Source: Theionarchaea archaeon (GTDB taxonomy: Archaea > Methanobacteriota_B > Thermococci > Methanofastidiosales > SZ-28-30). Taken from it: DNA of 64,000 nucleotides. A model generated the notes under the pieces. It saw only the letters and a list, made by a program, of their open reading frames with translations. It did no database searches and was not told the DNA's origin. The position numbers and the translations under genes were made by a program. The stretch's first letter is position 1; each line of letters opens with the position of its first letter. Positions 1 through 64,000 of this stretch are shown piece after piece. The DNA lies in contig JACVGT010000009.1 of NCBI GenBank assembly GCA_018992685.1, positions 36,247 to 100,246 of the forward strand, written 5' to 3'.

Positions 1-652
1 TATAGATTTTTACGAATTCAATAATGGAATGGACGAATCTCAGCATGCGATCAATTCCATTGTGCACAATCAGATACTCCATCCCCTCCAGTAACACAGT
101 CGCCCGGGGGGCTGCTTCAAAGAATTCCTGAATTGTCAGGTGCAGCCGGGCCAGATTTGTCGGATCAAGGTTGCTGTCCTCTGTGGTTGTTTGATTGAGT
201 TGAACCACAGGAATCCTCCTTAAAGGGAGAATCCCAGAGAGAACCTCAGGGGATTGTCTCATGACAATCAAGCCAAAATCTCCCCGGATAATCCTGTCTG
301 TGAACAGGTTAAGGCTCTCTTCGAGCACCCTTTCTTTTACCAGAAATCCCTGTCCTTCAGGAAGACTGTCCCTCATGACCACGGGAGTGATGAAAGGGCA
401 CTGGTGCGAATATGTCCGGTACACTGCGCAGTGGAGAATATCAGGACACTCAGTACACACGGTATCCTTCTTACTGGCACATTGAAACAATTGACAGGAT
501 GACCGCGTCTTCTCGTTCCCCTGTGGGCAGCTTGGACAGTGTCCTTTCTGGTAAGATAAACACTGAGAACACATAGCACCGCATCGTGCATCAGGAGGTA
601 CATCAGTGTCCTGCGAAAGAGACAACTTGATCCGGAGCAAGGTGCCTGACAT
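1..652 (-). CDS. Cys-rich (DUF3795-like) N-terminal domain fused to DUF835 domain; runs off left edge
   Basis: Hand translation from ATG 652 (AGGAGG RBS): MSGTLL...RCGAMCSQC...CPSC...CTECPDILHC...LDPTNLARLHLTIQEFF...VLLEGMEYLIVHNG (DUF835-like). Not in the ORF track because it is truncated. Confidence 0.75.
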   Translation of the reverse strand, partial: MSGTLLRIKLSLSQDTDVPPDARCGAMCSQCLSYQKGHCPSCPQGNEKTRSSCQLFQCASKKDTVCTECPDILHCAVYRTYSHQCPFITPVVMRDSLPEGQGFLVKERVLEESLNLFTDRIIRGDFGLIVMRQSPEVLSGILPLRRIPVVQLNQTTTEDSNLDPTNLARLHLTIQEFFEAAPRATVLLEGMEYLIVHNGIDRMLRFVHSIIEFVKIY

Positions 653-804
653 CAGGAGAACCTCCTGCTTTCAAACCTGACCACAACTATACTCGTCCAA
701 CATATCAGTAGCAGCATCAGTTCTCGGCCGGTGATCAAGGCACATAATGTGGCTCTCTGCATCCATCTCTTGTAGGTACTCTGACCATAAAAAGCTATTT
801 GTGG

Positions 805-1161
805 TTACAGTGTGTCACTAACTGAGAAATCGATGTCTCCGAATTCTTTGGTGGTGGCACCGATTCCAATGGTGTGTTCTCCTGGAGACAAGTTCTTGTC
901 CTGTACGGAAAGTGTCACTTTTACACCAACATTCAGGGGAACCGTATTGGAATCAGAAATCTGAGTAGCAGGTACAGAGATGTCTCCTGCAGCAACTGCT
1001 ATCCTGTCTTCTGGCACCGGCTTATTGTCCACAGTCAGGCTCATCTTGGTTACAGTAGCGTCCATTAAATTGTTTTTTATGACGAGTTGATATCCATTCT
1101 CAGTATTCTTCAGACTTCCTTTCTGGTACAGTTTTTTCAGCATGAAAGAAGGAACTTTCAT
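805..1161 (-). CDS. Small beta-rich hypothetical protein, resembling the domain found N-terminal to some HMG-CoA reductases
   Basis: 118-aa ORF, GAGGTGA RBS, 13 bp downstream of the RLP gene; MLKKLY.KGSLKNT motif. Confidence 0.6.
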   Translation of the reverse strand: MKVPSFMLKKLYQKGSLKNTENGYQLVIKNNLMDATVTKMSLTVDNKPVPEDRIAVAAGDISVPATQISDSNTVPLNVGVKVTLSVQDKNLSPGEHTIGIGATTKEFGDIDFSVSDTL

Positions 1162-1174
1162 ATCATCACCTCTC

Positions 1175-2479
1175 TTATCCCATTAAATCTCTCATTTCTT
1201 TTAGTGCCTTCAGGGAAGCTTCTATAGACTGGGCAAGTTCTTCATGCTCTTCTGCTGCTTCATCTATAGATCTTCCTTCCATGACCGCATCAATGGCCTG
1301 CCTGAAGGCACGGGAACCTGCAGCAGGCCCCATTGGATGTGCGTGGATTGCTCCTCCCGCTCCAATGACTATGTCACGCCCCAGGTCGTTGATGAGTTCG
1401 TCCACCATAGGCTGGGCGATTCCGCCAGAAGGCATGGGAAATACGGGAGGAATGTCGTGGAAGGGGTAGGTCATGGTCTTGGCTGTTTGAACGTACCGCT
1501 CCTTGAGGTATGGGGCTTTCCCGTAGGGAGCAGGAAATACGATGACATCAGCCCCGGCCAGCCTGGGAAGTTTTCCCAGAACAATGGGGGATGCAACACC
1601 AGAAACAGGTGACTCGTACAGGGCTCCTGCAAAATCCATGTGAGTCAGAATGGGTACGGTAATCGATGGATCGTCGGCAAGAGCTCTCAGGACAGAGATA
1701 CCGGCTGTCAAGTAGTTGACCATGATGCAGTTAGTGCCCAGTTCAATTGCCTTCTCTGCATTCTCCAGTACCTTGGGGATGCGGTCAGTCACATTCACTG
1801 CATACAGGGTCTTCTCTCCTTTTTCTTCCTCTGCCCTGTCAGCAGCTTCCATGTACAATGGTATCCTTTCATCCAGGGTGTTAAAGGGGGCGTCGGCCAG
1901 AAGTTCATCATCTTTTATGATGTCTGCACCTCCCCGGGCTGCCTCAAAAAAGAGGTCTCTTCCTGCCTGAGGCGGGTATCCTGTACAGGGTTTGATCATG
2001 TTGTTGAGCAATGGCCTCTCCGGTACGTTCAAGATTTTTCTTATTCCTTTTATTCCAAATTTGGCCCCTTTGAATCCACTGGTAAAGCTTTTCGGAAATT
2101 TAAGATCCATCAGTTTGATTTTGCCTCCCATAGAGATATTTCCTACCACAGTTGTGAGCATCATGGGGATCTGAGCCCCGAAATTCACCCAGGGGAAAGC
2201 GATCTGAACAAGATAGTTTCTCTCAGTGACATTCGGGAGTTCGAACTCGTAGTGGGGGATCTCGTAGATGCCAATGACCTTAGCAACGTGTGTTCTTCTC
2301 ACGTCTTCCGTCTCTCCAGGTACACTAATCCAGGTACCTGTGCTCTGCTCCACGGCTATTGCAGGTGCAATCTTGTAAACATTGTACCGGGGGCTTGCAC
2401 ATACATAGTAGGTGGCAATGACGTAGGCTTCATCATCTACACCCTCGGGGAGGGCTTCTGGAAGTGATTCGACATTCAT
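1175..2479 (-). CDS. RuBisCO-like protein (form IV RLP)
   Basis: EQSTGTW, GGADIIKDDE carbamylation motif, PSGG, GAGGAIHAHPMG; KPCTG replaces the KPKxG of true RuBisCO. Start moved to ATG 2479 after a GGTG RBS. Confidence 0.9.
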   Translation of the reverse strand: MNVESLPEALPEGVDDEAYVIATYYVCASPRYNVYKIAPAIAVEQSTGTWISVPGETEDVRRTHVAKVIGIYEIPHYEFELPNVTERNYLVQIAFPWVNFGAQIPMMLTTVVGNISMGGKIKLMDLKFPKSFTSGFKGAKFGIKGIRKILNVPERPLLNNMIKPCTGYPPQAGRDLFFEAARGGADIIKDDELLADAPFNTLDERIPLYMEAADRAEEEKGEKTLYAVNVTDRIPKVLENAEKAIELGTNCIMVNYLTAGISVLRALADDPSITVPILTHMDFAGALYESPVSGVASPIVLGKLPRLAGADVIVFPAPYGKAPYLKERYVQTAKTMTYPFHDIPPVFPMPSGGIAQPMVDELINDLGRDIVIGAGGAIHAHPMGPAAGSRAFRQAIDAVMEGRSIDEAAEEHEELAQSIEASLKALKEMRDLMG

Positions 2480-2783
2480 AGGTACACCTGCTATCATTTG
2501 GGGGGTACGCTTATATCTCTTATCCACCCTTGGGCCTGATGAGAGCTGTGCTCTACGGTGAAGACCGCCTGGCAAGACCCTCGCCGGTGCTATGAGAATA
2601 TTTGCCCTTGGCCGGTTCAGGCAGTGTGACCAATCACGATTCGACAGTATCGGAAGGGCACAACCTATTTAAGCTGTTATTCAAAAGAAATCCAATGGAG
2701 TACGCCTGCACATCTGCCGTAATCGTTACTCCTTCAGTCCAAACCGTGCAGGACGTAGCCACCATCTCAAGGGAGGTGACAAA

Positions 2784-3155
2784 ATGGCACTGTCAAAAAG
2801 AGAGAAACTCACTCAGGCGTTGAAGGACCTGGAAGCTACAACTCCGGACATTGAAGCTTCAGCCATCGTTTCTGTGGATGGGTTGATGATTGCCTCGGCT
2901 CTGCCTCGGGATGTGGAGGAGGACAGGGTAGCTGCCATGTCAGCAGCCATGCTTTCGCTGGGAGAGAGGACGGCTGGTGAGCTGACCAGGGGCGAACTCT
3001 CAGAGGTATATGTCAAAGGAGAAAATGGATATGTAATCTTGATGTCGGCAGGAGAAAATGCAGTGCTTACTGCTTTGGCTCGCAAAGATGCTAAGCTTGG
3101 ATTGGTCTTTCTGGACATGAAGAGAACAGCAGAAGAGATCAAGGATAATGTGTAG
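2784..3155 (+). CDS. Roadblock/LC7 (MglB-like) protein
   Basis: ASAIVSVDGLMIAS...AAMSAAMLSLGER...VKGENGYV...LGLVFLDM; GGAGGTG RBS. Confidence 0.92.
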   Translation: MALSKREKLTQALKDLEATTPDIEASAIVSVDGLMIASALPRDVEEDRVAAMSAAMLSLGERTAGELTRGELSEVYVKGENGYVILMSAGENAVLTALARKDAKLGLVFLDMKRTAEEIKDNV

Positions 3156-3202
3156 TAACCTTTTAAAATGCAGCGTTTGTCAAGGGAGCCAGAGGAGTAA
3201 CT

Positions 3203-3793
3203 ATGAAAGAGCTCATAACTATGGCCTTTCGCCAGGTCCGAGGGATTCGAGACATATTCATTCCAGAAGAAGCTACACCAGTCTTCAGTAACATTATGGA
3301 GAATTTGCACGAAATACTTGCTTCCCAGGTTGCCGACTATCTTCTGATTGAGGGTGAACAGGGACGGTTCTATGCCCGGTTTTCTAATGATGGATGGGTT
3401 GGAGTGACCACAGATCGTGATGTCAGCGAGGTTCTCATACTGGCAGCCTTGGATAGAACAGCACGGTTCCTGGACAAACACCGTCAGATCAAGCAGAGAA
3501 TCAAGCACCTTCAGCATGACATTGAGGAACTGTTTCTTATGCAGGGAATAGCCGCAGCAGTGCGGGAGATGGATCTCTCTGTGGGGACTGACAGCCTCAC
3601 TGGTACCATTCGGGTGTCTGCACGAGGAGGACGGTCTGAGGCAGTCCGCGATCTTGTTGTAAAGTTTTTGGACAAGCAGCTTCCATATTTCATCAGGAAC
3701 AAAGTGATTGTTGTCACAGAGAAGCAGTCACTTTTTGAACGGATAACACGAGATCAGCTGGTAAGGATCATAAGAAGAGTGGAGCGATTATGA
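3203..3793 (+). CDS. Hypothetical protein in roadblock-GTPase operon (possible degenerate roadblock N-terminal domain)
   Basis: 196-aa ORF, GAGGAG RBS, stop overlaps the GTPase start. Confidence 0.65.
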   Translation: MKELITMAFRQVRGIRDIFIPEEATPVFSNIMENLHEILASQVADYLLIEGEQGRFYARFSNDGWVGVTTDRDVSEVLILAALDRTARFLDKHRQIKQRIKHLQHDIEELFLMQGIAAAVREMDLSVGTDSLTGTIRVSARGGRSEAVRDLVVKFLDKQLPYFIRNKVIVVTEKQSLFERITRDQLVRIIRRVERL

Positions 3794-4299
3794 TGAAAGC
3801 GAAGATATTGGTGACAGGCGCTTTCAATGCGGGAAAGACTACATTCATTCACAGCATCTCCGAGATAAGACCTGTTTACACGGACAAGAAAATGCTCGAT
3901 ACTGAGGAATTGACCACTGTAGCCATGGATTTCGGGAGAATAACGATAGATGATGATCTGGCATTGTATTTGTTTGGCACTCCCGGACAGGAACGCTTTG
4001 ATTTTATGTGGGAGATCCTCAAAGAAGATATTATTGGGTTTATTCTTCTACTGGACAGTGTCACTCCAGAAATTCCTACCACCCAGAAGATTCTGGACTT
4101 TCTTATTTCACATTCAGATGTTCCATTTGTTATTGCCTGTACAAAAAGAGATCACGTACATGCTCTCCCCATGGAAACACTACGAGAGCAGATGAAAATG
4201 GATGATGTCCCAGTGATTCCCTGCGTTGCAACTCAGAGAGACAGCGTGAAGGAGGTTCTTCTGATTCTCCTTCGTGAAATATTGAATAGGTTTTCCTGA
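3790..4299 (+). CDS. Small Ras-like GTPase (MglA/CvnD/GPN-like)
   Basis: GAFNAGKTT, TTVAMDFG, FGTPGQERF, TKRD. Confidence 0.92.
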   Translation: MMKAKILVTGAFNAGKTTFIHSISEIRPVYTDKKMLDTEELTTVAMDFGRITIDDDLALYLFGTPGQERFDFMWEILKEDIIGFILLLDSVTPEIPTTQKILDFLISHSDVPFVIACTKRDHVHALPMETLREQMKMDDVPVIPCVATQRDSVKEVLLILLREILNRFS

Positions 4300-4328
4300 T
4301 AATGAAGAGACTGGACCTGGCATCACAA

Positions 4329-5198
4329 TCATAAGGTGAGGCTGAGGCCATGGTGATTGAGGAAGGCATTGAGGTCATCTCGACTGCAAATCCCTCCTCG
4401 TGCCCCCTGGTGCTGCACTTTTATGGAGGATGTGGCAGTCCCCAGGATGCCACACTCCTTCAGTATGTGCTGGGTCAGCAGCCCGGAAATAAACCCTGCG
4501 TCGAAGGCGTCTCCAGCACCTGTTGAATCACGAGCGGTGTAGCCAAAAGACGGAACATCGATGATCTCATCTGTGAGGATAGAGCAACCTCCTCCATTCT
4601 TGGTTACTATTAGGCAGCGAGCAGCCAGAATATCAGCAGCTTTTTCTAAGGAATCAGTCTTGACTTCTCTCTTCAGATCATCTTCGTTTAAGAAGACATA
4701 GTCGACATGAGGAACCAGTTCCGGGAAGAGCAGTTCCTGTGGGTCCCACGAGAGCGTGAGAGGCGCATCCCTGCACATGGATATGAGGTCCTGTACCACA
4801 GTCCTTGGGCTGCTGGACACATGAATGTGCTGTGCATCTCGTATGGATGCATCAATTTTGATGTGTTGATTTGCCCCGGTGAATTTGATCATTCGTTTTG
4901 CCTCTCCTTCCACCAGTATCACCGCAATCCCTGTTGTGCCAGTTCTTATCACATTCTCTGTACTGACATGGTAGGATGCAAGATCCTGAAGCTGTATGTC
5001 ACCAAGGGGGTCCTCTCCCACGGCACCCACCATCCCCGTGGTGAGCCCCAGAGAACCCAGCCAGCACGCAGTGTTGCCAGCAGAGCCACCGCAGGAAAAG
5101 GAAGCTTCTTCACAGCGCATTTTCTCGTGCAGGTCAGGTAGGCGGGCAACGTGAAAGCTGATGTCATAGTTCAGGTTGCCAACGCAGACGACGTCCAT
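4329..5198 (-). CDS. PfkB/ribokinase-family carbohydrate kinase
   Basis: GGSAGNTA and DSTGAGDAFDAG signatures. Confidence 0.93.
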   Translation of the reverse strand: MDVVCVGNLNYDISFHVARLPDLHEKMRCEEASFSCGGSAGNTACWLGSLGLTTGMVGAVGEDPLGDIQLQDLASYHVSTENVIRTGTTGIAVILVEGEAKRMIKFTGANQHIKIDASIRDAQHIHVSSSPRTVVQDLISMCRDAPLTLSWDPQELLFPELVPHVDYVFLNEDDLKREVKTDSLEKAADILAARCLIVTKNGGGCSILTDEIIDVPSFGYTARDSTGAGDAFDAGFISGLLTQHILKECGILGTATSSIKVQHQGARGGICSRDDLNAFLNHHGLSLTL

Positions 5199-5297
5199 GC
5201 CCTTACTAGAAGTGAGCATTCTTAAATATTGGTGGCTGTGAAGATTGGGGTGTCACGACGACTATGAGAAAAAGGAGACAGCATGAAAACATGCATC

Positions 5298-5870
5298 CTA
5301 GAAACTGAAAACGAGCAGTAATATCGCTGAAATGAAGACTGCTGTCCATAAGAGAGGGTTGTAGCGCACTACCTTTGAACCATCCATTGGGGGTATTGGG
5401 ATCAAATTGAAGACAGCGAGGAAGAAGTTGATCATGGCCAATTCTGTGAGGAACCCTGTGTACACACCGGTCAATTTCAGCAGCAACGCTGCGGCTCCTA
5501 CCGCGATGTTACAGACAGGCCCGGCAAGCGATGTCTTACCTTCAATTTCTGAAGTCACCCATCCTGTGCTCATAATCATGACAGCTCCTGGAGCGGCAAA
5601 AAACACGATCCTGGTCAAGCCCAGAAAGAAAGCAAGGACTAACCCCCAGGTGTATTTTCTGTATTCTGCCCAGAGACCATACTTCTGGGCCATGTACTTA
5701 TGTGACAGCTCGTGCAAGACAAAAGCACTTCCCACAATAATGAGCATCTGCACAATCAGCACGGGATTTCGCACCAGACGGCTTACACCCAGTCTGAAAA
5801 CAGCAAAGGAAATACCCAGGACGATCCAGGAAATCACAAGATCTTCCATTTCTTTTTGACTGAATTTCAT
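5298..5870 (-). CDS. Site-2 (M50) membrane metalloprotease
   Basis: HELSH, AGP and FNLIPIPPMDG motifs; hydrophobic. Confidence 0.92.
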   Translation of the reverse strand: MKFSQKEMEDLVISWIVLGISFAVFRLGVSRLVRNPVLIVQMLIIVGSAFVLHELSHKYMAQKYGLWAEYRKYTWGLVLAFFLGLTRIVFFAAPGAVMIMSTGWVTSEIEGKTSLAGPVCNIAVGAAALLLKLTGVYTGFLTELAMINFFLAVFNLIPIPPMDGSKVVRYNPLLWTAVFISAILLLVFSF

Positions 5871-6541
5871 TGGATTCCCTCTTTTTGACAGCTTTTATAA
5901 TTATCGATGAGATGATGTTTGATGCCCTTGAGATGGCCCGCTCCCACCACTACCACCACTGTCCCTGAAAGAGATGACAGGTTCCGTGCCATTATGCGGT
6001 CCCGTTCTTCTATGAGCACTGCATGTGCTGAGGGACTCACTTTGCGCAACTCCTCGGTTAGAGAGTCAACCATGGCTGAGTCAATGTGGTCCAGTTCCAT
6101 CTTGGTAGGGGTCAAAATGTAGAAAAGCATTCTGACGATGTCACCAAGGGAGAAACTTGAAATCAGCTTGTTGAGCGTGGCCACGATGTTTTGATCGATT
6201 AGCACGATGGATGCCCCCACAGTGCGAGCCACTTCTGCGGCCTCCAGCATCTCGGCACCTGGCAAGACACCCGTTTCCTGGCCGACTTTGTTCTGGAGGT
6301 ATGAAAGCAGGCTCCCCACCACAGCCATTCGGAGACCCATTCTCAACATCTGAAGGAACCCGGGGGATTCCCTGGACTCTGACTGGAGAGCCAGTAGTCG
6401 GCTGGAATCCAGTTCCAGGGCAACGTGATCAGGACGAATATCCAGAATGGTGGTTTTCACGAGATCAACGCTTTCCTGAAAGACATGACCCGTTCCCACC
6501 AGAACAAATGTGGTCTGTCCGAGGGTCACTTCTTCTTTCAT
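5867..6541 (-). CDS. TraB/GumN family protein (short form)
   Basis: VGTGHV, VALELD..R, PGAEM, LIEERD, VVGAGH. Confidence 0.9.
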   Translation of the reverse strand: MKEEVTLGQTTFVLVGTGHVFQESVDLVKTTILDIRPDHVALELDSSRLLALQSESRESPGFLQMLRMGLRMAVVGSLLSYLQNKVGQETGVLPGAEMLEAAEVARTVGASIVLIDQNIVATLNKLISSFSLGDIVRMLFYILTPTKMELDHIDSAMVDSLTEELRKVSPSAHAVLIEERDRIMARNLSSLSGTVVVVVGAGHLKGIKHHLIDNYKSCQKEGIQ

Positions 6542-6799
6542 TGCGGTACAGGAGGGGGGGAGATATATAAAGATTCAGATAATGATATGCACGGTAGGAC
6601 CAATATCAGAAAGAGTAGTAGGTGGGAAATCTGTTGATTTCCAAACAGCACACAAGAATATTCCTATTCATCTTTTCACCTCTCCTAGTAATCCATAGCA
6701 GTTTTTAAAAAGTCATGTTTTTTCGATATTTAGTATTACGAAGCTCTCTTAAAGAAAAGATTGTCATTTAAGAAATGGGAAATGAGAAAAAAAAGAACT

Positions 6800-8074
6800 C
6801 TACTGTGTACAGCACTCTTCAATCTCTTGCAGAAGTTCCAGTGCTTTCAGTGCCCAGTAGTTTGCAGCAATGTAGTTTCCGTCAATGAAGAATTTCTCAG
6901 CCATCTCCAAGTACTCTTGTACTTCATCCAATCTGTTGACACAGCATGTACTGTACAAAGGGTCACTCTCAACGTTGAGGTTGTCACATGTCTTTTGCAC
7001 TTCATTGATGAGGCTTTGTACTTGTGAGATTCTGTAAGCAGCCAAAGGCATAAACGGCTTGTTAGTATCTGGATTGCGGGGAGTGAAAGAAGGTCCTTCT
7101 CCGCAGAAATCAGTGTCAAGCGTTGCACCAAAGATATCTCCATTCCCATTTCTGTAATCCGTCCAGACAACGGCATTGCAATATATTGCAGGCTTACTCT
7201 GTTCACTTCCCAGTGTACATATGGGAAACTCTGTTGACGTGGAAAGGTCATAGCCATAGATATCCCAATTCCTATTCCTGTGATCATCCCAGATAACAAC
7301 ATTGCCATAGATTGCAGGCCACCCCTGTCTATCTCCCATTGTACATATAGAAAACTCTGTTGACGTGGAAAGGTCATAGCCATAGATATCCGCGTTCCCA
7401 TTCCTGTAACCTTCCCAGACAACAACGTTGCCATAGATTGCAGGAATTGCCTGAACACTTCCTAGTGTACATATAGAAAACTCTGTTGACGTGGAAAGGT
7501 CATAGCCATAGATATCCTGGTTTCCGTTCCTGTAGTCTTCCCAGACAACAACGTTGCCATAGATTGCAGGACACCGCTGGTTACTTCCTAGTGTACATAT
7601 AGAGAACTCTGTTGACGTGGAAAGGTCATAGCCATAGATATCCTGGTTTCCGTTCCTGAAATCGTCCCAGACAACAACATTGCCATAGATTGCAGGCCAC
7701 AACTGATTACTTCCATCTGTACATATAGAAAACTCTGTTGACGTGGAAAGGTCATAGCCATAGATATCCTGGTTTCCGTTCCTGTAGTCTTCCCAGAAAA
7801 CAACATTGCCATAGATTGCAGGCCACAACTGATTACTTCCATCTGTACATATAGAAAACTCTGTTGACGTGGAAAGGTCATAGCCATAGATATCCGCGTT
7901 CCCATTCCTGTAGTCTTCCCAGAAAACAACATTGCCATAGATTGCAAGATGCCACTGAGTAAATCTTTCTGTACAAATAGGAACCTCTAACACAACAGAA
8001 GCACCAAAAACACCTGTCACCAATACAACCACCAGCATCACCAACACTATCATCCATTTTTTTCCCAGTCTCAT
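6800..8074 (-). CDS. Secreted/cell-surface beta-propeller repeat protein (Methanosarcinales-type WxDxRNGN.DIYGYDL repeats) with C-terminal helical domain
   Basis: N-terminal signal peptide; seven 42-aa repeats; C-terminal ...GNYIAANYWALKALELL. Confidence 0.88.
   Translation of the reverse strand: MRLGKKWMIVLVMLVVVLVTGVFGASVVLEVPICTERFTQWHLAIYGNVVFWEDYRNGNADIYGYDLSTSTEFSICTDGSNQLWPAIYGNVVFWEDYRNGNQDIYGYDLSTSTEFSICTDGSNQLWPAIYGNVVVWDDFRNGNQDIYGYDLSTSTEFSICTLGSNQRCPAIYGNVVVWEDYRNGNQDIYGYDLSTSTEFSICTLGSVQAIPAIYGNVVVWEGYRNGNADIYGYDLSTSTEFSICTMGDRQGWPAIYGNVVIWDDHRNRNWDIYGYDLSTSTEFPICTLGSEQSKPAIYCNAVVWTDYRNGNGDIFGATLDTDFCGEGPSFTPRNPDTNKPFMPLAAYRISQVQSLINEVQKTCDNLNVESDPLYSTCCVNRLDEVQEYLEMAEKFFIDGNYIAANYWALKALELLQEIEECCTQ
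7131..7946. repeat. Intragenic 126-bp tandem repeat (about 6.5 copies)
   Basis: CTCTGTTGACGTGGAAAGGTCATAGCCATAGATATCC recurs at 7229, 7355, 7481, 7607, 7733 and 7859. Confidence 0.95.
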
Positions 8075-8408
8075 TTCTAGCATGTACAGGAAAAGATAAT
8101 TGACCATTTAAAGCTTTATTTTATTAACTACGTTAGTCATTAATGTTATTCACCAACAGGATTGTCTATCCAGTTCTGGATTTGAAGATTCAACCTTCCA
8201 AGAAGTCCCTTCATCTTCCCCTCTATACGTATATCACGGATCTGATTAAGAAGGCTTGTGTAACTCATGGTTACAAGATTGGAGGTTGAGTGTGCATTTT
8301 CTCCTCTTTCTTGTATTGTAGTTTCCGCAATAATTATGCAATAATGTTATACATGTCGATCTCCTGGTGTACTCGTAATGTATATAAGCTCTGCTTCGAG
8401 GCTGGATT

Positions 8409-9725
8409 ATGAACCTCGTTATCATTGGGTTGGGCACTGCAGGATATGCTGCAGCCATGGAAGCTGCAAAACGTGGTGCTCACCTGACTGTTATTGAGAA
8501 ACGGGATTTTGAAACTTTCTCTCCTTGCGGGCTTCCCTATGTCGTTGATGGATCTATTCCGTCTTTCGAAGATCTCAAACACTCTATCAGGTTACGAAAT
8601 ACAGAGAAATTACTCTCTCACAGTGTAGAATCTATTGACATCCAGAAGAAGACAGTTAGAACACGAGATTGCAAGAAAGGAGATTACAAGACCGTTCCCT
8701 ACGACAAGCTGATCATTGCTACAGGCGCCATCCCCGTGATACCCCCCATCAAAGGAGCGAGAGAACTCCTTGGGAAGGGAACCTTTGTTGTTTCCGGGAT
8801 CGGGGATACAAGCGAGCTCAAAAAGAAGGCAGAAGTTTCCAAATCATGTGTTGTTATCGGAGCAGGAGCCATTGGGCTGGAAACTGCCTGCACGCTCCAC
8901 AATAAAGGATTACAGGTGACTGTGGTGGAAATGCTGCCTCAGGTGTTTCCCCAGGCCATTGATGAAGACATGGCTCTCGATGTGAAGAACCACCTGGAGG
9001 ACAGTGGAATTCCCGTGGTTGTGAATGCCCGGGTAGAATCTGTCACGCAGGATGGGGGCGTGGTGGTTACTGCTGACAGGGAGTATACTGCTGATTTTGC
9101 CATGATTGCTGCAGGAGTGAGAGCAAACTTCGCTCTGGCAGAGAAAGCAGGAATAACGATTGGGAAGTGGGGGATCAAGGTCAATCCGAAAATGGAAACC
9201 TCTGCTCAAGATGTGTATGCATGTGGAGACTGCATAGAGACGTATTCCTATGTCAACGGTGAGCCCTGGATGATGCAGCTGGCTACATCTGCCCTGCAGA
9301 TGGGACAGGTTGCTGCAACAAACGTCATGGGAGGGAATGCTTCCTACCAGGGATGTCTCAATACCTTTGCTTCAGAATTGGGTGGAAAGGAAATTGCATC
9401 CTGTGGATTCACTGAGAATCAGGCGGCAAGATTCGGATATGATGTGGCCGTGGGAGAAGGAGCAGGAAGAGTGACTGCAGACTACTACCCGGGAGAAGAG
9501 ACGGTCAAGGTCAAACTCATCGTGGACAAGAAAGATCACCGTCTCCTGGGAGGGCAGGCGTTTGGTGTGGGCGCATTCTGGAGGGTGAATGTGATTTCTC
9601 TTGCCGTGAAAGCACATATGACAGTGGATGAGTTCTCCACAATGGAACTTGCCTACACGCCGCCATTGTCAACGTCACACGATGTACTGCTGAAAGCCTG
9701 TGATTTTGTGTTGAGGCGACTGTGA
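8409..9725 (+). CDS. CoA-disulfide reductase/NADH oxidase family flavoprotein
   Basis: GLGTAG, FSPCGLPY (redox Cys), GAGAIG, YACGDC, ELAYTPP. Confidence 0.9.
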   Translation: MNLVIIGLGTAGYAAAMEAAKRGAHLTVIEKRDFETFSPCGLPYVVDGSIPSFEDLKHSIRLRNTEKLLSHSVESIDIQKKTVRTRDCKKGDYKTVPYDKLIIATGAIPVIPPIKGARELLGKGTFVVSGIGDTSELKKKAEVSKSCVVIGAGAIGLETACTLHNKGLQVTVVEMLPQVFPQAIDEDMALDVKNHLEDSGIPVVVNARVESVTQDGGVVVTADREYTADFAMIAAGVRANFALAEKAGITIGKWGIKVNPKMETSAQDVYACGDCIETYSYVNGEPWMMQLATSALQMGQVAATNVMGGNASYQGCLNTFASELGGKEIASCGFTENQAARFGYDVAVGEGAGRVTADYYPGEETVKVKLIVDKKDHRLLGGQAFGVGAFWRVNVISLAVKAHMTVDEFSTMELAYTPPLSTSHDVLLKACDFVLRRL

Positions 9726-9801
9726 CAAGAACGCTGTCAGAGGGACGAATTCTTTGATCCTGAATATCAGGGTGACTGAAGAGCTTCCAAGACCGAAAAG
9801 G

Positions 9802-10521
9802 CTATCTTGGATATCCCACAGGCATCACATACAGTGGAGTCAGCTCTTCAGGTATGCTAAGAACCTGCTGAACATCCTGATCTATGAAAGCTCCTACTGC
9901 CACTGTCCCCAGGGCCAACCCTTCTGCTTGCAGATAGATATTCTCACCCACGTGACCTGCTTCCATGTGTACGTAACGTATACCACGTTCTCCATATCTT
10001 GCAGTAGTCTTCTCATATTTCGCGACAATGACAATACTGACAGGAGCGTCCTCAATGAACAACTGGGTTAAACAGGCAACAGCCAGCCTGTCTCGGTAGT
10101 CTCCTTCTTTTATCAGTCGCAGCACATTCGATGTAGGGACATATTCATAAATGCCAGCACCTAGTCCCTCAACCCCTGGATCGCCCACTACGACATATAG
10201 TGTCAGAGGGTACGTAGCTCCGGCAGAAGGTGCACTTCTCTTGAATCCTTCCGTAATTCCCTGGCCCGCCCAGAGGAGCTGAGAAATCTGGTCTAAAGTC
10301 AGAGGAGTATCTTGAAAGTCACGGACAGACCTTCTTTTCTTGAGGGCTTCCTCCACAGACATGTCACCTGTAACATGGGGAGCTGGGAGAACGATCTCAG
10401 ATTGCTTTTCAACCACAGTCAAAGGGACGTTCTGATTCAAGCACAAACTGGAACTCAGGATAAGACTCAACACAAGCAGCATTCTCAATGGTACCATAAT
10501 CTCTGTTCGTTGGAGATCCAT
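9802..10521 (-). CDS. SagB/ThcOx-type nitroreductase with N-terminal signal-like segment
   Basis: RRSVRDF, APSAGATYPL, MEAGHVGENIYL; hydrophobic N-terminus ending SSSLC. Confidence 0.88.
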   Translation of the reverse strand: MDLQRTEIMVPLRMLLVLSLILSSSLCLNQNVPLTVVEKQSEIVLPAPHVTGDMSVEEALKKRRSVRDFQDTPLTLDQISQLLWAGQGITEGFKRSAPSAGATYPLTLYVVVGDPGVEGLGAGIYEYVPTSNVLRLIKEGDYRDRLAVACLTQLFIEDAPVSIVIVAKYEKTTARYGERGIRYVHMEAGHVGENIYLQAEGLALGTVAVGAFIDQDVQQVLSIPEELTPLYVMPVGYPR

Positions 10522-10637
10522 AAATACATTGGCTGTCTCGTGTCTTGCCCTTTCGCCAACAAAGTTGAATCCCTCGAATGATCACCCACGTGATCCAGAG
10601 AAAGAATGCGAAAAGAATTCCAGGAAAGAACGTGATT

Positions 10638-11321
10638 TCATGCTTTCTTGATCTGGATAATTTCCACCTTGAACTCAAATATGGCGGGATTGAGATCCAG
10701 CACAACCTCAGTGTCGGTCACTTCCATGACTACTGCATATTGCCCCTGGTAGGCAACAACATTCCCTACGCGGGCTTCTGCACTCTCTTCGAACTCTTCG
10801 CGCAGAACTGTTACCTCGGTTGGAATGACTGAGAACCGATGATTGAAATCCAGCCAGACGAACTCTTCTGTGAGTTGATATACTGTGAATCGGCGATTTC
10901 CCCACTGATATGTCTCGTTAAGCTCAGGCTCTATTCCACTATTTGTCTCGAATTCTTCCCTGTTCATTTTGACAACGTTCTCCTCCTTCCAGTATCCATA
11001 CGCTTCCAAAGGATACAACCGCAGGATTTGCTCCTCTCCCACCTTCATTCCCAGGAGGGCTCTTTCCACAGCAGGAGGAGCTACTGCAGCCTCTCCGGGA
11101 TTCCCTCCAATGACAATGGTTAGAGGCTCATAGGTTCTTTCTGTGTCGTAGATGTTGGCCTTCTGGGCTATTTGATCATTGGATGTATCTATGATCGTCC
11201 CGTTGACGCTGAGGACATAATCTATAACCACCGTGTCGCCCGGACCTATTGTTGATTCCTCACTGAGAAGTGATGCTGAAATGACCAGAGCGATACCCAC
11301 GATCCATAGTGCTTTTTTCAT
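10638..11321 (-). CDS. FKBP-type (SlyD-like) peptidyl-prolyl isomerase, exported
   Basis: GDTVVIDY, IIDTS, YEPL, ALLGMKVGE, EAYG, LDFNH; signal peptide MKKALWIVGIAL. Confidence 0.85.
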   Translation of the reverse strand: MKKALWIVGIALVISASLLSEESTIGPGDTVVIDYVLSVNGTIIDTSNDQIAQKANIYDTERTYEPLTIVIGGNPGEAAVAPPAVERALLGMKVGEEQILRLYPLEAYGYWKEENVVKMNREEFETNSGIEPELNETYQWGNRRFTVYQLTEEFVWLDFNHRFSVIPTEVTVLREEFEESAEARVGNVVAYQGQYAVVMEVTDTEVVLDLNPAIFEFKVEIIQIKKA

Positions 11322-11637
11322 TTTAGTATCGATAAGCCTTGTAATTTCCATGGTTTGTAACTGTCCTCAAATTTATAAAGGTATTGGTTAGCCGGTGAGC
11401 AGGTCGGCAGGCTAGCTGGCTATCAAGGCAATCAACCAGCAGGGTACCATGGCCCCTGAGAGAGTAATACTCTCCCTTTCAGAACATTGCAATGGAAGAT
11501 TCAGAAAGAGACGTCCTCTTGACACCCCTATCCCGTGCTGCTTCTATCAAACCTTGAACCACTGCAACTATTTTCCGGATTATTTGAAAAGCGGAGAATT
11601 TATAAAGGACTATAACCTATTACACATATGACTTTGA

Positions 11638-13872
<2,235 letters not shown>

Positions 13873-13880
13873 GTGACACT

Positions 13881-14183
13881 ATGGCAAAAATTGCAGCCTC
13901 CCGAATTCGGGATCGGATGGTGGTCACCAGCCAGGGTCACGAATTGGGGCTCCTGTTTGATGTGGTGGCCGATGAGAAGACAGGTAAGCTGGTGGCTTTG
14001 GTGGTGGAGCCCACCACGGAGGAGATGAGAGAGATGCTCCTGACAGACCGTGAGGGGCTTGTATTGATACCTTTTACCGCCCTGCGGGCCATAAGAGATT
14101 TCATTGTGGTGGATGCCCGTCGGGTGCCCAGGAAGATAAAGAAGGTTGGCATGTTTGCCAGAGGGAAAGAACCCACAATCTGA
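13881..14183 (+). CDS. PRC-barrel domain protein (CdpB-like)
   Basis: VVTSQGHELG...DEKTGKL...LIPF..LRAIRDFIVV. Confidence 0.85.
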   Translation: MAKIAASRIRDRMVVTSQGHELGLLFDVVADEKTGKLVALVVEPTTEEMREMLLTDREGLVLIPFTALRAIRDFIVVDARRVPRKIKKVGMFARGKEPTI

Positions 14184-14393
14184 GAATCAGCATCATGCCC
14201 GGTCTTGATTTATTCCTGAGCAGAATGGGGCCAGGAACCCCCCAGAAATTATTAACGAGAACTCTACTATTCTAAATCTGTTATATCTACGAAATGAGAG
14301 ATCAATTCTTCCTGAATATGGATTTCTACTGCAATTCTGAACTTCTGGAGCTCTCCCTGATGTAGTTCTCCTCTAGACAACTGGTTCTCCCTG

Positions 14394-16880
14394 TCACAGT
14401 CTGAAGGTCAGCATAGACTTGACGTATCCATCTTCCTTCCCTGTCACTCCATCAATGATCTCGTACCTGTTCTCATAGGAAACCAGGAAATATGGGTAAT
14501 AGAGGAGCCCTGTGTCCCACACTGAAGACCTCTCCCAGACCTCTGCTGCTTTTTTTGCCTCTTTCTCAGTAATGGTGGGGAGAATCATGGATTCCTTGTC
14601 CAGGTACTCTTCATCTGTCTGGAAGTACCTTTTGATTTTCTTTCTGGGATCATCAATAATATTGTGCTGTATTCTGGACTGAAAAATCTCATAGTTCTTA
14701 TTCCCCAACTTCTTGTGCTTCTTAATCTCTACCAGTCCCTTCTGGATGAGAGAACCCATTATTCTCTTCACTTTTCTCTTATCAAAGTGCGTAGCCTTCA
14801 TGAGATCAGTCTGTGCTGCTGATCCTTTTTTCATGAGGGCTATCATCACTGTTCTCTGGTCGGGAGACAAATCCATGAGGTCTCGCACTCCTCGCGTTCT
14901 CCGCCCTTTTCCAATCATCACTTCACCTGTGATACCGTCCACAAAACAAGACAGATTCTGGTATTTTCCTTTTGGTGGATAATAATCGAAGAAAACCTGG
15001 TAAACGGGGTAGTAGATTTTGAAAATACCATGGATCGTGTCATTCTTGAACAGCATTCTGCGGGCCCCTTTTATGGCAATATCCTCAATGCGGTCGTCTA
15101 CCGCCGAGAGAACGACTTTCGCTTTCTTGAGGTTGAGGTCTCTCACAGAATCAGGAATTTCAAAGGCTCCTGGAGACGTAATAGCAGGGGACCGGGGAGC
15201 AGATTCTGATCTCACAGGCGGAGTTACCTCTAAATTTACCACATCAAAAAGGGAAGGCCGATCTCCAGACGTCCCAAGGGGACGTTCTTTGCCACTCGAT
15301 GTGAGTTCTTCCTCCTCTCCTGGTGTAATCTCTCCGGGTTCTTCCAATTGTGTCTCGATCAACCCCTCTTCTGCCAGTTCGTCCAGGAGTTCTGATAATG
15401 AAAGGTGTAGCTTGTATTCCTGATTGATACTCTTAATGAGTCGTTCCAAACTGTCTGTGGTTTCTTTTCCCCATTTTTCCCGTATCAACTGTTTCACATT
15501 CATACGCATTTCATCCGGATCAATATCCAGCATGGGCTGTCTTTCCCTTCCTTCATGCTGAGAGATACGAGGTCTAATACTGGCCAGAAAGCAGCGAGAG
15601 GTTTCTTCCTGCTTGTCTCCTACAATCGCCATTCCTATGGGCAGATTCTTGATGAAATGGTCTTCCTGGAATCTTTCTGGAACTTCCGAGGGCATCCTCC
15701 GCAGTACGGCCTTAATGTCATCTTCATACACCAGCTTATGGCAGGCCACCATGTCTACCTGCGAAAGAATTCTGGAGTCAATGGCTGAGGGTTGCTGGGT
15801 GGCCAGCACAATAGAGCATCCCGGCTGTCTCCCCTGTCTCACATATTCAATCAATGCATCGGTAGCTGCTGTTTTCCTTCCTGACCCGGGGACCAGAATG
15901 TGGGCCTCGTCTATCATCAGCCAGGTAACAGGGATGCTCTCTAGTAGCCCTGCGAACCCTGCAGCTTCCTTCCTGCTGAGTCTCTTTCGGGTATTCAGGA
16001 TATTCCTCCCAAGAATACCCACCACCAGGGCCCGGACATTATCCTGCAGGAAACTGACATCAATAACAGAGATATGTCCTCGTCTCGACAGGTCTCGGAG
16101 CTGAGTTCCCTCTTTGTCAAAAATCCCCCATTCTACAGCCCCTTTCAGTCTCGCAATTGAGGCCCTCCGGGTGGAGTTCTTGAACCCATGGTTCCGAGAT
16201 TGAATCCCTTCTTCACATTCGATGCAGGCAATCATGTCCGAAATACCGTATGAATCCTGCAGCCCTCGTATCGCTTTCCCTTCTCCTGTCGTGTACCCGT
16301 CCCTGACCTTCTCGAGTACTCTATCAATCAGAAGCCCCATGGTGTCGAACCGGTCAAACCCGAACGTCAGACACCAGTCGTCTGCTGTCAGTTCTGCAGG
16401 TCTGATTGTAAAAATTTTGTCCCAGGTTGCTTTGGGTGCGTCCTTGGCATATCCAGCAGGGATGAAAACCTGCACACTCTTGATCCCTTTGGGGCTTAGA
16501 CTCCATTCCCCAAGCAATGCCTGTTCTCTGTCCACGGTGTTGGGACTCTTCATGCTCCAGAAAATCCCCATGGGATCAATGACAATAACACCGACTGCAT
16601 CATTTGTAAGGGCCAGCTCTTCTGCAATGACCCCCAGCGTGTAGGACTTCCCCGACCCACGCATTCCACAAATGAAGATGGCATGGGGTGAAATACTGTC
16701 CAAGAGCACTCTCTTCCCATAGAATCCTGCAGAATCAGAACGTTCCTCTGCCACTATGCCAATATCCATGGCTGCTTTTGTCTTGTATTCTTCATATACA
16801 CTTTTCTTTCTGCCCACAAAAATACTGGTTGCGTCCTGCAGTGCTCTGAACTCTTCATCCACGACCATTCCATTCTGCAT
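14394..16880 (-). CDS. HerA/FtsK-family ATPase with C-terminal winged-helix region
   Basis: GMRGSGKS, VIDPMG, MIDEAH, RQGRQPGCSIVLATQQP. Start uncertain; TATA near 16905. Confidence 0.85.
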   Translation of the reverse strand: MQNGMVVDEEFRALQDATSIFVGRKKSVYEEYKTKAAMDIGIVAEERSDSAGFYGKRVLLDSISPHAIFICGMRGSGKSYTLGVIAEELALTNDAVGVIVIDPMGIFWSMKSPNTVDREQALLGEWSLSPKGIKSVQVFIPAGYAKDAPKATWDKIFTIRPAELTADDWCLTFGFDRFDTMGLLIDRVLEKVRDGYTTGEGKAIRGLQDSYGISDMIACIECEEGIQSRNHGFKNSTRRASIARLKGAVEWGIFDKEGTQLRDLSRRGHISVIDVSFLQDNVRALVVGILGRNILNTRKRLSRKEAAGFAGLLESIPVTWLMIDEAHILVPGSGRKTAATDALIEYVRQGRQPGCSIVLATQQPSAIDSRILSQVDMVACHKLVYEDDIKAVLRRMPSEVPERFQEDHFIKNLPIGMAIVGDKQEETSRCFLASIRPRISQHEGRERQPMLDIDPDEMRMNVKQLIREKWGKETTDSLERLIKSINQEYKLHLSLSELLDELAEEGLIETQLEEPGEITPGEEEELTSSGKERPLGTSGDRPSLFDVVNLEVTPPVRSESAPRSPAITSPGAFEIPDSVRDLNLKKAKVVLSAVDDRIEDIAIKGARRMLFKNDTIHGIFKIYYPVYQVFFDYYPPKGKYQNLSCFVDGITGEVMIGKGRRTRGVRDLMDLSPDQRTVMIALMKKGSAAQTDLMKATHFDKRKVKRIMGSLIQKGLVEIKKHKKLGNKNYEIFQSRIQHNIIDDPRKKIKRYFQTDEEYLDKESMILPTITEKEAKKAAEVWERSSVWDTGLLYYPYFLVSYENRYEIIDGVTGKEDGYVKSMLTFRL

Positions 16881-17046
16881 ATCCTTAATGTTAATCAACA
16901 ATATAAATAGTTTTCGGTAAGCAATAAGATCCAACCAAAAAAATCACGAGTAGAACGGGCTTCCAGCATGAAACCCTAGGAATTCTCACAATCTCTCCGA
17001 AAGATTTAAATGATAGAATGTACAAAGAAAGAGAGAGGTGAAAGAT

Positions 17047-17232
17047 GTGAAATCGAGAAAGATGGCTGTGCTCTTCCTTCTGGCCGTCATCGTTGTGGCG
17101 GGAGTTTTGCCTGTATTGACTGAGACCACTGATTCTTTTGAACAGATCGTTACATCAATACAGGACATAATCTCGCCCATCAGAGGAGATGGCGGAGGAG
17201 GAGGATGGCCCAACAGTGGCGAAGAAGGCTAG
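17047..17232 (+). CDS. Small secreted peptide with Gly-rich tail (peptide 1)
   Basis: TTTAAA at 17005, GAGGTG RBS, GTG start; MKSRKMAVLFLLAVIVVAGVLPV...SPIRGDGGGGGWPNSGEEG; stop overlaps regulator stop (CTAG). Confidence 0.75.
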   Translation: MKSRKMAVLFLLAVIVVAGVLPVLTETTDSFEQIVTSIQDIISPIRGDGGGGGWPNSGEEG

Positions 17233-18164
17233 TACCTTTCCGTGTGGTACATGACAACAATCCCTTTGTAGAAATCTGAGAGAATGGATCTTTCTTTCAG
17301 GGCATATATTGCCTTGGAGAGAGAGATTATCAATGGATCAGTGCGAATATAGATCCATGCCACAAGATAGCTTCCCACTTTGAAAAACATTGGCGTCGTT
17401 GGAAGCAGGCTGAACAACTCTATGAGAGCCTTTTCATAGTCGGTCTTAAACAGGAATACGTATGTGGTATAATTGGCGTACCCTTCTGGATAAAACCAGG
17501 TGTGCGTGGTGGCGAATCGGTCGACAGTGTCCAGCCATTCGTAAAACTTGCGGAAGCTTACATCTTGTTCCCTTACAAGCGGTGCGATTTTGCGCCTGAT
17601 GTCTCCTCCAAAGTCAAGAAAGAATTCCCATTCTTGGTGATCCCAGGGAATGTCCACAGGATTCGAGACCCATGTGGATTTTTTCCAGGAATCACTTTTT
17701 TCTATTTCTTCCAGCAATCGATCTGCACACTCGTTCCATTCCAGAGACGTGGGCTTGGGAGTAAAGAATTCCCCTCGTTCTCCCGAGATGACGATCTTCT
17801 TGAATCCGGGACAATCATCAAACTCCATTCCCGGGTCTCCTGCAGCAACTATCGGGAAGTCTCCGAAGACAACGGCCGAGTAGCTGAGTCTCCTGTTTTG
17901 TCTGAGTCGCTCGAATGCTTTGAAAGGGTCATCAAAATCCAGTACATAGTATATCCTAGGGCTTTTCTTCACAGGTTTCAGTCTGAGACCAGGCCCCACC
18001 ATGATCTGCTGATCCAGCATCTCCTGTAAGGCTTTTGACACAGACTTTCTGTAAATACCCAGAGATTTTGAGATTTCGTATATCTGTGCCCGCGGATTGT
18101 CGTATATTTGACAAAATATCTGGTAGAACCTTTTCTTTTTTTCCACATCGGAGAGAGAGGGCAT
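17229..18164 (-). CDS. Tandem Lrp/AsnC-like winged-helix transcriptional regulator (regulator 1)
   Basis: N-terminal HTH (IYEISKSLGIYRKSVSKAL); paralogous to 29925-30872. Confidence 0.75.
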   Translation of the reverse strand: MPSLSDVEKKKRFYQIFCQIYDNPRAQIYEISKSLGIYRKSVSKALQEMLDQQIMVGPGLRLKPVKKSPRIYYVLDFDDPFKAFERLRQNRRLSYSAVVFGDFPIVAAGDPGMEFDDCPGFKKIVISGERGEFFTPKPTSLEWNECADRLLEEIEKSDSWKKSTWVSNPVDIPWDHQEWEFFLDFGGDIRRKIAPLVREQDVSFRKFYEWLDTVDRFATTHTWFYPEGYANYTTYVFLFKTDYEKALIELFSLLPTTPMFFKVGSYLVAWIYIRTDPLIISLSKAIYALKERSILSDFYKGIVVMYHTERY

Positions 18165-18287
18165 CTTAAAACACCCAACAGTTAAATACCATTCCAGCAA
18201 ATTTGGTAATGTGCCGGAAGCTTATCTTGTAAGAATCTAAGCACAAATTTAAAAGTCTTTCGGCCGATCTTTCACCCCCCCCTAATC

Positions 18288-18314
18288 GGGATCGGTGTTT
18301 CGAGCACCGATCCC
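18288..18314. terminator. Stem-loop between FG-GAP gene end and regulator promoter
   Basis: GGGATCGGTG-N7-CACCGATCCC perfect 10-bp stem. Confidence 0.45.
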
Positions 18315-18439
18315 TCCCTGTTCTTTTGTGTTATTGAGGTTCTGTGAGAGTGTTATAGGCAACCATGAACTAGATTATTCCAGGAGCTGCTGCTGAGCGC
18401 ATTCTATGTCTCAGCTGTTTGCTGTCTCTATTTTGAGAT

Positions 18440-20965
18440 TCATTGAAATACACGCAGAGCTGAGATTCCTAGAAAAATCAACACCAGAACAAGAAATACC
18501 AGGGCAACGTATCGACCCTTCCCCACAGCCAGTCCAATAAGAGCCACAATCAAGCATCCCAATCCCAGTGCCAGACTCGTGGGTGGTTGTAGGACCTGGC
18601 GAGCACTTTCCATGAATTGATCTTCAAAAGAATAGCACTGGTCAGCTTGCCCTGAAATAGCAGATGCTCTGGACCTGTATTCCCGGGCCTTTCTGCCTAC
18701 AGATTCTGCAAAATCTCCATATTCATCAATGAGGTCCGCCAATGACGACTTTTTCTTCTCCAGATCGGCAATAATATCTCCCGTGCTGATATCCTCAAAG
18801 GATTTGTAGAGTTCGCTGGTCTGAAGAGTTTTTATCTTTCCTTCGATATCCTCAATGTCCCTCCTGAAACTGTCTGCTCTTCTTCCCAGGGCAATCTGGA
18901 TGTCATCCAGTGCTGCAGCCACAGAAGTATAGGCCATCTCTGACTGTTCATACGCATTCTTAGCCTCAGAATACTGCTGATTTCGAAAATACCGCTCTCC
19001 ATCACCCTGGTACTGCTCCGCCTGGCTGACCTGGGTATCTACCTCAATGAGTTGCTCACAAAGGCTGATTATCTCATCGCATTCCCGTATCCTGGCAGAT
19101 ATGTCAAGGCGAAGTGTCTCATACAGAGAATCCAGAGACATGGTCAGAAACAGGTTGGAAACGTCTTCAAACGTGTTGCGTGCCCAGGTGGCTTCCACAC
19201 GAGCTTCACTGTATTTTTTGTCCAGCATGAGGAAATGCGCTTCTCTCAACGTGTTATGGGCTTGGGCGAGCTTCTCTGAGGTCTCTTTCAGGACCCTCAT
19301 CTGTGACATTTTTACACTATCGCCCATCTTTGCATACAAATCCCCCGCTTCCCCGAACAAGTACCCTGCTTCCTCATATCCGTAGTTACGCAGCTGCTCC
19401 AAAGCTGTCGCTACGGTTCGGTCTGAATCCATGAATTTCTCACATTCTGTTATCTTCTTCTGGCACTGTACGTTCATGAAGGTGTTCCCTGCTTCTTCAA
19501 ACTTGGTGCGGGCCTGTTCAAAGTAGACCACAGCCTTGATGTATTCTCCCTTCTCCAAGAGGCTCTCTCCCAGGTCGTAGAGCTGCTCTGCCTCTGAATC
19601 CGTTTGTTTCTTGAGCTCTCCAACCCCCATCACATATAGTCCCAGCCCGTATCCGCCCACAATTTCAGGATACTGATCTAGATTTATGTCACCAACCATT
19701 CCTTTGATATAGTTCCCCTGGAGGTTCTCAGAATTCCATATGAGCTCTGTTGTGGAGAATACTGCTATGTAATTGTTTGAAAACACAGTGAGTTCATTTT
19801 GTGAATCTTTATCAAAGTCAGCACATTCCAGGTTCCGAACCTCACCTGAAGTATTAAATGTCTTCAACGTGGTACCATTATAGTCCAGGACATACACCAT
19901 TGAGGCTGCTCCACACATGATATTTCGAGGCCCTATGAATTTCCCTGCGTACACGGTATTGACATCATAGGGAGAAGTAGAATATTCCCACTTGAGATTG
20001 GGATCATCATTGGCAGGATTGGTGTCACCATATTCAATGTTATCCAGAACGTACAGGTACCAGCTTTCCCCCACTATCAGTTCAGGTTCCAGATCAGGGT
20101 CCTGGTCAATTTCGTGGGCTGCTGTATCACTGTCCACGTCATACGCATATATTGTTTTCACAGGGCGGGCAGCATCAACTTCATATTTCCACTTTACTGT
20201 CAGGTCGTGCTCATATACTGTTACTTCATCTGCAGCCACCACAATCTCCTTGGTGGGATCTGCATCATCATCAAAATTCACGATAATAACATCATAGATC
20301 ATGCCCGAAGGCCTGTCTGCCAGTGGCAAATCTCTTGCTCTGTACGTGGGGAGAATGGGTATTGTGCAGTTGTTACAATCAGTATCATAAATGAGAATAT
20401 CCAGGTTGGTCACTGCAATGATCTCCTTGCAGTTGTCTGCATCAATGTCTGAGACCAGAATCTTTCTTACACAACCCGTGATATTGACAGGATTCCCCAT
20501 TCCATCATCATCAAACAACTCCTGGAGTAATACCCCTTCACTGTTGCTCACCCTGATAATGGACGATGTGCCACAATAGCAGCAGCTGGTAAAGATAAGT
20601 TTCCGGGTGGTAGTGCAGATGCTGTCAGCTGCAATGGCTGAAATACATCCATTGGAATAACACGGTTCTGCCGCAGCATCATTCAGGCACAGCTTCTTGT
20701 TCCACACCAGGGTACTGTCTGCCTTGTACTGACTGACGCTTCCGTCGCAGACCATGGCAGTTGCAGATCCAGAAGGAGTGCTGACCATTCTCTCAGAGGA
20801 AGAACCGGTGGCAAGCAAGATTTCACTGTATCCATCTGCATCTAAATCTGTGACCTCAATATCAGTGACTGCACCTGGCGCCTGCCACAGCAGAGAGAAT
20901 TGTATGTCTGCTCGTACTGTGCTCAGCGCCAGCAGCAATAACATGAGAGCGATCTTCATTCTCAT
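18440..20965 (-). CDS. Membrane-anchored FG-GAP/VCBS beta-propeller plus TPR-like helical surface protein
   Basis: Signal peptide, repeated DLDADG/DIDADN/DFDKDS..E motifs, TPR-like AEQLYDLGE..., C-terminal TM helices. Confidence 0.8.
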   Translation of the reverse strand: MRMKIALMLLLLALSTVRADIQFSLLWQAPGAVTDIEVTDLDADGYSEILLATGSSSERMVSTPSGSATAMVCDGSVSQYKADSTLVWNKKLCLNDAAAEPCYSNGCISAIAADSICTTTRKLIFTSCCYCGTSSIIRVSNSEGVLLQELFDDDGMGNPVNITGCVRKILVSDIDADNCKEIIAVTNLDILIYDTDCNNCTIPILPTYRARDLPLADRPSGMIYDVIIVNFDDDADPTKEIVVAADEVTVYEHDLTVKWKYEVDAARPVKTIYAYDVDSDTAAHEIDQDPDLEPELIVGESWYLYVLDNIEYGDTNPANDDPNLKWEYSTSPYDVNTVYAGKFIGPRNIMCGAASMVYVLDYNGTTLKTFNTSGEVRNLECADFDKDSQNELTVFSNNYIAVFSTTELIWNSENLQGNYIKGMVGDINLDQYPEIVGGYGLGLYVMGVGELKKQTDSEAEQLYDLGESLLEKGEYIKAVVYFEQARTKFEEAGNTFMNVQCQKKITECEKFMDSDRTVATALEQLRNYGYEEAGYLFGEAGDLYAKMGDSVKMSQMRVLKETSEKLAQAHNTLREAHFLMLDKKYSEARVEATWARNTFEDVSNLFLTMSLDSLYETLRLDISARIRECDEIISLCEQLIEVDTQVSQAEQYQGDGERYFRNQQYSEAKNAYEQSEMAYTSVAAALDDIQIALGRRADSFRRDIEDIEGKIKTLQTSELYKSFEDISTGDIIADLEKKKSSLADLIDEYGDFAESVGRKAREYRSRASAISGQADQCYSFEDQFMESARQVLQPPTSLALGLGCLIVALIGLAVGKGRYVALVFLVLVLIFLGISALRVFQ

Positions 20966-21079
20966 AAATCATTATTACTTATCAATACTATATAAAGATT
21001 TCGATTCAGCACGTGGATTTACAGTGAACCATTGACAGACATGGTAGAAATTGCCGGTTACCAGGCGTTCACGTACAAT

Positions 21080-21766
21080 TCATTTCTGTTTCAGCAGGTC
21101 TCTGAGCTTCCTGGATTCTTCTCTTGCCCTTTTTTCATCCATCACCCGCTCCAGAACATTCCTGCAGATTTCCGATACCAGGGCATCCAGCTCTTCTGAC
21201 GTGATGTGCCTCTCTGAGATGTCGAGCTTCATGATGTGGCTTCTCATGATAGTTTCCGACATGAAATCGCCAAACAGGTTTGCCAGAAACGCTTCGATAT
21301 CTTTCATGATTTCATAGGGATTCTTATGAGCTCGTTTTTCAATAGTCTTCTCTGACGGTTTCTTGGTCATCAGGTGAGAGATGCCTTCCCGTTCCAGCAT
21401 CCTGACCAGGTCATCCACATCTGGAACAGGGACATCCACGTGATGGGTGAGAAAGTCAGAAGAAACAGACGGGAATCCGTGGATATCGGTGTACCACTTG
21501 AGAGCGAATTCTGCCCGTTCTTTTTCCAGAGAGTATACAGACAGAGTCCCTTCTACAGCGTTCCAGATTTTCTCCAGTGCCTCCTCTCCACCGCTCTTTT
21601 CGAAGGTGGCGGCCCGTACCGCTCCATCAATGATTAACAAGTTCCCTGTCTCCTGGTTTGCATACTTGACGACGCCGGTGAACCGAATCTCCTGCAGTTC
21701 TCTCAATAAGGTATCGATTTCTCTAACCTCTACCTCTCTCTGCAGTGGGCCTGTTGGAAAATCCAT
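21080..21766 (-). CDS. DUF2226-like domain protein with C-terminal helical domain
   Basis: LRELQEIRFTGVV...GNLLIIDGAV.AA...GEEAL. Confidence 0.7.
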   Translation of the reverse strand: MDFPTGPLQREVEVREIDTLLRELQEIRFTGVVKYANQETGNLLIIDGAVRAATFEKSGGEEALEKIWNAVEGTLSVYSLEKERAEFALKWYTDIHGFPSVSSDFLTHHVDVPVPDVDDLVRMLEREGISHLMTKKPSEKTIEKRAHKNPYEIMKDIEAFLANLFGDFMSETIMRSHIMKLDISERHITSEELDALVSEICRNVLERVMDEKRAREESRKLRDLLKQK

Positions 21767-22927
21767 TTACTCACCCTGGTCCTTTCGTCTGGATTTCCAC
21801 CTTTTCTTGAACTCTTTGGCCAACGAGACTTCCTTCATAAGATCTTGCCCCATTTCACCCAGTAACCGCCTTACAAGAACATCATCTGTTTCCTCCTCCT
21901 CAAAAGGCTGAGAAACGTGTGGAGAGGATGATAATTGATAGAAATCAACGATCCCTGACGATTCCATGTCATCATAAATCTTCCGAAGCGCCTCCCTGCC
22001 CATGAGTTCCCCTGAAGGATCCATGATCAGTGCTGCCTGAATCTTTCCCTTACCCAGGACCATGAGTCCTCTGGCATCGTCTGAGCGTACCCACAGGTAC
22101 CCGTCAAAGTTCCGGGAGGCTGCACTCCGCAGGAGGGCTTCAAACGAGAATGTACCGTTACAGGGGGCGTTGAGGACCAAGGTTCCTCGCTCCAGCCCCA
22201 TCATCTTCAATGCCATAAACCGTTTCAGATCTTCAGACGCCTTTTCTGAGGATATGGTCTCCTCAACAGGCGATTTCAACCGTGACGCATTGTTGAAAAA
22301 AAGATAGTCGTCTACGAACTTTCGTCCCTGTTTATAGGCCTTCCCTTCAGTAAAAAACAGAGCAATCTCCCTCAAAGCCTCATCTCCCAGTCGTACAGAA
22401 TCTGCTGATTCGAGTACAGCAGCCACAGGAGTTTCCTTAAACAGAATTGCACCTTCCTGGACGAAATCTTCGACTTCTCTGGTGACCCGCAGGCACCCCA
22501 CCAGGGATTGACGTTCCAGCTGAAGAAGGACATCCAGAAGGTCTCCACTCTTCACACCGGATAGGACTCCCGTGAACAGAGAGGTTCCAATCTTGAACTT
22601 TTCTGTCGTTCCAGGAGCAAGGAACGTCTCAGGATGGTCTTTCCTTATGCGTTCGAGTGTTTCCTCCCGATATGTAGCTATTTCAGCCAGGGCCTCCTGA
22701 TTCAGGGATAAAATATGGTCGAGTGCCTGTCTGCTGTACAGTTTTCTACCATCAGCGAATTCTGAGAACGCACCAATGATCTCCCGATTCTCAAAGAAAA
22801 CAAAATGATCGTGAAGTCCATTATCCTCTACCGTGAGCCGAACATATCCAGTGTCAACGGCATCCAGCACTTCCTGAGGGTATACCCCTCTACGAAGATC
22901 AACCTCTTTTGCTGCAGGCAATCGCAT
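21767..22927 (-). CDS. Protein with three DUF2226-like repeats
   Basis: Three GY(V/L)-G-hydrophobic-G.EAL units (TGYVRL, VGCLRV, FDGYLWV). Confidence 0.7.
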   Translation of the reverse strand: MRLPAAKEVDLRRGVYPQEVLDAVDTGYVRLTVEDNGLHDHFVFFENREIIGAFSEFADGRKLYSRQALDHILSLNQEALAEIATYREETLERIRKDHPETFLAPGTTEKFKIGTSLFTGVLSGVKSGDLLDVLLQLERQSLVGCLRVTREVEDFVQEGAILFKETPVAAVLESADSVRLGDEALREIALFFTEGKAYKQGRKFVDDYLFFNNASRLKSPVEETISSEKASEDLKRFMALKMMGLERGTLVLNAPCNGTFSFEALLRSAASRNFDGYLWVRSDDARGLMVLGKGKIQAALIMDPSGELMGREALRKIYDDMESSGIVDFYQLSSSPHVSQPFEEEETDDVLVRRLLGEMGQDLMKEVSLAKEFKKRWKSRRKDQGE

Positions 22928-22930
22928 GAG

Positions 22931-23527
22931 TCACGCCTCTTTTTTCTTCCGGTAGAACCCTTCCAGGTTGAGCCTTTTCATCAATCCCTCACGCAGTTCC
23001 TCCAGATCACCTGATCCTAGCTTGTTGAGGGTTTCAAGTTCCTCTTTTCTGGGTTCAACCTGAAGCGTGGGTTTCCGAGGAGCAGCATCTGTGCCCAAAA
23101 CAGCTGCTAATTCTTCTCTGCGATTAAAAAGCCCCTCATCTACTTCTGCTTCTGTTTCTTCCTTCTTTATGGCCTGTTTCGTTGGCATTCCCAGAGTTTC
23201 TTCAGTTACCTCCGCCTCCGGGAATCGATCAAGGAGCAAAGCCACCAGGGGGTAACGGTGCACCTTGATCTCAGTATTGTAATCATTGGAAACTTCAATC
23301 ATCAATGATACAGCCTCTCGACCCTCAGACCTGGAATCACCCTCAAAGAGTGCCAGGCGGGGCCGGCCGTCAAAGAACAGTATTTGCCCCAGGGAGTTAT
23401 CCTCGCCCACGACTTCTACGTATCCCGAAAAATCATTTTCAAGGTTCTCCAGTAATTCTCTCAGAGCATGATGACCTCCGGCTCTGGCTTCGATAATTTC
23501 TCCCTTGGGAATGTCCATGGTGGTCAA
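22931..23527 (-). CDS. DUF2226-like domain protein
   Basis: MDIPKG...FSGYVEV...GQILFFDG...GREA. Confidence 0.72.
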   Translation of the reverse strand: MTTMDIPKGEIIEARAGGHHALRELLENLENDFSGYVEVVGEDNSLGQILFFDGRPRLALFEGDSRSEGREAVSLMIEVSNDYNTEIKVHRYPLVALLLDRFPEAEVTEETLGMPTKQAIKKEETEAEVDEGLFNRREELAAVLGTDAAPRKPTLQVEPRKEELETLNKLGSGDLEELREGLMKRLNLEGFYRKKKEA

Positions 23528-23562
23528 TGGTGAATGTAAACTTTTAAGGTTTTCTGTGGTCG

Positions 23563-24102
23563 CTACAGCAGGCTTTCGAGCTGTAGCTTGCCATCGGAGG
23601 GACCCTCAGCAAAGATGATATCATTCTGCATGAGGCGAAAATCCTTCTGGGGATTGAGCAAGTACTCCTTCCCTCGTTTGACCAGGAAGATGTGCATCCC
23701 CGTCTTGGTGGCAACCTTCAATTCTTCCAGGGTTTGATCTGCCAGGACGGAGTCCTGCGATATATGAAACCGGGCTACAACTTCTTCAGTTTCCTGCATT
23801 GCTTCTGCGAATATGGGGTGGATTTCTCCCCTGAAGACGTTTAAGGCAATTTCAAGAGCAGCATCTGCAATACTCTCAGTAGCATTGATGAGTTCCAGGA
23901 CGGAGAGGAACCGTTCTTTGCTGATGTCTCTCACCATGTCCAGGACAGTCATCTTGGCCTGGTAGTTCAGGATATCCATTTTTTCTTCCAGTTCTTCAAC
24001 ATCTTCTGCTATTTCTGTGTCTCTAAAGAGTAGGGCGGCAAAAGCCAGATCTATCATTAATTCTGAGGTATCCTTCATCTCCTGAATTGTTTCCCTGAGC
24101 AT
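23563..24102 (-). CDS. PhoU + TrkA-C domain protein (potassium channel regulatory)
   Basis: EMKDTSELMIDLAFAAL; C-terminal TrkA-C (TGMHIFLVKRG). Confidence 0.88.
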   Translation of the reverse strand: MLRETIQEMKDTSELMIDLAFAALLFRDTEIAEDVEELEEKMDILNYQAKMTVLDMVRDISKERFLSVLELINATESIADAALEIALNVFRGEIHPIFAEAMQETEEVVARFHISQDSVLADQTLEELKVATKTGMHIFLVKRGKEYLLNPQKDFRLMQNDIIFAEGPSDGKLQLESLL

Positions 24103-24103
24103 T

Positions 24104-24694
24104 CTACCACTTGCTCCTCCTGCCCTTGGCGATTTCTTTGAGAATGAGGTGGCCCTCTTCTGTCCCGCGGGCCATGAGGACATCGTTGTTGCTGAAAATG
24201 AATCGCTTGGGGGGGTTATACACCCATCGTTTACCTCTCCTGACAGCAATGATGGTGACACCAATGCGGGAAGCGAGTTCTGATTCTCTGAGAGGGATTC
24301 CAATGAGCTTGGACTGTTCTTCCAGTTCTACCCTGAAGATCTTTTCATCAGTGTATTTGAGGGATTCCTGTATGACGGAGTGAATGTCCAGATCACGGGC
24401 GACAGTTTCTGCAATGTTCTGGGCGTGGTTTGAGATGTCCTTTATGGCTGTTGCGACGTTCAAAATCTCTGAGATTTGTTCTGCATCTTCCCGGGTCCGG
24501 GAAGCGAGGAGGGCTCTGATGGTTAACTGGTAGTGTAGTTCGTCCATGGTTTCTTCAAGGGCATACACTTCGTCAGCAATTGCTTCTGAATCAAAGAGAA
24601 CGGAAGAATAAGCCAGGTCAACGATGAGTTCTGAGATGTTTTTCATTTCGATAAAGATCTCTTTGAGGTTCATGTCCTCAGGATGTTTGTCCAT
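24104..24694 (-). CDS. PhoU + TrkA-C domain protein
   Basis: EMKNISELIVDLAYSS; GVTIIAVRRG..W.YNP. Confidence 0.9.
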   Translation of the reverse strand: MDKHPEDMNLKEIFIEMKNISELIVDLAYSSVLFDSEAIADEVYALEETMDELHYQLTIRALLASRTREDAEQISEILNVATAIKDISNHAQNIAETVARDLDIHSVIQESLKYTDEKIFRVELEEQSKLIGIPLRESELASRIGVTIIAVRRGKRWVYNPPKRFIFSNNDVLMARGTEEGHLILKEIAKGRRSKW

Positions 24695-24902
24695 TAAGGT
24701 AGTGTGGGTATTGGAGTTTTTAAGATTTTGTATGGGTTGGCCAGGTTCTGGTGAAAGAGTGGTGCTATTGTGTGGGATAACCGGAGGTAACGGCGGGATT
24801 GCGTGGGTTCGTCACAAAGTGGTTGCAGCAGCAATCTCAGGGGTTCAGGTAATGCTTCGTCCTTTTCTTTGATGGTAAACTTGATTCACTGCACTCAATT
24901 CT

Positions 24903-25067
24903 CTAATCCTTTTCACATAATTCCTTGAGTCTTTCCCATAGCTCGTCTTCATCCATTTCTTTGATCATTCTGGGACTCAAGGAAGGTGGTCGATCATCTG
25001 ACCGATACACCGGGTACTTATACTTATCAGAGGATTCCTTGCGCTCAAAAATCTTGCGGAATGGCAT
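24903..25067 (-). CDS. Small hypothetical protein (54 aa)
   Basis: Hand translation MPFRKIFERK...MDEDELWERLKELCEKD; AAGGTG RBS. Confidence 0.45.
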   Translation of the reverse strand: MPFRKIFERKESSDKYKYPVYRSDDRPPSLSPRMIKEMDEDELWERLKELCEKD

Positions 25068-25400
25068 TGTGTACACCTTGTCATGTAGAGTTCATTGTAG
25101 TCCTTTATAGACGTATGGCAGACATCCAGAAAATTCCCACGTTGAGGACTACACTCTTGCTCTATTCTGTTCTCCCAACTGCATTCTTAAAGATTCTCCG
25201 CTTCTCAGTTCTCTGATCACTTCGACACCTGCAGCAGCCACGGAGATCGACGTTTCAGAAAAGATGCCGGCAGTGCCTCAGAGGCGTGCGGAAGCACGTG
25301 ATCTGAGAGCGTTTGCGTTGCTAGGTGTCCAGCAGCAATTCCATCAACTATCTAACCTATTCCTGCTACATTCTCTTTCACGAACAGAAGAAAAGAAAAA

Positions 25401-25865
25401 TCAAATAAAGAGAGTAATATCAGCTTTGGATGCTTCCTGAACGTAGGTTGCGACACCTACAACATCATCTACGGGGATTAAATCCTCTTTCCGAACACCC
25501 ATAACTCTCATGGACATCTCACAGGCCAGGAAGGTCACTCCCAGTTCTTTTGCGTCTTTGATCATCTCTCGAGGCAGTCTAACGTTTTTCTTCTTCATCA
25601 TCCGTTTCATCAGCCATCGTCCCATCCCCAGCATATTCAGCCTTGAAGGGCCAATAGCATCGCCGCCTCTGGCCATCACATTGAACATCTTGCCCATGAA
25701 CCCTTCGCCTTTCCATGCGCCCCCTTTCTTTATCACATTCAATCCCCAGAATGTGGAAAACAATGTCACGTCCATGCCTGAGGCAGCTGCCCCGGTAGCC
25801 ACAGTCAGAGCAGCCATAGCCTTGTCCAGATCTCCGCTAAACACAATAATAGACGCTTTTCCCAT
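25401..25865 (-). CDS. DsrE2/DrsE-like sulfur carrier protein
   Basis: FSGDLDKA, FSTFWGL, ACEMSM, GVATY. Confidence 0.9.
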   Translation of the reverse strand: MGKASIIVFSGDLDKAMAALTVATGAAASGMDVTLFSTFWGLNVIKKGGAWKGEGFMGKMFNVMARGGDAIGPSRLNMLGMGRWLMKRMMKKKNVRLPREMIKDAKELGVTFLACEMSMRVMGVRKEDLIPVDDVVGVATYVQEASKADITLFI

Positions 25866-25867
25866 GG

Positions 25868-26095
25868 TTACACCGTTCTAGCAAAGTACCTGACAAAAGT
25901 ATCATCTGGCTCAGAACCCAGAAACTCATTTCCTGTCTGTTCACACCAGGCAGGTACATCCCTCTTTGCACCTTCATCATCTGCCCACAATTCAATTATC
26001 TTTCCTGAATCCATTTTTCTCCTCTGTTTGGCCAGTTCCACGATGGGCTGAGGACATACCATACCTCTACTATCCAGTTTTACATCTGATTCCAT
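25868..26095 (-). CDS. tusA: TusA/SirA sulfurtransferase
   Basis: LDSRGMVCPQP, ADDEGA..DVPAWC. Confidence 0.9.
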   Translation of the reverse strand: MESDVKLDSRGMVCPQPIVELAKQRRKMDSGKIIELWADDEGAKRDVPAWCEQTGNEFLGSEPDDTFVRYFARTV

Positions 26096-26183
26096 TCTAT
26101 CACCTCTACTACACAAATGTTCAAAATTCCCATTGATTTTATACAATCGCAAGATTTATAAAAGTTTCGACTTTACTTTGTGC

Positions 26184-26621
26184 ATGGATGAAATCGACAG
26201 ATCAATCTTGAACGTACTCCAGGACAATTCCCGGCTGTCCTTCAGAAAGATCGCCCAGAAGATTGGCGTGACTGCGGCAACAGTCAGTGCCCGGGTGTCG
26301 GATCTGGAGAGCAGGGGTATCATAAAGAAGTACACAGTCCTCCTTGATTACGACCAGCTTGATAAGGAGACCTTGCTCATCACACTGGATGCAGATTTGT
26401 CCCAGATTGACGACATAGTCCAGGCTATGGTGGGGCTCCCAGAAATATGCTGCATTCTGCGGGTTACAGGGAACTTCGACCTAGTGGCGCTGATGAGGTG
26501 TGACGGCCATAGAGGTGCGCGGACGGTCTTGAACAGCATCAAGAGCATACCGGGGGTACGAATGGTGAACAGTCAGATGGTCTTACAGACTCTCCAGGAG
26601 ACCCTGTGTGTGAAAATGTAG
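26184..26621 (+). CDS. Lrp/AsnC transcriptional regulator
   Basis: MDEIDRSILNVLQDNSRLSFRKIA...GIIKKY...VTGNFD. Confidence 0.93.
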   Translation: MDEIDRSILNVLQDNSRLSFRKIAQKIGVTAATVSARVSDLESRGIIKKYTVLLDYDQLDKETLLITLDADLSQIDDIVQAMVGLPEICCILRVTGNFDLVALMRCDGHRGARTVLNSIKSIPGVRMVNSQMVLQTLQETLCVKM

Positions 26622-26629
26622 GTGGGAGA

Positions 26630-26980
26630 ATGAATATTGGTGTTATGGTTTTAGAAGGGCCGTATCAGACAGAAAGTGTGGATACAGCCATACATTTCGT
26701 GGAGGCAGCTCTCGAGAAAGGGCATACAGTAAAAGGGATTTTTTTATTCATGGACGGTGTGTATAACAGTAACAAGCGTGTAAATCCTTCAGGAGAAAGG
26801 AATGTTGTTGCCATGTTAAATGCAGTGGGTGAAAAGGTTCCCGTCACCGCCTGCGCCGCCTGTGCACAGTTTCGAGCAGTGAAAAAAGACACAGTTGCCG
26901 ACAATGTGAGATTGGGCGGTCTGGGAGAACTGGTTAGCCTGGTACAGACATGTGATAAGATTGTTACTTTTGGTGGTTGA
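26630..26980 (+). CDS. dsrE: DsrE/TusD-like sulfur relay protein
   Basis: GPY, IFLFMDGVY, ACAACAQFR, GGLGEL. Confidence 0.85.
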   Translation: MNIGVMVLEGPYQTESVDTAIHFVEAALEKGHTVKGIFLFMDGVYNSNKRVNPSGERNVVAMLNAVGEKVPVTACAACAQFRAVKKDTVADNVRLGGLGELVSLVQTCDKIVTFGG

Positions 26981-26981
26981 T

Positions 26982-27335
26982 ATGAACATCATTCTATTCA
27001 GACAGGCCCCGTATGGAACCTCGTTCACAGGGGAAGGTATCAGGGTCTTGAGCGCGCTGCAGGCATTTGGAGTTTCCAGCAAGGTGCTTTTCGTGGACGA
27101 TGGGGTGTTTGCACTGATGAAAGCACAGAATCCTTCTGCACTGCATATGAGAAGCATAGGAGAGGGAGTGAACATGCTGGAAGAAAATGGGCTGGAACAC
27201 GTTTTGGTGTGCGGAGCGTCCCTGAAGGAACGAGGAATTGATGAGAAGGACTTAATTGATGCGAAAATTACCATTGTGGACAAGAAAGAGGTCGGAAGAC
27301 TGTTGGAACATGCTGGCATCATACTCCCATTTTGA
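26982..27335 (+). CDS. dsrF: DsrF/TusC-like sulfur relay protein
   Basis: APYG, LFVDDGVF, SLKERGI. Confidence 0.85.
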   Translation: MNIILFRQAPYGTSFTGEGIRVLSALQAFGVSSKVLFVDDGVFALMKAQNPSALHMRSIGEGVNMLEENGLEHVLVCGASLKERGIDEKDLIDAKITIVDKKEVGRLLEHAGIILPF

Positions 27336-27360
27336 GGTGAGTCCATGTTATTCATTATCA

Positions 27361-27393
27361 CAGTAGTTCCGAATGTAGAAAATTACTGCACAC
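27361..27393 (+). repeat. Left terminal inverted repeat
   Basis: CAGTAGTTCCGAATGTAGAAAATTACTGCACAC. Confidence 0.95.
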
Positions 27394-27451
27394 ATCTTGC
27401 TAATATCGCAATGTGCTGCTATCAACGAAATGCTCCTTTAGTAGATCAAGA

Positions 27452-27775
27452 TTAGTGTTTTCCCTTGCTAGCCCAAATACCGAGAACTATAGATAAGATG
27501 GAAAGCCAAAGCATTATTAAATAATTGATTTGATCTTCCCTAGGAACTTTCAGTAGGAGAAGAATCCCAATAATAGCTGCTACTATTATAATAATTGACC
27601 ATTTTTTCTCCTTAATACTTGAGAAAGAAAAGATCGGGGTGCCTGCATATTTGTGCAATAAGACCCTATTTTTCTCTTTCAAATCATTTTTTATGGAAGA
27701 TTCCCTCAGTTCTTTAAATTTGAGAATTTCTGAATAGATTACTCTGAGTATATATTGAATATGCTTTGCATGCAT
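27452..27775 (-). CDS. Small 2-TM hypothetical protein (cargo)
   Basis: 107-aa ORF with two hydrophobic helices; start ambiguous. Confidence 0.55.
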   Translation of the reverse strand: MHAKHIQYILRVIYSEILKFKELRESSIKNDLKEKNRVLLHKYAGTPIFSFSSIKEKKWSIIIIVAAIIGILLLLKVPREDQINYLIMLWLSILSIVLGIWASKGKH

Positions 27776-27977
27776 GCAAGCATGATATCACCTCCACTAA
27801 GATTGATTAATTTGCCAATCGTTCTGAGAAAAATCTGGTATAGTTAGTACTAACTTAATATGATAGGAATGCTTCTTTCTGTTTAATAGGAAAAAATGAT
27901 TCAGTTATAGAACCACGTGAATAGTTATATGAAGAAAAGAATCTATAAAAAGCATTTAATAATCGAAAACTTCTTAA

Positions 27978-28403
27978 GTGGTGAACGCGAAGAAGATAAA
28001 TATGTATAAGAACGAAATTTTAGAAATACTCGACACGATGATTCAGTCTTTGACGGAAAATCCCAACCAGTTCGTCTTCCAAGGAGTCAAAGTGACTGGA
28101 TTGAAGTGCATAAATTCGGATGGAGGCACCGGTATGCACATAGTAGCAGGAGCCCCAGGATCTGTAGGAATGAAAGTAACAGCTTCAGCCGAAGACATTG
28201 ATACAAGAGCTATTCAGAATATGAGTAGACAAACAGAGATTAATCAGACGATAAACGCTTTGGAAGAGTTCAGAGCCGAAATATGCAAAGAAAGACCAAA
28301 TATGCCAGTCTTGAGAAGAATCTTGGAAACGGGGGAAAGAGTACTCGCGCCAGTCATTTCAGCGATTCTAATAAAGATGCTTTCATTGTATTCAGGCAGT
28401 TAA
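27978..28403 (+). CDS. Hypothetical protein (cargo)
   Basis: 141-aa ORF downstream of an AT-rich promoter. Confidence 0.65.
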   Translation: MVNAKKINMYKNEILEILDTMIQSLTENPNQFVFQGVKVTGLKCINSDGGTGMHIVAGAPGSVGMKVTASAEDIDTRAIQNMSRQTEINQTINALEEFRAEICKERPNMPVLRRILETGERVLAPVISAILIKMLSLYSGS

Positions 28404-28474
28404 ATGGAAGTGATGAAAATGACTCTAATGGGAGATATCGAATTCGATCAATTGTAGTGAACTCGAATTTATTG

Positions 28475-28915
28475 TTATTTTATCTTCGACAGCAGTTGAG
28501 TCTGTGTGATGTAAATAGGCTCTCCATGACTGTCGTACTTATCTGTCCGAGACGCCATAGTTAGAACTAACTTCAGAGAGAGCTTTTTTCCATCTTCCAG
28601 CTCATACTCATTCCAAGATTCATCAATCGCAGAAAAATCTATATCTTCATCAATTACTGATTCATCAAGCTCATCTATTTCATATTCTCTATCCCCAGGT
28701 TCTCCAAGGAGATTTGGATGAGCCAGTACACCAATTACATTATTTGAGTTAAAATCCATTCTCATTGCTGCTTCATTCTCTTCAACTATTCTGAGCTTAA
28801 CTAAGACATATTTAACTAAAATAATACTGCCATCTTTTAACTTATACCCATTCCAGTTCTCTCTTAGTATTTTATAATTGACAAATCCATACTCTGAGAA
28901 GTCTATCATTTTCAT
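28475..28915 (-). CDS. Hypothetical protein with internal duplication (E.WN.Y.L.DG) (cargo)
   Basis: ENWNGYKLKDG and ESWNEYELEDG repeats; AAGGTG RBS. Confidence 0.75.
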   Translation of the reverse strand: MKMIDFSEYGFVNYKILRENWNGYKLKDGSIILVKYVLVKLRIVEENEAAMRMDFNSNNVIGVLAHPNLLGEPGDREYEIDELDESVIDEDIDFSAIDESWNEYELEDGKKLSLKLVLTMASRTDKYDSHGEPIYITQTQLLSKIK

Positions 28916-28921
28916 TACACC

Positions 28922-29125
28922 TTACACCTCGCAATAATCAATAGTCCCAAAATCGTTCGCATGTATGATCATGGTCTTTGTTCGAAATAGCTCCCTAATG
29001 CCCTTCCTTTCCTTAATGATTTTAGGTTCACAAATCACAAGACTATCGGATTCGATCCTCAAAATGTGGACTACTTTACTATATGACATTGGCAATTCCA
29101 CATTAATTCCTATTGGGATTTTCAT
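28922..29125 (-). CDS. Small hypothetical protein (cargo)
   Basis: 67 aa, translationally coupled with its neighbours. Confidence 0.55.
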   Translation of the reverse strand: MKIPIGINVELPMSYSKVVHILRIESDSLVICEPKIIKERKGIRELFRTKTMIIHANDFGTIDYCEV

Positions 29126-29466
29126 TCCATTACCTTGTAAATGTCAATTACTCCTTTTGCCGTCTTTCTAATGAGATATTTCTTTCCAGAATAGTCCACT
29201 GGATAGAATTTCTCCATTTCCATTCTGTCAATTTTCATTCTAATCTTTCCATCTCTAATAAACACAGGCGAATCAACCATTTGACCAGTTGGAAGTCTAG
29301 TTTGTTGGACAGTCATTAGTACTGCTCTCATAGAAGAGGCTATCGCCTGAAATGATACTTCATGGCCTATCAAAAACTCCCCAGAATTCATAGGACAGCT
29401 TGATGTATTTCTTATTTCGCTGACTTGGTAGTATGGATTCGCAACAGCATGGTTGGAGATTATCAT
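29122..29466 (-). CDS. Hypothetical protein (cargo)
   Basis: 114 aa, first gene of a three-gene minus-strand operon; TATA near 29505. Confidence 0.6.
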   Translation of the reverse strand: MIISNHAVANPYYQVSEIRNTSSCPMNSGEFLIGHEVSFQAIASSMRAVLMTVQQTRLPTGQMVDSPVFIRDGKIRMKIDRMEMEKFYPVDYSGKKYLIRKTAKGVIDIYKVME

Positions 29467-29698
29467 AGAACATCACTTTATGGTAAGACTGCTTTGGTAA
29501 AGTATATAAGCTTTTCTATAATTTTTGGTATCTTCATCTTGAAGATTACAGAATTGATAGGATTTAGTCAAAAAAGAACAGAGAGCCTGAGGGGGGTGAA
29601 AGATTAGAAGTGTTTACAGGCTCCCTGTCGTGCCACTCGGTAAAAATCCTTTCGGCCTCTGTCCGATTCGATTCTTGCGGTACTATGTGAGAAGGTAA

Positions 29699-29827
29699 TT
29701 ATCTCGGAATTTCACCGATGCGAGGATATGTCATTCCTTTTTTCTTTTCTTCTTTTTTGAAATTGTTATCCTCTCCTTCATTGTTTTTCTCCTTTTCCGA
29801 GCCTTCCAGTGCAATTGATTCACCCAT
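29699..29827 (-). CDS. Small charged peptide divergent from regulator 2 (42 aa)
   Basis: AGGAGG RBS; MGESIALEGSEKEKNNEGEDNNFKKEEKKKGMTYPRIGEIPR. Confidence 0.45.
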   Translation of the reverse strand: MGESIALEGSEKEKNNEGEDNNFKKEEKKKGMTYPRIGEIPR

Positions 29828-29924
29828 ATTTCTTCCTCCTATTTTTGTATTGGTTTCTCGAAGAGGTGAAGATTAGGAACCTCTACGATAGCTTTAAATA
29901 GTCACTTGGAATAAGAGATTTACG

Positions 29925-30872
29925 GTGAAAGACATGTGCATTTACTTACCGGATGACTTGAGGAGATTGAATCACTCCATGTATCGCACATTCTTGAAAG
30001 AGCCTCGATTACATACTAAGGATGCAACAGTAAAATGTGGTGCTTCAAGGAACACAATAGCGAAATACTGGAAAGAAGGATTGGAGAAAGAAAAATTCTT
30101 CCCTCCTCAATTACGCCTTAACATGTACAAGAATAGGAAAGAGTACATTTATCTAATACAGAGTGATTCAGCACATAAACTGTATTCTCATTTTCAGAAA
30201 AATCCTGATGTTATTTATATCTCTTACACATCAGGTAAATTTGACCTTTTATTACAGACGAGCAAGCCTCTGGACATACTTCCAGATAGGACAGTTCTTC
30301 ACGGGAGCAGAGGGAACTATATCTTTCCTAGTTTGACTGATTGCTCGTATGAAAATGCTCTTGATAGAATGGAAGCCACGTTAGAAAAAGAGCAAATGCC
30401 ATCGAAAATACCAGTTGAATATCCTGATGAACCTCAAGAGAAAGGAAGTCCTCATTATGGGTGGATGATATATCCATACATTAAATATGATTTAAGGACT
30501 GGATTCACTCCCATCACAAAGAAATTACACATATCCTTTGAATCCTTCTATAAGGGGATTAATTACCTGATGAATGTCTCAACAGTATTGCTTCCATACT
30601 ACCCGCTTGGATTCAGACTATATTCACAGTATTTCCTCGTGTTCTGGTCAGATTATGAGAAATTTCTCTGTAAATTCCTTGGATGTCTACCATGTCATAC
30701 CTCAATAACGAAAGTAAACAACGAAGCATTAGTCATGCTGGTCTCAATCCAGAAAGGAGAAACATTTAGTGAGAGACTATTTCATCTCTTTTTCAAGATG
30801 GTTGATATTGGATTGATTGACCATTTTTGGAGTTCAAAACCTGTCTATTATTGGAGACCAGATTTACCGTGA
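29925..30872 (+). CDS. Tandem Lrp/AsnC-like winged-helix regulator (regulator 2, cargo)
   Basis: HTH (TKDATVKCGASRNTIAKY); shares P.LRL, G.RG, YP.G and DYEK.L...LP motifs with 17229-18164. Confidence 0.75.
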   Translation: MKDMCIYLPDDLRRLNHSMYRTFLKEPRLHTKDATVKCGASRNTIAKYWKEGLEKEKFFPPQLRLNMYKNRKEYIYLIQSDSAHKLYSHFQKNPDVIYISYTSGKFDLLLQTSKPLDILPDRTVLHGSRGNYIFPSLTDCSYENALDRMEATLEKEQMPSKIPVEYPDEPQEKGSPHYGWMIYPYIKYDLRTGFTPITKKLHISFESFYKGINYLMNVSTVLLPYYPLGFRLYSQYFLVFWSDYEKFLCKFLGCLPCHTSITKVNNEALVMLVSIQKGETFSERLFHLFFKMVDIGLIDHFWSSKPVYYWRPDLP

Positions 30873-30995
30873 CTAGCCAGGGCTCCCACCGCTTGAGTCT
30901 CCTGCACCGCATGACTGGTTTCTTTGAATTGTATTCGATGACTCAAAGGGAATTACATTCAATGGTTCAAAGGGCCAACCTTTCAGAAAGTTCAT
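30873..30995 (-). CDS. 40-aa peptide with Cys/Gly-rich tail (peptide 2)
   Basis: GAGGTGA RBS; MNFLKGWPFEPLNVIPFESSNTIQRNQSCGAGDSSGGSPG; stop directly abuts the regulator 2 stop. Confidence 0.7.
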   Translation of the reverse strand: MNFLKGWPFEPLNVIPFESSNTIQRNQSCGAGDSSGGSPG

Positions 30996-31244
30996 ACATC
31001 TTCACCTCTCTTGTATTTTGCAGAACTGATTAAAAATGTTTGGGTAGTTACTGCTTAAGAATGTTAAAATGAAATGTGCAAATCTGTTCTGTCTGTAATT
31101 GGATGGAGACTTCTTGAATAATGCTTATTGTCGATAGAATGAGTATGACACGGAGGGGTCATTCTACTATCGACAAGAATACTCAAGAAAAGTTTATATA
31201 ATAGTACTTGCTCATACTATACATGATACGGAGGTGCATTCAAG

Positions 31245-31469
31245 ATGGTTAGTCAGTTAGAATTAGTTCTTATACTTACCATTATGTCTGCTATAATTGT
31301 AACGCTGATTTTTGAATATTGTTGGGAAAAAATCCCAACAATTAGAGTCAGAACAATAAAAACACGCCTCACGATGAAACAACTGGTTCTAATTGGAATC
31401 TTAGCAGTAATTGTATGTTTCATCTTTTGGTATCTAATTTTCTCTCCTTCTCTTTCATTTCAATTTTGA
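31245..31469 (+). CDS. Small 2-TM membrane protein (cargo)
   Basis: TTTATATA promoter, GGAGGTG RBS, two hydrophobic helices. Confidence 0.6.
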   Translation: MVSQLELVLILTIMSAIIVTLIFEYCWEKIPTIRVRTIKTRLTMKQLVLIGILAVIVCFIFWYLIFSPSLSFQF

Positions 31470-31722
31470 TCCAAGGTATTTCTATTTCTGGTGGTTCTAT
31501 TCCGAAAAAAGACGTGCTAAATATCTTGCCAAGCACAAACATTATTAGAACCGTTGTAATTACAGTACAAAAGAATGCACAATGGAAGAAGATAAGCGAT
31601 TCTCCTTTCCATACCATAATCGCTAATGTTGCACCGTAAAAGAGGATGTAGAATATAAGAAATTCTACTCGCCATTTTTTCGATATTGCCTTGAATGATT
31701 CTATTAGTTCTTTCTTATTCAT
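31420..31722 (-). CDS. Small 2-TM membrane protein (cargo)
   Basis: GGAGGTGA RBS; two hydrophobic helices; converges on and overlaps the previous gene. Confidence 0.65.
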   Translation of the reverse strand: MNKKELIESFKAISKKWRVEFLIFYILFYGATLAIMVWKGESLIFFHCAFFCTVITTVLIMFVLGKIFSTSFFGIEPPEIEIPWIKIEMKEKERKLDTKR

Positions 31723-31798
31723 TATATCACCTCCTATGAATTTTAATTTAGATATGCAAAATGAATATTAGCAAAAAAAGGGTGAGAATCCCCATAGG

Positions 31799-31831
31799 GT
31801 GTGCAGTAATTTTCTACATTCGGAACTACTG
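31799..31831 (-). repeat. Right terminal inverted repeat
   Basis: GTGTGCAGTAATTTTCTACATTCGGAACTACTG, exact reverse complement of the left TIR. Confidence 0.95.
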
Positions 31832-32130
31832 TATCAATACGAGTCTATTTACTTCCCGGTCATTTGAGTCATGCGTGAGCATTGCGGGAACTGATGATAT
31901 CATACTCCTCATTGAGGACGGAGTATATGCAGTACTCAGTGATGTGATTCAACACGCTCAACAAAAGGACATCACGTTGTATGCATTGAAAGCGGACCTG
32001 GAGGCCAGAGGCATTCAGACTCATCTCCCTGTTGTAGACTATGGTGGGTTCGTAGATTTGGTGGAGGAGCATGCTGTGGTAACCTGGAGGTGAACCCACA
32101 AGTATAAAATGATGAAGACCTGGTAAGAGT

Positions 32131-33684
32131 ATGCTTTCACTCTCCTCCATGGATGGCTACAGGACAGGAACCTTCACCTGGAACAAGAAAACAGCACCAA
32201 TTCCTAACCTCCTTACTGTAAGAAATGATGTGGTATACCTTGATGACATTACTATTGAAAGGCCCACAGTGTACGAGAAGGAGGTGAAGACAGAGCTGAG
32301 GACTGCCTCGGTGCTGAGAATTCCCTACACTACACCAAGAAATGTTGCTCTACGATTTACCAGGAAGAATATCAGCCTTCTATCTTCGGGGGTTGAGGTA
32401 TATCCCTTGTACATTACGAAGTATGATACGCTAACGACCGATTTCCTCTCCAAGATTCCTTTCCATCACGTATTTTTTGTATTCTGCCCGGAAGAGAGGA
32501 GACTTCTCCGCACACTCTTCTATGTGCGGAACGCCTATCCCCGTTCTCTCCTCTATACATTAGCTGAACCTGAAGAAATACCCGTCCTCCTCACAGCAGG
32601 TGTAGATCTTTTCAACTACACAGTAGAAAATGAAGAGGCACTCCGCCGGGTTCTGGAGAATCCCACCAAGGAATACCTCGAAAAAGAATGCAATTCAACC
32701 GTGAGGACAAAAAGACTGCTTCGACTGTTATACAGAGAGTTCTATGAAAGTATTGAAAAGTATACCGCATTCAAAAGAAAGAAAGAGCTGTACATTTCAG
32801 AGGATGCTTTGTATAGGCCTGAAGTCAGGAGGTTTCGCCAGAGAGTCAGAGAGCGCTACACACCTCCTTCTCACGTTGTTGTGTTGTTCCCCTGTTCTGC
32901 AAAGAAACCCTATTCTCAATCCCAATCTCACCGAAGACTCAGGACAGCCATCCCCAGGAATGGTGTCCTGACTGAACTCATACTCACTTCTCCCCTGGGA
33001 GTCGTCCCGAGAGAGCTGGAAGACTTTGCCAAGTATGATATACCTGTTACAGGCCACTGGTCTCATGAGGAAGTTATGGAGACTGCTTCTCTTCTCAATG
33101 ACATTTTGGCAAAGATACCACATCCAGTTGTGTATTCCCACGTATCCACTGCATACCAGCCCATTATAGAACAACTCCAGGTTCCTGTAATTGATACGGC
33201 AGAGGGCAACCCCCTCTCTGAACAGTCCTTGACTACCCTCGCCTCCCATCTTCAGGATCTGGACAGGACTCCCTTTCTGGAACGGAAAATGAGAGCCATC
33301 TCAAAATTCCTATTTCATGAAGATATTTTCCCCGGAAAGATCTCCGTGACCGGTAGAAGAACCAAACTCATTAGGTCGGACAAGGTGCTTGCCAGGTATT
33401 CTTCAGATCTCATTCTCGCCCAGGCAGGGGCTGAAAGGGTAACGACCTACTGCGTGACCGTAGATTTTGATTTGAGAGGGGATGTCTTCTGTCCGGGAGT
33501 CCTCTCCGCCTATTCTGGAGTTCGACCAGGGGATCAGGTTGTAATAAAAAGGATTATAAATGGAGAGCATGCAGTAGGTGTGGGTAGAGCAGTGCTCCCC
33601 GGATTTATGATGAGAAAAATGGACCGCGGAATGGCAGTCAAGGTGCACACGAGGTTTCACTATGCAGGAACGAATAACTGTTGA
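32131..33684 (+). CDS. arcS: Archaeosine synthase (ArcS/TgtA2-like, DUF5591 + PUA)
   Basis: PCSAKKPYSQSQSH, LTSPLGVVPRELE, YDIPVTGHW; C-terminal PUA. Confidence 0.85.
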   Translation: MLSLSSMDGYRTGTFTWNKKTAPIPNLLTVRNDVVYLDDITIERPTVYEKEVKTELRTASVLRIPYTTPRNVALRFTRKNISLLSSGVEVYPLYITKYDTLTTDFLSKIPFHHVFFVFCPEERRLLRTLFYVRNAYPRSLLYTLAEPEEIPVLLTAGVDLFNYTVENEEALRRVLENPTKEYLEKECNSTVRTKRLLRLLYREFYESIEKYTAFKRKKELYISEDALYRPEVRRFRQRVRERYTPPSHVVVLFPCSAKKPYSQSQSHRRLRTAIPRNGVLTELILTSPLGVVPRELEDFAKYDIPVTGHWSHEEVMETASLLNDILAKIPHPVVYSHVSTAYQPIIEQLQVPVIDTAEGNPLSEQSLTTLASHLQDLDRTPFLERKMRAISKFLFHEDIFPGKISVTGRRTKLIRSDKVLARYSSDLILAQAGAERVTTYCVTVDFDLRGDVFCPGVLSAYSGVRPGDQVVIKRIINGEHAVGVGRAVLPGFMMRKMDRGMAVKVHTRFHYAGTNNC

Positions 33685-34798
33685 TGGAAAGAAGATCGTC
33701 CTGGTGGGAACAGTCCATGTGTCTCCTGAATCGGTGGAAGAAGTACGTCATGCCATAGAGCAGGAAGACCCTGACACGGTGGGTGTGGAACTGTGCGAAA
33801 GGCGATATGAAATTCTCACCAAGAAAAAGCAGTGGGAAGAGCAGGACATTGTCAAGATTATCAAGGAGGGGAAGACCTATCTTTTTCTTGCCAATCTGCT
33901 CTTGAGTAATTTTCAAAAGAAAATGGGTGAAGAGGTAGGTTCTGAGCCAGGTGCAGAAATGGTTGAAGCAGTGAAGATTGCACAGGAACATGATATGCCG
34001 GTTGAATTGTTGGACAGGGACATCTCTATAACCTTAAAGAGGGCATGGAATACAATGGGAATCACGGAGAAGCTCAAATTGCTCTACGCGCTGCTGGCAG
34101 GGTTTTTTGTGGACACGGAGGACGTCCTCGAAGAGCTAAAAAACCAGGACGTTGTTACTGAGTTGATGGAGGAACTTGCCCAGCAGGCTCCAGGAGCAAA
34201 GAAGGCACTCATCGACGAGAGGGATCAGTATATTGCCTCAAAGATTCTGGAATCTGAAGGTAGTATGGTTGCAGTTGTTGGGGCAGGTCATCTTCAGGGC
34301 ATCAAATCCATGCTGCAACAGAAGAACATTTCTCGTGAGGGGCTGGAGGGTACACCTTCAGGGAGAAGCTGGTTCAAGATAATCGGGTATCTCATCCCAG
34401 TCATCTTTGCATCGATTGTGGGGTATTCATTTCTGCGGGGAGGAGTAGGCTTCACCTTGCATCTCTTATGGCTGTGGTTCCTCATCAATGGAACGCTGTC
34501 CGCCCTTGGTGCTGCACTGGCTCTGGGACATCCTTTGAGTATCGGCACTGCCTTTCTGGTAGCCCCCTTTACATCGTTGAATCCGACACTGGCTGCAGGG
34601 TGGTTTGCAGGTTTGGTTGAGGCATATGTGAGGAAACCAAAGGTTGCTGATTTTGAAGCACTTCGAGACACAAGCTCCTTCAAAGACCTCTACAGGAATC
34701 AAGTAACTCGCATCTTACTGGTCATTGCCTTTTCTAATATTGGGTCCACCATTGGAACAGTCTGGGCCCTTCCATACATGGCACAACTCCTGGGATAA
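33662..34798 (+). CDS. TraB/GumN (pheromone shutdown-like) protein with C-terminal TM domain
   Basis: VGTVHVS, VGVELC, LIDERD, VVGAGH, APFTSLNP..AAGW. Confidence 0.92.
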   Translation: MQERITVDGKKIVLVGTVHVSPESVEEVRHAIEQEDPDTVGVELCERRYEILTKKKQWEEQDIVKIIKEGKTYLFLANLLLSNFQKKMGEEVGSEPGAEMVEAVKIAQEHDMPVELLDRDISITLKRAWNTMGITEKLKLLYALLAGFFVDTEDVLEELKNQDVVTELMEELAQQAPGAKKALIDERDQYIASKILESEGSMVAVVGAGHLQGIKSMLQQKNISREGLEGTPSGRSWFKIIGYLIPVIFASIVGYSFLRGGVGFTLHLLWLWFLINGTLSALGAALALGHPLSIGTAFLVAPFTSLNPTLAAGWFAGLVEAYVRKPKVADFEALRDTSSFKDLYRNQVTRILLVIAFSNIGSTIGTVWALPYMAQLLG

Positions 34799-35069
34799 AT
34801 ACCTGAATTATCCACTATGCGGGTCCTTGCAGACGATAAATGGCCCCGTAACGCAATCAAATGGTTATTAATCCGCCAGACAGGTACTCTATTGGTTATT
34901 GCTTCTGACTTCTTTTGAGTAATCAGCAATAATGGAAGGTTCCTGATTTGTCAGCTTCTGTGCCACCTATGGAAAATCAGATGAAATGCACCAAAACCTT
35001 TATATCCATTAGGTTCAAAGAAGGAAAGGACCAACTCTGGGAGGACGGGAGTCCGACATAGGTGATGCA

Positions 35070-35762
35070 GTGAGAAGGATACGAACGCATGTAGAGGGAT
35101 TTGACGGGTGTATGGAAGGCGGTATCCCTGAAGGCCACATGGTTCTGGTTTGCGGCAGTGCGGGGACAATGAAAAGCACGCTTGCATACTACGTTTTGTA
35201 CCATGAAATACTGGAAGGTGATTACAATGGCCTCTACATTACGCTAGAGCAGAGCAAGAGCAATTTGCTCACTCACATGGAAGGAATGGGAATGAATTCC
35301 TCAGCAGTAGAGGGCAGACTCGATATACTGGATCTATCGCAGATGCGCAGGGAAATATTGACTGAGGGTCAGGATATGTGGATGGATTTCCTCTCTCACC
35401 TGATTCAACTTATACAGCGGGTAGAAAGCTGTAAACTGGTCGTCCTCGATTCTTTAAATGCATTATACTCTCTGGTGAATTTCCAGAATCCCAGAAACGA
35501 GCTCTTCCTGTTTTTTGAGAAATTCAGGGATCTGGGGACCACCACGTTCTTCATAGCAGAATCAGTCTCAGATGCCATTACGTGCGGTGAGTATGGATTG
35601 GAGGATTTTATGTGCGACGGAATCATTCGGTTGACCATGCGCAATCAGGGAGAAGGGTTCAGCCGATACATTCGATGTGTGAAAATGAGGAGTTCGCGAC
35701 TTGATACGAGCTTCTTCCCTTTGCTGGTGACAGAAACAGGCTTCAAGATTATTCAGAAGTAA
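35070..35762 (+). CDS. KaiC/RAD55-like RecA-superfamily ATPase
   Basis: GGIPEG, GSAGTMKS, LVVLDS, DGII.L, KMR. Confidence 0.9.
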   Translation: MRRIRTHVEGFDGCMEGGIPEGHMVLVCGSAGTMKSTLAYYVLYHEILEGDYNGLYITLEQSKSNLLTHMEGMGMNSSAVEGRLDILDLSQMRREILTEGQDMWMDFLSHLIQLIQRVESCKLVVLDSLNALYSLVNFQNPRNELFLFFEKFRDLGTTTFFIAESVSDAITCGEYGLEDFMCDGIIRLTMRNQGEGFSRYIRCVKMRSSRLDTSFFPLLVTETGFKIIQK

Positions 35763-36411
35763 CAACGTCTGGTTCTCCACAGAATATGGTAACGGATTCC
35801 ATTGCGTCGCTTTCCGTTTCACATTTCTCAAAAGTGGAAAAAATAGCAGTTTGAATATCTTCTACTTCCCTTATCTTGTAGTAGACAGGTCCAGAGGCCA
35901 GGTTCATGGCGGTAATGAGAAAGGCCAGCCTGTTCATCTTGGAATCAAACCCTATCACTTCAACGATAATGACTCTGTTGCTGGTCCGGATTCTAATGTC
36001 AATGGGCCACCCCAAATCCCCGTAGAACTCATTCAGTACCCGTTCCCAATCTGCCGGGTGCTCGTGGATTTTTTCGTCCAGATCAGATTGTTCTCTGAGA
36101 TATGAATACAGTGAGAAGAGCAGATACTGCTTGGGGGGCACCTGAATATCCTTGTTCTTGAGCAGCCAGTGCAGAATCTGTGAGGGGACCACAACTCCAT
36201 AATGGTCTTCAATGTACTGGTCTCGCCGGCTCTTCTTAATGAGGCGAGATTCCCTGAGCATGTCAATACTCCCGTACTTCTCCTGCAGGAGATCCATCAA
36301 TTCCACCAGTTCTCGAATGGCAGCAGAAAAATTGCCCTGGTGTTTCTTAATGAGAGGCTGCAGCATTTTCACATGTTTGTTGTCGAGTGCAACGTTCTTC
36401 CGGACTTCCAT
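35749..36411 (-). CDS. Hypothetical protein with N-terminal ribbon-helix-helix-like DNA-binding motif
   Basis: MEVRKNVALD...GNFSAAIRELV. Confidence 0.65.
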   Translation of the reverse strand: MEVRKNVALDNKHVKMLQPLIKKHQGNFSAAIRELVELMDLLQEKYGSIDMLRESRLIKKSRRDQYIEDHYGVVVPSQILHWLLKNKDIQVPPKQYLLFSLYSYLREQSDLDEKIHEHPADWERVLNEFYGDLGWPIDIRIRTSNRVIIVEVIGFDSKMNRLAFLITAMNLASGPVYYKIREVEDIQTAIFSTFEKCETESDAMESVTIFCGEPDVVTSE

Positions 36412-36453
36412 GCCACAGGGTGTGAATCCACACTTATAAAGGTTGCCATTTAA

Positions 36454-36488
36454 TCACACATATTCACACATATTCACACATTGTGTGA
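36454..36488. promoter_or_regulatory. Candidate operator: TCACACA direct repeats plus palindrome
   Basis: TCACACA-TAT-TCACACA-TAT-TCACACA-T-TGTGTGA between divergent genes. Confidence 0.55.
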
Positions 36489-36566
36489 TCGTCAGCAGAA
36501 AGGAAAAAGACAGGCTGCAAAGGCCTAAAGAGTAACGTTTAAAAGAACCTGGCAAAACACAACACG

Positions 36567-37205
36567 ATGAATATATCATTGATTATACCTGCTTATAATG
36601 AAGCCGAACACCTTCCTCGCATTCTTGCTGCCATCCCCCCGCTGGTTGGAGAGGTCATTGTTGTGGACGACGGTAGCTCAGATCAAACTGCAGATATTGC
36701 ACGCACTAATAGCGCTATTGTTGTTCAGCATCATGAGAACCAGGGAAAGGGAATGGCCATGGTTTCAGGAATTACTGCAGCATCAGGAGATGTTGTGGTA
36801 TTCATGGATGCCGATATGCAGCATCATCCTGAGGATATTGAACGGTTGGTGGCATTTATTGAGGATGGTTCTGCAGATCTAGTTATCGGAGTACGTACAC
36901 TGGGTTCGCGCAGTGACATGCCGCCTCAGAGACGGCTGACCAACTTTCTGGGAAATCTCCTGGTTTTCCTCAGAATCAGAAAGTGGATTTCTGACACTCA
37001 ATCTGGATTCAGGGCCATAAAGAAGGATTTTCTTGATAAAATGGTTTTCAAGAGCAAACGATATGAAATCGAAATTGAAATGCTGGTGTGGGCACATAGA
37101 CTGGATATGCGAATAAAAGAGGAACCCATAAAAGTTAAATACGCAGGAGAAAAATCTCACTGGAAAGTGAGAAATCTGTTTAGAGTCTTTAGGATTCTGT
37201 ATTAG
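36567..37205 (+). CDS. GT2 glycosyltransferase (dolichol-phosphate mannosyltransferase-like)
   Basis: IIPAYNEA, VVDDGSSD, DADMQH, DTQSGFR. Confidence 0.93.
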   Translation: MNISLIIPAYNEAEHLPRILAAIPPLVGEVIVVDDGSSDQTADIARTNSAIVVQHHENQGKGMAMVSGITAASGDVVVFMDADMQHHPEDIERLVAFIEDGSADLVIGVRTLGSRSDMPPQRRLTNFLGNLLVFLRIRKWISDTQSGFRAIKKDFLDKMVFKSKRYEIEIEMLVWAHRLDMRIKEEPIKVKYAGEKSHWKVRNLFRVFRILY

Positions 37206-37216
37206 GAGGTACTCTC

Positions 37217-38461
37217 ATGAAAATTCTGGAATACGTTGAAGCACATGAAAAATGGAGAGGTGAATGCATCAACCTCATAGCATCTGAGAACATGTCTTCC
37301 AAGACCATGGATAGAGCAGTGTGCTCTGGGTTCATGCACAAATATGCTGAAGGCTGGCCTGAGAACAGGTACTACCAGGGATGTTTCTACGTGGATAAGG
37401 CAGAACTGGAAGGTAATTCCTATTTTTATCAGCTGTTTGAGCCGGAATATGTGGATTTACGTCCTATTTCGGGAGCAACTGCCAATATTGCCATGTTCTT
37501 CGGGCTGACCCGGCCTGGTGATACGCTTATCAGTCTACATACCTCGAATGGAGGACACATCAGTCACGCCCAGTTTGGGGCTGCAGGTCTCCGGGGGCTG
37601 AACGTAATGACCTTTCCTTACGATGGCGAGGAAATGAATATTGATGTTGACAAGACTTGTGAGATGGTGAGGAAAGAATCTCCCCGGCTGATCGTTTTCG
37701 GAGCGTCTCTGTTCCTGTTCCCCCATCCTGTAGCCCAGGTGAAGGATGCTGCAGAAGAAGTGGGTGCAGTCATTGCGTATGATGCAGCTCATGTTCTGGG
37801 ACTGATTGCAGGGAAGAGATTCCAGGATCCTTTTGGAGAAGGAGCCAAGATTGTCACGTCCTCCACCCATAAGACCTTTCCTGGCCCCCAGGGGGGTGTC
37901 ATCATGATCAGAGGGTTGGCTCAGGAACAGGCAGCAAATTTCCAGTGGGCTACCTTCCCAGGAGTTGTGAGTAACCATCATCTGCATCACATGGCTGCCA
38001 AGGGGATAACGGCAGCAGAGATGCTGAAGTATGGGGAACAGTATGCCGAACAGATCCTCAGGAATGCAAAGGCACTGGCAGAGGCCCTTCATGAAGAAGG
38101 GTTTACTGTGGTGGCAGAACACAAAGGGTTCACCGAGTCACATCAGGTGGCTCTGGATTTCAAGGAGTTCATTGGGAAGTGGGCTGCACAGACGTTGGAA
38201 AAGGCCAACATCATAACCAACAAGAATTTACTGCCATGGGATCCTGTAGAAAACTCTGATAACCCTTCCGGGATGCGTCTGGGAACCCAGGAAATGACCC
38301 GGATGGGGATGAAAGAGTCAGAGATGAATTACATTGCTGAACTGTTCAGAAAGGTGATCTTGGACAAAGAAGATCCAGAATCAGTGAAAAAGGAAGTAAT
38401 AGAGTTCAGAAAGGATTACCAGAACGTCCTGTACAGCTTTGACCAGGACCAGCCTGAATGA
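37217..38461 (+). CDS. glyA: Serine hydroxymethyltransferase
   Basis: NLIASEN, YAEG.P..RYYQG, YDAAHVLGL, SSTHKTFPGPQGG. Confidence 0.97.
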   Translation: MKILEYVEAHEKWRGECINLIASENMSSKTMDRAVCSGFMHKYAEGWPENRYYQGCFYVDKAELEGNSYFYQLFEPEYVDLRPISGATANIAMFFGLTRPGDTLISLHTSNGGHISHAQFGAAGLRGLNVMTFPYDGEEMNIDVDKTCEMVRKESPRLIVFGASLFLFPHPVAQVKDAAEEVGAVIAYDAAHVLGLIAGKRFQDPFGEGAKIVTSSTHKTFPGPQGGVIMIRGLAQEQAANFQWATFPGVVSNHHLHHMAAKGITAAEMLKYGEQYAEQILRNAKALAEALHEEGFTVVAEHKGFTESHQVALDFKEFIGKWAAQTLEKANIITNKNLLPWDPVENSDNPSGMRLGTQEMTRMGMKESEMNYIAELFRKVILDKEDPESVKKEVIEFRKDYQNVLYSFDQDQPE

Positions 38462-38479
38462 GGAAACTGAAGTGGTTGC

Positions 38480-38635
38480 GTGAGGAGTGAAGAAGAGATC
38501 ATAGAGCATATAGCCATGATGAAAACTCGCGAAATTCCCACATGGGTGATACGAGACCGTCTCAACCATGATGCGATTCTGGACGATCTGCTCGACTTTG
38601 CCAAGTGGCTCCTGGAGATTGAGGACAAAGAGTAG
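38480..38635 (+). CDS. Small hypothetical protein (51 aa)
   Basis: Hand translation MRSEEEIIEHIAMMKTREIPTWVIRDRLNHDAILDDLLDFAKWLLEIEDKE; fills the gap after glyA. Confidence 0.5.
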   Translation: MRSEEEIIEHIAMMKTREIPTWVIRDRLNHDAILDDLLDFAKWLLEIEDKE

Positions 38636-38651
38636 AACACGCCTTCGCCCT

Positions 38652-39137
38652 TCAGCATTCCTGTGCTGCTCGTTCAAGCTGTTCTCTGGGCTGGAAATCT
38701 CCACATTTCCTCACACACAGTCGAATCTGGTCAACCCTTGACGGTTTTCTGCAGTGGAAGACGGGGCCATTGTTTCTATTTCCCCTCTTTTCTGCAAAAA
38801 TACACCCAAAATCAATCCTGCCGAAGTCGTCCTCCACCCTGACTGATTTTTCTTCCATGGTGCTCACTTCCACCAGGACTGAAGCCTCCAGAGCTTCAAT
38901 GCGGTGCTTAACACCTGGCTCGAACCTCAGTGTCTTCCCCGTTTCAAAGATATATTCTACATCCTCAATGATACAGTGAACCTTTCCATTGATGACAAAA
39001 AGGGTTTCCATTTTTTCTTCGTGATAATGGTAGGAGAGACGCCTGTTCTTCTCCACTTCCAGTACTTTTCCAGTGTAGAAACTTTCCTCAGCGAACGTGA
39101 TCTCCTTTCCCCAGGGTTTCTCCACGACACGCTGCAT
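38652..39137 (-). CDS. Cupin (mannose-6-P isomerase-like) with C-terminal 4-Cys extension
   Basis: VEKPWG, LSYHYH..K.ET, HRIEA, EVST, VRVEDDFGR. Confidence 0.85.
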   Translation of the reverse strand: MQRVVEKPWGKEITFAEESFYTGKVLEVEKNRRLSYHYHEEKMETLFVINGKVHCIIEDVEYIFETGKTLRFEPGVKHRIEALEASVLVEVSTMEEKSVRVEDDFGRIDFGCIFAEKRGNRNNGPVFHCRKPSRVDQIRLCVRKCGDFQPREQLERAAQEC

Positions 39138-39270
39138 GACTATTTTACCGTCATAAAATATATAAAGGTTTCTGTACTTGAAGGTGGATTTTCAGGGTGA
39201 AGAAGCGGTATCTTTTCCTTTTGGACAGAACCTTGATCTTTGTAAAGTACAATCAAACAGCAAAATGGAA

Positions 39271-39344
39271 CGGGCCGCGAGGGATTTGAACCCCCGACCC
39301 ACAGGTTAAGAGCCTGTTGCTCTACCAGACTGAGCTAGCGGCCC
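39271..39344 (-). tRNA. tRNA-Lys(CTT)
   Basis: GGGCCGC/GCGGCCC acceptor stem, TAGCTCAG..TGGTAGAGC D-arm, ACAGG-CT CTT AA-CCTGT anticodon arm, GGTTCAAATCC T-loop. Confidence 0.95.
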
Positions 39345-39650
39345 TTGAGGGTATTGCTCTCGTTCTATAAAAACCTTGTGGTTTCATCTTTCTTCTCCCG
39401 GGAAGGACTTTCTAGACTCAGAACTCATCATGAGTCCAGGAGCACTCTAGGTTCCCGTACAGGCAGGGGATTCCCCAGACGAGTGTGTCGAAGACAGCCC
39501 CTGAAGATTCTATCAGAAGGTCCCCAGCAAGAATTCTCCTGGAGTGAGAACAGAAATCGAAATACTGCTTCTCCTCAATGCAATCGGGCACTTCACACTC
39601 GAGGAACAGAAACTGCCAGGTACCATTAAAATGAGGGGGCAACGGACAAC

Positions 39651-40604
39651 CTAGGTAAATTCAGGATCCATGAGTTGAGTAAGGAGGAGATGGTAGAGCG
39701 ACGTGGATATTTTGAGGGTTTCCAGGAGGAGCAACCCTTTTGCGATGGCTGAAGAAACATTGGTCCATTTCTCGTAAGGAGTAGTATCACCAGTGACTTT
39801 GTATTCAGGTATTCCCAATGTCGCTGTGGCCATCTTCATCAAGGGGTTGTCAAGGGGATTGACCCCCATTTTCAGTGCACCCACCCAGTCCACGGCCAGT
39901 GCAGACGTTCCTCCGATGAGCGTTTTGGTATGATTGAGATGTTCAATCACACACCCGTTCAACCCGTCACTGCTCCAGAAAGCATCTATCAAGGCAAAAT
40001 CCGGGGGAAACCTTTTCAGGACATCCAGCGTGGCCCGTTCCCATCCCACAGGTTCATGATAATGGTTCCACTTGTCCTGGACAGGCAAGGTGCCGAAAAC
40101 ATTCTTCATGGACAGGGTGTACAGGCAGGCCAGGTGGGTCTTATTTTTGCAGAAAGTTATTCGGTAGTCTGCATTTTTCCACGTGGTTCCCACAAAATCG
40201 TTCTTGAGCTCTCCCTGATAGTCGAATGGTTCTGACTCTTCTGTCAGATCTACCAGAGTATACCCTTTACCTGAATATCCCATGGTTCTGGCCACGAGGT
40301 GCACTGTTCTTTTTGGAAACCATTGGGTGTAAATGTTTCTTGATTCCACCACCGCCGCATTGTACCCCTCTTCGCTGATCCTCTTTGCCAGGTATTCCAC
40401 CAGTTCAGGATCTGTACCCACATGGAGATGATTTTTTGAGTAGATAACCATTATGTTCGGCTTTATAGCTATTAAAGCCTCTGATTTCTGTTTGTTTCTT
40501 TGAGTAATGATATGATTCACGTGGGTGAAGAAAGAGGTCTTCTCTATGAGGTTGTCCATGGCTTCTCTCTTGTCCTCTTCCGTAACGACAGCAACCACAT
40601 CCAC
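39651..40604 (-). CDS. DUF362 family protein
   Basis: IKPNI, TDPELV, KNKTH....TLSMKNVFG, AVD. Confidence 0.85.
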   Translation of the reverse strand: MDVVAVVTEEDKREAMDNLIEKTSFFTHVNHIITQRNKQKSEALIAIKPNIMVIYSKNHLHVGTDPELVEYLAKRISEEGYNAAVVESRNIYTQWFPKRTVHLVARTMGYSGKGYTLVDLTEESEPFDYQGELKNDFVGTTWKNADYRITFCKNKTHLACLYTLSMKNVFGTLPVQDKWNHYHEPVGWERATLDVLKRFPPDFALIDAFWSSDGLNGCVIEHLNHTKTLIGGTSALAVDWVGALKMGVNPLDNPLMKMATATLGIPEYKVTGDTTPYEKWTNVSSAIAKGLLLLETLKISTSLYHLLLTQLMDPEFT

Positions 40605-40846
40605 GACATCACCGTCTCTGGTCCTCCAGTGTGTTTAAGAAGATTTCGGAAGCGAAAAGGGAGCAACCGTCAGGGGATTTCAGATTCACCAAGAGGGGCA
40701 GCCTTTCTGAGGTACGGATTGGTCCAATTCTCATGGTCTGTCTTGTTCGTTGAGTGAACTAGCTCAATGTGGCCCTTGTTCATGTTACGTATCGTTAGAA
40801 AAGAGTTTTAAGCACAGACGTCTAGCCCTTCAGAAAGGTGCATTAT

Positions 40847-41395
40847 ATGGATCTGGACGAAGCAATAAAGGGGAGAAGGAGCATTCGACGTTACCTTGCC
40901 AGTCCCATTCCAGAGGAGTTGATCAGAGCAGTTCTTGAGGCAGCCACCTACGCTCCTTCAGCAAAGAATGGGCAACAATGGCGATTTACAGTGCTCACGG
41001 GAAGCGCCAAGAAGGAATTGACTGATGTTTTCAGGCAGGAATTGAGGATTTTGTCCGAGGAAATTGGCCCAGAGAACATGGGGTCGTCTTTTGGTTCCTG
41101 TGCCATCATGGAGGAGGCACCTGTGGTAATTGTGGTATGGAATGCTGGAGAAGAAGGTTGGGAAACTGAGACCCACAGTGTTGCAGCAGCAATCCAGAAC
41201 ATGCTCTTGAAGGCCCACGGACTGGGACTGGGTTCCTTGTGGATTGGAGACATTTTCTATGTTCCTGAAGCCTTTATGCGGCATTTTGGAAAGCCATGGG
41301 AATTGATGGCAGCAGTTACCCTTGGGTGGCCCGATCAAGATCCTGATCCCCTGCCCAGGAAGCCGGTAGACCTGGTTGCAGAGTTTCTGGATTAG
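40847..41395 (+). CDS. Nitroreductase family protein
   Basis: RRSIRRY, APSAKNGQQWRF, AAAIQNMLL.AH.LGLG. Confidence 0.92.
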   Translation: MDLDEAIKGRRSIRRYLASPIPEELIRAVLEAATYAPSAKNGQQWRFTVLTGSAKKELTDVFRQELRILSEEIGPENMGSSFGSCAIMEEAPVVIVVWNAGEEGWETETHSVAAAIQNMLLKAHGLGLGSLWIGDIFYVPEAFMRHFGKPWELMAAVTLGWPDQDPDPLPRKPVDLVAEFLD

Positions 41396-41530
41396 AGTAA
41401 CCCTGTGCACAGGTCAAGAAAACACTCGTTCATGCTACGAACAGATTGCGGATCTCTCTGGAGGGTGTACCCTCTTTTAGATGAGCATATCTGATTGAAC
41501 CCCACTGCTAGCATACATTGGAGGAATATC

Positions 41531-42412
41531 ATGAGAACAGTACTGGGAACGCTATCGGAAGTAGGTCGAATAAATCAGATAGTCTTACGTAGACCAGAAC
41601 AGGCCTTTCTGAGCCAGGAGAATATAGATAGACAGTGGCGTGACCTAGCCTACACAGAGAGGCCAACCCTCACCAAGGCGGTTGCAGAATACAACTCTTT
41701 CGTGTCTCTGGTCAGGGATCAGAATCCAGGTGTCCATTTTCTCCCTGCTTCTGAAGACCTGACTCTGGACAGCCTGTATGTACGCGATGCTCTTGTTTTA
41801 TGTCCTGATGGCGTTGTCCTCTGCAACATGGGAAAGCCTCAAAGGAGACATGAGCCTGCTGTCGCAGGATCCTTTCTTGAGTCTCTGGGCGTCCCTGTTC
41901 TGGGGTCTATCAGAGGGAACGGACACGTGGAGGGTGGCGATGTGGTCTGGCTGGACGGAACTACCGTAGCTGTGGGGCGCACCTACCGCACGAATAGTGA
42001 AGGGATAACTCAGTTCAGATCGTTTTTGCATGACGTGGAAGTGATTTCTGTCCCCCTCCCTCATTACAGAGGACCTTCTGACGTGTTTCATCTCATGTCC
42101 ATTTTAAGCCCCATCGATATTGATCTGGCTGTGGTGTACTCACCTTTGATGCCCATCCCTTTCCGGGAGGTTCTCATAGAGAGGGGCATCCAGTTGATTG
42201 ACGTACCAGATAGCGAATTTGAGACAATGGGATGTAACATTCTGGCTTTAGCCCCTCGCAGATGCATCATGGTGGATGGGAATCCCGAGACGCGTCACTT
42301 ATTACAACAGGCAGGTGTACAGGTATCAGAATATCGAGGGAAGGAGATTTCAATCAAAGGGCAGGGAGGGCCCACCTGTTTGACTCGTCCCTTAGTGCGT
42401 GAACCTCCATAG
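41531..42412 (+). CDS. Amidinotransferase / dimethylarginine dimethylaminohydrolase-like protein
   Basis: YVRD, EGGD, RTN, FHL, GGPTCLT. Confidence 0.88.
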   Translation: MRTVLGTLSEVGRINQIVLRRPEQAFLSQENIDRQWRDLAYTERPTLTKAVAEYNSFVSLVRDQNPGVHFLPASEDLTLDSLYVRDALVLCPDGVVLCNMGKPQRRHEPAVAGSFLESLGVPVLGSIRGNGHVEGGDVVWLDGTTVAVGRTYRTNSEGITQFRSFLHDVEVISVPLPHYRGPSDVFHLMSILSPIDIDLAVVYSPLMPIPFREVLIERGIQLIDVPDSEFETMGCNILALAPRRCIMVDGNPETRHLLQQAGVQVSEYRGKEISIKGQGGPTCLTRPLVREPP

Positions 42413-42581
42413 CAAGGTAAGGTGCCGTCATTCCTGACAGTGTGCCTTCCTGTAACACCGATATTGTCAATAGAATCAAAATAATTCAGAAGAAACAATA
42501 AGAATCAATAACGGATATGTTTATATAGAATAACTTTCTATAAGTATTGTCTTTCGGGAATAGTATCAGGAGGTTGTTTTA

Positions 42582-43148
42582 ATGGATGTTGGAAAAGCCA
42601 TAATGACCAGAAGAAGTATTAGAGACTACCAGAAGAAATCAGTGCCAGACGAGGTTCTGGTAGATATCTTGGAAACAGCACGATGGGCCCCCAGTCCAGT
42701 CAACAGTCAGCCCTGGCGGTTCATCGTCATACGAGACAGAGAGACCCTTGCTGGGATCATGGCCCATGCCAAGTACGGTTCTCATCTCAGTGATGCTCCC
42801 ATGGCCCTTGCAGTTATTGCCACCGATGTGGAGAGGTTCCACTGGTTCAATGAAATTGAGGAAAACAAATATGCAGCAGCTGTGGTGGCAGATAGTATCA
42901 TGCTGGCTGCATGGGAAAAGGGTGTAGGCACAGGATGGGTTTCAGTGAGCCGGGACGATGTGAGAGGAATTCTTCGAGTCCCTGACGAGTACACAGTGGT
43001 GGCTGTAATCACCATGGGCTACCCTGTGACGGTTGAGCCTCACCAAGATGCTGACAGGTGCCCTGTGAATATGATGGTTTTCTCTGAGAAATTTGGTGAA
43101 CGATTCCCCCGCATTGACAAGCAATGGGTAGAAGAGCATCACAGGTAG
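42582..43148 (+). CDS. Nitroreductase family protein
   Basis: RRSIRDY, APSPVNSQPWRF, GVGTGW. Confidence 0.92.
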   Translation: MDVGKAIMTRRSIRDYQKKSVPDEVLVDILETARWAPSPVNSQPWRFIVIRDRETLAGIMAHAKYGSHLSDAPMALAVIATDVERFHWFNEIEENKYAAAVVADSIMLAAWEKGVGTGWVSVSRDDVRGILRVPDEYTVVAVITMGYPVTVEPHQDADRCPVNMMVFSEKFGERFPRIDKQWVEEHHR

Positions 43149-43229
43149 GTTTTTTATTTTCTCTATTATTTGTATTTTTGAATAATGACAGAGCAAAAAT
43201 AGATAGAAAATCAAAAAAGATAAAAAGAA

Positions 43230-44783
43230 TCAGCTGAGTTCCTGCTCAAATTTCTTGATGAGAGTGTCCAGTTTCTTGAGTTCTCCCTGATCCAGAACTT
43301 CTTTGATCAGTTCATCTGTAGCAGCATCGATTTCGCTGCGTATTTCTTCCAGTGTTTTCTGGTCTTTTATGGATACCGTCTTTCCGTTCTTCGTTATTTC
43401 GCCTGATTCTTCCCGCACGGTCAGTTGGAATCCTGCTGAATGTAGGACTCTCTTGTTCTCCTTGCAGATGAGTTTCATCTTGCCTGAGTGGAGGATTTTC
43501 TTCTCCTCGTCCACAACCAGGTCTAGATTCTCTCCCTTTACGGTCAGTTTGTCGTTTACTGTAATCTGAGTGTCTCCCTTCACCAGTACTGTCTTCCCGT
43601 TGGTGTTAATGGTGATATCTTCATCTTTGGACCGAATCTGAAGATACAACCCTCTGCCTCTGAAGCGACGAGTTCTCGGATATGAATCCAGGAGATGCCA
43701 GGGTCCAATGCGGACCTGTTCCTTTTCTGAAGTTTCTCTGACTTCAAGAGGTCCAACCTTAACATATTCCCCTTGAGGTGTCTCTCGCACCTTAATAAAT
43801 GGCAGATCAACCTGTGTTTTCTTCAGTTTTCTTTTCACCTGATCGGCAAGCTTTCCTTGCAGCTGCACCCGTGCAATTTCCAGGACCTCTTCTTTCTTCA
43901 ATCCAATGTCATCAAAGGCCTCCTCACCTGCAGGTGCTACCAGCTGTTCAGCTTTCACAGATCCCCACTCACGTCCTGCAGCTACAGTCACACCCCTGTA
44001 CACATCTTTGTACATTTTGAGGCGTGCATCCACAGCGTAGGAACCTTCTCCAAGGTAGATACCACCAATTTCCTTTCCTACTGCTGCCACAGGGACATAC
44101 AACGATCCCTTGTTCAGTTTGACATTGGCGCTGTTGCGGGAAATCACCAGATCCTCCTGCAGGGTGTAAATTTCTTCCTTAATTTCTGGTTCCGTATCCT
44201 CTTCATCGTCGATCTCAACGAAGAAGGAGGGAGGCCGTTTCAACCCTCCCAGAATGTATCCCAGCCCTATGGCGACTATTCCAACCACCAGTGCATAATC
44301 TTCCCAGGACTGGAAGATATCAAAGATCTTGATGAGAATCCAGAACAGGAAGGACACTCCGCCGACCGTAAAGAGTACAGAACGCGCTGCCCAGTATCCT
44401 GCCCTCTGTTGCAGGGCTCTCACCGAATACCCTAAGAGCAGCAGTATGATGCCCGCTCCCAGGAAGTAATCAATGTTGAATCCTACGTCCATGGCACCAA
44501 ACCAGCCTATCCACCGCAGTATTTCGAATCCAAACCACAGTCCCACCAGAGGCCATCCCAGGTTGGTGAAGAGCTTCTGGATTTTTCTCCCTGTGGAGTA
44601 CCTCGATCTGAACGCCGTGGGTATTTTGGAGAGCAGATGAAATCCTACTGCTACCTGCAAGAACTCCACTTCGTACTCATAGGCTCCCAGGAAATCAGTC
44701 AATGCTGCAATGAGCCATAGAATCACAAATACACCTGCTATACGTCCTAAGACGTCCTTGACTGTTTTTAGATCGTCTTTCAT
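43230..44783 (-). CDS. Membrane protein with C-terminal beta-rich region
   Basis: About 6 N-terminal TM helices; in operon with Zn-ribbon and ArsR genes. Confidence 0.7.
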   Translation of the reverse strand: MKDDLKTVKDVLGRIAGVFVILWLIAALTDFLGAYEYEVEFLQVAVGFHLLSKIPTAFRSRYSTGRKIQKLFTNLGWPLVGLWFGFEILRWIGWFGAMDVGFNIDYFLGAGIILLLLGYSVRALQQRAGYWAARSVLFTVGGVSFLFWILIKIFDIFQSWEDYALVVGIVAIGLGYILGGLKRPPSFFVEIDDEEDTEPEIKEEIYTLQEDLVISRNSANVKLNKGSLYVPVAAVGKEIGGIYLGEGSYAVDARLKMYKDVYRGVTVAAGREWGSVKAEQLVAPAGEEAFDDIGLKKEEVLEIARVQLQGKLADQVKRKLKKTQVDLPFIKVRETPQGEYVKVGPLEVRETSEKEQVRIGPWHLLDSYPRTRRFRGRGLYLQIRSKDEDITINTNGKTVLVKGDTQITVNDKLTVKGENLDLVVDEEKKILHSGKMKLICKENKRVLHSAGFQLTVREESGEITKNGKTVSIKDQKTLEEIRSEIDAATDELIKEVLDQGELKKLDTLIKKFEQELS

Positions 44784-45124
44784 ATGAAATCACCTTCAAT
44801 ATCTTTAATTTCTTTTATGAGTTTCCAGATGTCTGAAAGCCCTAGACTGATGTTTATGCTGTTCTCAGAGATGTCGATTTTTCCTTCTGCTCGCAGGGTC
44901 TTTACCAGCTTCAGGAGTTTTTCCAGCTTGTCTGACTCAACTGTCTCCGCACCAAGAAACCGTTCTCCACATGTGCAGTGAAATTCTTCCATCTCAAAAT
45001 CGGACAACGTTTGGTCCCAGTCTCTCATGTAATCACCAGGATCAATGTCCTTTTTCACCTTGATTTTCCGCCCGCAGTGCGGACAGGTTACTGAGAAAGA
45101 AACACGGTTATTCAATGACATCAC
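44780..45124 (-). CDS. Zn-ribbon hypothetical protein
   Basis: CPHCG and CTCG. Confidence 0.65.
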   Translation of the reverse strand: MMSLNNRVSFSVTCPHCGRKIKVKKDIDPGDYMRDWDQTLSDFEMEEFHCTCGERFLGAETVESDKLEKLLKLVKTLRAEGKIDISENSINISLGLSDIWKLIKEIKDIEGDFI

Positions 45125-45596
45125 CTTTCTTTACATGAAGGAAGCCCACCAGGCGAAGGGCGATCTTCCCGTAGACGGTAATCAAGTATCTGCCCCGGTA
45201 CCGTTCCTGTTCTGCATACCCCGCGTCCATCAAACTGGAGAGATGAAATCGCAGAGGACTGTGCTCGAGCCCTGTAAGCTCCACCATATCGGTGAAATAC
45301 TTGCCATCAGTGTACAATGCCTGCAGGATTTTTAGTCGTTCACTGTTGGCCAGGGGTTTGAGGAGTTCTGCTGCTTCTTCAGGTTTGAAATCAGTGTATT
45401 CTTCGTAATACTCTTTCTGCTCCGACAGAACCTTTCGTACTTCAGCCACAATCTGCTCTGTTTCCTCAGATGGTTCAGGGAGAGGTTTCTGTTGTTTGAG
45501 CAGTTCGTCTCTCAGCTGTCTCATCTCCGCTCTCAACTCTTCTTTGAGTTCCTTTTTCACTTGTTCTATGTCTTCCATGCTGTCACCATTGTACAT
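45108..45596 (-). CDS. ArsR-family winged-helix regulator with coiled-coil N-terminus
   Basis: LANSERLKIL..L, LRFHL..L, Y.IT..G. Confidence 0.85.
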   Translation of the reverse strand: MYNGDSMEDIEQVKKELKEELRAEMRQLRDELLKQQKPLPEPSEETEQIVAEVRKVLSEQKEYYEEYTDFKPEEAAELLKPLANSERLKILQALYTDGKYFTDMVELTGLEHSPLRFHLSSLMDAGYAEQERYRGRYLITVYGKIALRLVGFLHVKKGDVIE

Positions 45597-45843
45597 TTCT
45601 ATGTACCTCTAGTGCTCTCCTATTTATAAATCTTTCGGTTAAAATGTATTTTAAATATATTGAAGTATTAGTAAAGTGCATTTTGATGAACTATCGAAGG
45701 GATGGGAAAGGGAAATCGAGGGTTGTGGACGGTGAAAGTGACATTGGAGGCATTCCATCAGGGCTGGAGAATGAAATCAGCTCCTGTGATACAGGCTCCA
45801 GACTCCTTGCACGAGCCCCCCCTTCCAGTATATTTTTATAGTC

Positions 45844-46347
45844 ATGGAATCATGGAGGTATATGCTCGTGATTCTTGACGGAGACGGGACATTGTGGAGT
45901 GGAGATATTCTGGCAGGATATCTGACTACCCCCCTCCACCAGATTGATGAGAACACAATAGTAGATCATCAGGGGAAGAAGATACACTTGAAAGAAGAGG
46001 CGAGAAAAGTACTGGAAGAGCTTCACGAAAGAAACATTTTTGTGGCATTAGCCAGTCAGAACAGGAAATTGCCGGTTATCGCATTGTTAAGGAGACTGCA
46101 GCTGACTCCGTATTTCAATTTCCTGGAAGTTTCGTGGACAGAGAAGGATGAAATGATACACAATATCTTGGGGATTTTTGAGAAAAAGGGAAGAGACCCT
46201 GGTAGAGTCTTTTTTGTGGATGATTTTGATTACAACCTGGAAATCGTGCAGGCAAATCCTGAATTGTCTCATGTAACGTGTATTAATGCTTCAGAATTGG
46301 ATTCCCTCAGGGACATTCTGGACATTGTGGGGACCCAGATTGAATGA
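45844..46347 (+). CDS. Magnesium-dependent phosphatase-1 (HAD IIIC)
   Basis: DGDGTLW, ASQN, FVDD. Confidence 0.85.
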   Translation: MESWRYMLVILDGDGTLWSGDILAGYLTTPLHQIDENTIVDHQGKKIHLKEEARKVLEELHERNIFVALASQNRKLPVIALLRRLQLTPYFNFLEVSWTEKDEMIHNILGIFEKKGRDPGRVFFVDDFDYNLEIVQANPELSHVTCINASELDSLRDILDIVGTQIE

Positions 46348-46558
46348 GTGTCCAGAGTTACATGGTGACCTCATGTGGCAATCTGAGTCCGCTTGCTGCA
46401 TTGATTCTCAACCTTTTAAAGCCTTTCCATATGAGTACTGCTGATACAAGGTGAGACTCCAGATGTATTCCCGAGAGCAGAGAACATCACCGGGTGTCGC
46501 TGCATATAAAACCAGGGCAACCCCCTCCTATCGTTAGGGCCCAGTGATTGATTGCAGT

Positions 46559-47512
46559 CTAGAACTCCCCTCTTTCACCAAATACAATCCTTCTCACACG
46601 TTCCTGGGTTTCCTGAGGAGGAGTTACCGTGTTTACCATGTGTGATTCTGCTCGTTCGAAATAGTCTCGAAAGAAGTTGGTCCTGATGCGCAGCTTTCTC
46701 TCATCACGCACTAGCTGGTGAGGGTTACAGAAGTCATTTCTCACCATGTATTCCAGAGCTTCTTCTGGTGAGAGGCGATAGTACAGTTCATCGTCGGGTT
46801 CTCTCTCCAGAAGGATGACTTTCACAATGCAGGTTTCGTCCTTGGCCCTGCTCACTCCCAGAACATGGCGGATATCAGCAATAGCCCTCCCCCTGTTGTC
46901 CAGCCTCTTGGTTTCTACCAGAGATTCAAACTCGGGATATATGGAGGCAATGTCCTCTCGTATGTAGCAATTCCTTTCTGAGGCTCTAGCCAAAACAATG
47001 TCTCCCATGATCCGGGTGTAGTACCAGTCATCAGACACAAGACGTGCCCCCTTTTTCAGCAGAAGTCCATACGAGTGAGTGGTCTTCCCCATACCTGAGG
47101 GAGCAATGATTGAGACTCCTCTGCCTTTGAAGTCTATCGCTGCCCCATGGACTGAGTGCCTGGAGTGAATGGATACATATTCTTCCAAGAAGTCGCCTGC
47201 CACAGCCAGAGCCAGACTCTTCACCCAGCCGTAATAGTCTGAATTGAAGATGAAGCAGGTCTTGCTGACAGGTTCGTACAACACCCTGAACCCTTCCTCA
47301 TCTGACAGAGCAAAGATTCTGCCATGAGGTCTGATGTATTCACTCATCTGTTTGAAGTTATCTCCCCACATGTCCTTGAACTCGTGATTGTCAGTGTTCA
47401 GTTTGATGCAGGCGCCTGCGAGTTCAGCTTTTCTTTCGTAGAATACTCTATTCTTAAGTTTTTCCAGCAATTCGTCCTTCTTGTCAGGAGTAATCAGCAA
47501 AGCCTGGTACAT
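46559..47512 (-). CDS. HPr kinase/PEPCK-like P-loop protein
   Basis: HGAAI, APSGMGKTT, LVSDDW. Confidence 0.8.
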   Translation of the reverse strand: MYQALLITPDKKDELLEKLKNRVFYERKAELAGACIKLNTDNHEFKDMWGDNFKQMSEYIRPHGRIFALSDEEGFRVLYEPVSKTCFIFNSDYYGWVKSLALAVAGDFLEEYVSIHSRHSVHGAAIDFKGRGVSIIAPSGMGKTTHSYGLLLKKGARLVSDDWYYTRIMGDIVLARASERNCYIREDIASIYPEFESLVETKRLDNRGRAIADIRHVLGVSRAKDETCIVKVILLEREPDDELYYRLSPEEALEYMVRNDFCNPHQLVRDERKLRIRTNFFRDYFERAESHMVNTVTPPQETQERVRRIVFGERGEF

Positions 47513-47766
47513 GGTTCATGATAGAGGAGCAGTTATAAATAGGTTTTCCTCCGTGTATTTTGTTGTGATGAGATGCGAAAGGTGTCCCCTGTTTCATTGC
47601 ATGCATGAGGATTATATTCAGGAGGACTATTCATTCAGATTGCCAGAGATGGTTCCTTCAATTGCGTTGTTGATGCAGTCTTGTCCTGAATTGATTCAGG
47701 TCGGACAGACTCCAGGTTGCCACCTGTAGCTCTTCTCTTCCTTCTCAGATATAATTCAAATGTCGT

Positions 47767-49158
47767 CTATGGTGCAGCATTCTTTTTTATCACTTTTTCC
47801 TTCCACATCCCTGTTTTGAAGAGAGCGAGGGCTATGACGGCTCCCAGGACATTACTCAACCCCATGCCGAACCATACTCCACTGGCACTCCAGCCAACCA
47901 CAAATCCGAAGACATACGCAAGAGGTATCCTCAACCCCCACAACCGCGAGAGCTCAATCACCATGGATGGAACATTGTGGCCAGATCCCATAAAGCATGC
48001 ATTGACAGCACTGAACACACCAAAGAAGGGAACGCCGAACAGAAATACCCTGATAAAAGTATCACCTGCTGCAATCACCTGAGGATCATTGATGAACACC
48101 TGGATTGCGAGCCTTCTCAAAGGGAACAAGACACAGCATCCAATCACGAGAATAGAGAACATGAGAGCCATCCCTTTTTTGGCTGCCTCTTCTGCTCGTG
48201 ATACATTGTTGGCTCCAAGACTCTGACCCAAGATGGTAGCAACCCCCACCCCCAGTCCATTGATGGCTATGAACATCAGATTGATGATTCTGTCACCTAT
48301 TCCGTAAGCGGCCAGGACAGCTTCCTGGTTGGGGAGGCGGGCAATAATATACATGAGGATCACAAACCCAAAGGCCGTTCCTGACTGACCAACAGAAGCA
48401 GGAATCCCAATTCTCAGGATCTGGGTAATTCTCCATTTCACCGGTTTCAAGCAGGAAACAGATAACTTGATGCCTGCTTTCCCTGAGAAAAGAATGTAGA
48501 GAGCAATAGCAGAGGAAACAGACTGGGAGAGGACTGTGGCTGTCCCTGCTCCTATGACTCCTAGACGGGGAAGCCCCACCAGCCCGAAGATGAGCAATGG
48601 GTCAAGGACCACATTCAGCAGTACTGTGGCGCCCTCCACCTTCATGGGAGTAACAGTATCTCCATATGCTCTCAAAATGAATCCGAAGATGAATGATATA
48701 AACATAAAGGGAATGCCCATAAAGATTATTCTCAAATACGTGGTGGCAAGTACAGCAATTTCCTCCTTCAGTCCAAGCAACTCAACGATTTCTGAGGAAA
48801 ACAAGAATCCCACAACACCTATGCACACCCCCATGACCGCGGAAATGAACAGGACCTGACCTGCTGATTCATTCGCTTCTTTTGGGTCTCCCGCCCCTGT
48901 ATACTGGGATACCAGCGCTACCCCTGCAGAACCAAACCCAAAGGCCAGTGAAATCAGGAGGAAGATGATGGGCCAGGAGATCTGGAGAGCTGCCACTGCG
49001 AAGGTACCTTCCGGAGGAACCAGCTTCCCCAGCCAGAACGTATCTACCAGGTTGTACATAGTGTGCAAAAGGTTGGTGACCATGATGGGCCAACCCAGCA
49101 CGAACAATGTCTTGACTATTGGACCCTCCAAAATATGATTCTTCGGAATTTGTGCCAT
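47767..49158 (-). CDS. MATE family efflux transporter
   Basis: LYN/MYNLVDTFW, NVVLDPLLIFG, G..GAG.AT; about 12 TM. Confidence 0.93.
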   Translation of the reverse strand: MAQIPKNHILEGPIVKTLFVLGWPIMVTNLLHTMYNLVDTFWLGKLVPPEGTFAVAALQISWPIIFLLISLAFGFGSAGVALVSQYTGAGDPKEANESAGQVLFISAVMGVCIGVVGFLFSSEIVELLGLKEEIAVLATTYLRIIFMGIPFMFISFIFGFILRAYGDTVTPMKVEGATVLLNVVLDPLLIFGLVGLPRLGVIGAGTATVLSQSVSSAIALYILFSGKAGIKLSVSCLKPVKWRITQILRIGIPASVGQSGTAFGFVILMYIIARLPNQEAVLAAYGIGDRIINLMFIAINGLGVGVATILGQSLGANNVSRAEEAAKKGMALMFSILVIGCCVLFPLRRLAIQVFINDPQVIAAGDTFIRVFLFGVPFFGVFSAVNACFMGSGHNVPSMVIELSRLWGLRIPLAYVFGFVVGWSASGVWFGMGLSNVLGAVIALALFKTGMWKEKVIKKNAAP

Positions 49159-49454
49159 CGGTGCCCAATATAGGGACAGCTTATAAAGATTTTCGGTAGA
49201 CAAGACAGCAATATTCTTGCAAAGGCAGCTTCTGCTTACGCTTGTTTTGCCGATTTTTCCTTACATGGCATGAGTCCTACGCAGAAGTTCCTAAAGATAC
49301 ATTTCTGAAAAATCGTGTCACGAAATGGTATGATATCGATGAAGACCGTAGTTCCTGCAGGCATTTGCACGACCAGTTAACTCTGCCGCTTCATCTGTAG
49401 ACCTGACCCGGCCACGACCAAAACTTATAAATTCCCTCTTTTTGCTGTGATACC

Positions 49455-52085
49455 ATGTGGCATACCAAAGAGCTGGAACAGGTCTTCACTGAGCTGGCCA
49501 CTGGTGACCAGGGGCTGACCGAGAACCTGGCTGATATGAGGCTGAAAGAGTCAGGCTACAATGAACTGAAAGAGCGGAAGGGAAGAGGAGTCTTAACAAT
49601 CTTTGTGGAGCAATTCAAAGACCTGTTCATTGGTGTGCTCATACTGGCGACCATCGTTTCATTTCTCCTGGGGGAGACAATAGATGCGTACGTCATTCTG
49701 ATCATTGTTTTCGTTAATGCTGTTATGGGACTGGCTCAGGAATACAAGGCTGAGAAGGCTATTGAACGTCTCAAAGAGCTATCTTCTCCTTCTGCTACCG
49801 TTTTGCGGGATAGGAACATTAGGGCCATCCCTGCAAGAGCAGTTGTCCCGGGAGACATTGTCATTCTGAAAGCAGGGGATTTCATTCCTGCAGATGGACG
49901 CGTATGTGAAGCCTCCTATCTCAAAGTGGACGAAGCGTCTCTCACCGGTGAAAGCATTCCTTCCACCAAGGTAACTGAGGTACTGCCTGATGCACCGTTA
50001 GCTGACAGGGAAAACATGGTGTACATGGGGACGGTGGTTACTGACGGGAGGGGAAAAGCTGTGGTGACAGCCACAGGAATGAACACAGAAATGGGAAAGA
50101 TTGCTGAAGAGATTCAGGCCATGAAACTGGAGAAGACACCGCTTCATGAGAAATTAGAGAGGTTTTCCAAATATCTGGCGGGAATAATTGGTGGGTTGTG
50201 TGTCATCATTTTCTTTCTGGGAATTCTCAGGGGAGTAGATACCTTCGAGATGTTTCTCACCGCAGTATCTCTGGCTGTGGCTGCCATCCCTGAAGGACTT
50301 CCTGCAATCGTCACTATTGTACTGGCTCTGGGTGTGCAACAGATGATCAGGAGGAATGCCCTGGTCCGGAGGCTGAAGGCCGTGGAGACCCTTGGGTCTG
50401 CTACCATTATCTGTTCAGATAAGACGGGTACAATCACACGAAATGAGATGATGGTTTCTCAGCTCTATAGCTCCCCCAGGTTGTACACGCTTTCAGGCCA
50501 GGGGTATTCCCAGGAAGGTTCCTTCTACCTGCATGCCGGCTCCAACGCTCAACCGCATCCTGAGGAGCCCGATACCCAACTCTTGCTTCTCTTGCGGATT
50601 GGGGCTTTGTGCAACGATTCGCGCATAACTGCAGAATCAGTCATAGGAGACCCCACAGAAGCTTCTCTGCTGGTGTCTGCTGCCAAGGCGGCGTTACACA
50701 AGGAAGAGTTGGACATCAAATACCCGCGGGTCAAGGAAATTCCTTTCAGCTCTGAACGAAAACTGATGACTACACTTCATAAGATTGACACCACCTATCA
50801 CGTATATACAAAGGGAGCTCCTGACGTGATTCTTGATCTGTGCACTCACGTTCTTGAAGGAGGTACTATCAAAGAATTGACCAAGGAGAAAAAGGATGAA
50901 ATCCTCTCTGTGTACCACGAGATGGCTTCACATGCTCTTCGCGCTCTGGCCATGGCATATAAGGACATTGAAACCCTCCCAGAAGATACTGGGTCTGTAG
51001 AACTGGACCTCATCTTTGTGGGCATTCAGGGAATGCGGGATGACCCTCGAGCAGAAGTGAAAGAGGCGATCTCTGTTTGCCGAAAAGCAGGTATTAAATC
51101 CATGATGATCACAGGAGACTATAAGACCACTGCTCTCGCAGTAGCAGCAGATGTGGGGATCACGGGTGGTGCTCTCACAGGACAGGAATTGGAGCAGATG
51201 ACTGATGAGCAATTGGCCGAGGACATTGATGGTATCGGGGTGGTGGCCAGAGTTTCACCAGAACACAAGACTCTCATTGTCAGTGCTTTGAAAGCCAAAG
51301 GTCATGTTGTGGCCATGACAGGTGATGGGGTTAATGATGCACCTTCTTTGAAGAAAGCGGACATCGGCATTGCCATGGGCATTACAGGGACTGATGTGGC
51401 GAAAGAAGCTGCAGATATGGTATTAATGGACGACAACTTTGCAAGTATTGTTAGTGCAGTGGAAGAGGGCAGACATATTTTTGACAATATCATAAAGTTC
51501 ATCTACTTTTTATTGTGCTGCAACGTTGGAGAGATTTTTGTGCTCTTTCTGGCAATTCTCCTGGGGCTGTCTCGACCGTTATTGCCCATTCAGATCCTGT
51601 GGATCAACCTGATTACTGACGGATTCCCCGCCCTCGCTCTGGGCTCTGAGCCCCCCGAAGAAGGAATCATGGATCGTCCTCCCCGAGACCCTCAGGAGAG
51701 CATTTTCGCTGGAGGACGGGGAGCGAGCATTGTGGAGATGGGGCTGGTGATGAGTGTTCTTGTGCTGGCTGGCTTCTACTTCGTTGGACAGGGAGATGCT
51801 CATGCCCGGACACTGGCCTTTTCTTCCCTGGTATTTGTGCAGTTGGCCCATGCATTTAATGCTCGTTCTGAGAAGAGATCGATCTTCAAGGTGGGTGTTT
51901 TCACCAATATGTGGCTTATAGGTGCTGTCATCGTTTCAGTTGTGCTGCAGCTTGCTGTGGTATATACTCCAGTCTTGCAGCCTGTATTTGGGACTTCACC
52001 CTTGCACCTCGAGGATTGGCTGATCATTCTGGGTCTTTCAGGAATTGTTGTGGTGGCAGGGGAGATCAAGAAGAAAGTCAATTGA
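49455..52085 (+). CDS. P-type IIA (Ca2+) ATPase
   Basis: TGES, PEGL, DKTGT, KGAP, TGDGVNDAP. Confidence 0.95.
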   Translation: MWHTKELEQVFTELATGDQGLTENLADMRLKESGYNELKERKGRGVLTIFVEQFKDLFIGVLILATIVSFLLGETIDAYVILIIVFVNAVMGLAQEYKAEKAIERLKELSSPSATVLRDRNIRAIPARAVVPGDIVILKAGDFIPADGRVCEASYLKVDEASLTGESIPSTKVTEVLPDAPLADRENMVYMGTVVTDGRGKAVVTATGMNTEMGKIAEEIQAMKLEKTPLHEKLERFSKYLAGIIGGLCVIIFFLGILRGVDTFEMFLTAVSLAVAAIPEGLPAIVTIVLALGVQQMIRRNALVRRLKAVETLGSATIICSDKTGTITRNEMMVSQLYSSPRLYTLSGQGYSQEGSFYLHAGSNAQPHPEEPDTQLLLLLRIGALCNDSRITAESVIGDPTEASLLVSAAKAALHKEELDIKYPRVKEIPFSSERKLMTTLHKIDTTYHVYTKGAPDVILDLCTHVLEGGTIKELTKEKKDEILSVYHEMASHALRALAMAYKDIETLPEDTGSVELDLIFVGIQGMRDDPRAEVKEAISVCRKAGIKSMMITGDYKTTALAVAADVGITGGALTGQELEQMTDEQLAEDIDGIGVVARVSPEHKTLIVSALKAKGHVVAMTGDGVNDAPSLKKADIGIAMGITGTDVAKEAADMVLMDDNFASIVSAVEEGRHIFDNIIKFIYFLLCCNVGEIFVLFLAILLGLSRPLLPIQILWINLITDGFPALALGSEPPEEGIMDRPPRDPQESIFAGGRGASIVEMGLVMSVLVLAGFYFVGQGDAHARTLAFSSLVFVQLAHAFNARSEKRSIFKVGVFTNMWLIGAVIVSVVLQLAVVYTPVLQPVFGTSPLHLEDWLIILGLSGIVVVAGEIKKKVN

Positions 52086-52247
52086 CCGTTCCAGACTGGG
52101 GTCCTGTGGTTTCAGAATTAAGACGGATGATGACCCTTGTTGAGCCCTGAGACCTCCTCTTACGGAGCTCTTCCATGTCGAAAACCCAGATGTCTCCTCT
52201 CTGAACCTTCCCCAAACCTTTTTAAAGAAACATTTGGACCTGAAACT

Positions 52248-53549
52248 ATGCCAGAAAAAGTAATCATCATGGGTGCTGCAGGAAGAGACTTTCATGATTT
52301 CAATGTCTACTTCAGGAATAACCCCCAGTACGAGGTGGTGGCCTTCACTGCAACTCAGATTCCTGATATAGAGGGAAGGCAATATCCCCCTGAACTTGCT
52401 GGATCTCAATATCCTGAAGGAATACCTATACTGCCGGAAAGTGAACTACCTGCGTTAATTAAAAAGCATGATATAGACACTGTCTTCCTCTCTTACAGTG
52501 ATCTTCCTCATGAATATGTTATGCACAAAGCCTCTGAAGTGCTGGCTGCAGGCGCCAATTTTGAGCTCCTGGGGCCAAAATTCATTCAGCTGAAGTCCAC
52601 TGTCCCTGTTATCTCTATTTGCGCAGTGAGGACAGGGTGTGGCAAGAGCCAGACCACGAGACGGGTGGCAGACATTCTGAGAAAAGCAGGAAAGAAAGTG
52701 GTGGCAGTGAGACACCCCATGCCATACGGCGATTTGAGAGAGCAGATTGTCCAGAGGTATGCTACCTATGAGGACATGGACAAGCACAAGTGCACCATAG
52801 AAGAACGAGAGGAATATGAACCTCACATTGACAGAGGCGTCATTCTGTATGCGGGAGTGGACTATGAGAAGATTTTGAGGGAAGCTGAGAAGGAAGCAGA
52901 TATAATTCTGTGGGACGGGGGAAACAACGATTTTTCCTTTTATAAGTCAGATTTGCACATTGTGGTGGCCGATCCTCACAGATCGGGACATGAGTCGTGC
53001 TACCATCCCGGAGAAGCCAACATCAGAATGGCTGACGTTGTGGTGATCAACAAGGTGGATACGGCGTATCCTGAAGATGTATTTTCCCTCAGGACAAATA
53101 TCAGGCAGCTGGCTCCCAGTGCAGTGATTGTGGAGGCTGCATCTCCCCTGCTTATCGATGCAGACATTGCTGGAAAAGACGTGCTGGTAGTGGAAGATGG
53201 TCCCACCCTGACACACGGAGGAATGCCCTACGGAGCTGGGACTATGGCAGCTGAAAAGCTTGGTGCAACCCTTATTGATCCCTATCCCTATGCAGTAGGT
53301 TCCATCAGGGATACATTCGACAAGTTTGAGCACCTGGGACCTGTACTGCCTGCCATGGGGTACGGAAAGAAGCAGATCAAGGAACTCGAAGAGACCATCA
53401 ATGCAGTTGAATGTGATGCAGTGATCATTGGTACCCCAATTGACCTGAGCAGGATAGTCAAGATCAACAAGCCAGCATACAGAGTGATCTACGAGTTGCA
53501 GGAAATCGGAAAGCCCACACTGGAGGATGTCCTCAAGAGATTCCTCTAG
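52248..53549 (+). CDS. cDPG-synthetase-like P-loop 'GTPase', probable arginine synthetase (ArcE-type)
   Basis: GAAGRDFHDFN, AVRTGCGKSQT, RHPMPYG, EEREEYE, DGGNND, EDGPTLTHGGM. Confidence 0.8.
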   Translation: MPEKVIIMGAAGRDFHDFNVYFRNNPQYEVVAFTATQIPDIEGRQYPPELAGSQYPEGIPILPESELPALIKKHDIDTVFLSYSDLPHEYVMHKASEVLAAGANFELLGPKFIQLKSTVPVISICAVRTGCGKSQTTRRVADILRKAGKKVVAVRHPMPYGDLREQIVQRYATYEDMDKHKCTIEEREEYEPHIDRGVILYAGVDYEKILREAEKEADIILWDGGNNDFSFYKSDLHIVVADPHRSGHESCYHPGEANIRMADVVVINKVDTAYPEDVFSLRTNIRQLAPSAVIVEAASPLLIDADIAGKDVLVVEDGPTLTHGGMPYGAGTMAAEKLGATLIDPYPYAVGSIRDTFDKFEHLGPVLPAMGYGKKQIKELEETINAVECDAVIIGTPIDLSRIVKINKPAYRVIYELQEIGKPTLEDVLKRFL

Positions 53550-53767
53550 TCTCTCTTTTTTGTTTTTTCTCTTATTCTTCTAATTCTTGTCCGATAAGTT
53601 CAGTGAGTTCACTGAGACCTTCTTGTGATTCTTGATAGGAACTGATTAATCGATAGGTCGAAACTCGGTGGATAATTCAGACATCCTCTAACGGAATCAG
53701 GACGTTCTTCCGGTGGGGGTGGCAAGAGTGCTCTCTGATGATCATGGTTTAAGTAGATGCATCCAGA

Positions 53768-54136
53768 GTGTCACGTGTGACGTTTTCGTACATCCTGGTC
53801 ATGGAACTCCTTCAGGATGCCACAGTGAGAGTGGGGAACCTGGGGAGCATTGACTTCAAGAAAGGGCTGTATTACTACGTGGGTTCTGCACCTTCAGAAA
53901 AACGGCTGGAGAGACACTTGAAAGAAGAGAAGAAGACACACTGGCACATTGACTATTTCTTGAAAGAAGCCAGAATCAGGGAGATATATGTCTCGGAGGA
54001 AAGAACAGAATGTGAGATAGCTCAGCACATGGAGTTGCCTTACATAAAAGGATTCGGCTGCAGCGACTGCAATTGCCCTTCTCACTTGTTCCAGGGGAAT
54101 CTGGTGATGACTCCCGACCTGAAGAAATACTACTGA
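53768..54136 (+). CDS. GIY-YIG/Uri endonuclease (DUF123)
   Basis: GLYYYVGSA, HWHIDY, GFGCSDCNCPSHL. Confidence 0.9.
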   Translation: MSRVTFSYILVMELLQDATVRVGNLGSIDFKKGLYYYVGSAPSEKRLERHLKEEKKTHWHIDYFLKEARIREIYVSEERTECEIAQHMELPYIKGFGCSDCNCPSHLFQGNLVMTPDLKKYY

Positions 54137-54215
54137 CTGTTTTCATCATCGCGAATTCAGGCAGTCAGCCAGGTTGAAATACATCAGGAGAGAAAAGAAT
54201 TTCTCAGTCCCGTGA

Positions 54216-57200
54216 TCACACGAGAACTGTTTCAGGTTCCAGAGTTTCTTTGTATTCTGCAATCTTCTCCAGTTCCACCGATACGATCTTGGAGATACTG
54301 TCCTTCATTGACACGCCGTAGAGAATATCTGCTGCTGCCATCATCACATCTCTCAGGGTGATTACAATGAACTGGGTATCCTCGGATGACTTCTTGATCA
54401 GTTCTGCCACTCTTGTTGCATTTTCATCGTCCAGGTGGGCATCAATTTCATCAAACACATAGAATGGTGCAGGTTTATACTGTTGAACGGCAAACACAAA
54501 CGCAAGGGCAGTCAGGGCCTTTTCCCCCCCAGACATGGCCTCGACCCGTTTCAGCTCCTTTCCCATAGGAGAGGCCTCGATCTCCAGCCCTCCATCAAAG
54601 GGTTCTTCGTCATTTTCCAGTATGAGAGAGCCAGAACCTCCCGGAGATAGTTCCGCGAAGATGCGGGAGAAATTTTCTGCCACATTGTAGAAAGCCTCAA
54701 AGAAGACAGTTTTCTTCTGAGATTCCACCTCTGCAATGAACTCCAGTACGGATTCTCTCTCCTTGTACAATTTGTCAATACGGGTCTTCAATTCAATATA
54801 CCGCAACTGTACTTCTTCAAATTCCTCCACAGCCCGCATGTTAATGGGCTCCAGCTTCTCTTTTTCTGTTTCCATTTGCTTTATTTTGAACCGCAGTTCC
54901 TTCAGGTCTCCATACTCTCCCTCTACAGGGTACTGGGCACTCAAATCTCTCAATTCCTCAATGGTAGCCCCGAGCTGTGTCTTCTGGCTTTCCAGCAGGT
55001 TGAGGGCAGATTCACATTCATACACTTTTTTCTGGAGAGTTTCCTTCTGTTGCCGCAACGCAGCTATCTCATCCCGTATCCGGGTCCTGTCACTACGCAA
55101 CTTTCTGATTTTTTCATCAAATGTCTGTTCATCATTTACTCGTTCTGCCAGTTCCACGTCAAGATCTTCTTTTTCTTTCTTCCTTGACGCAATGTTCTGT
55201 TCTTTTTCCTCAATCTGAGGTATCAGTTCCTGCACGGTCTTTTCTAGTCTTTCAATATCTTCTCCGAGATACTTCAACGTTGATTCTGCCTGTACCTTTT
55301 CTGATTCAGTTTCGCCCAGTTGACCTCGATTCAGTTCCAACTCTTTCTCGATGCGTTCCAGTTCATCCTGTCGCAATGGTCTGGCGATTTCCTCCTTTTC
55401 TTGTTCCAGAGAGGCCACTTCTGCTTCCAGGCTGTTCTTCTTTTCGCTTACAGTGGATAACTCCTCCTTCTTACTGGTAAGTTGGCGAATGACAGCATCA
55501 ACTCTCTCCCTCACACTCTTAATTTCTCTGTCCACAGTATTTTCTTCTTTTGTGAGTCGTTCTAATTCTTTCTGGAGAACAGGTACTTTTTCTTCCAGCT
55601 TGAGCTTCTCATCATACGTTTTCTGCAATTCGGGTTCTACGGTAGATAATTCTTCTGCTAAATCAGTACGCCTCTGCTTCAGTGCCTGTAATTCTTCCTG
55701 TAACTTCTTGAACTGGGTCTGATCCTGCGAAATAAGGAATGCACTGGAGTACTTCCTCTTGAAGTAGTGTCCTCCTGTTATGGCACCGCCCCTCTCAAAA
55801 ATGTCACCTTCCAGGGTGACAAACCGTTTTCCTCGGACATCAACGTCCAGGGTTTCTACCACAAGAGTATCAGAAAACACATCTTCAAACGCAGGTCTAA
55901 ACCGGGGATCGAAGGCTACCAGGTTGACTGCATAGTCGATCACTCCCTTTTCCTTGATGGGGGGGAGACTCCTACCCTGCATTCTGTCCAGGGGAAGGAA
56001 GGTGGCCCTTCCTGCTTTTATCTGTTTCAGGTAAGAGATACAGCGTTTTGCCGTGTCAGTGGTGTCCACCACAATATTGTGGATGCGAGATCCTGCAGCG
56101 ACTTCAAGGGCAACCTGGTATCGTGCATCAGTTTCACCCAGCTGGGAAATGGTTCCATAGACTCCCAGGAACTTGTGTTTCGCCTCAAGGATGGTGTTCA
56201 CTGCTTTATATGGAGAAGCTCTCTGGTCTTCCTTGAATGCCTGGAGTTTGGAGTGCAGCTTGATGGACTCAGACCGTTTGGCGAGGAATTCAGTATCAAT
56301 GTCAGATAGCTCGGATTTCAGTTCTTTTCTTTGTTGGGAACGGTTATTGTATGTAACGGCGGTCTGAGAGACACGCTCCTGGACTGTGGCAAAGGTGTCC
56401 TGAAGGTTCTGCAATTCCAGGGCTATTCCCTCCCTTTCCTGAGCAAGCGAGGCGCAGGTCCCCTCAAGCTCGGTCCTCGTGCTGGTCAGGGTCTGGATGG
56501 TGTTGACCAGAATGTCCTCTTGTGCCTCCAGCGAGAAGAAGGCATCTTTTTTCTCATCCAGTTCTTTCGATATTCTCTCAAGGTTTTCCAGGCCTGTCTC
56601 TGATAGTACTGACACGTGCTTCTGGTATTCTTCCTTGAGTTCTGATATTTTCTGGGCCAATTCCTTCTTCTTCTGTTTCAGGAGAGTTATCTTCTCTGAT
56701 TCTTTCTGAATCTGTGCAGCGTTTTCCCGTTGTGTCTTGAGATACGTGTCCTTCCTTGCCAGGAGCTGGGTTCTTTGTTCGTGAAGAAATCTCAGTCCTT
56801 CTTCAATAGTCCTCAGTTCCCCCCTGAGTCTTTCGATTTCTCTGGTAATGGAAACATGTTTTTCTTCTCCCAGTTTCTCAATCTCAGAATTAATCAGGTC
56901 AAAGTTCTCTTCCTTCTGGGAGATGGCCAGGACAACATTAGAAATCTTCTGCCTGCTTTCTGTTGCATCTTTCTTATTTCTTGTGATGGCCTCTTCTGTC
57001 TTCTTGAGGTTGTGTTGAGCTTCATGCAATTCTCCCTTGTACAGCCATCCTTTGCTCTTATACACTTCTTCTTTCAGGAACTGGTAACGAAGGGCGTCAC
57101 TTTTTTCTGCTTCTAACCTGGTCATCTGTTTTTCAACTTCATTCATGACCAGCTCGACGCGGGCGATATTTTCCTCAGCTTTCTCCAATTCTCTATCTCC

Positions 57201-57734
57201 CCTCTCTCTCCGTTCATTGTATTCAGCAATGCCAGAGATTTCTTCAATGACTCCCCTTCTTTCCCAGGAACTCATTTTGATAAACCGAGTAATGTCACCC
57301 TGCATGATAATATTGTGTCCTTCAGGGAAGATGCCGACCTGAGAGAGGACATCCAGAACGTAGGTACGGGTTTCTCTTTTCCTGTTTATTCTGTATACGC
57401 TTTTTCCCGTGGTGTCAACACTCCGGGAGATGATTACTTCTTTCCTTTCAAAGGGCAGTTCATCATGTGAATTGTCCAGGTACAAAGATACTTCTGCATA
57501 TCTGGCAGGGTTCATCGTCTTGGATCCGGCAAAGATGAGATCTGACAAAACAACTGCTCTCATGGATTTTGTGGATAATCGACCCAGGACGAAGGAGACA
57601 GCATCAATAATATTGGATTTTCCGCTGCCATTGGGACCTACTATGCAGGTGAAGTCTTTGGAAAGGGCGACAGACACTGTTCTGTTCCCATATGATTTGA
57701 AACCCTTGGTGGTGATCTTCTTGATGTAGACCAT
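54216..57734 (-). CDS. smc: Chromosome segregation protein SMC
   Basis: GFKSY, GPNGSGKSN, hinge GRATFLPL...GGAITGG, MSGGEK, FDEIDAHLD. Confidence 0.97.
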   Translation of the reverse strand: MVYIKKITTKGFKSYGNRTVSVALSKDFTCIVGPNGSGKSNIIDAVSFVLGRLSTKSMRAVVLSDLIFAGSKTMNPARYAEVSLYLDNSHDELPFERKEVIISRSVDTTGKSVYRINRKRETRTYVLDVLSQVGIFPEGHNIIMQGDITRFIKMSSWERRGVIEEISGIAEYNERRERGDRELEKAEENIARVELVMNEVEKQMTRLEAEKSDALRYQFLKEEVYKSKGWLYKGELHEAQHNLKKTEEAITRNKKDATESRQKISNVVLAISQKEENFDLINSEIEKLGEEKHVSITREIERLRGELRTIEEGLRFLHEQRTQLLARKDTYLKTQRENAAQIQKESEKITLLKQKKKELAQKISELKEEYQKHVSVLSETGLENLERISKELDEKKDAFFSLEAQEDILVNTIQTLTSTRTELEGTCASLAQEREGIALELQNLQDTFATVQERVSQTAVTYNNRSQQRKELKSELSDIDTEFLAKRSESIKLHSKLQAFKEDQRASPYKAVNTILEAKHKFLGVYGTISQLGETDARYQVALEVAAGSRIHNIVVDTTDTAKRCISYLKQIKAGRATFLPLDRMQGRSLPPIKEKGVIDYAVNLVAFDPRFRPAFEDVFSDTLVVETLDVDVRGKRFVTLEGDIFERGGAITGGHYFKRKYSSAFLISQDQTQFKKLQEELQALKQRRTDLAEELSTVEPELQKTYDEKLKLEEKVPVLQKELERLTKEENTVDREIKSVRERVDAVIRQLTSKKEELSTVSEKKNSLEAEVASLEQEKEEIARPLRQDELERIEKELELNRGQLGETESEKVQAESTLKYLGEDIERLEKTVQELIPQIEEKEQNIASRKKEKEDLDVELAERVNDEQTFDEKIRKLRSDRTRIRDEIAALRQQKETLQKKVYECESALNLLESQKTQLGATIEELRDLSAQYPVEGEYGDLKELRFKIKQMETEKEKLEPINMRAVEEFEEVQLRYIELKTRIDKLYKERESVLEFIAEVESQKKTVFFEAFYNVAENFSRIFAELSPGGSGSLILENDEEPFDGGLEIEASPMGKELKRVEAMSGGEKALTALAFVFAVQQYKPAPFYVFDEIDAHLDDENATRVAELIKKSSEDTQFIVITLRDVMMAAADILYGVSMKDSISKIVSVELEKIAEYKETLEPETVLV

Positions 57735-57870
57735 ATTCTTCTCCCTTTGATGTAAATTCATCCTTTCCATAAAAAGGTTTCGATTGCTGAAGCTGGCAAT
57801 TGCTGGCAGAAGCTGAAATATTGCTGCGGGAGGGCTCGCTCCCAGCAAACTCTCAGAGGCATGCCCACGA

Positions 57871-58233
57871 TCACCCTAACCTGGCCCCATTGGGAACGTG
57901 AGTCTCTGGGACAGCCAAAACGGGCCTGATCTTATCTTGATATCCAATATCAAGAAGCATGCCTTGAGACACTTCACCCATCATCTGCCTTGGTTTCAGA
58001 TTGATGATGAATAGCGCCTGTTTTCCTTCCACCTCACGGGGGTTCTCACGCTCCTGTTTGATTCCTGCCAGAATTGTTCGCGTGTGATCGCCAAAATCCA
58101 CTGTAAAGCGGACCAGTTGTTTTGACTTTGCGATATCCTCCACACGTTCAATAGTTCCAACACGAATATCAACCTTGTCAAAGATGTCAAGAGAGATTTC
58201 GGGCTTAACGGGAGCAGGTAAAATAGACTTCAT
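57871..58233 (-). CDS. tRNA-binding/CsaA OB-fold protein
   Basis: DIRVGTI, VDFG..RTILAG, NL.PR.M.GE.SQGM, VPNG. Confidence 0.88.
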   Translation of the reverse strand: MKSILPAPVKPEISLDIFDKVDIRVGTIERVEDIAKSKQLVRFTVDFGDHTRTILAGIKQERENPREVEGKQALFIINLKPRQMMGEVSQGMLLDIGYQDKIRPVLAVPETHVPNGARLG

Positions 58234-58477
58234 GGGGGGTAGTACGGTGGCGAACTTATGAACCTTTCCAGGAATCTGCGTTGGTGCATGGGGCACCTTT
58301 CAACGAGTCTCATGCACATCCACTGCCTCTGTCTTGTGACGGTTACAATCATTCCAGAAGAGGAAGAATTCCACACGTTACCATGTCCTCTTTTCGCACG
58401 ATGGTGAGTCAAGGTGGACAGTAATCAGTTTCAGTTATTACTCAAAAGCCTCAAAAAAAAAATCAAAAAAGAGCAGA

Positions 58478-58840
58478 TTACATTCCCATCATGACATTCA
58501 TGATGAGCTGGTTCATGGGAACCATTTCGTGGCCATTACCGACGACCACCATTTCCCACTTCTTGATGGCTTCCAATGGATCTGCTCTTCCAGTGAATAT
58601 TTGCATCAGCAAGTCAGACGGTGCCCTGAATATGATATCTGGAGAGGGATACTCACCTTCTTTCACCTTTGCCCCTTTTCCGGTAATGATGACGTAGTAG
58701 AATTTGCCGTCAGTCTCCACCTGCAGCACCTTCCCATCATAGGCACCAGCCCAATCAGCCATAATCTTGAGAGCATCCTCTTTCTTGTTCCCCTGTTGAA
58801 TCACCATCTGCAAGAACTTGTGCACGTCTTCAGCTGTCAT
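58478..58840 (-). CDS. SCP2 sterol/lipid-binding domain protein
   Basis: VKEGEYPSPDI...QIFTG..DP..A...V.G. Confidence 0.75.
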   Translation of the reverse strand: MTAEDVHKFLQMVIQQGNKKEDALKIMADWAGAYDGKVLQVETDGKFYYVIITGKGAKVKEGEYPSPDIIFRAPSDLLMQIFTGRADPLEAIKKWEMVVVGNGHEMVPMNQLIMNVMMGM

Positions 58841-59115
58841 CCTTTCTTCACCTCCTCTACCCATGCCTTGACTGCATTCAGTGCAGCATTATTCACGCTG
58901 GAAGCATGAGCATTGCCGAACTTCTTTTTTACTGCAGACAAGAAGTCCTGATACAGTTCGTGGTCCATCACCAGGTACACTCTGCCTTTTCTGTTTTCCA
59001 CCAGAGATTGAGCAAGGAATTCAGAATACTCAAAGAACTCATGTTCAATATCATCAAGTTTCAATCGGGGATACCCCAGCCACTCAGAACCAGGTGCCTT
59101 CCTGAATTTTGCCAT
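58837..59115 (-). CDS. Hypothetical protein (possible C-terminal RHH)
   Basis: 92 aa, AGGAGG RBS, coupled in operon. Confidence 0.65.
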   Translation of the reverse strand: MAKFRKAPGSEWLGYPRLKLDDIEHEFFEYSEFLAQSLVENRKGRVYLVMDHELYQDFLSAVKKKFGNAHASSVNNAALNAVKAWVEEVKKG

Positions 59116-59116
59116 A

Positions 59117-59353
59117 TTACTCCCTCCTTACTACTTCATCTTCTTTCAGCTTCAAGAATCCAGAGAGAAAGGGCCACTGAACTACGTATCGCATTCCCCT
59201 AGCACTTCTCCAGGTACCTGCATAAATAGCTCCGCCTGGATTGTTCACATACTGATCCAGTATATACCTGACAGCAGTTTCCAGAGGCAGATTAGCTCCT
59301 TCTGCAATTTCATCCAGTTTCTTTTCAACTTCAGGAGATACATTTACTTCCAT
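59117..59353 (-). CDS. Small RHH-like hypothetical protein
   Basis: MEVNVSPEVEKKLDEIA...AVRYIL; GAGGAGG RBS. Confidence 0.65.
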   Translation of the reverse strand: MEVNVSPEVEKKLDEIAEGANLPLETAVRYILDQYVNNPGGAIYAGTWRSARGMRYVVQWPFLSGFLKLKEDEVVRRE

Positions 59354-59355
59354 AG

Positions 59356-60048
59356 TTATTCCTCCTCTCTAAATGCCAACCGTGTGTAGGGATTTCCCCA
59401 TCGTTCACTGTAAAATACTGATTCCAGCGGGAATCGGGAGGGGCCCATCATCCGTGGCTTCTTGGGGACACCAACGGATAAGGTAGCTACCGGTATCCAC
59501 GTCCTGGGGACACCAATCCTCTCACAAATCAGTTCATTTCGCCTGGGCTCCATGATGGGAAAGGCCTGGAATCCGGCTCCATATCCAAGAGCATGGGCCG
59601 CATACCACATATTCAGTATGCCCATGGCTACCACGATGGATCCGAAGTACTCCAGCTCGTAAATCAAGGGAGAGTCATGGAACGTCTCACTCCCACATCC
59701 AATGATGACCGCATCTGCATCTTTGGGGTACAAGAACAGATCACCGGAGCGCATGTCCTCAAAGGTTCCCGGCCTGTTCCTGTCAGGCAAGTACCAGAGT
59801 CTGCCCTGCGTCAGTTCGTAGGCAGCAGATCCGAATACCTCGCTTGCTGCATTCTTAGAAATATCACTAATGAACTCCTTCAACTCCTGATCTTCTCTAA
59901 CGATCACATATCTCCACATCTGCATGTTTTCCGGGCTAGGGGCATACCGCGCTGCATCTAGAATCTTCTCTAAGTCCTCATCAGGGATTCTTTCCCCTGT
60001 AAAATCTCTGATACTTCTTCTTGTCCTGATTGCTTCAAATATGTCCAT
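59356..60048 (-). CDS. Nitroreductase family protein (extended)
   Basis: RRSIRDF, APSPENMQMWR, NMWYAAHALG. Confidence 0.9.
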   Translation of the reverse strand: MDIFEAIRTRRSIRDFTGERIPDEDLEKILDAARYAPSPENMQMWRYVIVREDQELKEFISDISKNAASEVFGSAAYELTQGRLWYLPDRNRPGTFEDMRSGDLFLYPKDADAVIIGCGSETFHDSPLIYELEYFGSIVVAMGILNMWYAAHALGYGAGFQAFPIMEPRRNELICERIGVPRTWIPVATLSVGVPKKPRMMGPSRFPLESVFYSERWGNPYTRLAFREEE

Positions 60049-60282
60049 CTTCGAAACCTCCTGAAACCTCAAGGGTTGCAAATTTAAAAAGCTTTTGGTG
60101 ATATGTTGACACGCCAGCAAATCCACAATTTGACACCGTATTTCGATGTAAGGTATCTTGCGGTTACATGATACGATCCTCCTGGAATGTGAGTTACGTT
60201 CTGAGCATGGAGTGAACCTGTACCATTGAGGGTTGTTACCCCTGCAGCTGTCCGCTTTCTGAATTATCCACCGTAAATCGAA

Positions 60283-60470
60283 TATGACACCTCAAAGATG
60301 AGATTGATCCTCTATACAGTCCATGCTGTGTCAACAGAGGAGGTGACGTACAAGAGTACGTGAAGATGGCTGAGAAGGTTTACATGGGTGGACACTACAT
60401 TGCTGCACACTGATGGGCACTGAAAGCACTGGAACTTCTACAGGAGATAGATGAGTGTTGTACCCAGTAA
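60283..60470 (+). pseudogene. Remnant of the C-terminal domain of the beta-propeller surface-protein family
   Basis: EIDPLYSPCCVNRGGDVQEYVKMAEKVYMGGHYIAAH*WALKALELLQEIDECCTQ matches the C-terminus of 6800-8074; internal TGA at 60411; upstream 1-bp deletion. Confidence 0.85.
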
Positions 60471-60562
60471 AGGGCTTTTTCTTTCTATTCTGTGTGATGA
60501 AGAATAAGAGGAGTCCTGTTCTGGATGCTGTCATTATTTAAAGTTGGAAGCAAAGTAGTAGT

Positions 60563-61927
60563 ATGGAAGAATATGATGTTGTGGTCATTGGATCCGGGTC
60601 GGGTGCTACCATTGCCAGTAGGGCACTGTCTGAAGGAATGACCGTAGCTCTGGTGGACAGAGGGCCGTTGGGAGGAACGTGCTTGAATGTGGGGTGCATA
60701 CCATCTAAAATGCTCATATATCCTGCAGACGTCGTTGCTGAAATCCAGGAAGCAAAGAGGCTGGGAATTACAGCAGAAGTAACCCATATTGACTTTACCT
60801 CAATCATGGGTAGAATGAGAGACATAGTACGTGAGGATCAGAACCATATGAGAAAAGGGATTGAGGCTGTGAAAACCCTGGGATTCTATGAGAACGAAGC
60901 CCATTTTACAGATGAGTACACACTGAATGTTGGCGGGAAATCCATAAAGGGAAAGAAGATGTTCCTTGTCTCCGGGGCGCGCCCATTGATACCCCCTGTT
61001 GCAGGATTGGACAGGGTGAACTACCTGACCAATGAGAGTGTTCTCGAGCTGACATCGCTCCCAGACAGTATGATAATCATTGGGGGAGGGTACATTGCAG
61101 CTGAGTACGGCCACTTTTTTGCCCCCATGGGGACACGGGTGACCATACTCCAGAGAGGTGATCGTCTCCTTGCCAATGAGGAGCCTGAGATCAGCGATTT
61201 ACTGAAGCAGGAGATGTCCAGGCGAATGCATATTGAAGTGAATACTGAAGCTGTTGACGTACGAAAAGACAAAAACTATACCGTTACCGGTAGAAATGTC
61301 GGGACGGGAGAAGAAACTGAATTCTCTGCTGAGCAGCTGCTGGTGGCAGCAGGGAGAAAATCCAATGCTGATCTCCTGACTGTTGAGAACACAGGAGTGA
61401 AGACAGACCAGAGAGGGTACATCACTGTCAATGAGTATCTGGAAACATCGAAGGAGAATATCTGGGCATTTGGTGATGCTATTGGCAGGGAAATGTTCAG
61501 GCACGTGGCCAATAGAGAGGCAGACATTGCATGGCACAACAGCATGCATGAGGAAAAAATCAAAATGGATTACTCTTCTGTCCCTCACGCTGTTTTCTCT
61601 CATCCACAGATTGCGTCAGTGGGGCTCACTGAAGAACAGGCAAGGAAGACCCATGACATCCTGGTGGGAAAGGCCAGGTATGCTGATGTGGCCAAAGGGA
61701 TGGCTATGATGGAAGATAGAGGATTCGCCAAGGCTATCGTGGAACGGGACACCTGGAAGATACTGGGATTCCATATTGTTGGTCCTTCTGCACCTATTCT
61801 GATTCAGGAAGTCATTGATGCTATGGCAGCAGGTGGCTCCATGGGATTTATCGGTCAGGGTATGCACATTCACCCTGCCCTGCCTGAATTAGTGGTCACT
61901 GCCCTCAGCTCGTTGAGGAAGCCTTGA
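60563..61927 (+). CDS. Dihydrolipoamide dehydrogenase / mycothione reductase-like disulfide oxidoreductase
   Basis: GSGSG, GGTCLNVGCIPSK, GGGYIA.E, HIHPALPE. Confidence 0.92.
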   Translation: MEEYDVVVIGSGSGATIASRALSEGMTVALVDRGPLGGTCLNVGCIPSKMLIYPADVVAEIQEAKRLGITAEVTHIDFTSIMGRMRDIVREDQNHMRKGIEAVKTLGFYENEAHFTDEYTLNVGGKSIKGKKMFLVSGARPLIPPVAGLDRVNYLTNESVLELTSLPDSMIIIGGGYIAAEYGHFFAPMGTRVTILQRGDRLLANEEPEISDLLKQEMSRRMHIEVNTEAVDVRKDKNYTVTGRNVGTGEETEFSAEQLLVAAGRKSNADLLTVENTGVKTDQRGYITVNEYLETSKENIWAFGDAIGREMFRHVANREADIAWHNSMHEEKIKMDYSSVPHAVFSHPQIASVGLTEEQARKTHDILVGKARYADVAKGMAMMEDRGFAKAIVERDTWKILGFHIVGPSAPILIQEVIDAMAAGGSMGFIGQGMHIHPALPELVVTALSSLRKP

Positions 61928-62048
61928 AGGCACAGGGGCAGCGTTCCTGTTTGAAACAAAGGAAGACAGAGTACTGAAATTTCAACAGGGTGGTCTCGAT
62001 TCTGACCTTTTCACCCAGACCGGTCTTCTTTTTTCTTTCACCCCATCC

Positions 62049-63380
62049 TTAGAGAGCAGCATGTTCTACATCCGTGAGAACTGCATCTTTAGCTCTCCTG
62101 TAGGCACAAATATAGGGATCGTAGCAGGTGACCTTCTTTTCAAGGATAAAGGAGCTTGCGATGCACCCAACACACGTGGCGAGATACTTGCATCCTTTAC
62201 ACAGTCTCTCACTTTCCGTGCTCATTTTCCGGAGACTTTCCAGTGTCTTGCCATCCTCCCACAATCTGCCCAAATCTACATCTCTCACATTTCCAACACC
62301 CATTTCTTTGATGCATCCAGGACATGGGAGAATGGTCCCATCTGCATGGATGCAGATGGTAGTTCTGGCAAGGCCACATGTTGATTCTTTTTTCTGGCCT
62401 AGTCTTTGAAAAGCTTCAGGAAACTCCTTCTTCAAATAGGTGAGCTGAATCACAGTTATCTGATAGTACTCCTCCGGGGAGATAGCAAGCCCTTGGACCC
62501 CCCTGCCGGAGAACCTGACTGGAGTGAGCTGGAAATTCGTGAGGCCGTTGTCTTTGAAGAACCGGAGTATATCAATGATAGAGTCTTTGTTCAGCTGATT
62601 TACAGACACGTAAGGCCAAATAGGAAATCCAGCCTCCTTCAACAAGTTGATAGCATCGAGTGTCCTTCTCAGAGCTCCTTTCTTGCTTCTGAACTTATCA
62701 TGAACGTTCTCTTCCACACTGTCAATGCTGACAGAAAACCGCCTGACGTTGAGTTTTCTGAACTGTTCAACATGTTCTTCTGTGATGAGCGTTGCATTGG
62801 TAAAAATATCCACAATCATTGGCGCTTTTCTAGCATGTCCTATGATCGTGAATAGATCGGGGTGACAAAGAGGCTCTCCTCCACTTATCAAGAGCCGATA
62901 CACACCCATGGAGCTCAGTCTGTCAATAGTGGAGAGAATTTCAGCTGTGGTTAGTTCGTGAGGATATGGATTTCCAGAATCGTTTACACAATGCAAACAG
63001 TGGAGGTTACATCTGTTAGTGATTTCAATCTCGGCGGATTCAAGTGGATACTTCAGTTCTATGATTTTCATTCTCGAGCATTCATGGACAGGAGTAGATT
63101 CCAAGGTTATTATCCCTTTTTCTTGAGCTATCTTCAAGATCTCGCACACATCTTTCGCTACTTCCAATAAAGGTTCCCCAGAATGTTTGGAGAGAGAACC
63201 CATGATTTCCGATACAGAATGAACGCCGTTACATAGATCAAGCAAAGAAACAGTGGCAGGATTTGATCCGAATTCCTTCTCTGTAGTAGTATTGCAGATT
63301 TTTATCCGTTCCCCTGAATCAGTTTGTATCCGTGCATAGAAGATGTCCTCTCCAAGGAGAGGGTATTTGTTCTTCATCAT
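62049..63380 (-). CDS. Radical SAM/SPASM peptide maturase with N-terminal PqqD/RRE domain
   Basis: LLDLCNG..SVSEI (RRE), CNLHCLHC, SGGEP, SPASM C...G.ILPC...CKGC....C.GC. Confidence 0.92.
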   Translation of the reverse strand: MMKNKYPLLGEDIFYARIQTDSGERIKICNTTTEKEFGSNPATVSLLDLCNGVHSVSEIMGSLSKHSGEPLLEVAKDVCEILKIAQEKGIITLESTPVHECSRMKIIELKYPLESAEIEITNRCNLHCLHCVNDSGNPYPHELTTAEILSTIDRLSSMGVYRLLISGGEPLCHPDLFTIIGHARKAPMIVDIFTNATLITEEHVEQFRKLNVRRFSVSIDSVEENVHDKFRSKKGALRRTLDAINLLKEAGFPIWPYVSVNQLNKDSIIDILRFFKDNGLTNFQLTPVRFSGRGVQGLAISPEEYYQITVIQLTYLKKEFPEAFQRLGQKKESTCGLARTTICIHADGTILPCPGCIKEMGVGNVRDVDLGRLWEDGKTLESLRKMSTESERLCKGCKYLATCVGCIASSFILEKKVTCYDPYICAYRRAKDAVLTDVEHAAL

Positions 63381-63567
63381 GGAGCAAGTTATAGCTGACT
63401 CTTAAATACTTGCTCATTAACGCAGAACATGGAATTGTGAGAATCAATACGTTTGTCTTCGTTAAAAATTTCATTTTAGTCTGCTAAAAAAAATAATGTA
63501 AGTTAAGCAGCCCGAAAGTTTAAAAACCCTATTATCTCTCCTAGAGAAATGACAGGAGGTGACAACA

Positions 63568-63648
63568 ATGACATTTGAGTTGCTTGAACTCGGGGTTGTG
63601 AAACCACTGGGCTGCGATGACGACATTCCTGGCATCAAATTCATGTGA
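63568..63648 (+). CDS. Candidate RiPP precursor peptide (26 aa)
   Basis: BRE/TATA CCCGAAAGTTTAAA at 63511-63524, AGGAGGTG RBS; MTFELLELGVVKPLGCDDDIPGIKFM; T-rich terminator after. Confidence 0.65.
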   Translation: MTFELLELGVVKPLGCDDDIPGIKFM

Positions 63649-63857
63649 GGACATTGCCTCTCTTCATCACCGACTTTGTTTTATTTTTCCTATTTCTTTA
63701 TTTTCTTTCTGAATACATTGTTTGTATTGAGTAGATCCTGTTGCGCTGTTCACCAAGAGGCGACTTTCTCGTCTTATCCAGTGGGATTCTGCTATTTTAC
63801 AAGGAATGAGAAGTTGAATTCTTCCTCTCTTGTGCCATCCTCCGTTCTCAGTGACAG

Positions 63858-64000
63858 TGTAATAAGTAGGGACATGGGTAACAAAAGTAAGTAGAGACAT
63901 GGGTAACACTTTGGCAGAAGGTGATCCCATTGGACGTGGTAACAGAACGATGGAAATTACTCCAACTGCCAGAGGAAGAACACCTCACAGTGACAGAAGC
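63858..64000 (+). mobile_element. Left end of an IS481-like insertion sequence (truncated by window edge)
   Basis: TGT terminus; 21-bp repeat TAAGTAG(G/A)GACATGGGTAACA at 63863 and 63888; RBS and TTG at 63930 opening MDVVTERWKLLQLPEEEHLTVTE. Confidence 0.6.

Follow-up and report, generated by a model that had tools for sequence, protein, structure and literature searches.

What kind of element splits the dsrH/tusB gene of a marine-sediment archaeon, and by what route could it have arrived there? The window, a 64,000-nt stretch of contig JACVGT010000009.1 of a Theionarchaea archaeon, harbours at positions 27361-31831 an insert of 4471 bp, whose features are listed in Table 1. We consider it, with a probability of roughly 85%, to be a non-autonomous DNA transposon derived from the ISH3 family and loaded with passenger genes, an archaeal counterpart of the mobile insertion cassettes.

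Table 1 Features of the element and of the interrupted gene (positions in the window)
Feature	Position	Strand	Remark
dsrH/tusB 5' stub, ATG plus four codons; final 5 bases are the left TATCA	27345..27360	+	intact orthologue in G046
Left TATCA, 5-bp target-site duplication	27356-27360	.	read directly
Left TIR, 33 bp, begins CAGT	27361..27393	+	related copies elsewhere in genome
Subterminal 10-mer TTGCTAATAT, left copy	27397-27406	.	36 nt from tip
Subterminal near-palindrome TTGC..GCAA, contains 10-mer TTGCTAATAT	27397..27411	.	
o107, small predicted membrane protein	27452..27775	-	no family above threshold; SD-like GGAGGTGAT upstream
o141, alternative ATG 28002	27978..28403	+	
o146, member of large uncharacterised family	28475..28915	-	601 representatives at E<=0.001
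o67, in same-strand run o114-o67-o146	28922..29125	-	
o114, 4-nt overlap with o67 start	29122..29466	-	
o42 transcript 3' untranslated part, very conserved	29571..29698	-	four-copy alignment
o42, 42-aa charged peptide gene, divergent from regulator o315	29699..29827	-	four copies
o315, tandem (HTH + RAM-like) x2, Lrp/AsnC-like	29937..30872	+	predicted fold
pep40, 40-aa peptide gene, convergent, abuts o315 stop	30873..30995	-	conserved, ribosome site
o74, small predicted membrane protein	31245..31469	+	
o100, small membrane protein, starts ~110 nt inside right end behind GGAGGTGAT	31420..31722	-	
Subterminal 10-mer, right copy (complement of TTGCTAATAT)	31765-31774	.	57 nt from tip
Right TIR, 33 bp, begins CAGT	31799..31831	-	inverted-repeat search
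Right TATCA, 5-bp target-site duplication	31832-31836	.	read directly; empty-site joint
dsrH/tusB remainder	31837..32093	+	Pfam DsrH PF04077, E 7.7e-21

A repeat search of the window returned two inverted arms (27360-27393 and 31799-31832) of 34 nt and 100% complementarity, that is, the 33-nt terminal inverted repeat (TIR) and one base of the TATCA duplication. At up to three mismatches the 33-mer has exactly two matches in the window, against 0.00 expected from 100 shuffles. The perfect 33-bp TIRs described in the first-pass annotation are thus real, and the TATCA duplication and the extra inverted subterminal 10-mer that it had reported were read at both ends. In other copies this offset is occupied by palindromes of another sequence, the one in the C6 element being a perfect TTGCGAA-T-TTCGCAA. 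The interior is as AT-rich as had been claimed (36.2% GC versus 47.1% in the 5-kb flanks and 46.7% in the genome), and the estimate of about ten small genes agrees with ten ORFs of 40-315 aa, the majority of them preceded by Shine-Dalgarno-like GGAGG/GAGGTG. The first cargo genes lie ~60-110 nt from either tip.

The element interrupts dsrH after codon 5. When it is removed in silico together with one TATCA, a 90-codon frame opens from ATG 27345, the downstream part of which matches PF04077, as anticipated for precise excision; in the same-genus genome G046 dsrH is uninterrupted at the same place after dsrE/dsrF. An in-frame ATG at 31761, inside the element, forms with the dsrH remainder a 110-aa hybrid ORF. 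Looking for the empty site and for dsrH in sister genomes had been proposed in the first-pass annotation, and both were rewarding: the exact empty site (27355->31832) was present in metagenome contigs of two of the four runs (X4 and X11), the joint skipping 4476 nt (4471 + 5, five bases being ambiguous). The X4 contig has 1311 nt, with 959 and 352 nt on either side, at a depth of 48, and the depth in X11 is 4.7. This empty-site allele is an insertion polymorphism, no demonstration of excision. Identical ends, the intact duplication and the empty-site contigs bear out the suggestion of recent movement.

Such a structure might also arise in assembly, if the interior had been misplaced between two solo ends or the junctions came from different molecules. 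Several related elements share these ends, and the contigs of the likely source run reach only 29 nt past each junction, where they stop in the repeated TIR because its 33 nt exceed the contig word size; the junctions are therefore supported by the assembly, by the duplication and by the contigs with the empty site. However, ordinary reads are longer than 33 nt, which allows an assembler to bridge such a repeat, the same 5 bp stand on both flanks and the rejoined frame is orthologous to an intact gene. Moreover, in the best-matching run pieces of the interior are 100% identical and have depths similar to those of the flanks (~29.5 for 27366-29599, 30-35 for the flanks). We regard an artefact as extremely improbable.

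Ten sites in the genome match the degenerate TIR pattern at up to two mismatches, versus none for a reversed-pattern control. The expectation of further TIR copies thus held within the genome. In two large contig collections the pattern had zero exact matches. Two further complete elements were identified, one of 3349 bp (C6:22720-26068, duplication ATTCT) and one of 6534 bp (C1:158682-165215, duplication CGGTA), the latter with a right TIR 33/33 identical to that of the window element; four TIR sites (C3, C5a, C5b and C22, the C22 tip being now TAGC) are solo or decayed ends.

The 6534-bp C1 element encodes a probable ISH3-type DDE transposase, which is frameshifted and has its last ~8 codons replaced by TIR-like sequence. 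It matches Pfam DDE_Tnp_1, and ISH3 NF033541 is by far the best NCBIfam model of its two halves (E 1e-24 and 6e-11), with scores of 92.8 and 42.3 bits that lie below the curated cut-off of 225. ISH3 transposases are described as having Y-(2)-R-(3)-E-(3)-R (PMC2266710). The C1 protein shows this motif as YRNRWTVETSYR, and the motif recurs in P0084, an intact 400-aa protein from a metagenome collection, 93% identical to the C1 protein. P0084 matches the genome on contigs C1 and C5 only, and nowhere in the window element. A candidate partner transposase of the sort sought in the first-pass annotation thus exists as a broken copy in the genome, with an intact homologue in a metagenome collection.

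Is the element still mobile? It could be a stranded relic, moved once by a then-intact C1-type transposase and immobile in this lineage now for want of an active one. The assembly (91% complete) contains no cognate transposase but the frameshifted one, none was found in two same-genus genomes, and the four solo or decayed sites point in the same direction. Nor was an intact cognate found with P0084 in 33 other genomes of the order, with the ISH3 profile in three close relatives, or in the metagenome contig collection; this, like the low profile scores and the zero TIR matches in the contig collections, also counts against our preferred reading. Against this, the 33/33 ends, the intact duplication and the empty allele co-occurring in related samples argue for very recent activity, and an intact relative of the transposase occurs in nature. 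The TIRs of the sister genomes also sit near contig ends, and insertion sequences are frequently missing from metagenome-assembled genomes. A relic is accordingly an unlikely description of the element.

We turn to the element's own coding capacity. Family scans took in the nine ORFs other than the 40-aa pep40. As the first-pass annotation had stated, no transposase, integrase, Cas1 or PolB family was matched by these nine in Pfam (E<=0.1), PHROGs and PADLOC, nor by the five of them compared with NCBIfam. The one large ORF, o315, has a tandem Lrp/AsnC-like fold and no RNase-H fold, which argues against a cryptic internal transposase. Its start was placed automatically at GTG 29925; ATG 29937 is the more plausible one in view of an SD-like GGTGA and of the alignment with its family. 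The predicted structure (pLDDT 93.8) consists of two HTH + alpha/beta repeats; NirDL (4ch7, E 4.5e-7) is the best Foldseek match, over the full length, and next come Lrp/AsnC regulators, single chains of which match each half. The succession of an HTH and a RAM-like alpha/beta domain typical of Lrp/AsnC proteins is thus predicted twice, as a match at the level of the fold only. This two-fold repeat is shared with the NirDL/AhbAB siroheme decarboxylases and with Lrp/AsnC regulators; on the other hand, no Pfam Lrp or NirD family was detected for o315, it has no haem-pathway context, and with NirDL it has ~10% sequence identity and a TM-score of only 0.46. No family was found for it in Pfam (E<=0.1, including HTH_AsnC-type and AsnC_trans_reg), NCBIfam (E<=0.05) or PHROGs. 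Judging from the model, o315 is likely a transcription regulator.

The o315 family does not extend beyond a single genus-level lineage. This genome has 23 matches to it and two congeners have 20 and 27, numbers such as transposases typically reach. Together with o315-type genes in at least three TIR-bounded or TIR-adjacent copies and the missing family assignment, this might indicate that o315, or one of the small ORFs, represents a novel type of transposase and that the element is autonomous. However, the model lacks any nuclease or recombinase domain, the remaining ORFs do not exceed 146 aa, and only about 5 of the ~23 copies in this genome lie beside element-type TIRs, most paralogues having none adjacent. 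Furthermore, the C1 element transposed, with its 5-bp duplication, without an o315 homologue, and the combination of CAGT ends and a duplication of 5 bp is characteristic of the very DDE transposase family found beside identical ends. An autonomous element is therefore very unlikely. As to the idea that such cassettes spread the peptide-regulator module, carriage by a transposon is evident for a minority of copies; for the remaining ones we infer it.

The non-autonomous ISH3 derivative also fits what is known of the family. ISH3 members, which occur in archaea, have CRGT ends, and their direct repeats measure 4-5 bp and usually 5 (PMC2266710), in agreement with the CAGTA-like ends and 4-5-bp duplications named in the first-pass annotation; the element, in an archaeal host, has CAGT ends, and all three complete elements have 5-bp duplications. 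Typical members measure 1225-1500 bp and carry a single transposase gene, whereas this one has 4471 bp and ten ORFs with no transposase match, and we therefore consider it a derivative of the family and not an insertion sequence (IS).

The closest known counterpart is MIC231 (IS231, IS4 family) of the Bacillus cereus group, which likewise combines IS-type ends and passenger genes without a transposase. Its mobilisation in trans has been tested; that of our element we infer. Mobile insertion cassettes are defined by IS inverted repeats and passenger genes without a transposase, and are thought to be moved in trans by the cognate transposase (PMC3129680). The window element shares its 33/33 TIR with the transposase-bearing C1 element, its ten ORFs are passengers, and the duplication and exact empty site (two of four runs) speak for transposition as a unit. 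Unlike MIC231, which has a firmicute host and IS231-type ends (CAT..., 10-12 bp), it resides in an archaeon, has ISH3-type ends with a 5-bp duplication, and carries genes for a regulator, for two peptides and for small membrane proteins.

Other classes fit less well. MITEs, known in archaea such as Sulfolobus, also derive from IS, are not autonomous and show IS-type ends and target duplications, but they span only a few hundred bp and have no coding capacity, whereas this element is long and gene-dense. Archaeal MITEs are also mentioned in PMC13343696. Transporter IS and composite transposons move passenger genes by IS-type machinery, according to PMC3129680; however, the former retain their transposase, and the latter have a whole IS copy on either side, in place of which the element has 33-bp ends only. 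In a 2019 survey, passenger-carrying composite transposons are reported as not detected in archaea (PMC6563490).

Taken together, the element may have moved as follows. An ISH3-type DDE transposase supplied from elsewhere, of the kind broken on C1 and intact in P0084, would bind the two CAGT... ends, excise (by cut-and-paste) or copy the cassette and insert it where the target strands are cut with a stagger of 5 bp; repair of the gaps would give the TATCA duplication. Entry into dsrH/tusB was recent enough for the empty allele to persist in the population. The cargo is a three-gene module of o42, o315 and pep40 plus six small genes, several for predicted membrane proteins.

The peptide-regulator module is the more intriguing part of the element. 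The four copies of o42 have an invariant N-terminal MGESI and C-terminal TYPRIGEIP, the latter with four synonymous and zero replacement changes, and pN/pS is 0.16-0.58 in all six pairs. The conserved 3' part of the transcript, beside which three metagenome runs show a sharp repeat boundary (29570), has no match in Rfam, and ends with a 13-bp hairpin and a U-run that look like a terminator; in its consensus fold every A-to-G change preserves pairing as G-U, and does so on the minus strand only. In pep40, the segment of which is highly repeated among metagenome contigs, the N-terminal MNFLKGWPFEPL is conserved, changes fall in third positions, the Gly-rich end reads ...GGSPG and a ribosome site GAGGTGA is present. 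Conceivably, though we hold it doubtful, the three genes form the control or communication circuit of the transposon family, with o315 sensing the peptide(s) and acting on the subterminal palindromes or the divergent promoter. If so, transposition or cargo expression would be coupled to a peptide signal, much as in the peptide signalling of phages and plasmids but borne by an archaeal transposon, and the 20-27 copies per genome with their diversified Gly-rich peptides would be a lineage-specific family of peptide-sensing regulators seeded by cassettes.

Among the other cargo genes, no family was found for o67 and o114 in Pfam, PHROGs, NCBIfam or PADLOC, and o141 has a sub-threshold match to DUF5869 only (E 0.0067, 16.7 bits versus a cut-off of 25). 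The o146 protein, without a Pfam match, has a predicted all-beta, internally duplicated fold (pLDDT 96.9). A deletion variant, seen as a metagenome joint (31090->31544) and in the C5 copy, lacks o74, and a homologue of o100 (83% over 60 aa) occupies the equivalent position in the partial copy at C5:39850.

The element that interrupts dsrH/tusB in the window (27361-31831) is, with a probability of roughly 0.85, a non-autonomous ISH3-derived cassette. The first-pass annotation had read it as a transposase-less cargo transposon mobilised in trans, and this reading is supported by the IS-type ends, the 5-bp target duplication, the presence of a cognate-type transposase beside identical ends elsewhere in the genome and the lack of one inside the element. 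The inverted repeat (27360-27393 and 31799-31832) is perfect over 34 nt, each arm consisting of the 33-nt TIR described at first reading (27361-27393, 31799-31831) and one base of the flanking duplication. Allowing up to three mismatches, the window contains two instances of the 33-mer, whereas 100 shuffles give an expectation of none. The TATCA duplication lies at 27356-27360 and 31832-31836, either side of the element, and the subterminal inverted 10-mer was found at 27397-27406 and 31765-31774, both as annotated.

The interior is AT-rich, as had been claimed: GC content is 36.2% for the 4471-bp element, 47.1% for its 5-kb flanks and 46.7% for the genome. The reported absence of transposase, integrase, Cas1 and PolB held when nine ORFs were compared with Pfam, PHROGs and PADLOC and five with NCBIfam, none of them matching a mobile-element family; PADLOC gave no match to the element proteins at all. 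A casposon, provirus or integrative element was rejected, as families of Cas1, PolB, integrase and capsid-like proteins were all absent in the Pfam and PHROGs searches. In the available portion of the IS4-superfamily review, the ISH3 family has CRGT ends, repeats of 4-5 bp (typically 5), a length of 1225-1500 bp and archaeal hosts, and its transposase carries the motif Y-(2)-R-(3)-E-(3)-R (PMC2266710); the element ends, called ISH3-like from the start, fit this definition together with the duplication and the partner motif.

The insertion point is located after codon 5 of dsrH/tusB. Removal of the element and one TATCA in silico gives an open 90-codon frame, so that precise excision restores the gene as predicted; the downstream part of this frame matches Pfam DsrH (E 7.7e-21). 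In the same-genus genome G046, dsrH is uninterrupted at the corresponding position, with 77% flank identity across 753 nt. The host cluster around the insertion is a sulfur relay adjoining a tRNA-modification-type gene. The native dsrH start was removed by the insertion, but as an in-frame ATG at 31761 gives a hybrid with an intact DsrH domain, silencing of dsrH may be incomplete; judging from the reading frame, DsrH protein may survive the insertion if the element end has outward transcription.

Features of the element, its insertion site and related loci (coordinates refer to the window unless a contig, C, of its genome, G000, is named)
Feature	Location	Strand	Description
Upstream host genes	25868-27335		TusA-like ORF, Lrp/AsnC regulator, two DsrE/DsrF-family genes
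Downstream host gene	32131-33684		DUF5591-PUA protein
Hybrid dsrH ORF	31761-32093	+	In-frame ATG inside element right end; 110 aa, whole DsrH domain
o146	28475-28915	-	Family of 601 representatives (50% clustering), most of them 140-170 aa long
o42 3' untranslated region	29571-29698	-	13-bp hairpin, then U-run
o42	29699-29827	-	Upstream of o315, divergent
pep40	30873-30995	-	Downstream of o315, convergent, abuts o315 stop
Peptide ORF and o315 paralogue	17038-17232; 17229-18200	+; -	Tail to tail
Further paralogue/peptide loci	C17:63666-64490; C6:23962-24762; C19:6492-7519; C18:14829-15638		Tail to tail
Complete element	C6:22720-26068		3349 bp; ends 2 mismatches each; duplication ATTCT
Complete element	C1:158682-165215 (L008 1683-8216)		6534 bp; duplication CGGTA
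Solo or decayed end	C3:134904
Solo or decayed end	C5:179141
Solo or decayed end	C5:39850
Solo or decayed end	C22:4154		Tip mutated to TAGC

Parts of the stretch are present in 14 public sequencing runs, among which no RNA run is listed, and the contigs of four (X1, X3, X4 and X11) were examined; parts of the stretch uncovered in X3, X4 and X11 were excluded from the evidence. The empty site, which the first-pass annotation had proposed to look for among reads, is found in X4, where a contig of 1311 nt (depth 48), with arms of 959 and 352 nt, joins 27355 to 31832, and the identical joint occurs in an X11 contig at depth 4.7. The joint skips 4476 nt, i.e., the 4471 nt of the element plus 5, the five bases fitting both sides, and is the exact pre-insertion sequence. 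It is absent from the X1 and X3 contigs. In X1, probably the source sample, flank contigs end 29 nt into the TIR on both sides and interior contigs begin 5 nt inside the end; this would be expected of a 33-nt repeat longer than the contig word, and falls short of a full bridge. X3, from another study, contains the interior pieces 27367-28233, 31223-31416 and 31387-31645 at 100% identity. A single X4 contig of depth 17, with a shorter arm of 33 nt, runs in one orientation from 31774, just inside the right end, back to 27361, where the left TIR begins, with unknown letters between; a circle or abutted-ends junction could account for it, as could a tandem copy or a variant element. Another joint, 31090 to 31544 in X1 and X3, skips 453 nt with six other letters between and matches a right-part deletion variant in the partial copy C5:39850-40400, which is devoid of the element ORF o74.

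Other copies of the TIR were found in the same genome: a degenerate TIR pattern matches ten sites at up to two mismatches, compared with none for the reversed-pattern control. In a sample of 100 other genomes of the class, two had the pattern, both from the same genus and with the matches near contig ends, and it gave no exact match in two large collections of genome and metagenome contigs. A scan for CRGT-type inverted pairs that required the 12-nt tips to be exact recovered the window element as the only one with a duplication; it misses the C6 and C1 pairs because their tips differ. Subterminal palindromes differ in sequence across element copies and occupy an identical offset. The ends fall into two classes, one with a short palindrome at +37 to +52, varying in sequence between copies with its symmetry kept, and the other with GGAGGTGA(T) and an inward-reading gene within 60-110 nt.

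The sister elements carry cargo other than that of the window element. A Zn-ribbon ORF of the C6 element has weak LmuB matches in PADLOC, and the C1 element encodes proteins of 361 and 519 aa, the latter with an AAA_assoc_C domain. The right end of the C1 element is identical to the window element end over 33 of 33 positions, and its left end has seven differences. This same element contains the partner transposase that had been predicted to exist, as two adjacent ORFs of 188 and 204 aa. In NCBIfam both match the ISH3 transposase model best, the first at model positions 2-109 (E 6e-11) and the second at positions 129-297 (E 1e-24); the second ORF also matches Pfam DDE_Tnp_1. Against the NCBI cut-off of 225 bits the profile scores are 92.8 and 42.3, which makes the C1 transposase a distant ISH3 member at best. 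P0084, an intact ISH3-type DDE transposase of 400 aa with 10 member sequences in a collection of metagenome proteins, is 93% identical to the C1 copy, and both carry YRNRWTVETSYR, corresponding to Y-(2)-R-(3)-E-(3)-R. Relative to P0084, the C1 copy has a frameshift after '...RYMTVC' and its last ~8 codons diverge. No further transposase copy was found elsewhere in the 91%-complete assembly, in three close relatives (ISH3 profile) or in 33 other genomes of the order (P0084 search), and candidate P0084 loci in metagenome contigs matched the patterns with none confirmed.

The 3' end of the C1 transposase gene turns into a degenerate TIR (23/33 by our own count), followed by subterminal sequence 79% like that at the C5:179141 end. 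In the 6.5-kb C1 unit, a second TIR-bounded cassette with the 361- and 519-aa ORFs would sit inside the transposase gene at its 3' end, and the nested unit would then have been moved as a whole by its two outermost ends. At C5:179141-180170 (L011 2142-3170) a TIR is followed by transposase codons 5-58, which adjoin without a gap the C-terminal half of an o315-type gene (residues 159-313), and then by a pep40-type gene, a deletion chimera which suggests that transposase and regulator were formerly in one element.

In the proposed mechanism, an ISH3-type DDE transposase supplied in trans would recognise the 33-bp ends, recognition perhaps extending to the short palindromes that follow them, and would place the cassette in a staggered cut of 5 bp. 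Relatives of the IS4 type move by hairpin cut-and-paste, a mode that the ISH3 type may share. The closest known kind to the window element is the mobile insertion cassette (MIC), of which MIC231 of IS231 is the classic case. In bacteria, passenger-carrying transposons spread genes; they are scarcely documented in archaea. According to the available text of PMC3129680, mobile insertion cassettes are IS-derived, carry genes, have no transposase and are activated by the cognate transposase. As far as the accessible part of the IS4-superfamily review goes, modular passenger DNA was known for IS231 alone and had not been seen in other families (PMC2266710); in the corresponding part of a 2019 survey, passenger-carrying composite transposons were undetected in archaea (PMC6563490), and that of a 2026 archaeal IS census reports ISH3 expansions and MITEs, the 'passenger' wording being absent from it (PMC13343696). 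Neither an ISH3-derived cargo cassette nor a transposon of Theionarchaea/Methanofastidiosia was described in the literature searched, with subscription journals largely and supplements wholly outside the search. Relative to the literature found, an ISH3-based archaeal MIC with peptide-regulator cargo is therefore new: a transposon of expected kind in an unexpected family and domain, with unusually clean documentation. The locus is a clean case caught in the act, and the filled and empty alleles, sister elements and identifiable transposase type allow a direct test of whether cargo is mobilised in trans in an uncultured lineage of archaea.

A more open question than the transposon is the one to which its cargo points, namely lineage-expanded tandem Lrp-like regulators paired with small peptide genes. 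The one large ORF of the element, o315, belongs to no Pfam, NCBIfam or PHROG family. In the genome, tblastn gave about 20 relatives of o315; its 83 homologue matches are solely hypothetical proteins of Theionarchaea/Methanofastidiosia metagenome genomes. Candidate loci for the o315 alignment in genome contigs matched the patterns with none confirmed. The AlphaFold model (44-sequence alignment, pLDDT 93.8) consists of two repeats of a three-helix HTH and a beta-alpha-beta domain, with no nuclease or recombinase fold. Foldseek placed the fused NirDL siroheme decarboxylase on top (4ch7, E 4.5e-7, whole length), followed by many Lrp/AsnC regulators matching one half each. From this fold and these matches, o315 is predicted to be a tandem Lrp/AsnC-like protein that most likely acts as a DNA-binding regulator. 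Within the order, a family profile gave 23 matches in G000, 20 and 27 in the congeners G046 and G054, a single match in each of two more genomes and no match in the remaining 29; the family is strongly expanded in one genus.

The small peptide gene o42, together with ~130 nt of downstream sequence, shows 87-94% identity between the copies on contigs C14, C6 and C22 and in G046, in contrast to the adjoining C14 and C6 regulators, which have only ~25% of residues in common. With pN/pS of 0.16-0.58 in 6/6 pairs, and four synonymous and zero replacement changes in the invariant C-terminal TYPRIGEIP, o42 is under purifying selection. Its 3' untranslated region is ~95% conserved, above both the o42 coding part and the neighbouring regulator, and could itself function as a small RNA. 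Four one-sided A-to-G changes in the hairpin keep G-U pairs on the minus strand only; with just four sequences and no double compensatory change, support for the hairpin is weak. A structured plus-strand RNA upstream of o315 was rejected, since the variation fits pairing on the minus strand only. Rfam gave no match at E<=1 in window 27000-32200. A complex prediction for o315 and o42 scored 0.02 and gave no answer on binding either way.

Five genomic copies of pep40 have in common MN(F/V)LKG(W/Y)PFEPL and a Gly-rich ...GGSPG-type end, and show third-position variation and a GAGGTGA ribosome site. Of the 19 o315-paralogue loci examined, 8 have a small convergent ORF that encodes a Gly-rich tail and ends at most 44 nt from the regulator stop. 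Three of these eight paired peptides, including that at window 17038-17232, have a signal-peptide-like N-terminus; the others begin MNFLKGWPFEPL or similar. Two peptide-bearing segments, with sharp boundaries at 29570 and 31060, reach a summed contig depth of 81-673 in X1, X3 and X4, flank bins having ~30-84 in X1 and X4 (X3 scarcely covers the flanks); a module reused across many element variants would give such depths.

The other six element ORFs are uncharacterised. The model of one element protein, o146, is all-beta and internally duplicated (pLDDT 96.9), and no convincing fold counterpart turned up in Foldseek PDB, in VIA wide (best Z 3.8, Pur-alpha) or in BFVD. In Atlas it falls into unnamed archaeal clusters only. 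The o146 family, large and lacking a Pfam domain, also occurs as the C-terminal domain in some proteins of roughly 420-510 aa, longer relatives in which no Pfam domain was found.

Follow-up and report, generated by a model that had tools for sequence, protein, structure and literature searches.

The DNA stretch analysed here (the window) covers 64,000 nucleotides of a Theionarchaea archaeon contig. The locus under study comprises two genes, one coding for a radical SAM-SPASM maturase with an N-terminal RRE and the other for a short peptide (Table 1), which are divergently transcribed and separated by 188 bp. On its other side the enzyme gene adjoins a dihydrolipoamide-dehydrogenase-like gene. 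Behind the peptide gene the contig runs into an insertion sequence (IS), across which it continues into another contig of the same genome (C21), where the next gene codes for an ATPase. A second precursor past the contig end was considered, and none was seen in 14 kb of C21, nor any protease or exporter nearby; at the locus itself no protease or transporter was found either.

Table 1. Features of the maturase and peptide genes and of their surroundings (positions in the window).
Feature	Position	Strand	Basis
RRE-radical SAM-SPASM maturase, 443 aa	62049..63380	-	ORF, Pfam, homologues, AlphaFold model
N-terminal RRE, residues 1-95 (beta3 ~35-41, alpha3 71-87)	63096..63380	-	Modelled secondary structure, weak PqqD match, docking of a homologue's leader on the same segments
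Radical SAM core, Cys124/128/131	62559..63029	-	Pfam PF04055, residues 118-274; Cys invariant in 63/63 rows
SPASM domain, seven invariant Cys (335, 353, 394, 397, 403, 406, 425)	62106..62378	-	63/63 rows; CteB cysteines align
TATA-like box of the enzyme gene, ~28 nt upstream of ATG	63401..63408	-	Sequence only
BRE/TATA-like promoter CCGAAAG-TTTAAAAA	63512..63526	+	Sequence; TATA 49 nt upstream of ATG
Ribosome-binding site AGGAGGTGA	63554..63562	+	Sequence; GAGGTGA invariant in 9/9 aligned loci
26-aa precursor peptide: leader ~1-15, Cys16, 10-residue tail; most likely a diverged PKHP-Cys family member	63568..63648	+	ORF, leader profile and alignment; missed by HMM built without it
T-rich terminator-like run	63675..63709	+	Sequence; like feature behind homologous genes
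16-bp target duplication	63842-63857		Matches C21 end
Left end of IS481-type element, ends contig, not part of the system	63858..64000	+	Same sequence at five other contig ends; a relative matches LZ_Tnp_IS481

An earlier note on this DNA had proposed an RRE-radical SAM-SPASM maturase, and this assignment holds. The CxxxCxxC motif is found at residues 124-131, Pfam matches Radical_SAM (E 7.7e-31) and SPASM (E 6.1e-8) above cut-off, and ten cysteines, three in the radical SAM core and seven in the SPASM domain, are invariant in all 63 rows of the alignment. The PqqD/RRE-like N-terminus of the same proposal stands as a fold: in the AlphaFold model of the enzyme (pLDDT 93, pTM 0.91), residues 13-87 form three strands followed by three helices, which is the RRE layout. 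At the sequence level, however, the Pfam PqqD match is weak (E 0.0037, 18 bits, under the 23.4 cut-off); PqqD is listed for many homologues of the enzyme. The best structural matches of the model are SkfB, CteB and SuiB, and anSME is also among the matches. None of the NCBIfam maturase models reached its cut-off among the best 25 of 94 matches; TIGR04463 is not among these 25, and the AlbA, SkfB and StsB models score far under cut-off. The placement of its TATA-like box suggests that the enzyme transcript is leaderless.

The homologue search (E<=1e-60) returned 60 proteins: the window's own enzyme, 55 full-length proteins at 47-61% identity, one fragment and three proteins at 31-36%. Fifty-six RRE-radical SAM-SPASM proteins, named Theionarchaea or Methanofastidiosia, make up a tight clade, in which the enzyme is nested as sister to P0002/P0003 (SH-aLRT 100, from a quick IQ-TREE fallback run without bootstrap). 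Its branch length of 0.36 is within the range of the clade. The clade is present in two of the 31 relatives searched, and a search with the RRE part detected it in 2/133 genomes of the phylum, both from one genus, and not in the others searched. Cys356 was considered as an eighth cluster ligand and rejected as not invariant, being kept in 49/56 clade rows and replaced by Phe in all seven outgroup rows; Cys343 occurs in four of the 56 clade rows. Judged by eye, positions 343 and 354 of alignment A4, near auxiliary cluster I, tend to co-vary (Gly with Pro, Tyr with His), and this pairing could mark sub-families that differ in pocket or chemistry.

The 26-codon divergent reading frame described in the earlier note was found with the translation it had given, and the BRE/TATA element, ribosome-binding site (RBS) and T-rich terminator ascribed to it were all located (Table 1). 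Among 19 family genes, 17 have a TATA match 40-58 nt upstream of the ATG. The genome holds 28,593 ATG-initiated reading frames of 20-45 aa; 94 have an RBS match of at least seven bases, and 24 have in addition a T-run behind the stop. The window peptide is one of these 24, several others of which also adjoin radical SAM genes, and the frame with its signals is more than chance. A bacterial promoter and terminator scan missed these signals, as expected since they are archaeal. None of four RNA runs belonging to the same studies yielded a contig on this stretch, a result that is no evidence either way on expression.

A check proposed in the earlier note was whether homologous maturases have a conserved neighbouring peptide, and they do. 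In all eight clade loci with DNA (L007-L010 and L032-L035; L112-L115 repeat four of them and were excluded from the count), a short gene on the opposite strand, at most 300 bp from the enzyme, codes for 26-34 residues comprising an acidic leader, a PKHP motif, one Cys and a variable tail. The arrangement is divergent, as in the window, at four loci and convergent at four. By contrast, family matches at E<0.01 were found at 0/151 other radical SAM loci (best 0.49). More distant enzymes on three of four contigs (L011/L012, L013 and L037, not L036) are accompanied by the same leader with a CSSK core. Two further small genes were seen in these surroundings. Just upstream of the enzyme at L009 (1416-1472), a Cys-free frame of 14-18 codons with a doubled RBS is faintly precursor-like and possibly a remnant, and at L031 (879-1073) an unrelated Cys/Gly-rich gene of 64 aa with a strong RBS adjoins an orphan PKHP precursor.

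Two protein searches together with the loci yielded 116 distinct P[KR]HP peptides (131 entries), the window peptide being set aside. They range from 24 to 40 aa and follow the motif F-x-I-E-E-L-E-E-V-x-P-K-H-P-x(0-7)-C, in which the presence of PKHP in all 116 database peptides is due to selection. The Cys, part of the core read in the earlier note and the key residue here, follows PKHP by 0-7 residues in 115/116 peptides. Its conservation is not a search artefact, although the profile had a Cys column, since 94 of the 116 still pass the search threshold with the Cys masked; it is also found in 15/15 peptides identified by position alone. These 115 peptides divide into 60 of CSSK type and 55 hypervariable ones with tails of 7-16 residues. 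The leader codons are under purifying selection (pS 0.79 against pN 0.16, 19 genes). One genome (G002) carries 15 precursor genes and seven enzymes, and some of the precursors lie far from any clade enzyme, so that action in trans is likely. For a putative additional pair, P0007/P0119, matched through the equal length of their contigs, the tail is nearly identical to that of the sister enzyme L009, a single hint that peptide tails track enzyme branches. Elsewhere in G002 (C79; L198:555-2625), a CSSK precursor precedes a different radical SAM gene together with a PqqD gene that stands alone; the PKHP-Cys family may supply substrates to enzymes of more than one type.

The description of the peptide itself in the earlier note has to be revised. 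Its hydrophobic leader is an acidic one in the family, its Cys/Asp core is not that of the family, where Asp makes up 1.4% of tail residues, and its search motif FExxExG..PLGC is not the family motif, from which the window peptide departs at six of the first 16 positions. Its suggestion of a little-studied archaeal RiPP class fared better, as no Pfam or NCBIfam model of the family, or paper on it, was found. Indeed, Pfam gave nothing meaningful for 38 peptides (three weak single matches, E 0.08-0.3), 0/22 peptides match any NCBIfam model, and the ESM Atlas gave no usable match. The literature searched contained no account of the PKHP-Cys family, which subscription papers, supplements or the large rSAM-RiPP atlases could list. 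These more than one hundred short peptides form an archaeal family, undescribed in the literature searched, with a shared front end, one fixed Cys and very different tails.

The window peptide lacks KHP and has Leu in place of Glu6 and Gly in place of Glu9. It escapes a local HMM from whose alignment it was left out, and on the anchored profile it scores 6.7, where the lowest family score is 26.6; HMM matches at E 1.4e-7 and 1e-3 are circular, the peptide being present in those alignments, and were discounted as support. Its codons 1-13 align to the family without gaps, F3, L5, L8, V11 and P13 are kept, and the layout of promoter and RBS is shared. With a leader profile built without it, the peptide ranks seventh of the 28,593 small reading frames and first of the 7,664 with a Cys at positions 14-24. 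Its orientation and position match those at four of the eight homologous loci, and comparison with the family gives a pN of 0.47, below the pS of 0.74. No other family peptide was found in the genome, which is 91% complete, or beyond the IS. We consider the window peptide most likely to be a diverged member of the PKHP-Cys family and very probably the cognate substrate of the window enzyme.

A model of the leader-RRE complex was obtained for a homologous pair, L035, with a score of 0.76 against 0.02 for the best control; the mark applied is reached by 116/157 solved pairs and 2/215 mismatched pairs. At least 46% of contacts recur between runs, and the pLDDT of the partner is at least 47. Peptide residues 1-9 lie on beta3/alpha3 of the RRE and PKHP is outside the contact; the model is that of a homologue's pair, carries no information on the core and may have passed by resembling solved RRE-leader complexes. 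Peptide positions 5-6 are in contact with Arg36 and Leu83, whose equivalents in the window enzyme are Gly38 and Ala85. Together with the lost Glu6, these two residues would represent either co-variation or joint relaxation, in one case only. Alongside position, promoter and anchored leader score, the altered RRE contacts favour the window peptide as the cognate substrate, and the window pair provides a natural test of RRE-leader co-evolution.

The same residues could be read as decay, the family being real while this copy is degenerating or its peptide no longer serves this enzyme. The departure of six leader positions from near-invariant residues fits such a reading, as do the pN to the family (against 0.16 within it), the IS 210 bp downstream of the peptide gene and the two groove residues themselves, Gly38 standing where 40/55 homologues have Lys or Arg and Ala85 where 55/55 have Leu. 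However, the changed groove residues face the very positions of the modelled peptide where Glu6 is lost, which co-variation explains equally well. Moreover, despite saturation at synonymous sites the peptide gene keeps an intact frame, Cys, RBS, TATA and terminator, the enzyme retains its ten cluster ligands and has a branch length unexceptional for the clade, and neither the genome nor the sequence past the IS offers an alternative family peptide. Decay therefore appears quite improbable to us.

Other small genes and mobile elements were noted in the surroundings. The IS481-type element (window 63842-64000) recurs at G000 ends of C2, C3, C5, C6, C21, C23, C27, C28, C29, C33 and C34; target duplications of 16-17 bp at five paired sites give the contig order C14-C21, C2-C27, C3-C28, C6-C34 and C27-C29. 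At each of the five IS sites the duplication has a TATA-like run no more than a few bases away, which suggests that the element inserts just behind archaeal promoters. A second peptide family, ending in W-K-E-x-K-x-x-C-x, is encoded at G000 C3:57029, C19:17743 and C7:100360 and at L036:505; on the leader profile of the PKHP family its leaders reach scores as good as the window peptide's, which suggests a superfamily of leaders common to both. A 30-aa single-Cys peptide with a strong RBS converges on a B12-dependent radical SAM gene (G000 C39:714-806). It resembles the window peptide by eye and was rejected as a family member, given this neighbour and that the family profiles did not pick it. 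Orphan Gly/Pro-rich small genes of 28-31 aa with strong RBSs occur at G000 C18:14737, C19:6492, C22:4304 and C23:7631. Three homologues of an M50-like membrane protein, two of them with an HExxH motif, are encoded elsewhere in the genome beside other peptide clusters, whose peptides have leaders that score like the window peptide on the leader profile, so that processing could be shared.

Taken as a whole, the locus would be a minimal two-gene RiPP unit, in which the peptide is made from its own predicted promoter. The first nine residues of the leader would dock in strand form into the beta3/alpha3 groove of the RRE, as modelled for the homologous pair and by extension for the window pair. 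The single Cys would then bind auxiliary cluster I at the open iron left by its three Cys ligands, by analogy with CrpC, with CteB, whose open auxiliary site is bound by the substrate Cys according to the available part of PMC8172795, and with PapB/Tte1186, for which the available part of PMC10177961 describes this binding as demonstrated. The 5'-deoxyadenosyl radical would abstract a hydrogen from a residue on the C-terminal side of the Cys, and a single thioether ring would close (-2 Da). The acceptor would lie downstream because the spacer between PKHP and Cys can be 0, whereas the tail never has fewer than seven residues. Since the hypervariable tails conserve no residue type at any offset, it would most likely be a backbone alpha-carbon, or another carbon chosen without regard to the side chain, as opposed to an Asp/Glu carbon selected for its acid group; in the window copy, one of Asp17-19 may happen to serve. 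If the leader is removed and the product exported at all, this would occur in trans, possibly through one of the three RRE-like M50-type membrane proteases encoded elsewhere. Each enzyme appears to have changed along with the tail of its own peptide, a pattern suggestive of a diversified signal or weapon.

We give about an even chance to the reading that the enzyme closes a single thioether ring between the Cys and some residue downstream, whatever the side chain of the latter. A seven-Cys SPASM domain is not diagnostic, since TigE, which forms C-C bonds, also has one according to the available text of PMC10878394, and the assignment of the chemistry depends mostly on the invariant Cys of the substrate. 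Among 44 groups of hypervariable tails no residue is fixed at +1 to +7 (the commonest, Gly, in 11/44), and none of 20 shuffle tests revealed a convincing fixed acceptor class. Such variable tails are compatible with a sactipeptide link from S to the alpha-carbon. The 60 CSSK-type peptides conserve +1 to +6, and side-chain independence may hold for the hypervariable group only.

The Cys-to-Asp link put forward in the earlier note, an acid-directed ranthipeptide of the PapA/PapB or QhpC/QhpD type, now looks very improbable. The window tail does start with three Asp, 14/44 tail groups have Asp or Glu at +1 to +4, and acid-free tails are slightly rarer than in shuffles (16 against 19.9, P 0.03, one of 20 tests, uncorrected). 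Yet these 16 of the 44 groups have no acid at all, the L007, L010 and L032 peptides are members with acid-free tails, and Asp occupies +1 to +5 in 3, 2, 5, 1 and 1 of the 115 peptides; the window peptide has Asp at +1 to +3 and Ile at +4, and PapB requires Cys-X3-Asp and mostly fails on Cys-X2-Asp in the substrates covered by the available part of PMC8172795. Another partner for the Cys could be the His or Lys of PKHP or a Tyr, Phe or Trp of the tail, to which it would be linked, or for a link among which it would merely anchor the peptide. PKHP, found in all database peptides by selection, indeed lies outside the modelled RRE contact, Phe, Trp or Tyr is present in 42/44 tail groups, and Tyr-free tails number 10 against 14.9 in shuffles (P 0.014, uncorrected). 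This is unlikely, however, as the PKHP-to-Cys spacing varies, the window peptide has no His and its tail no Tyr, the aromatic class as a whole does not exceed shuffles (P 0.09) and CSSK tails give no such signal.

One invariant Cys with free flanks would also be accounted for if the Cys itself were oxidised to formylglycine, as by anSME, or otherwise converted without a ring. In anSME the auxiliary clusters are fully ligated, the SPASM domain has eight cysteines and the substrate motif is C-x-P-x-R. The presence of anSME among the structural matches fits such a conversion, but anSME has no RRE, the enzymes studied here have no invariant eighth Cys (neither Cys356 nor Cys343 qualifies) and Pro is at +2 in 5/115 peptides; we consider this distinctly unlikely. 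There is likewise a slim chance that the enzymes are sequence-agnostic macrocyclases, which would join the Cys to a position common to every tail, for instance the last residue, recognised through its carboxylate. PapB can also make a link to the C-terminal residue, in engineered substrates only, according to the available part of PMC12373016. If true, the rings would comprise 8-17 residues of freely varying content and be radical-made counterparts of Cys-closed quorum-sensing rings, acting as strain-specific signals among sediment archaea.

With the side-chain-independent thioether as the preferred reading, the family offers more than 100 natural substrates, alike in leader and single Cys, alongside some 56 enzymes that have apparently diverged with the tails; chemistry and specificity are thus testable with two genes and a peptide of 26-34 aa. 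If side chains play no part in the link, these enzymes are candidate general tools for peptide cyclisation and a starting point for studying chemical signalling among uncultured sediment archaea. Few archaeal radical SAM thioether systems have been characterised; CrpC is the one found in the literature searched.

Four known systems come closest to the one described here. CteB, the thermocellin maturase (PDB 5WGG, 5WHY), shares the RRE, the radical SAM core and the seven-Cys SPASM domain, with aligned cysteines and a Foldseek TM of 0.59. Identity is 16-18%, however, and the SCIFF precursor CteA has six conserved Cys, linked to Thr, whereas the peptides described here have one Cys and a hypervariable tail, lack the six-Cys pattern and, in the 22 searched, match no NCBIfam model. 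SkfB (PDB 6EFN), which acts on the sactipeptide precursor SkfA, is the top match to the window enzyme in both sequence (E 1.6e-41) and structure (5.6e-19). It makes one thioether and tolerates the acceptor side chain, as far as the available source describes; unlike the window enzyme, it has a twitch domain and not a full SPASM domain, the skf genes form a full operon that includes a protease and an exporter, and the skfB model scores 90 bits on the window enzyme against a cut-off of 300. With PapB, which modifies PapA to the ranthipeptide freyrasin, the likeness is that of leader-dependent Cys thioether chemistry, but PapA needs Cys-X3-Asp/Glu six times, and the Asp of that pattern has a counterpart in one of 115 peptides here, Ile taking its place in the window. 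CrpC of Methanococcus voltae is likewise an archaeal RRE-radical SAM enzyme with a seven-Cys SPASM domain that forms thioethers, and differs in that its substrate CrpA is a 29-kDa repeat protein with C-x-x-Q/D motifs, as described in the available part of PMC13692751.
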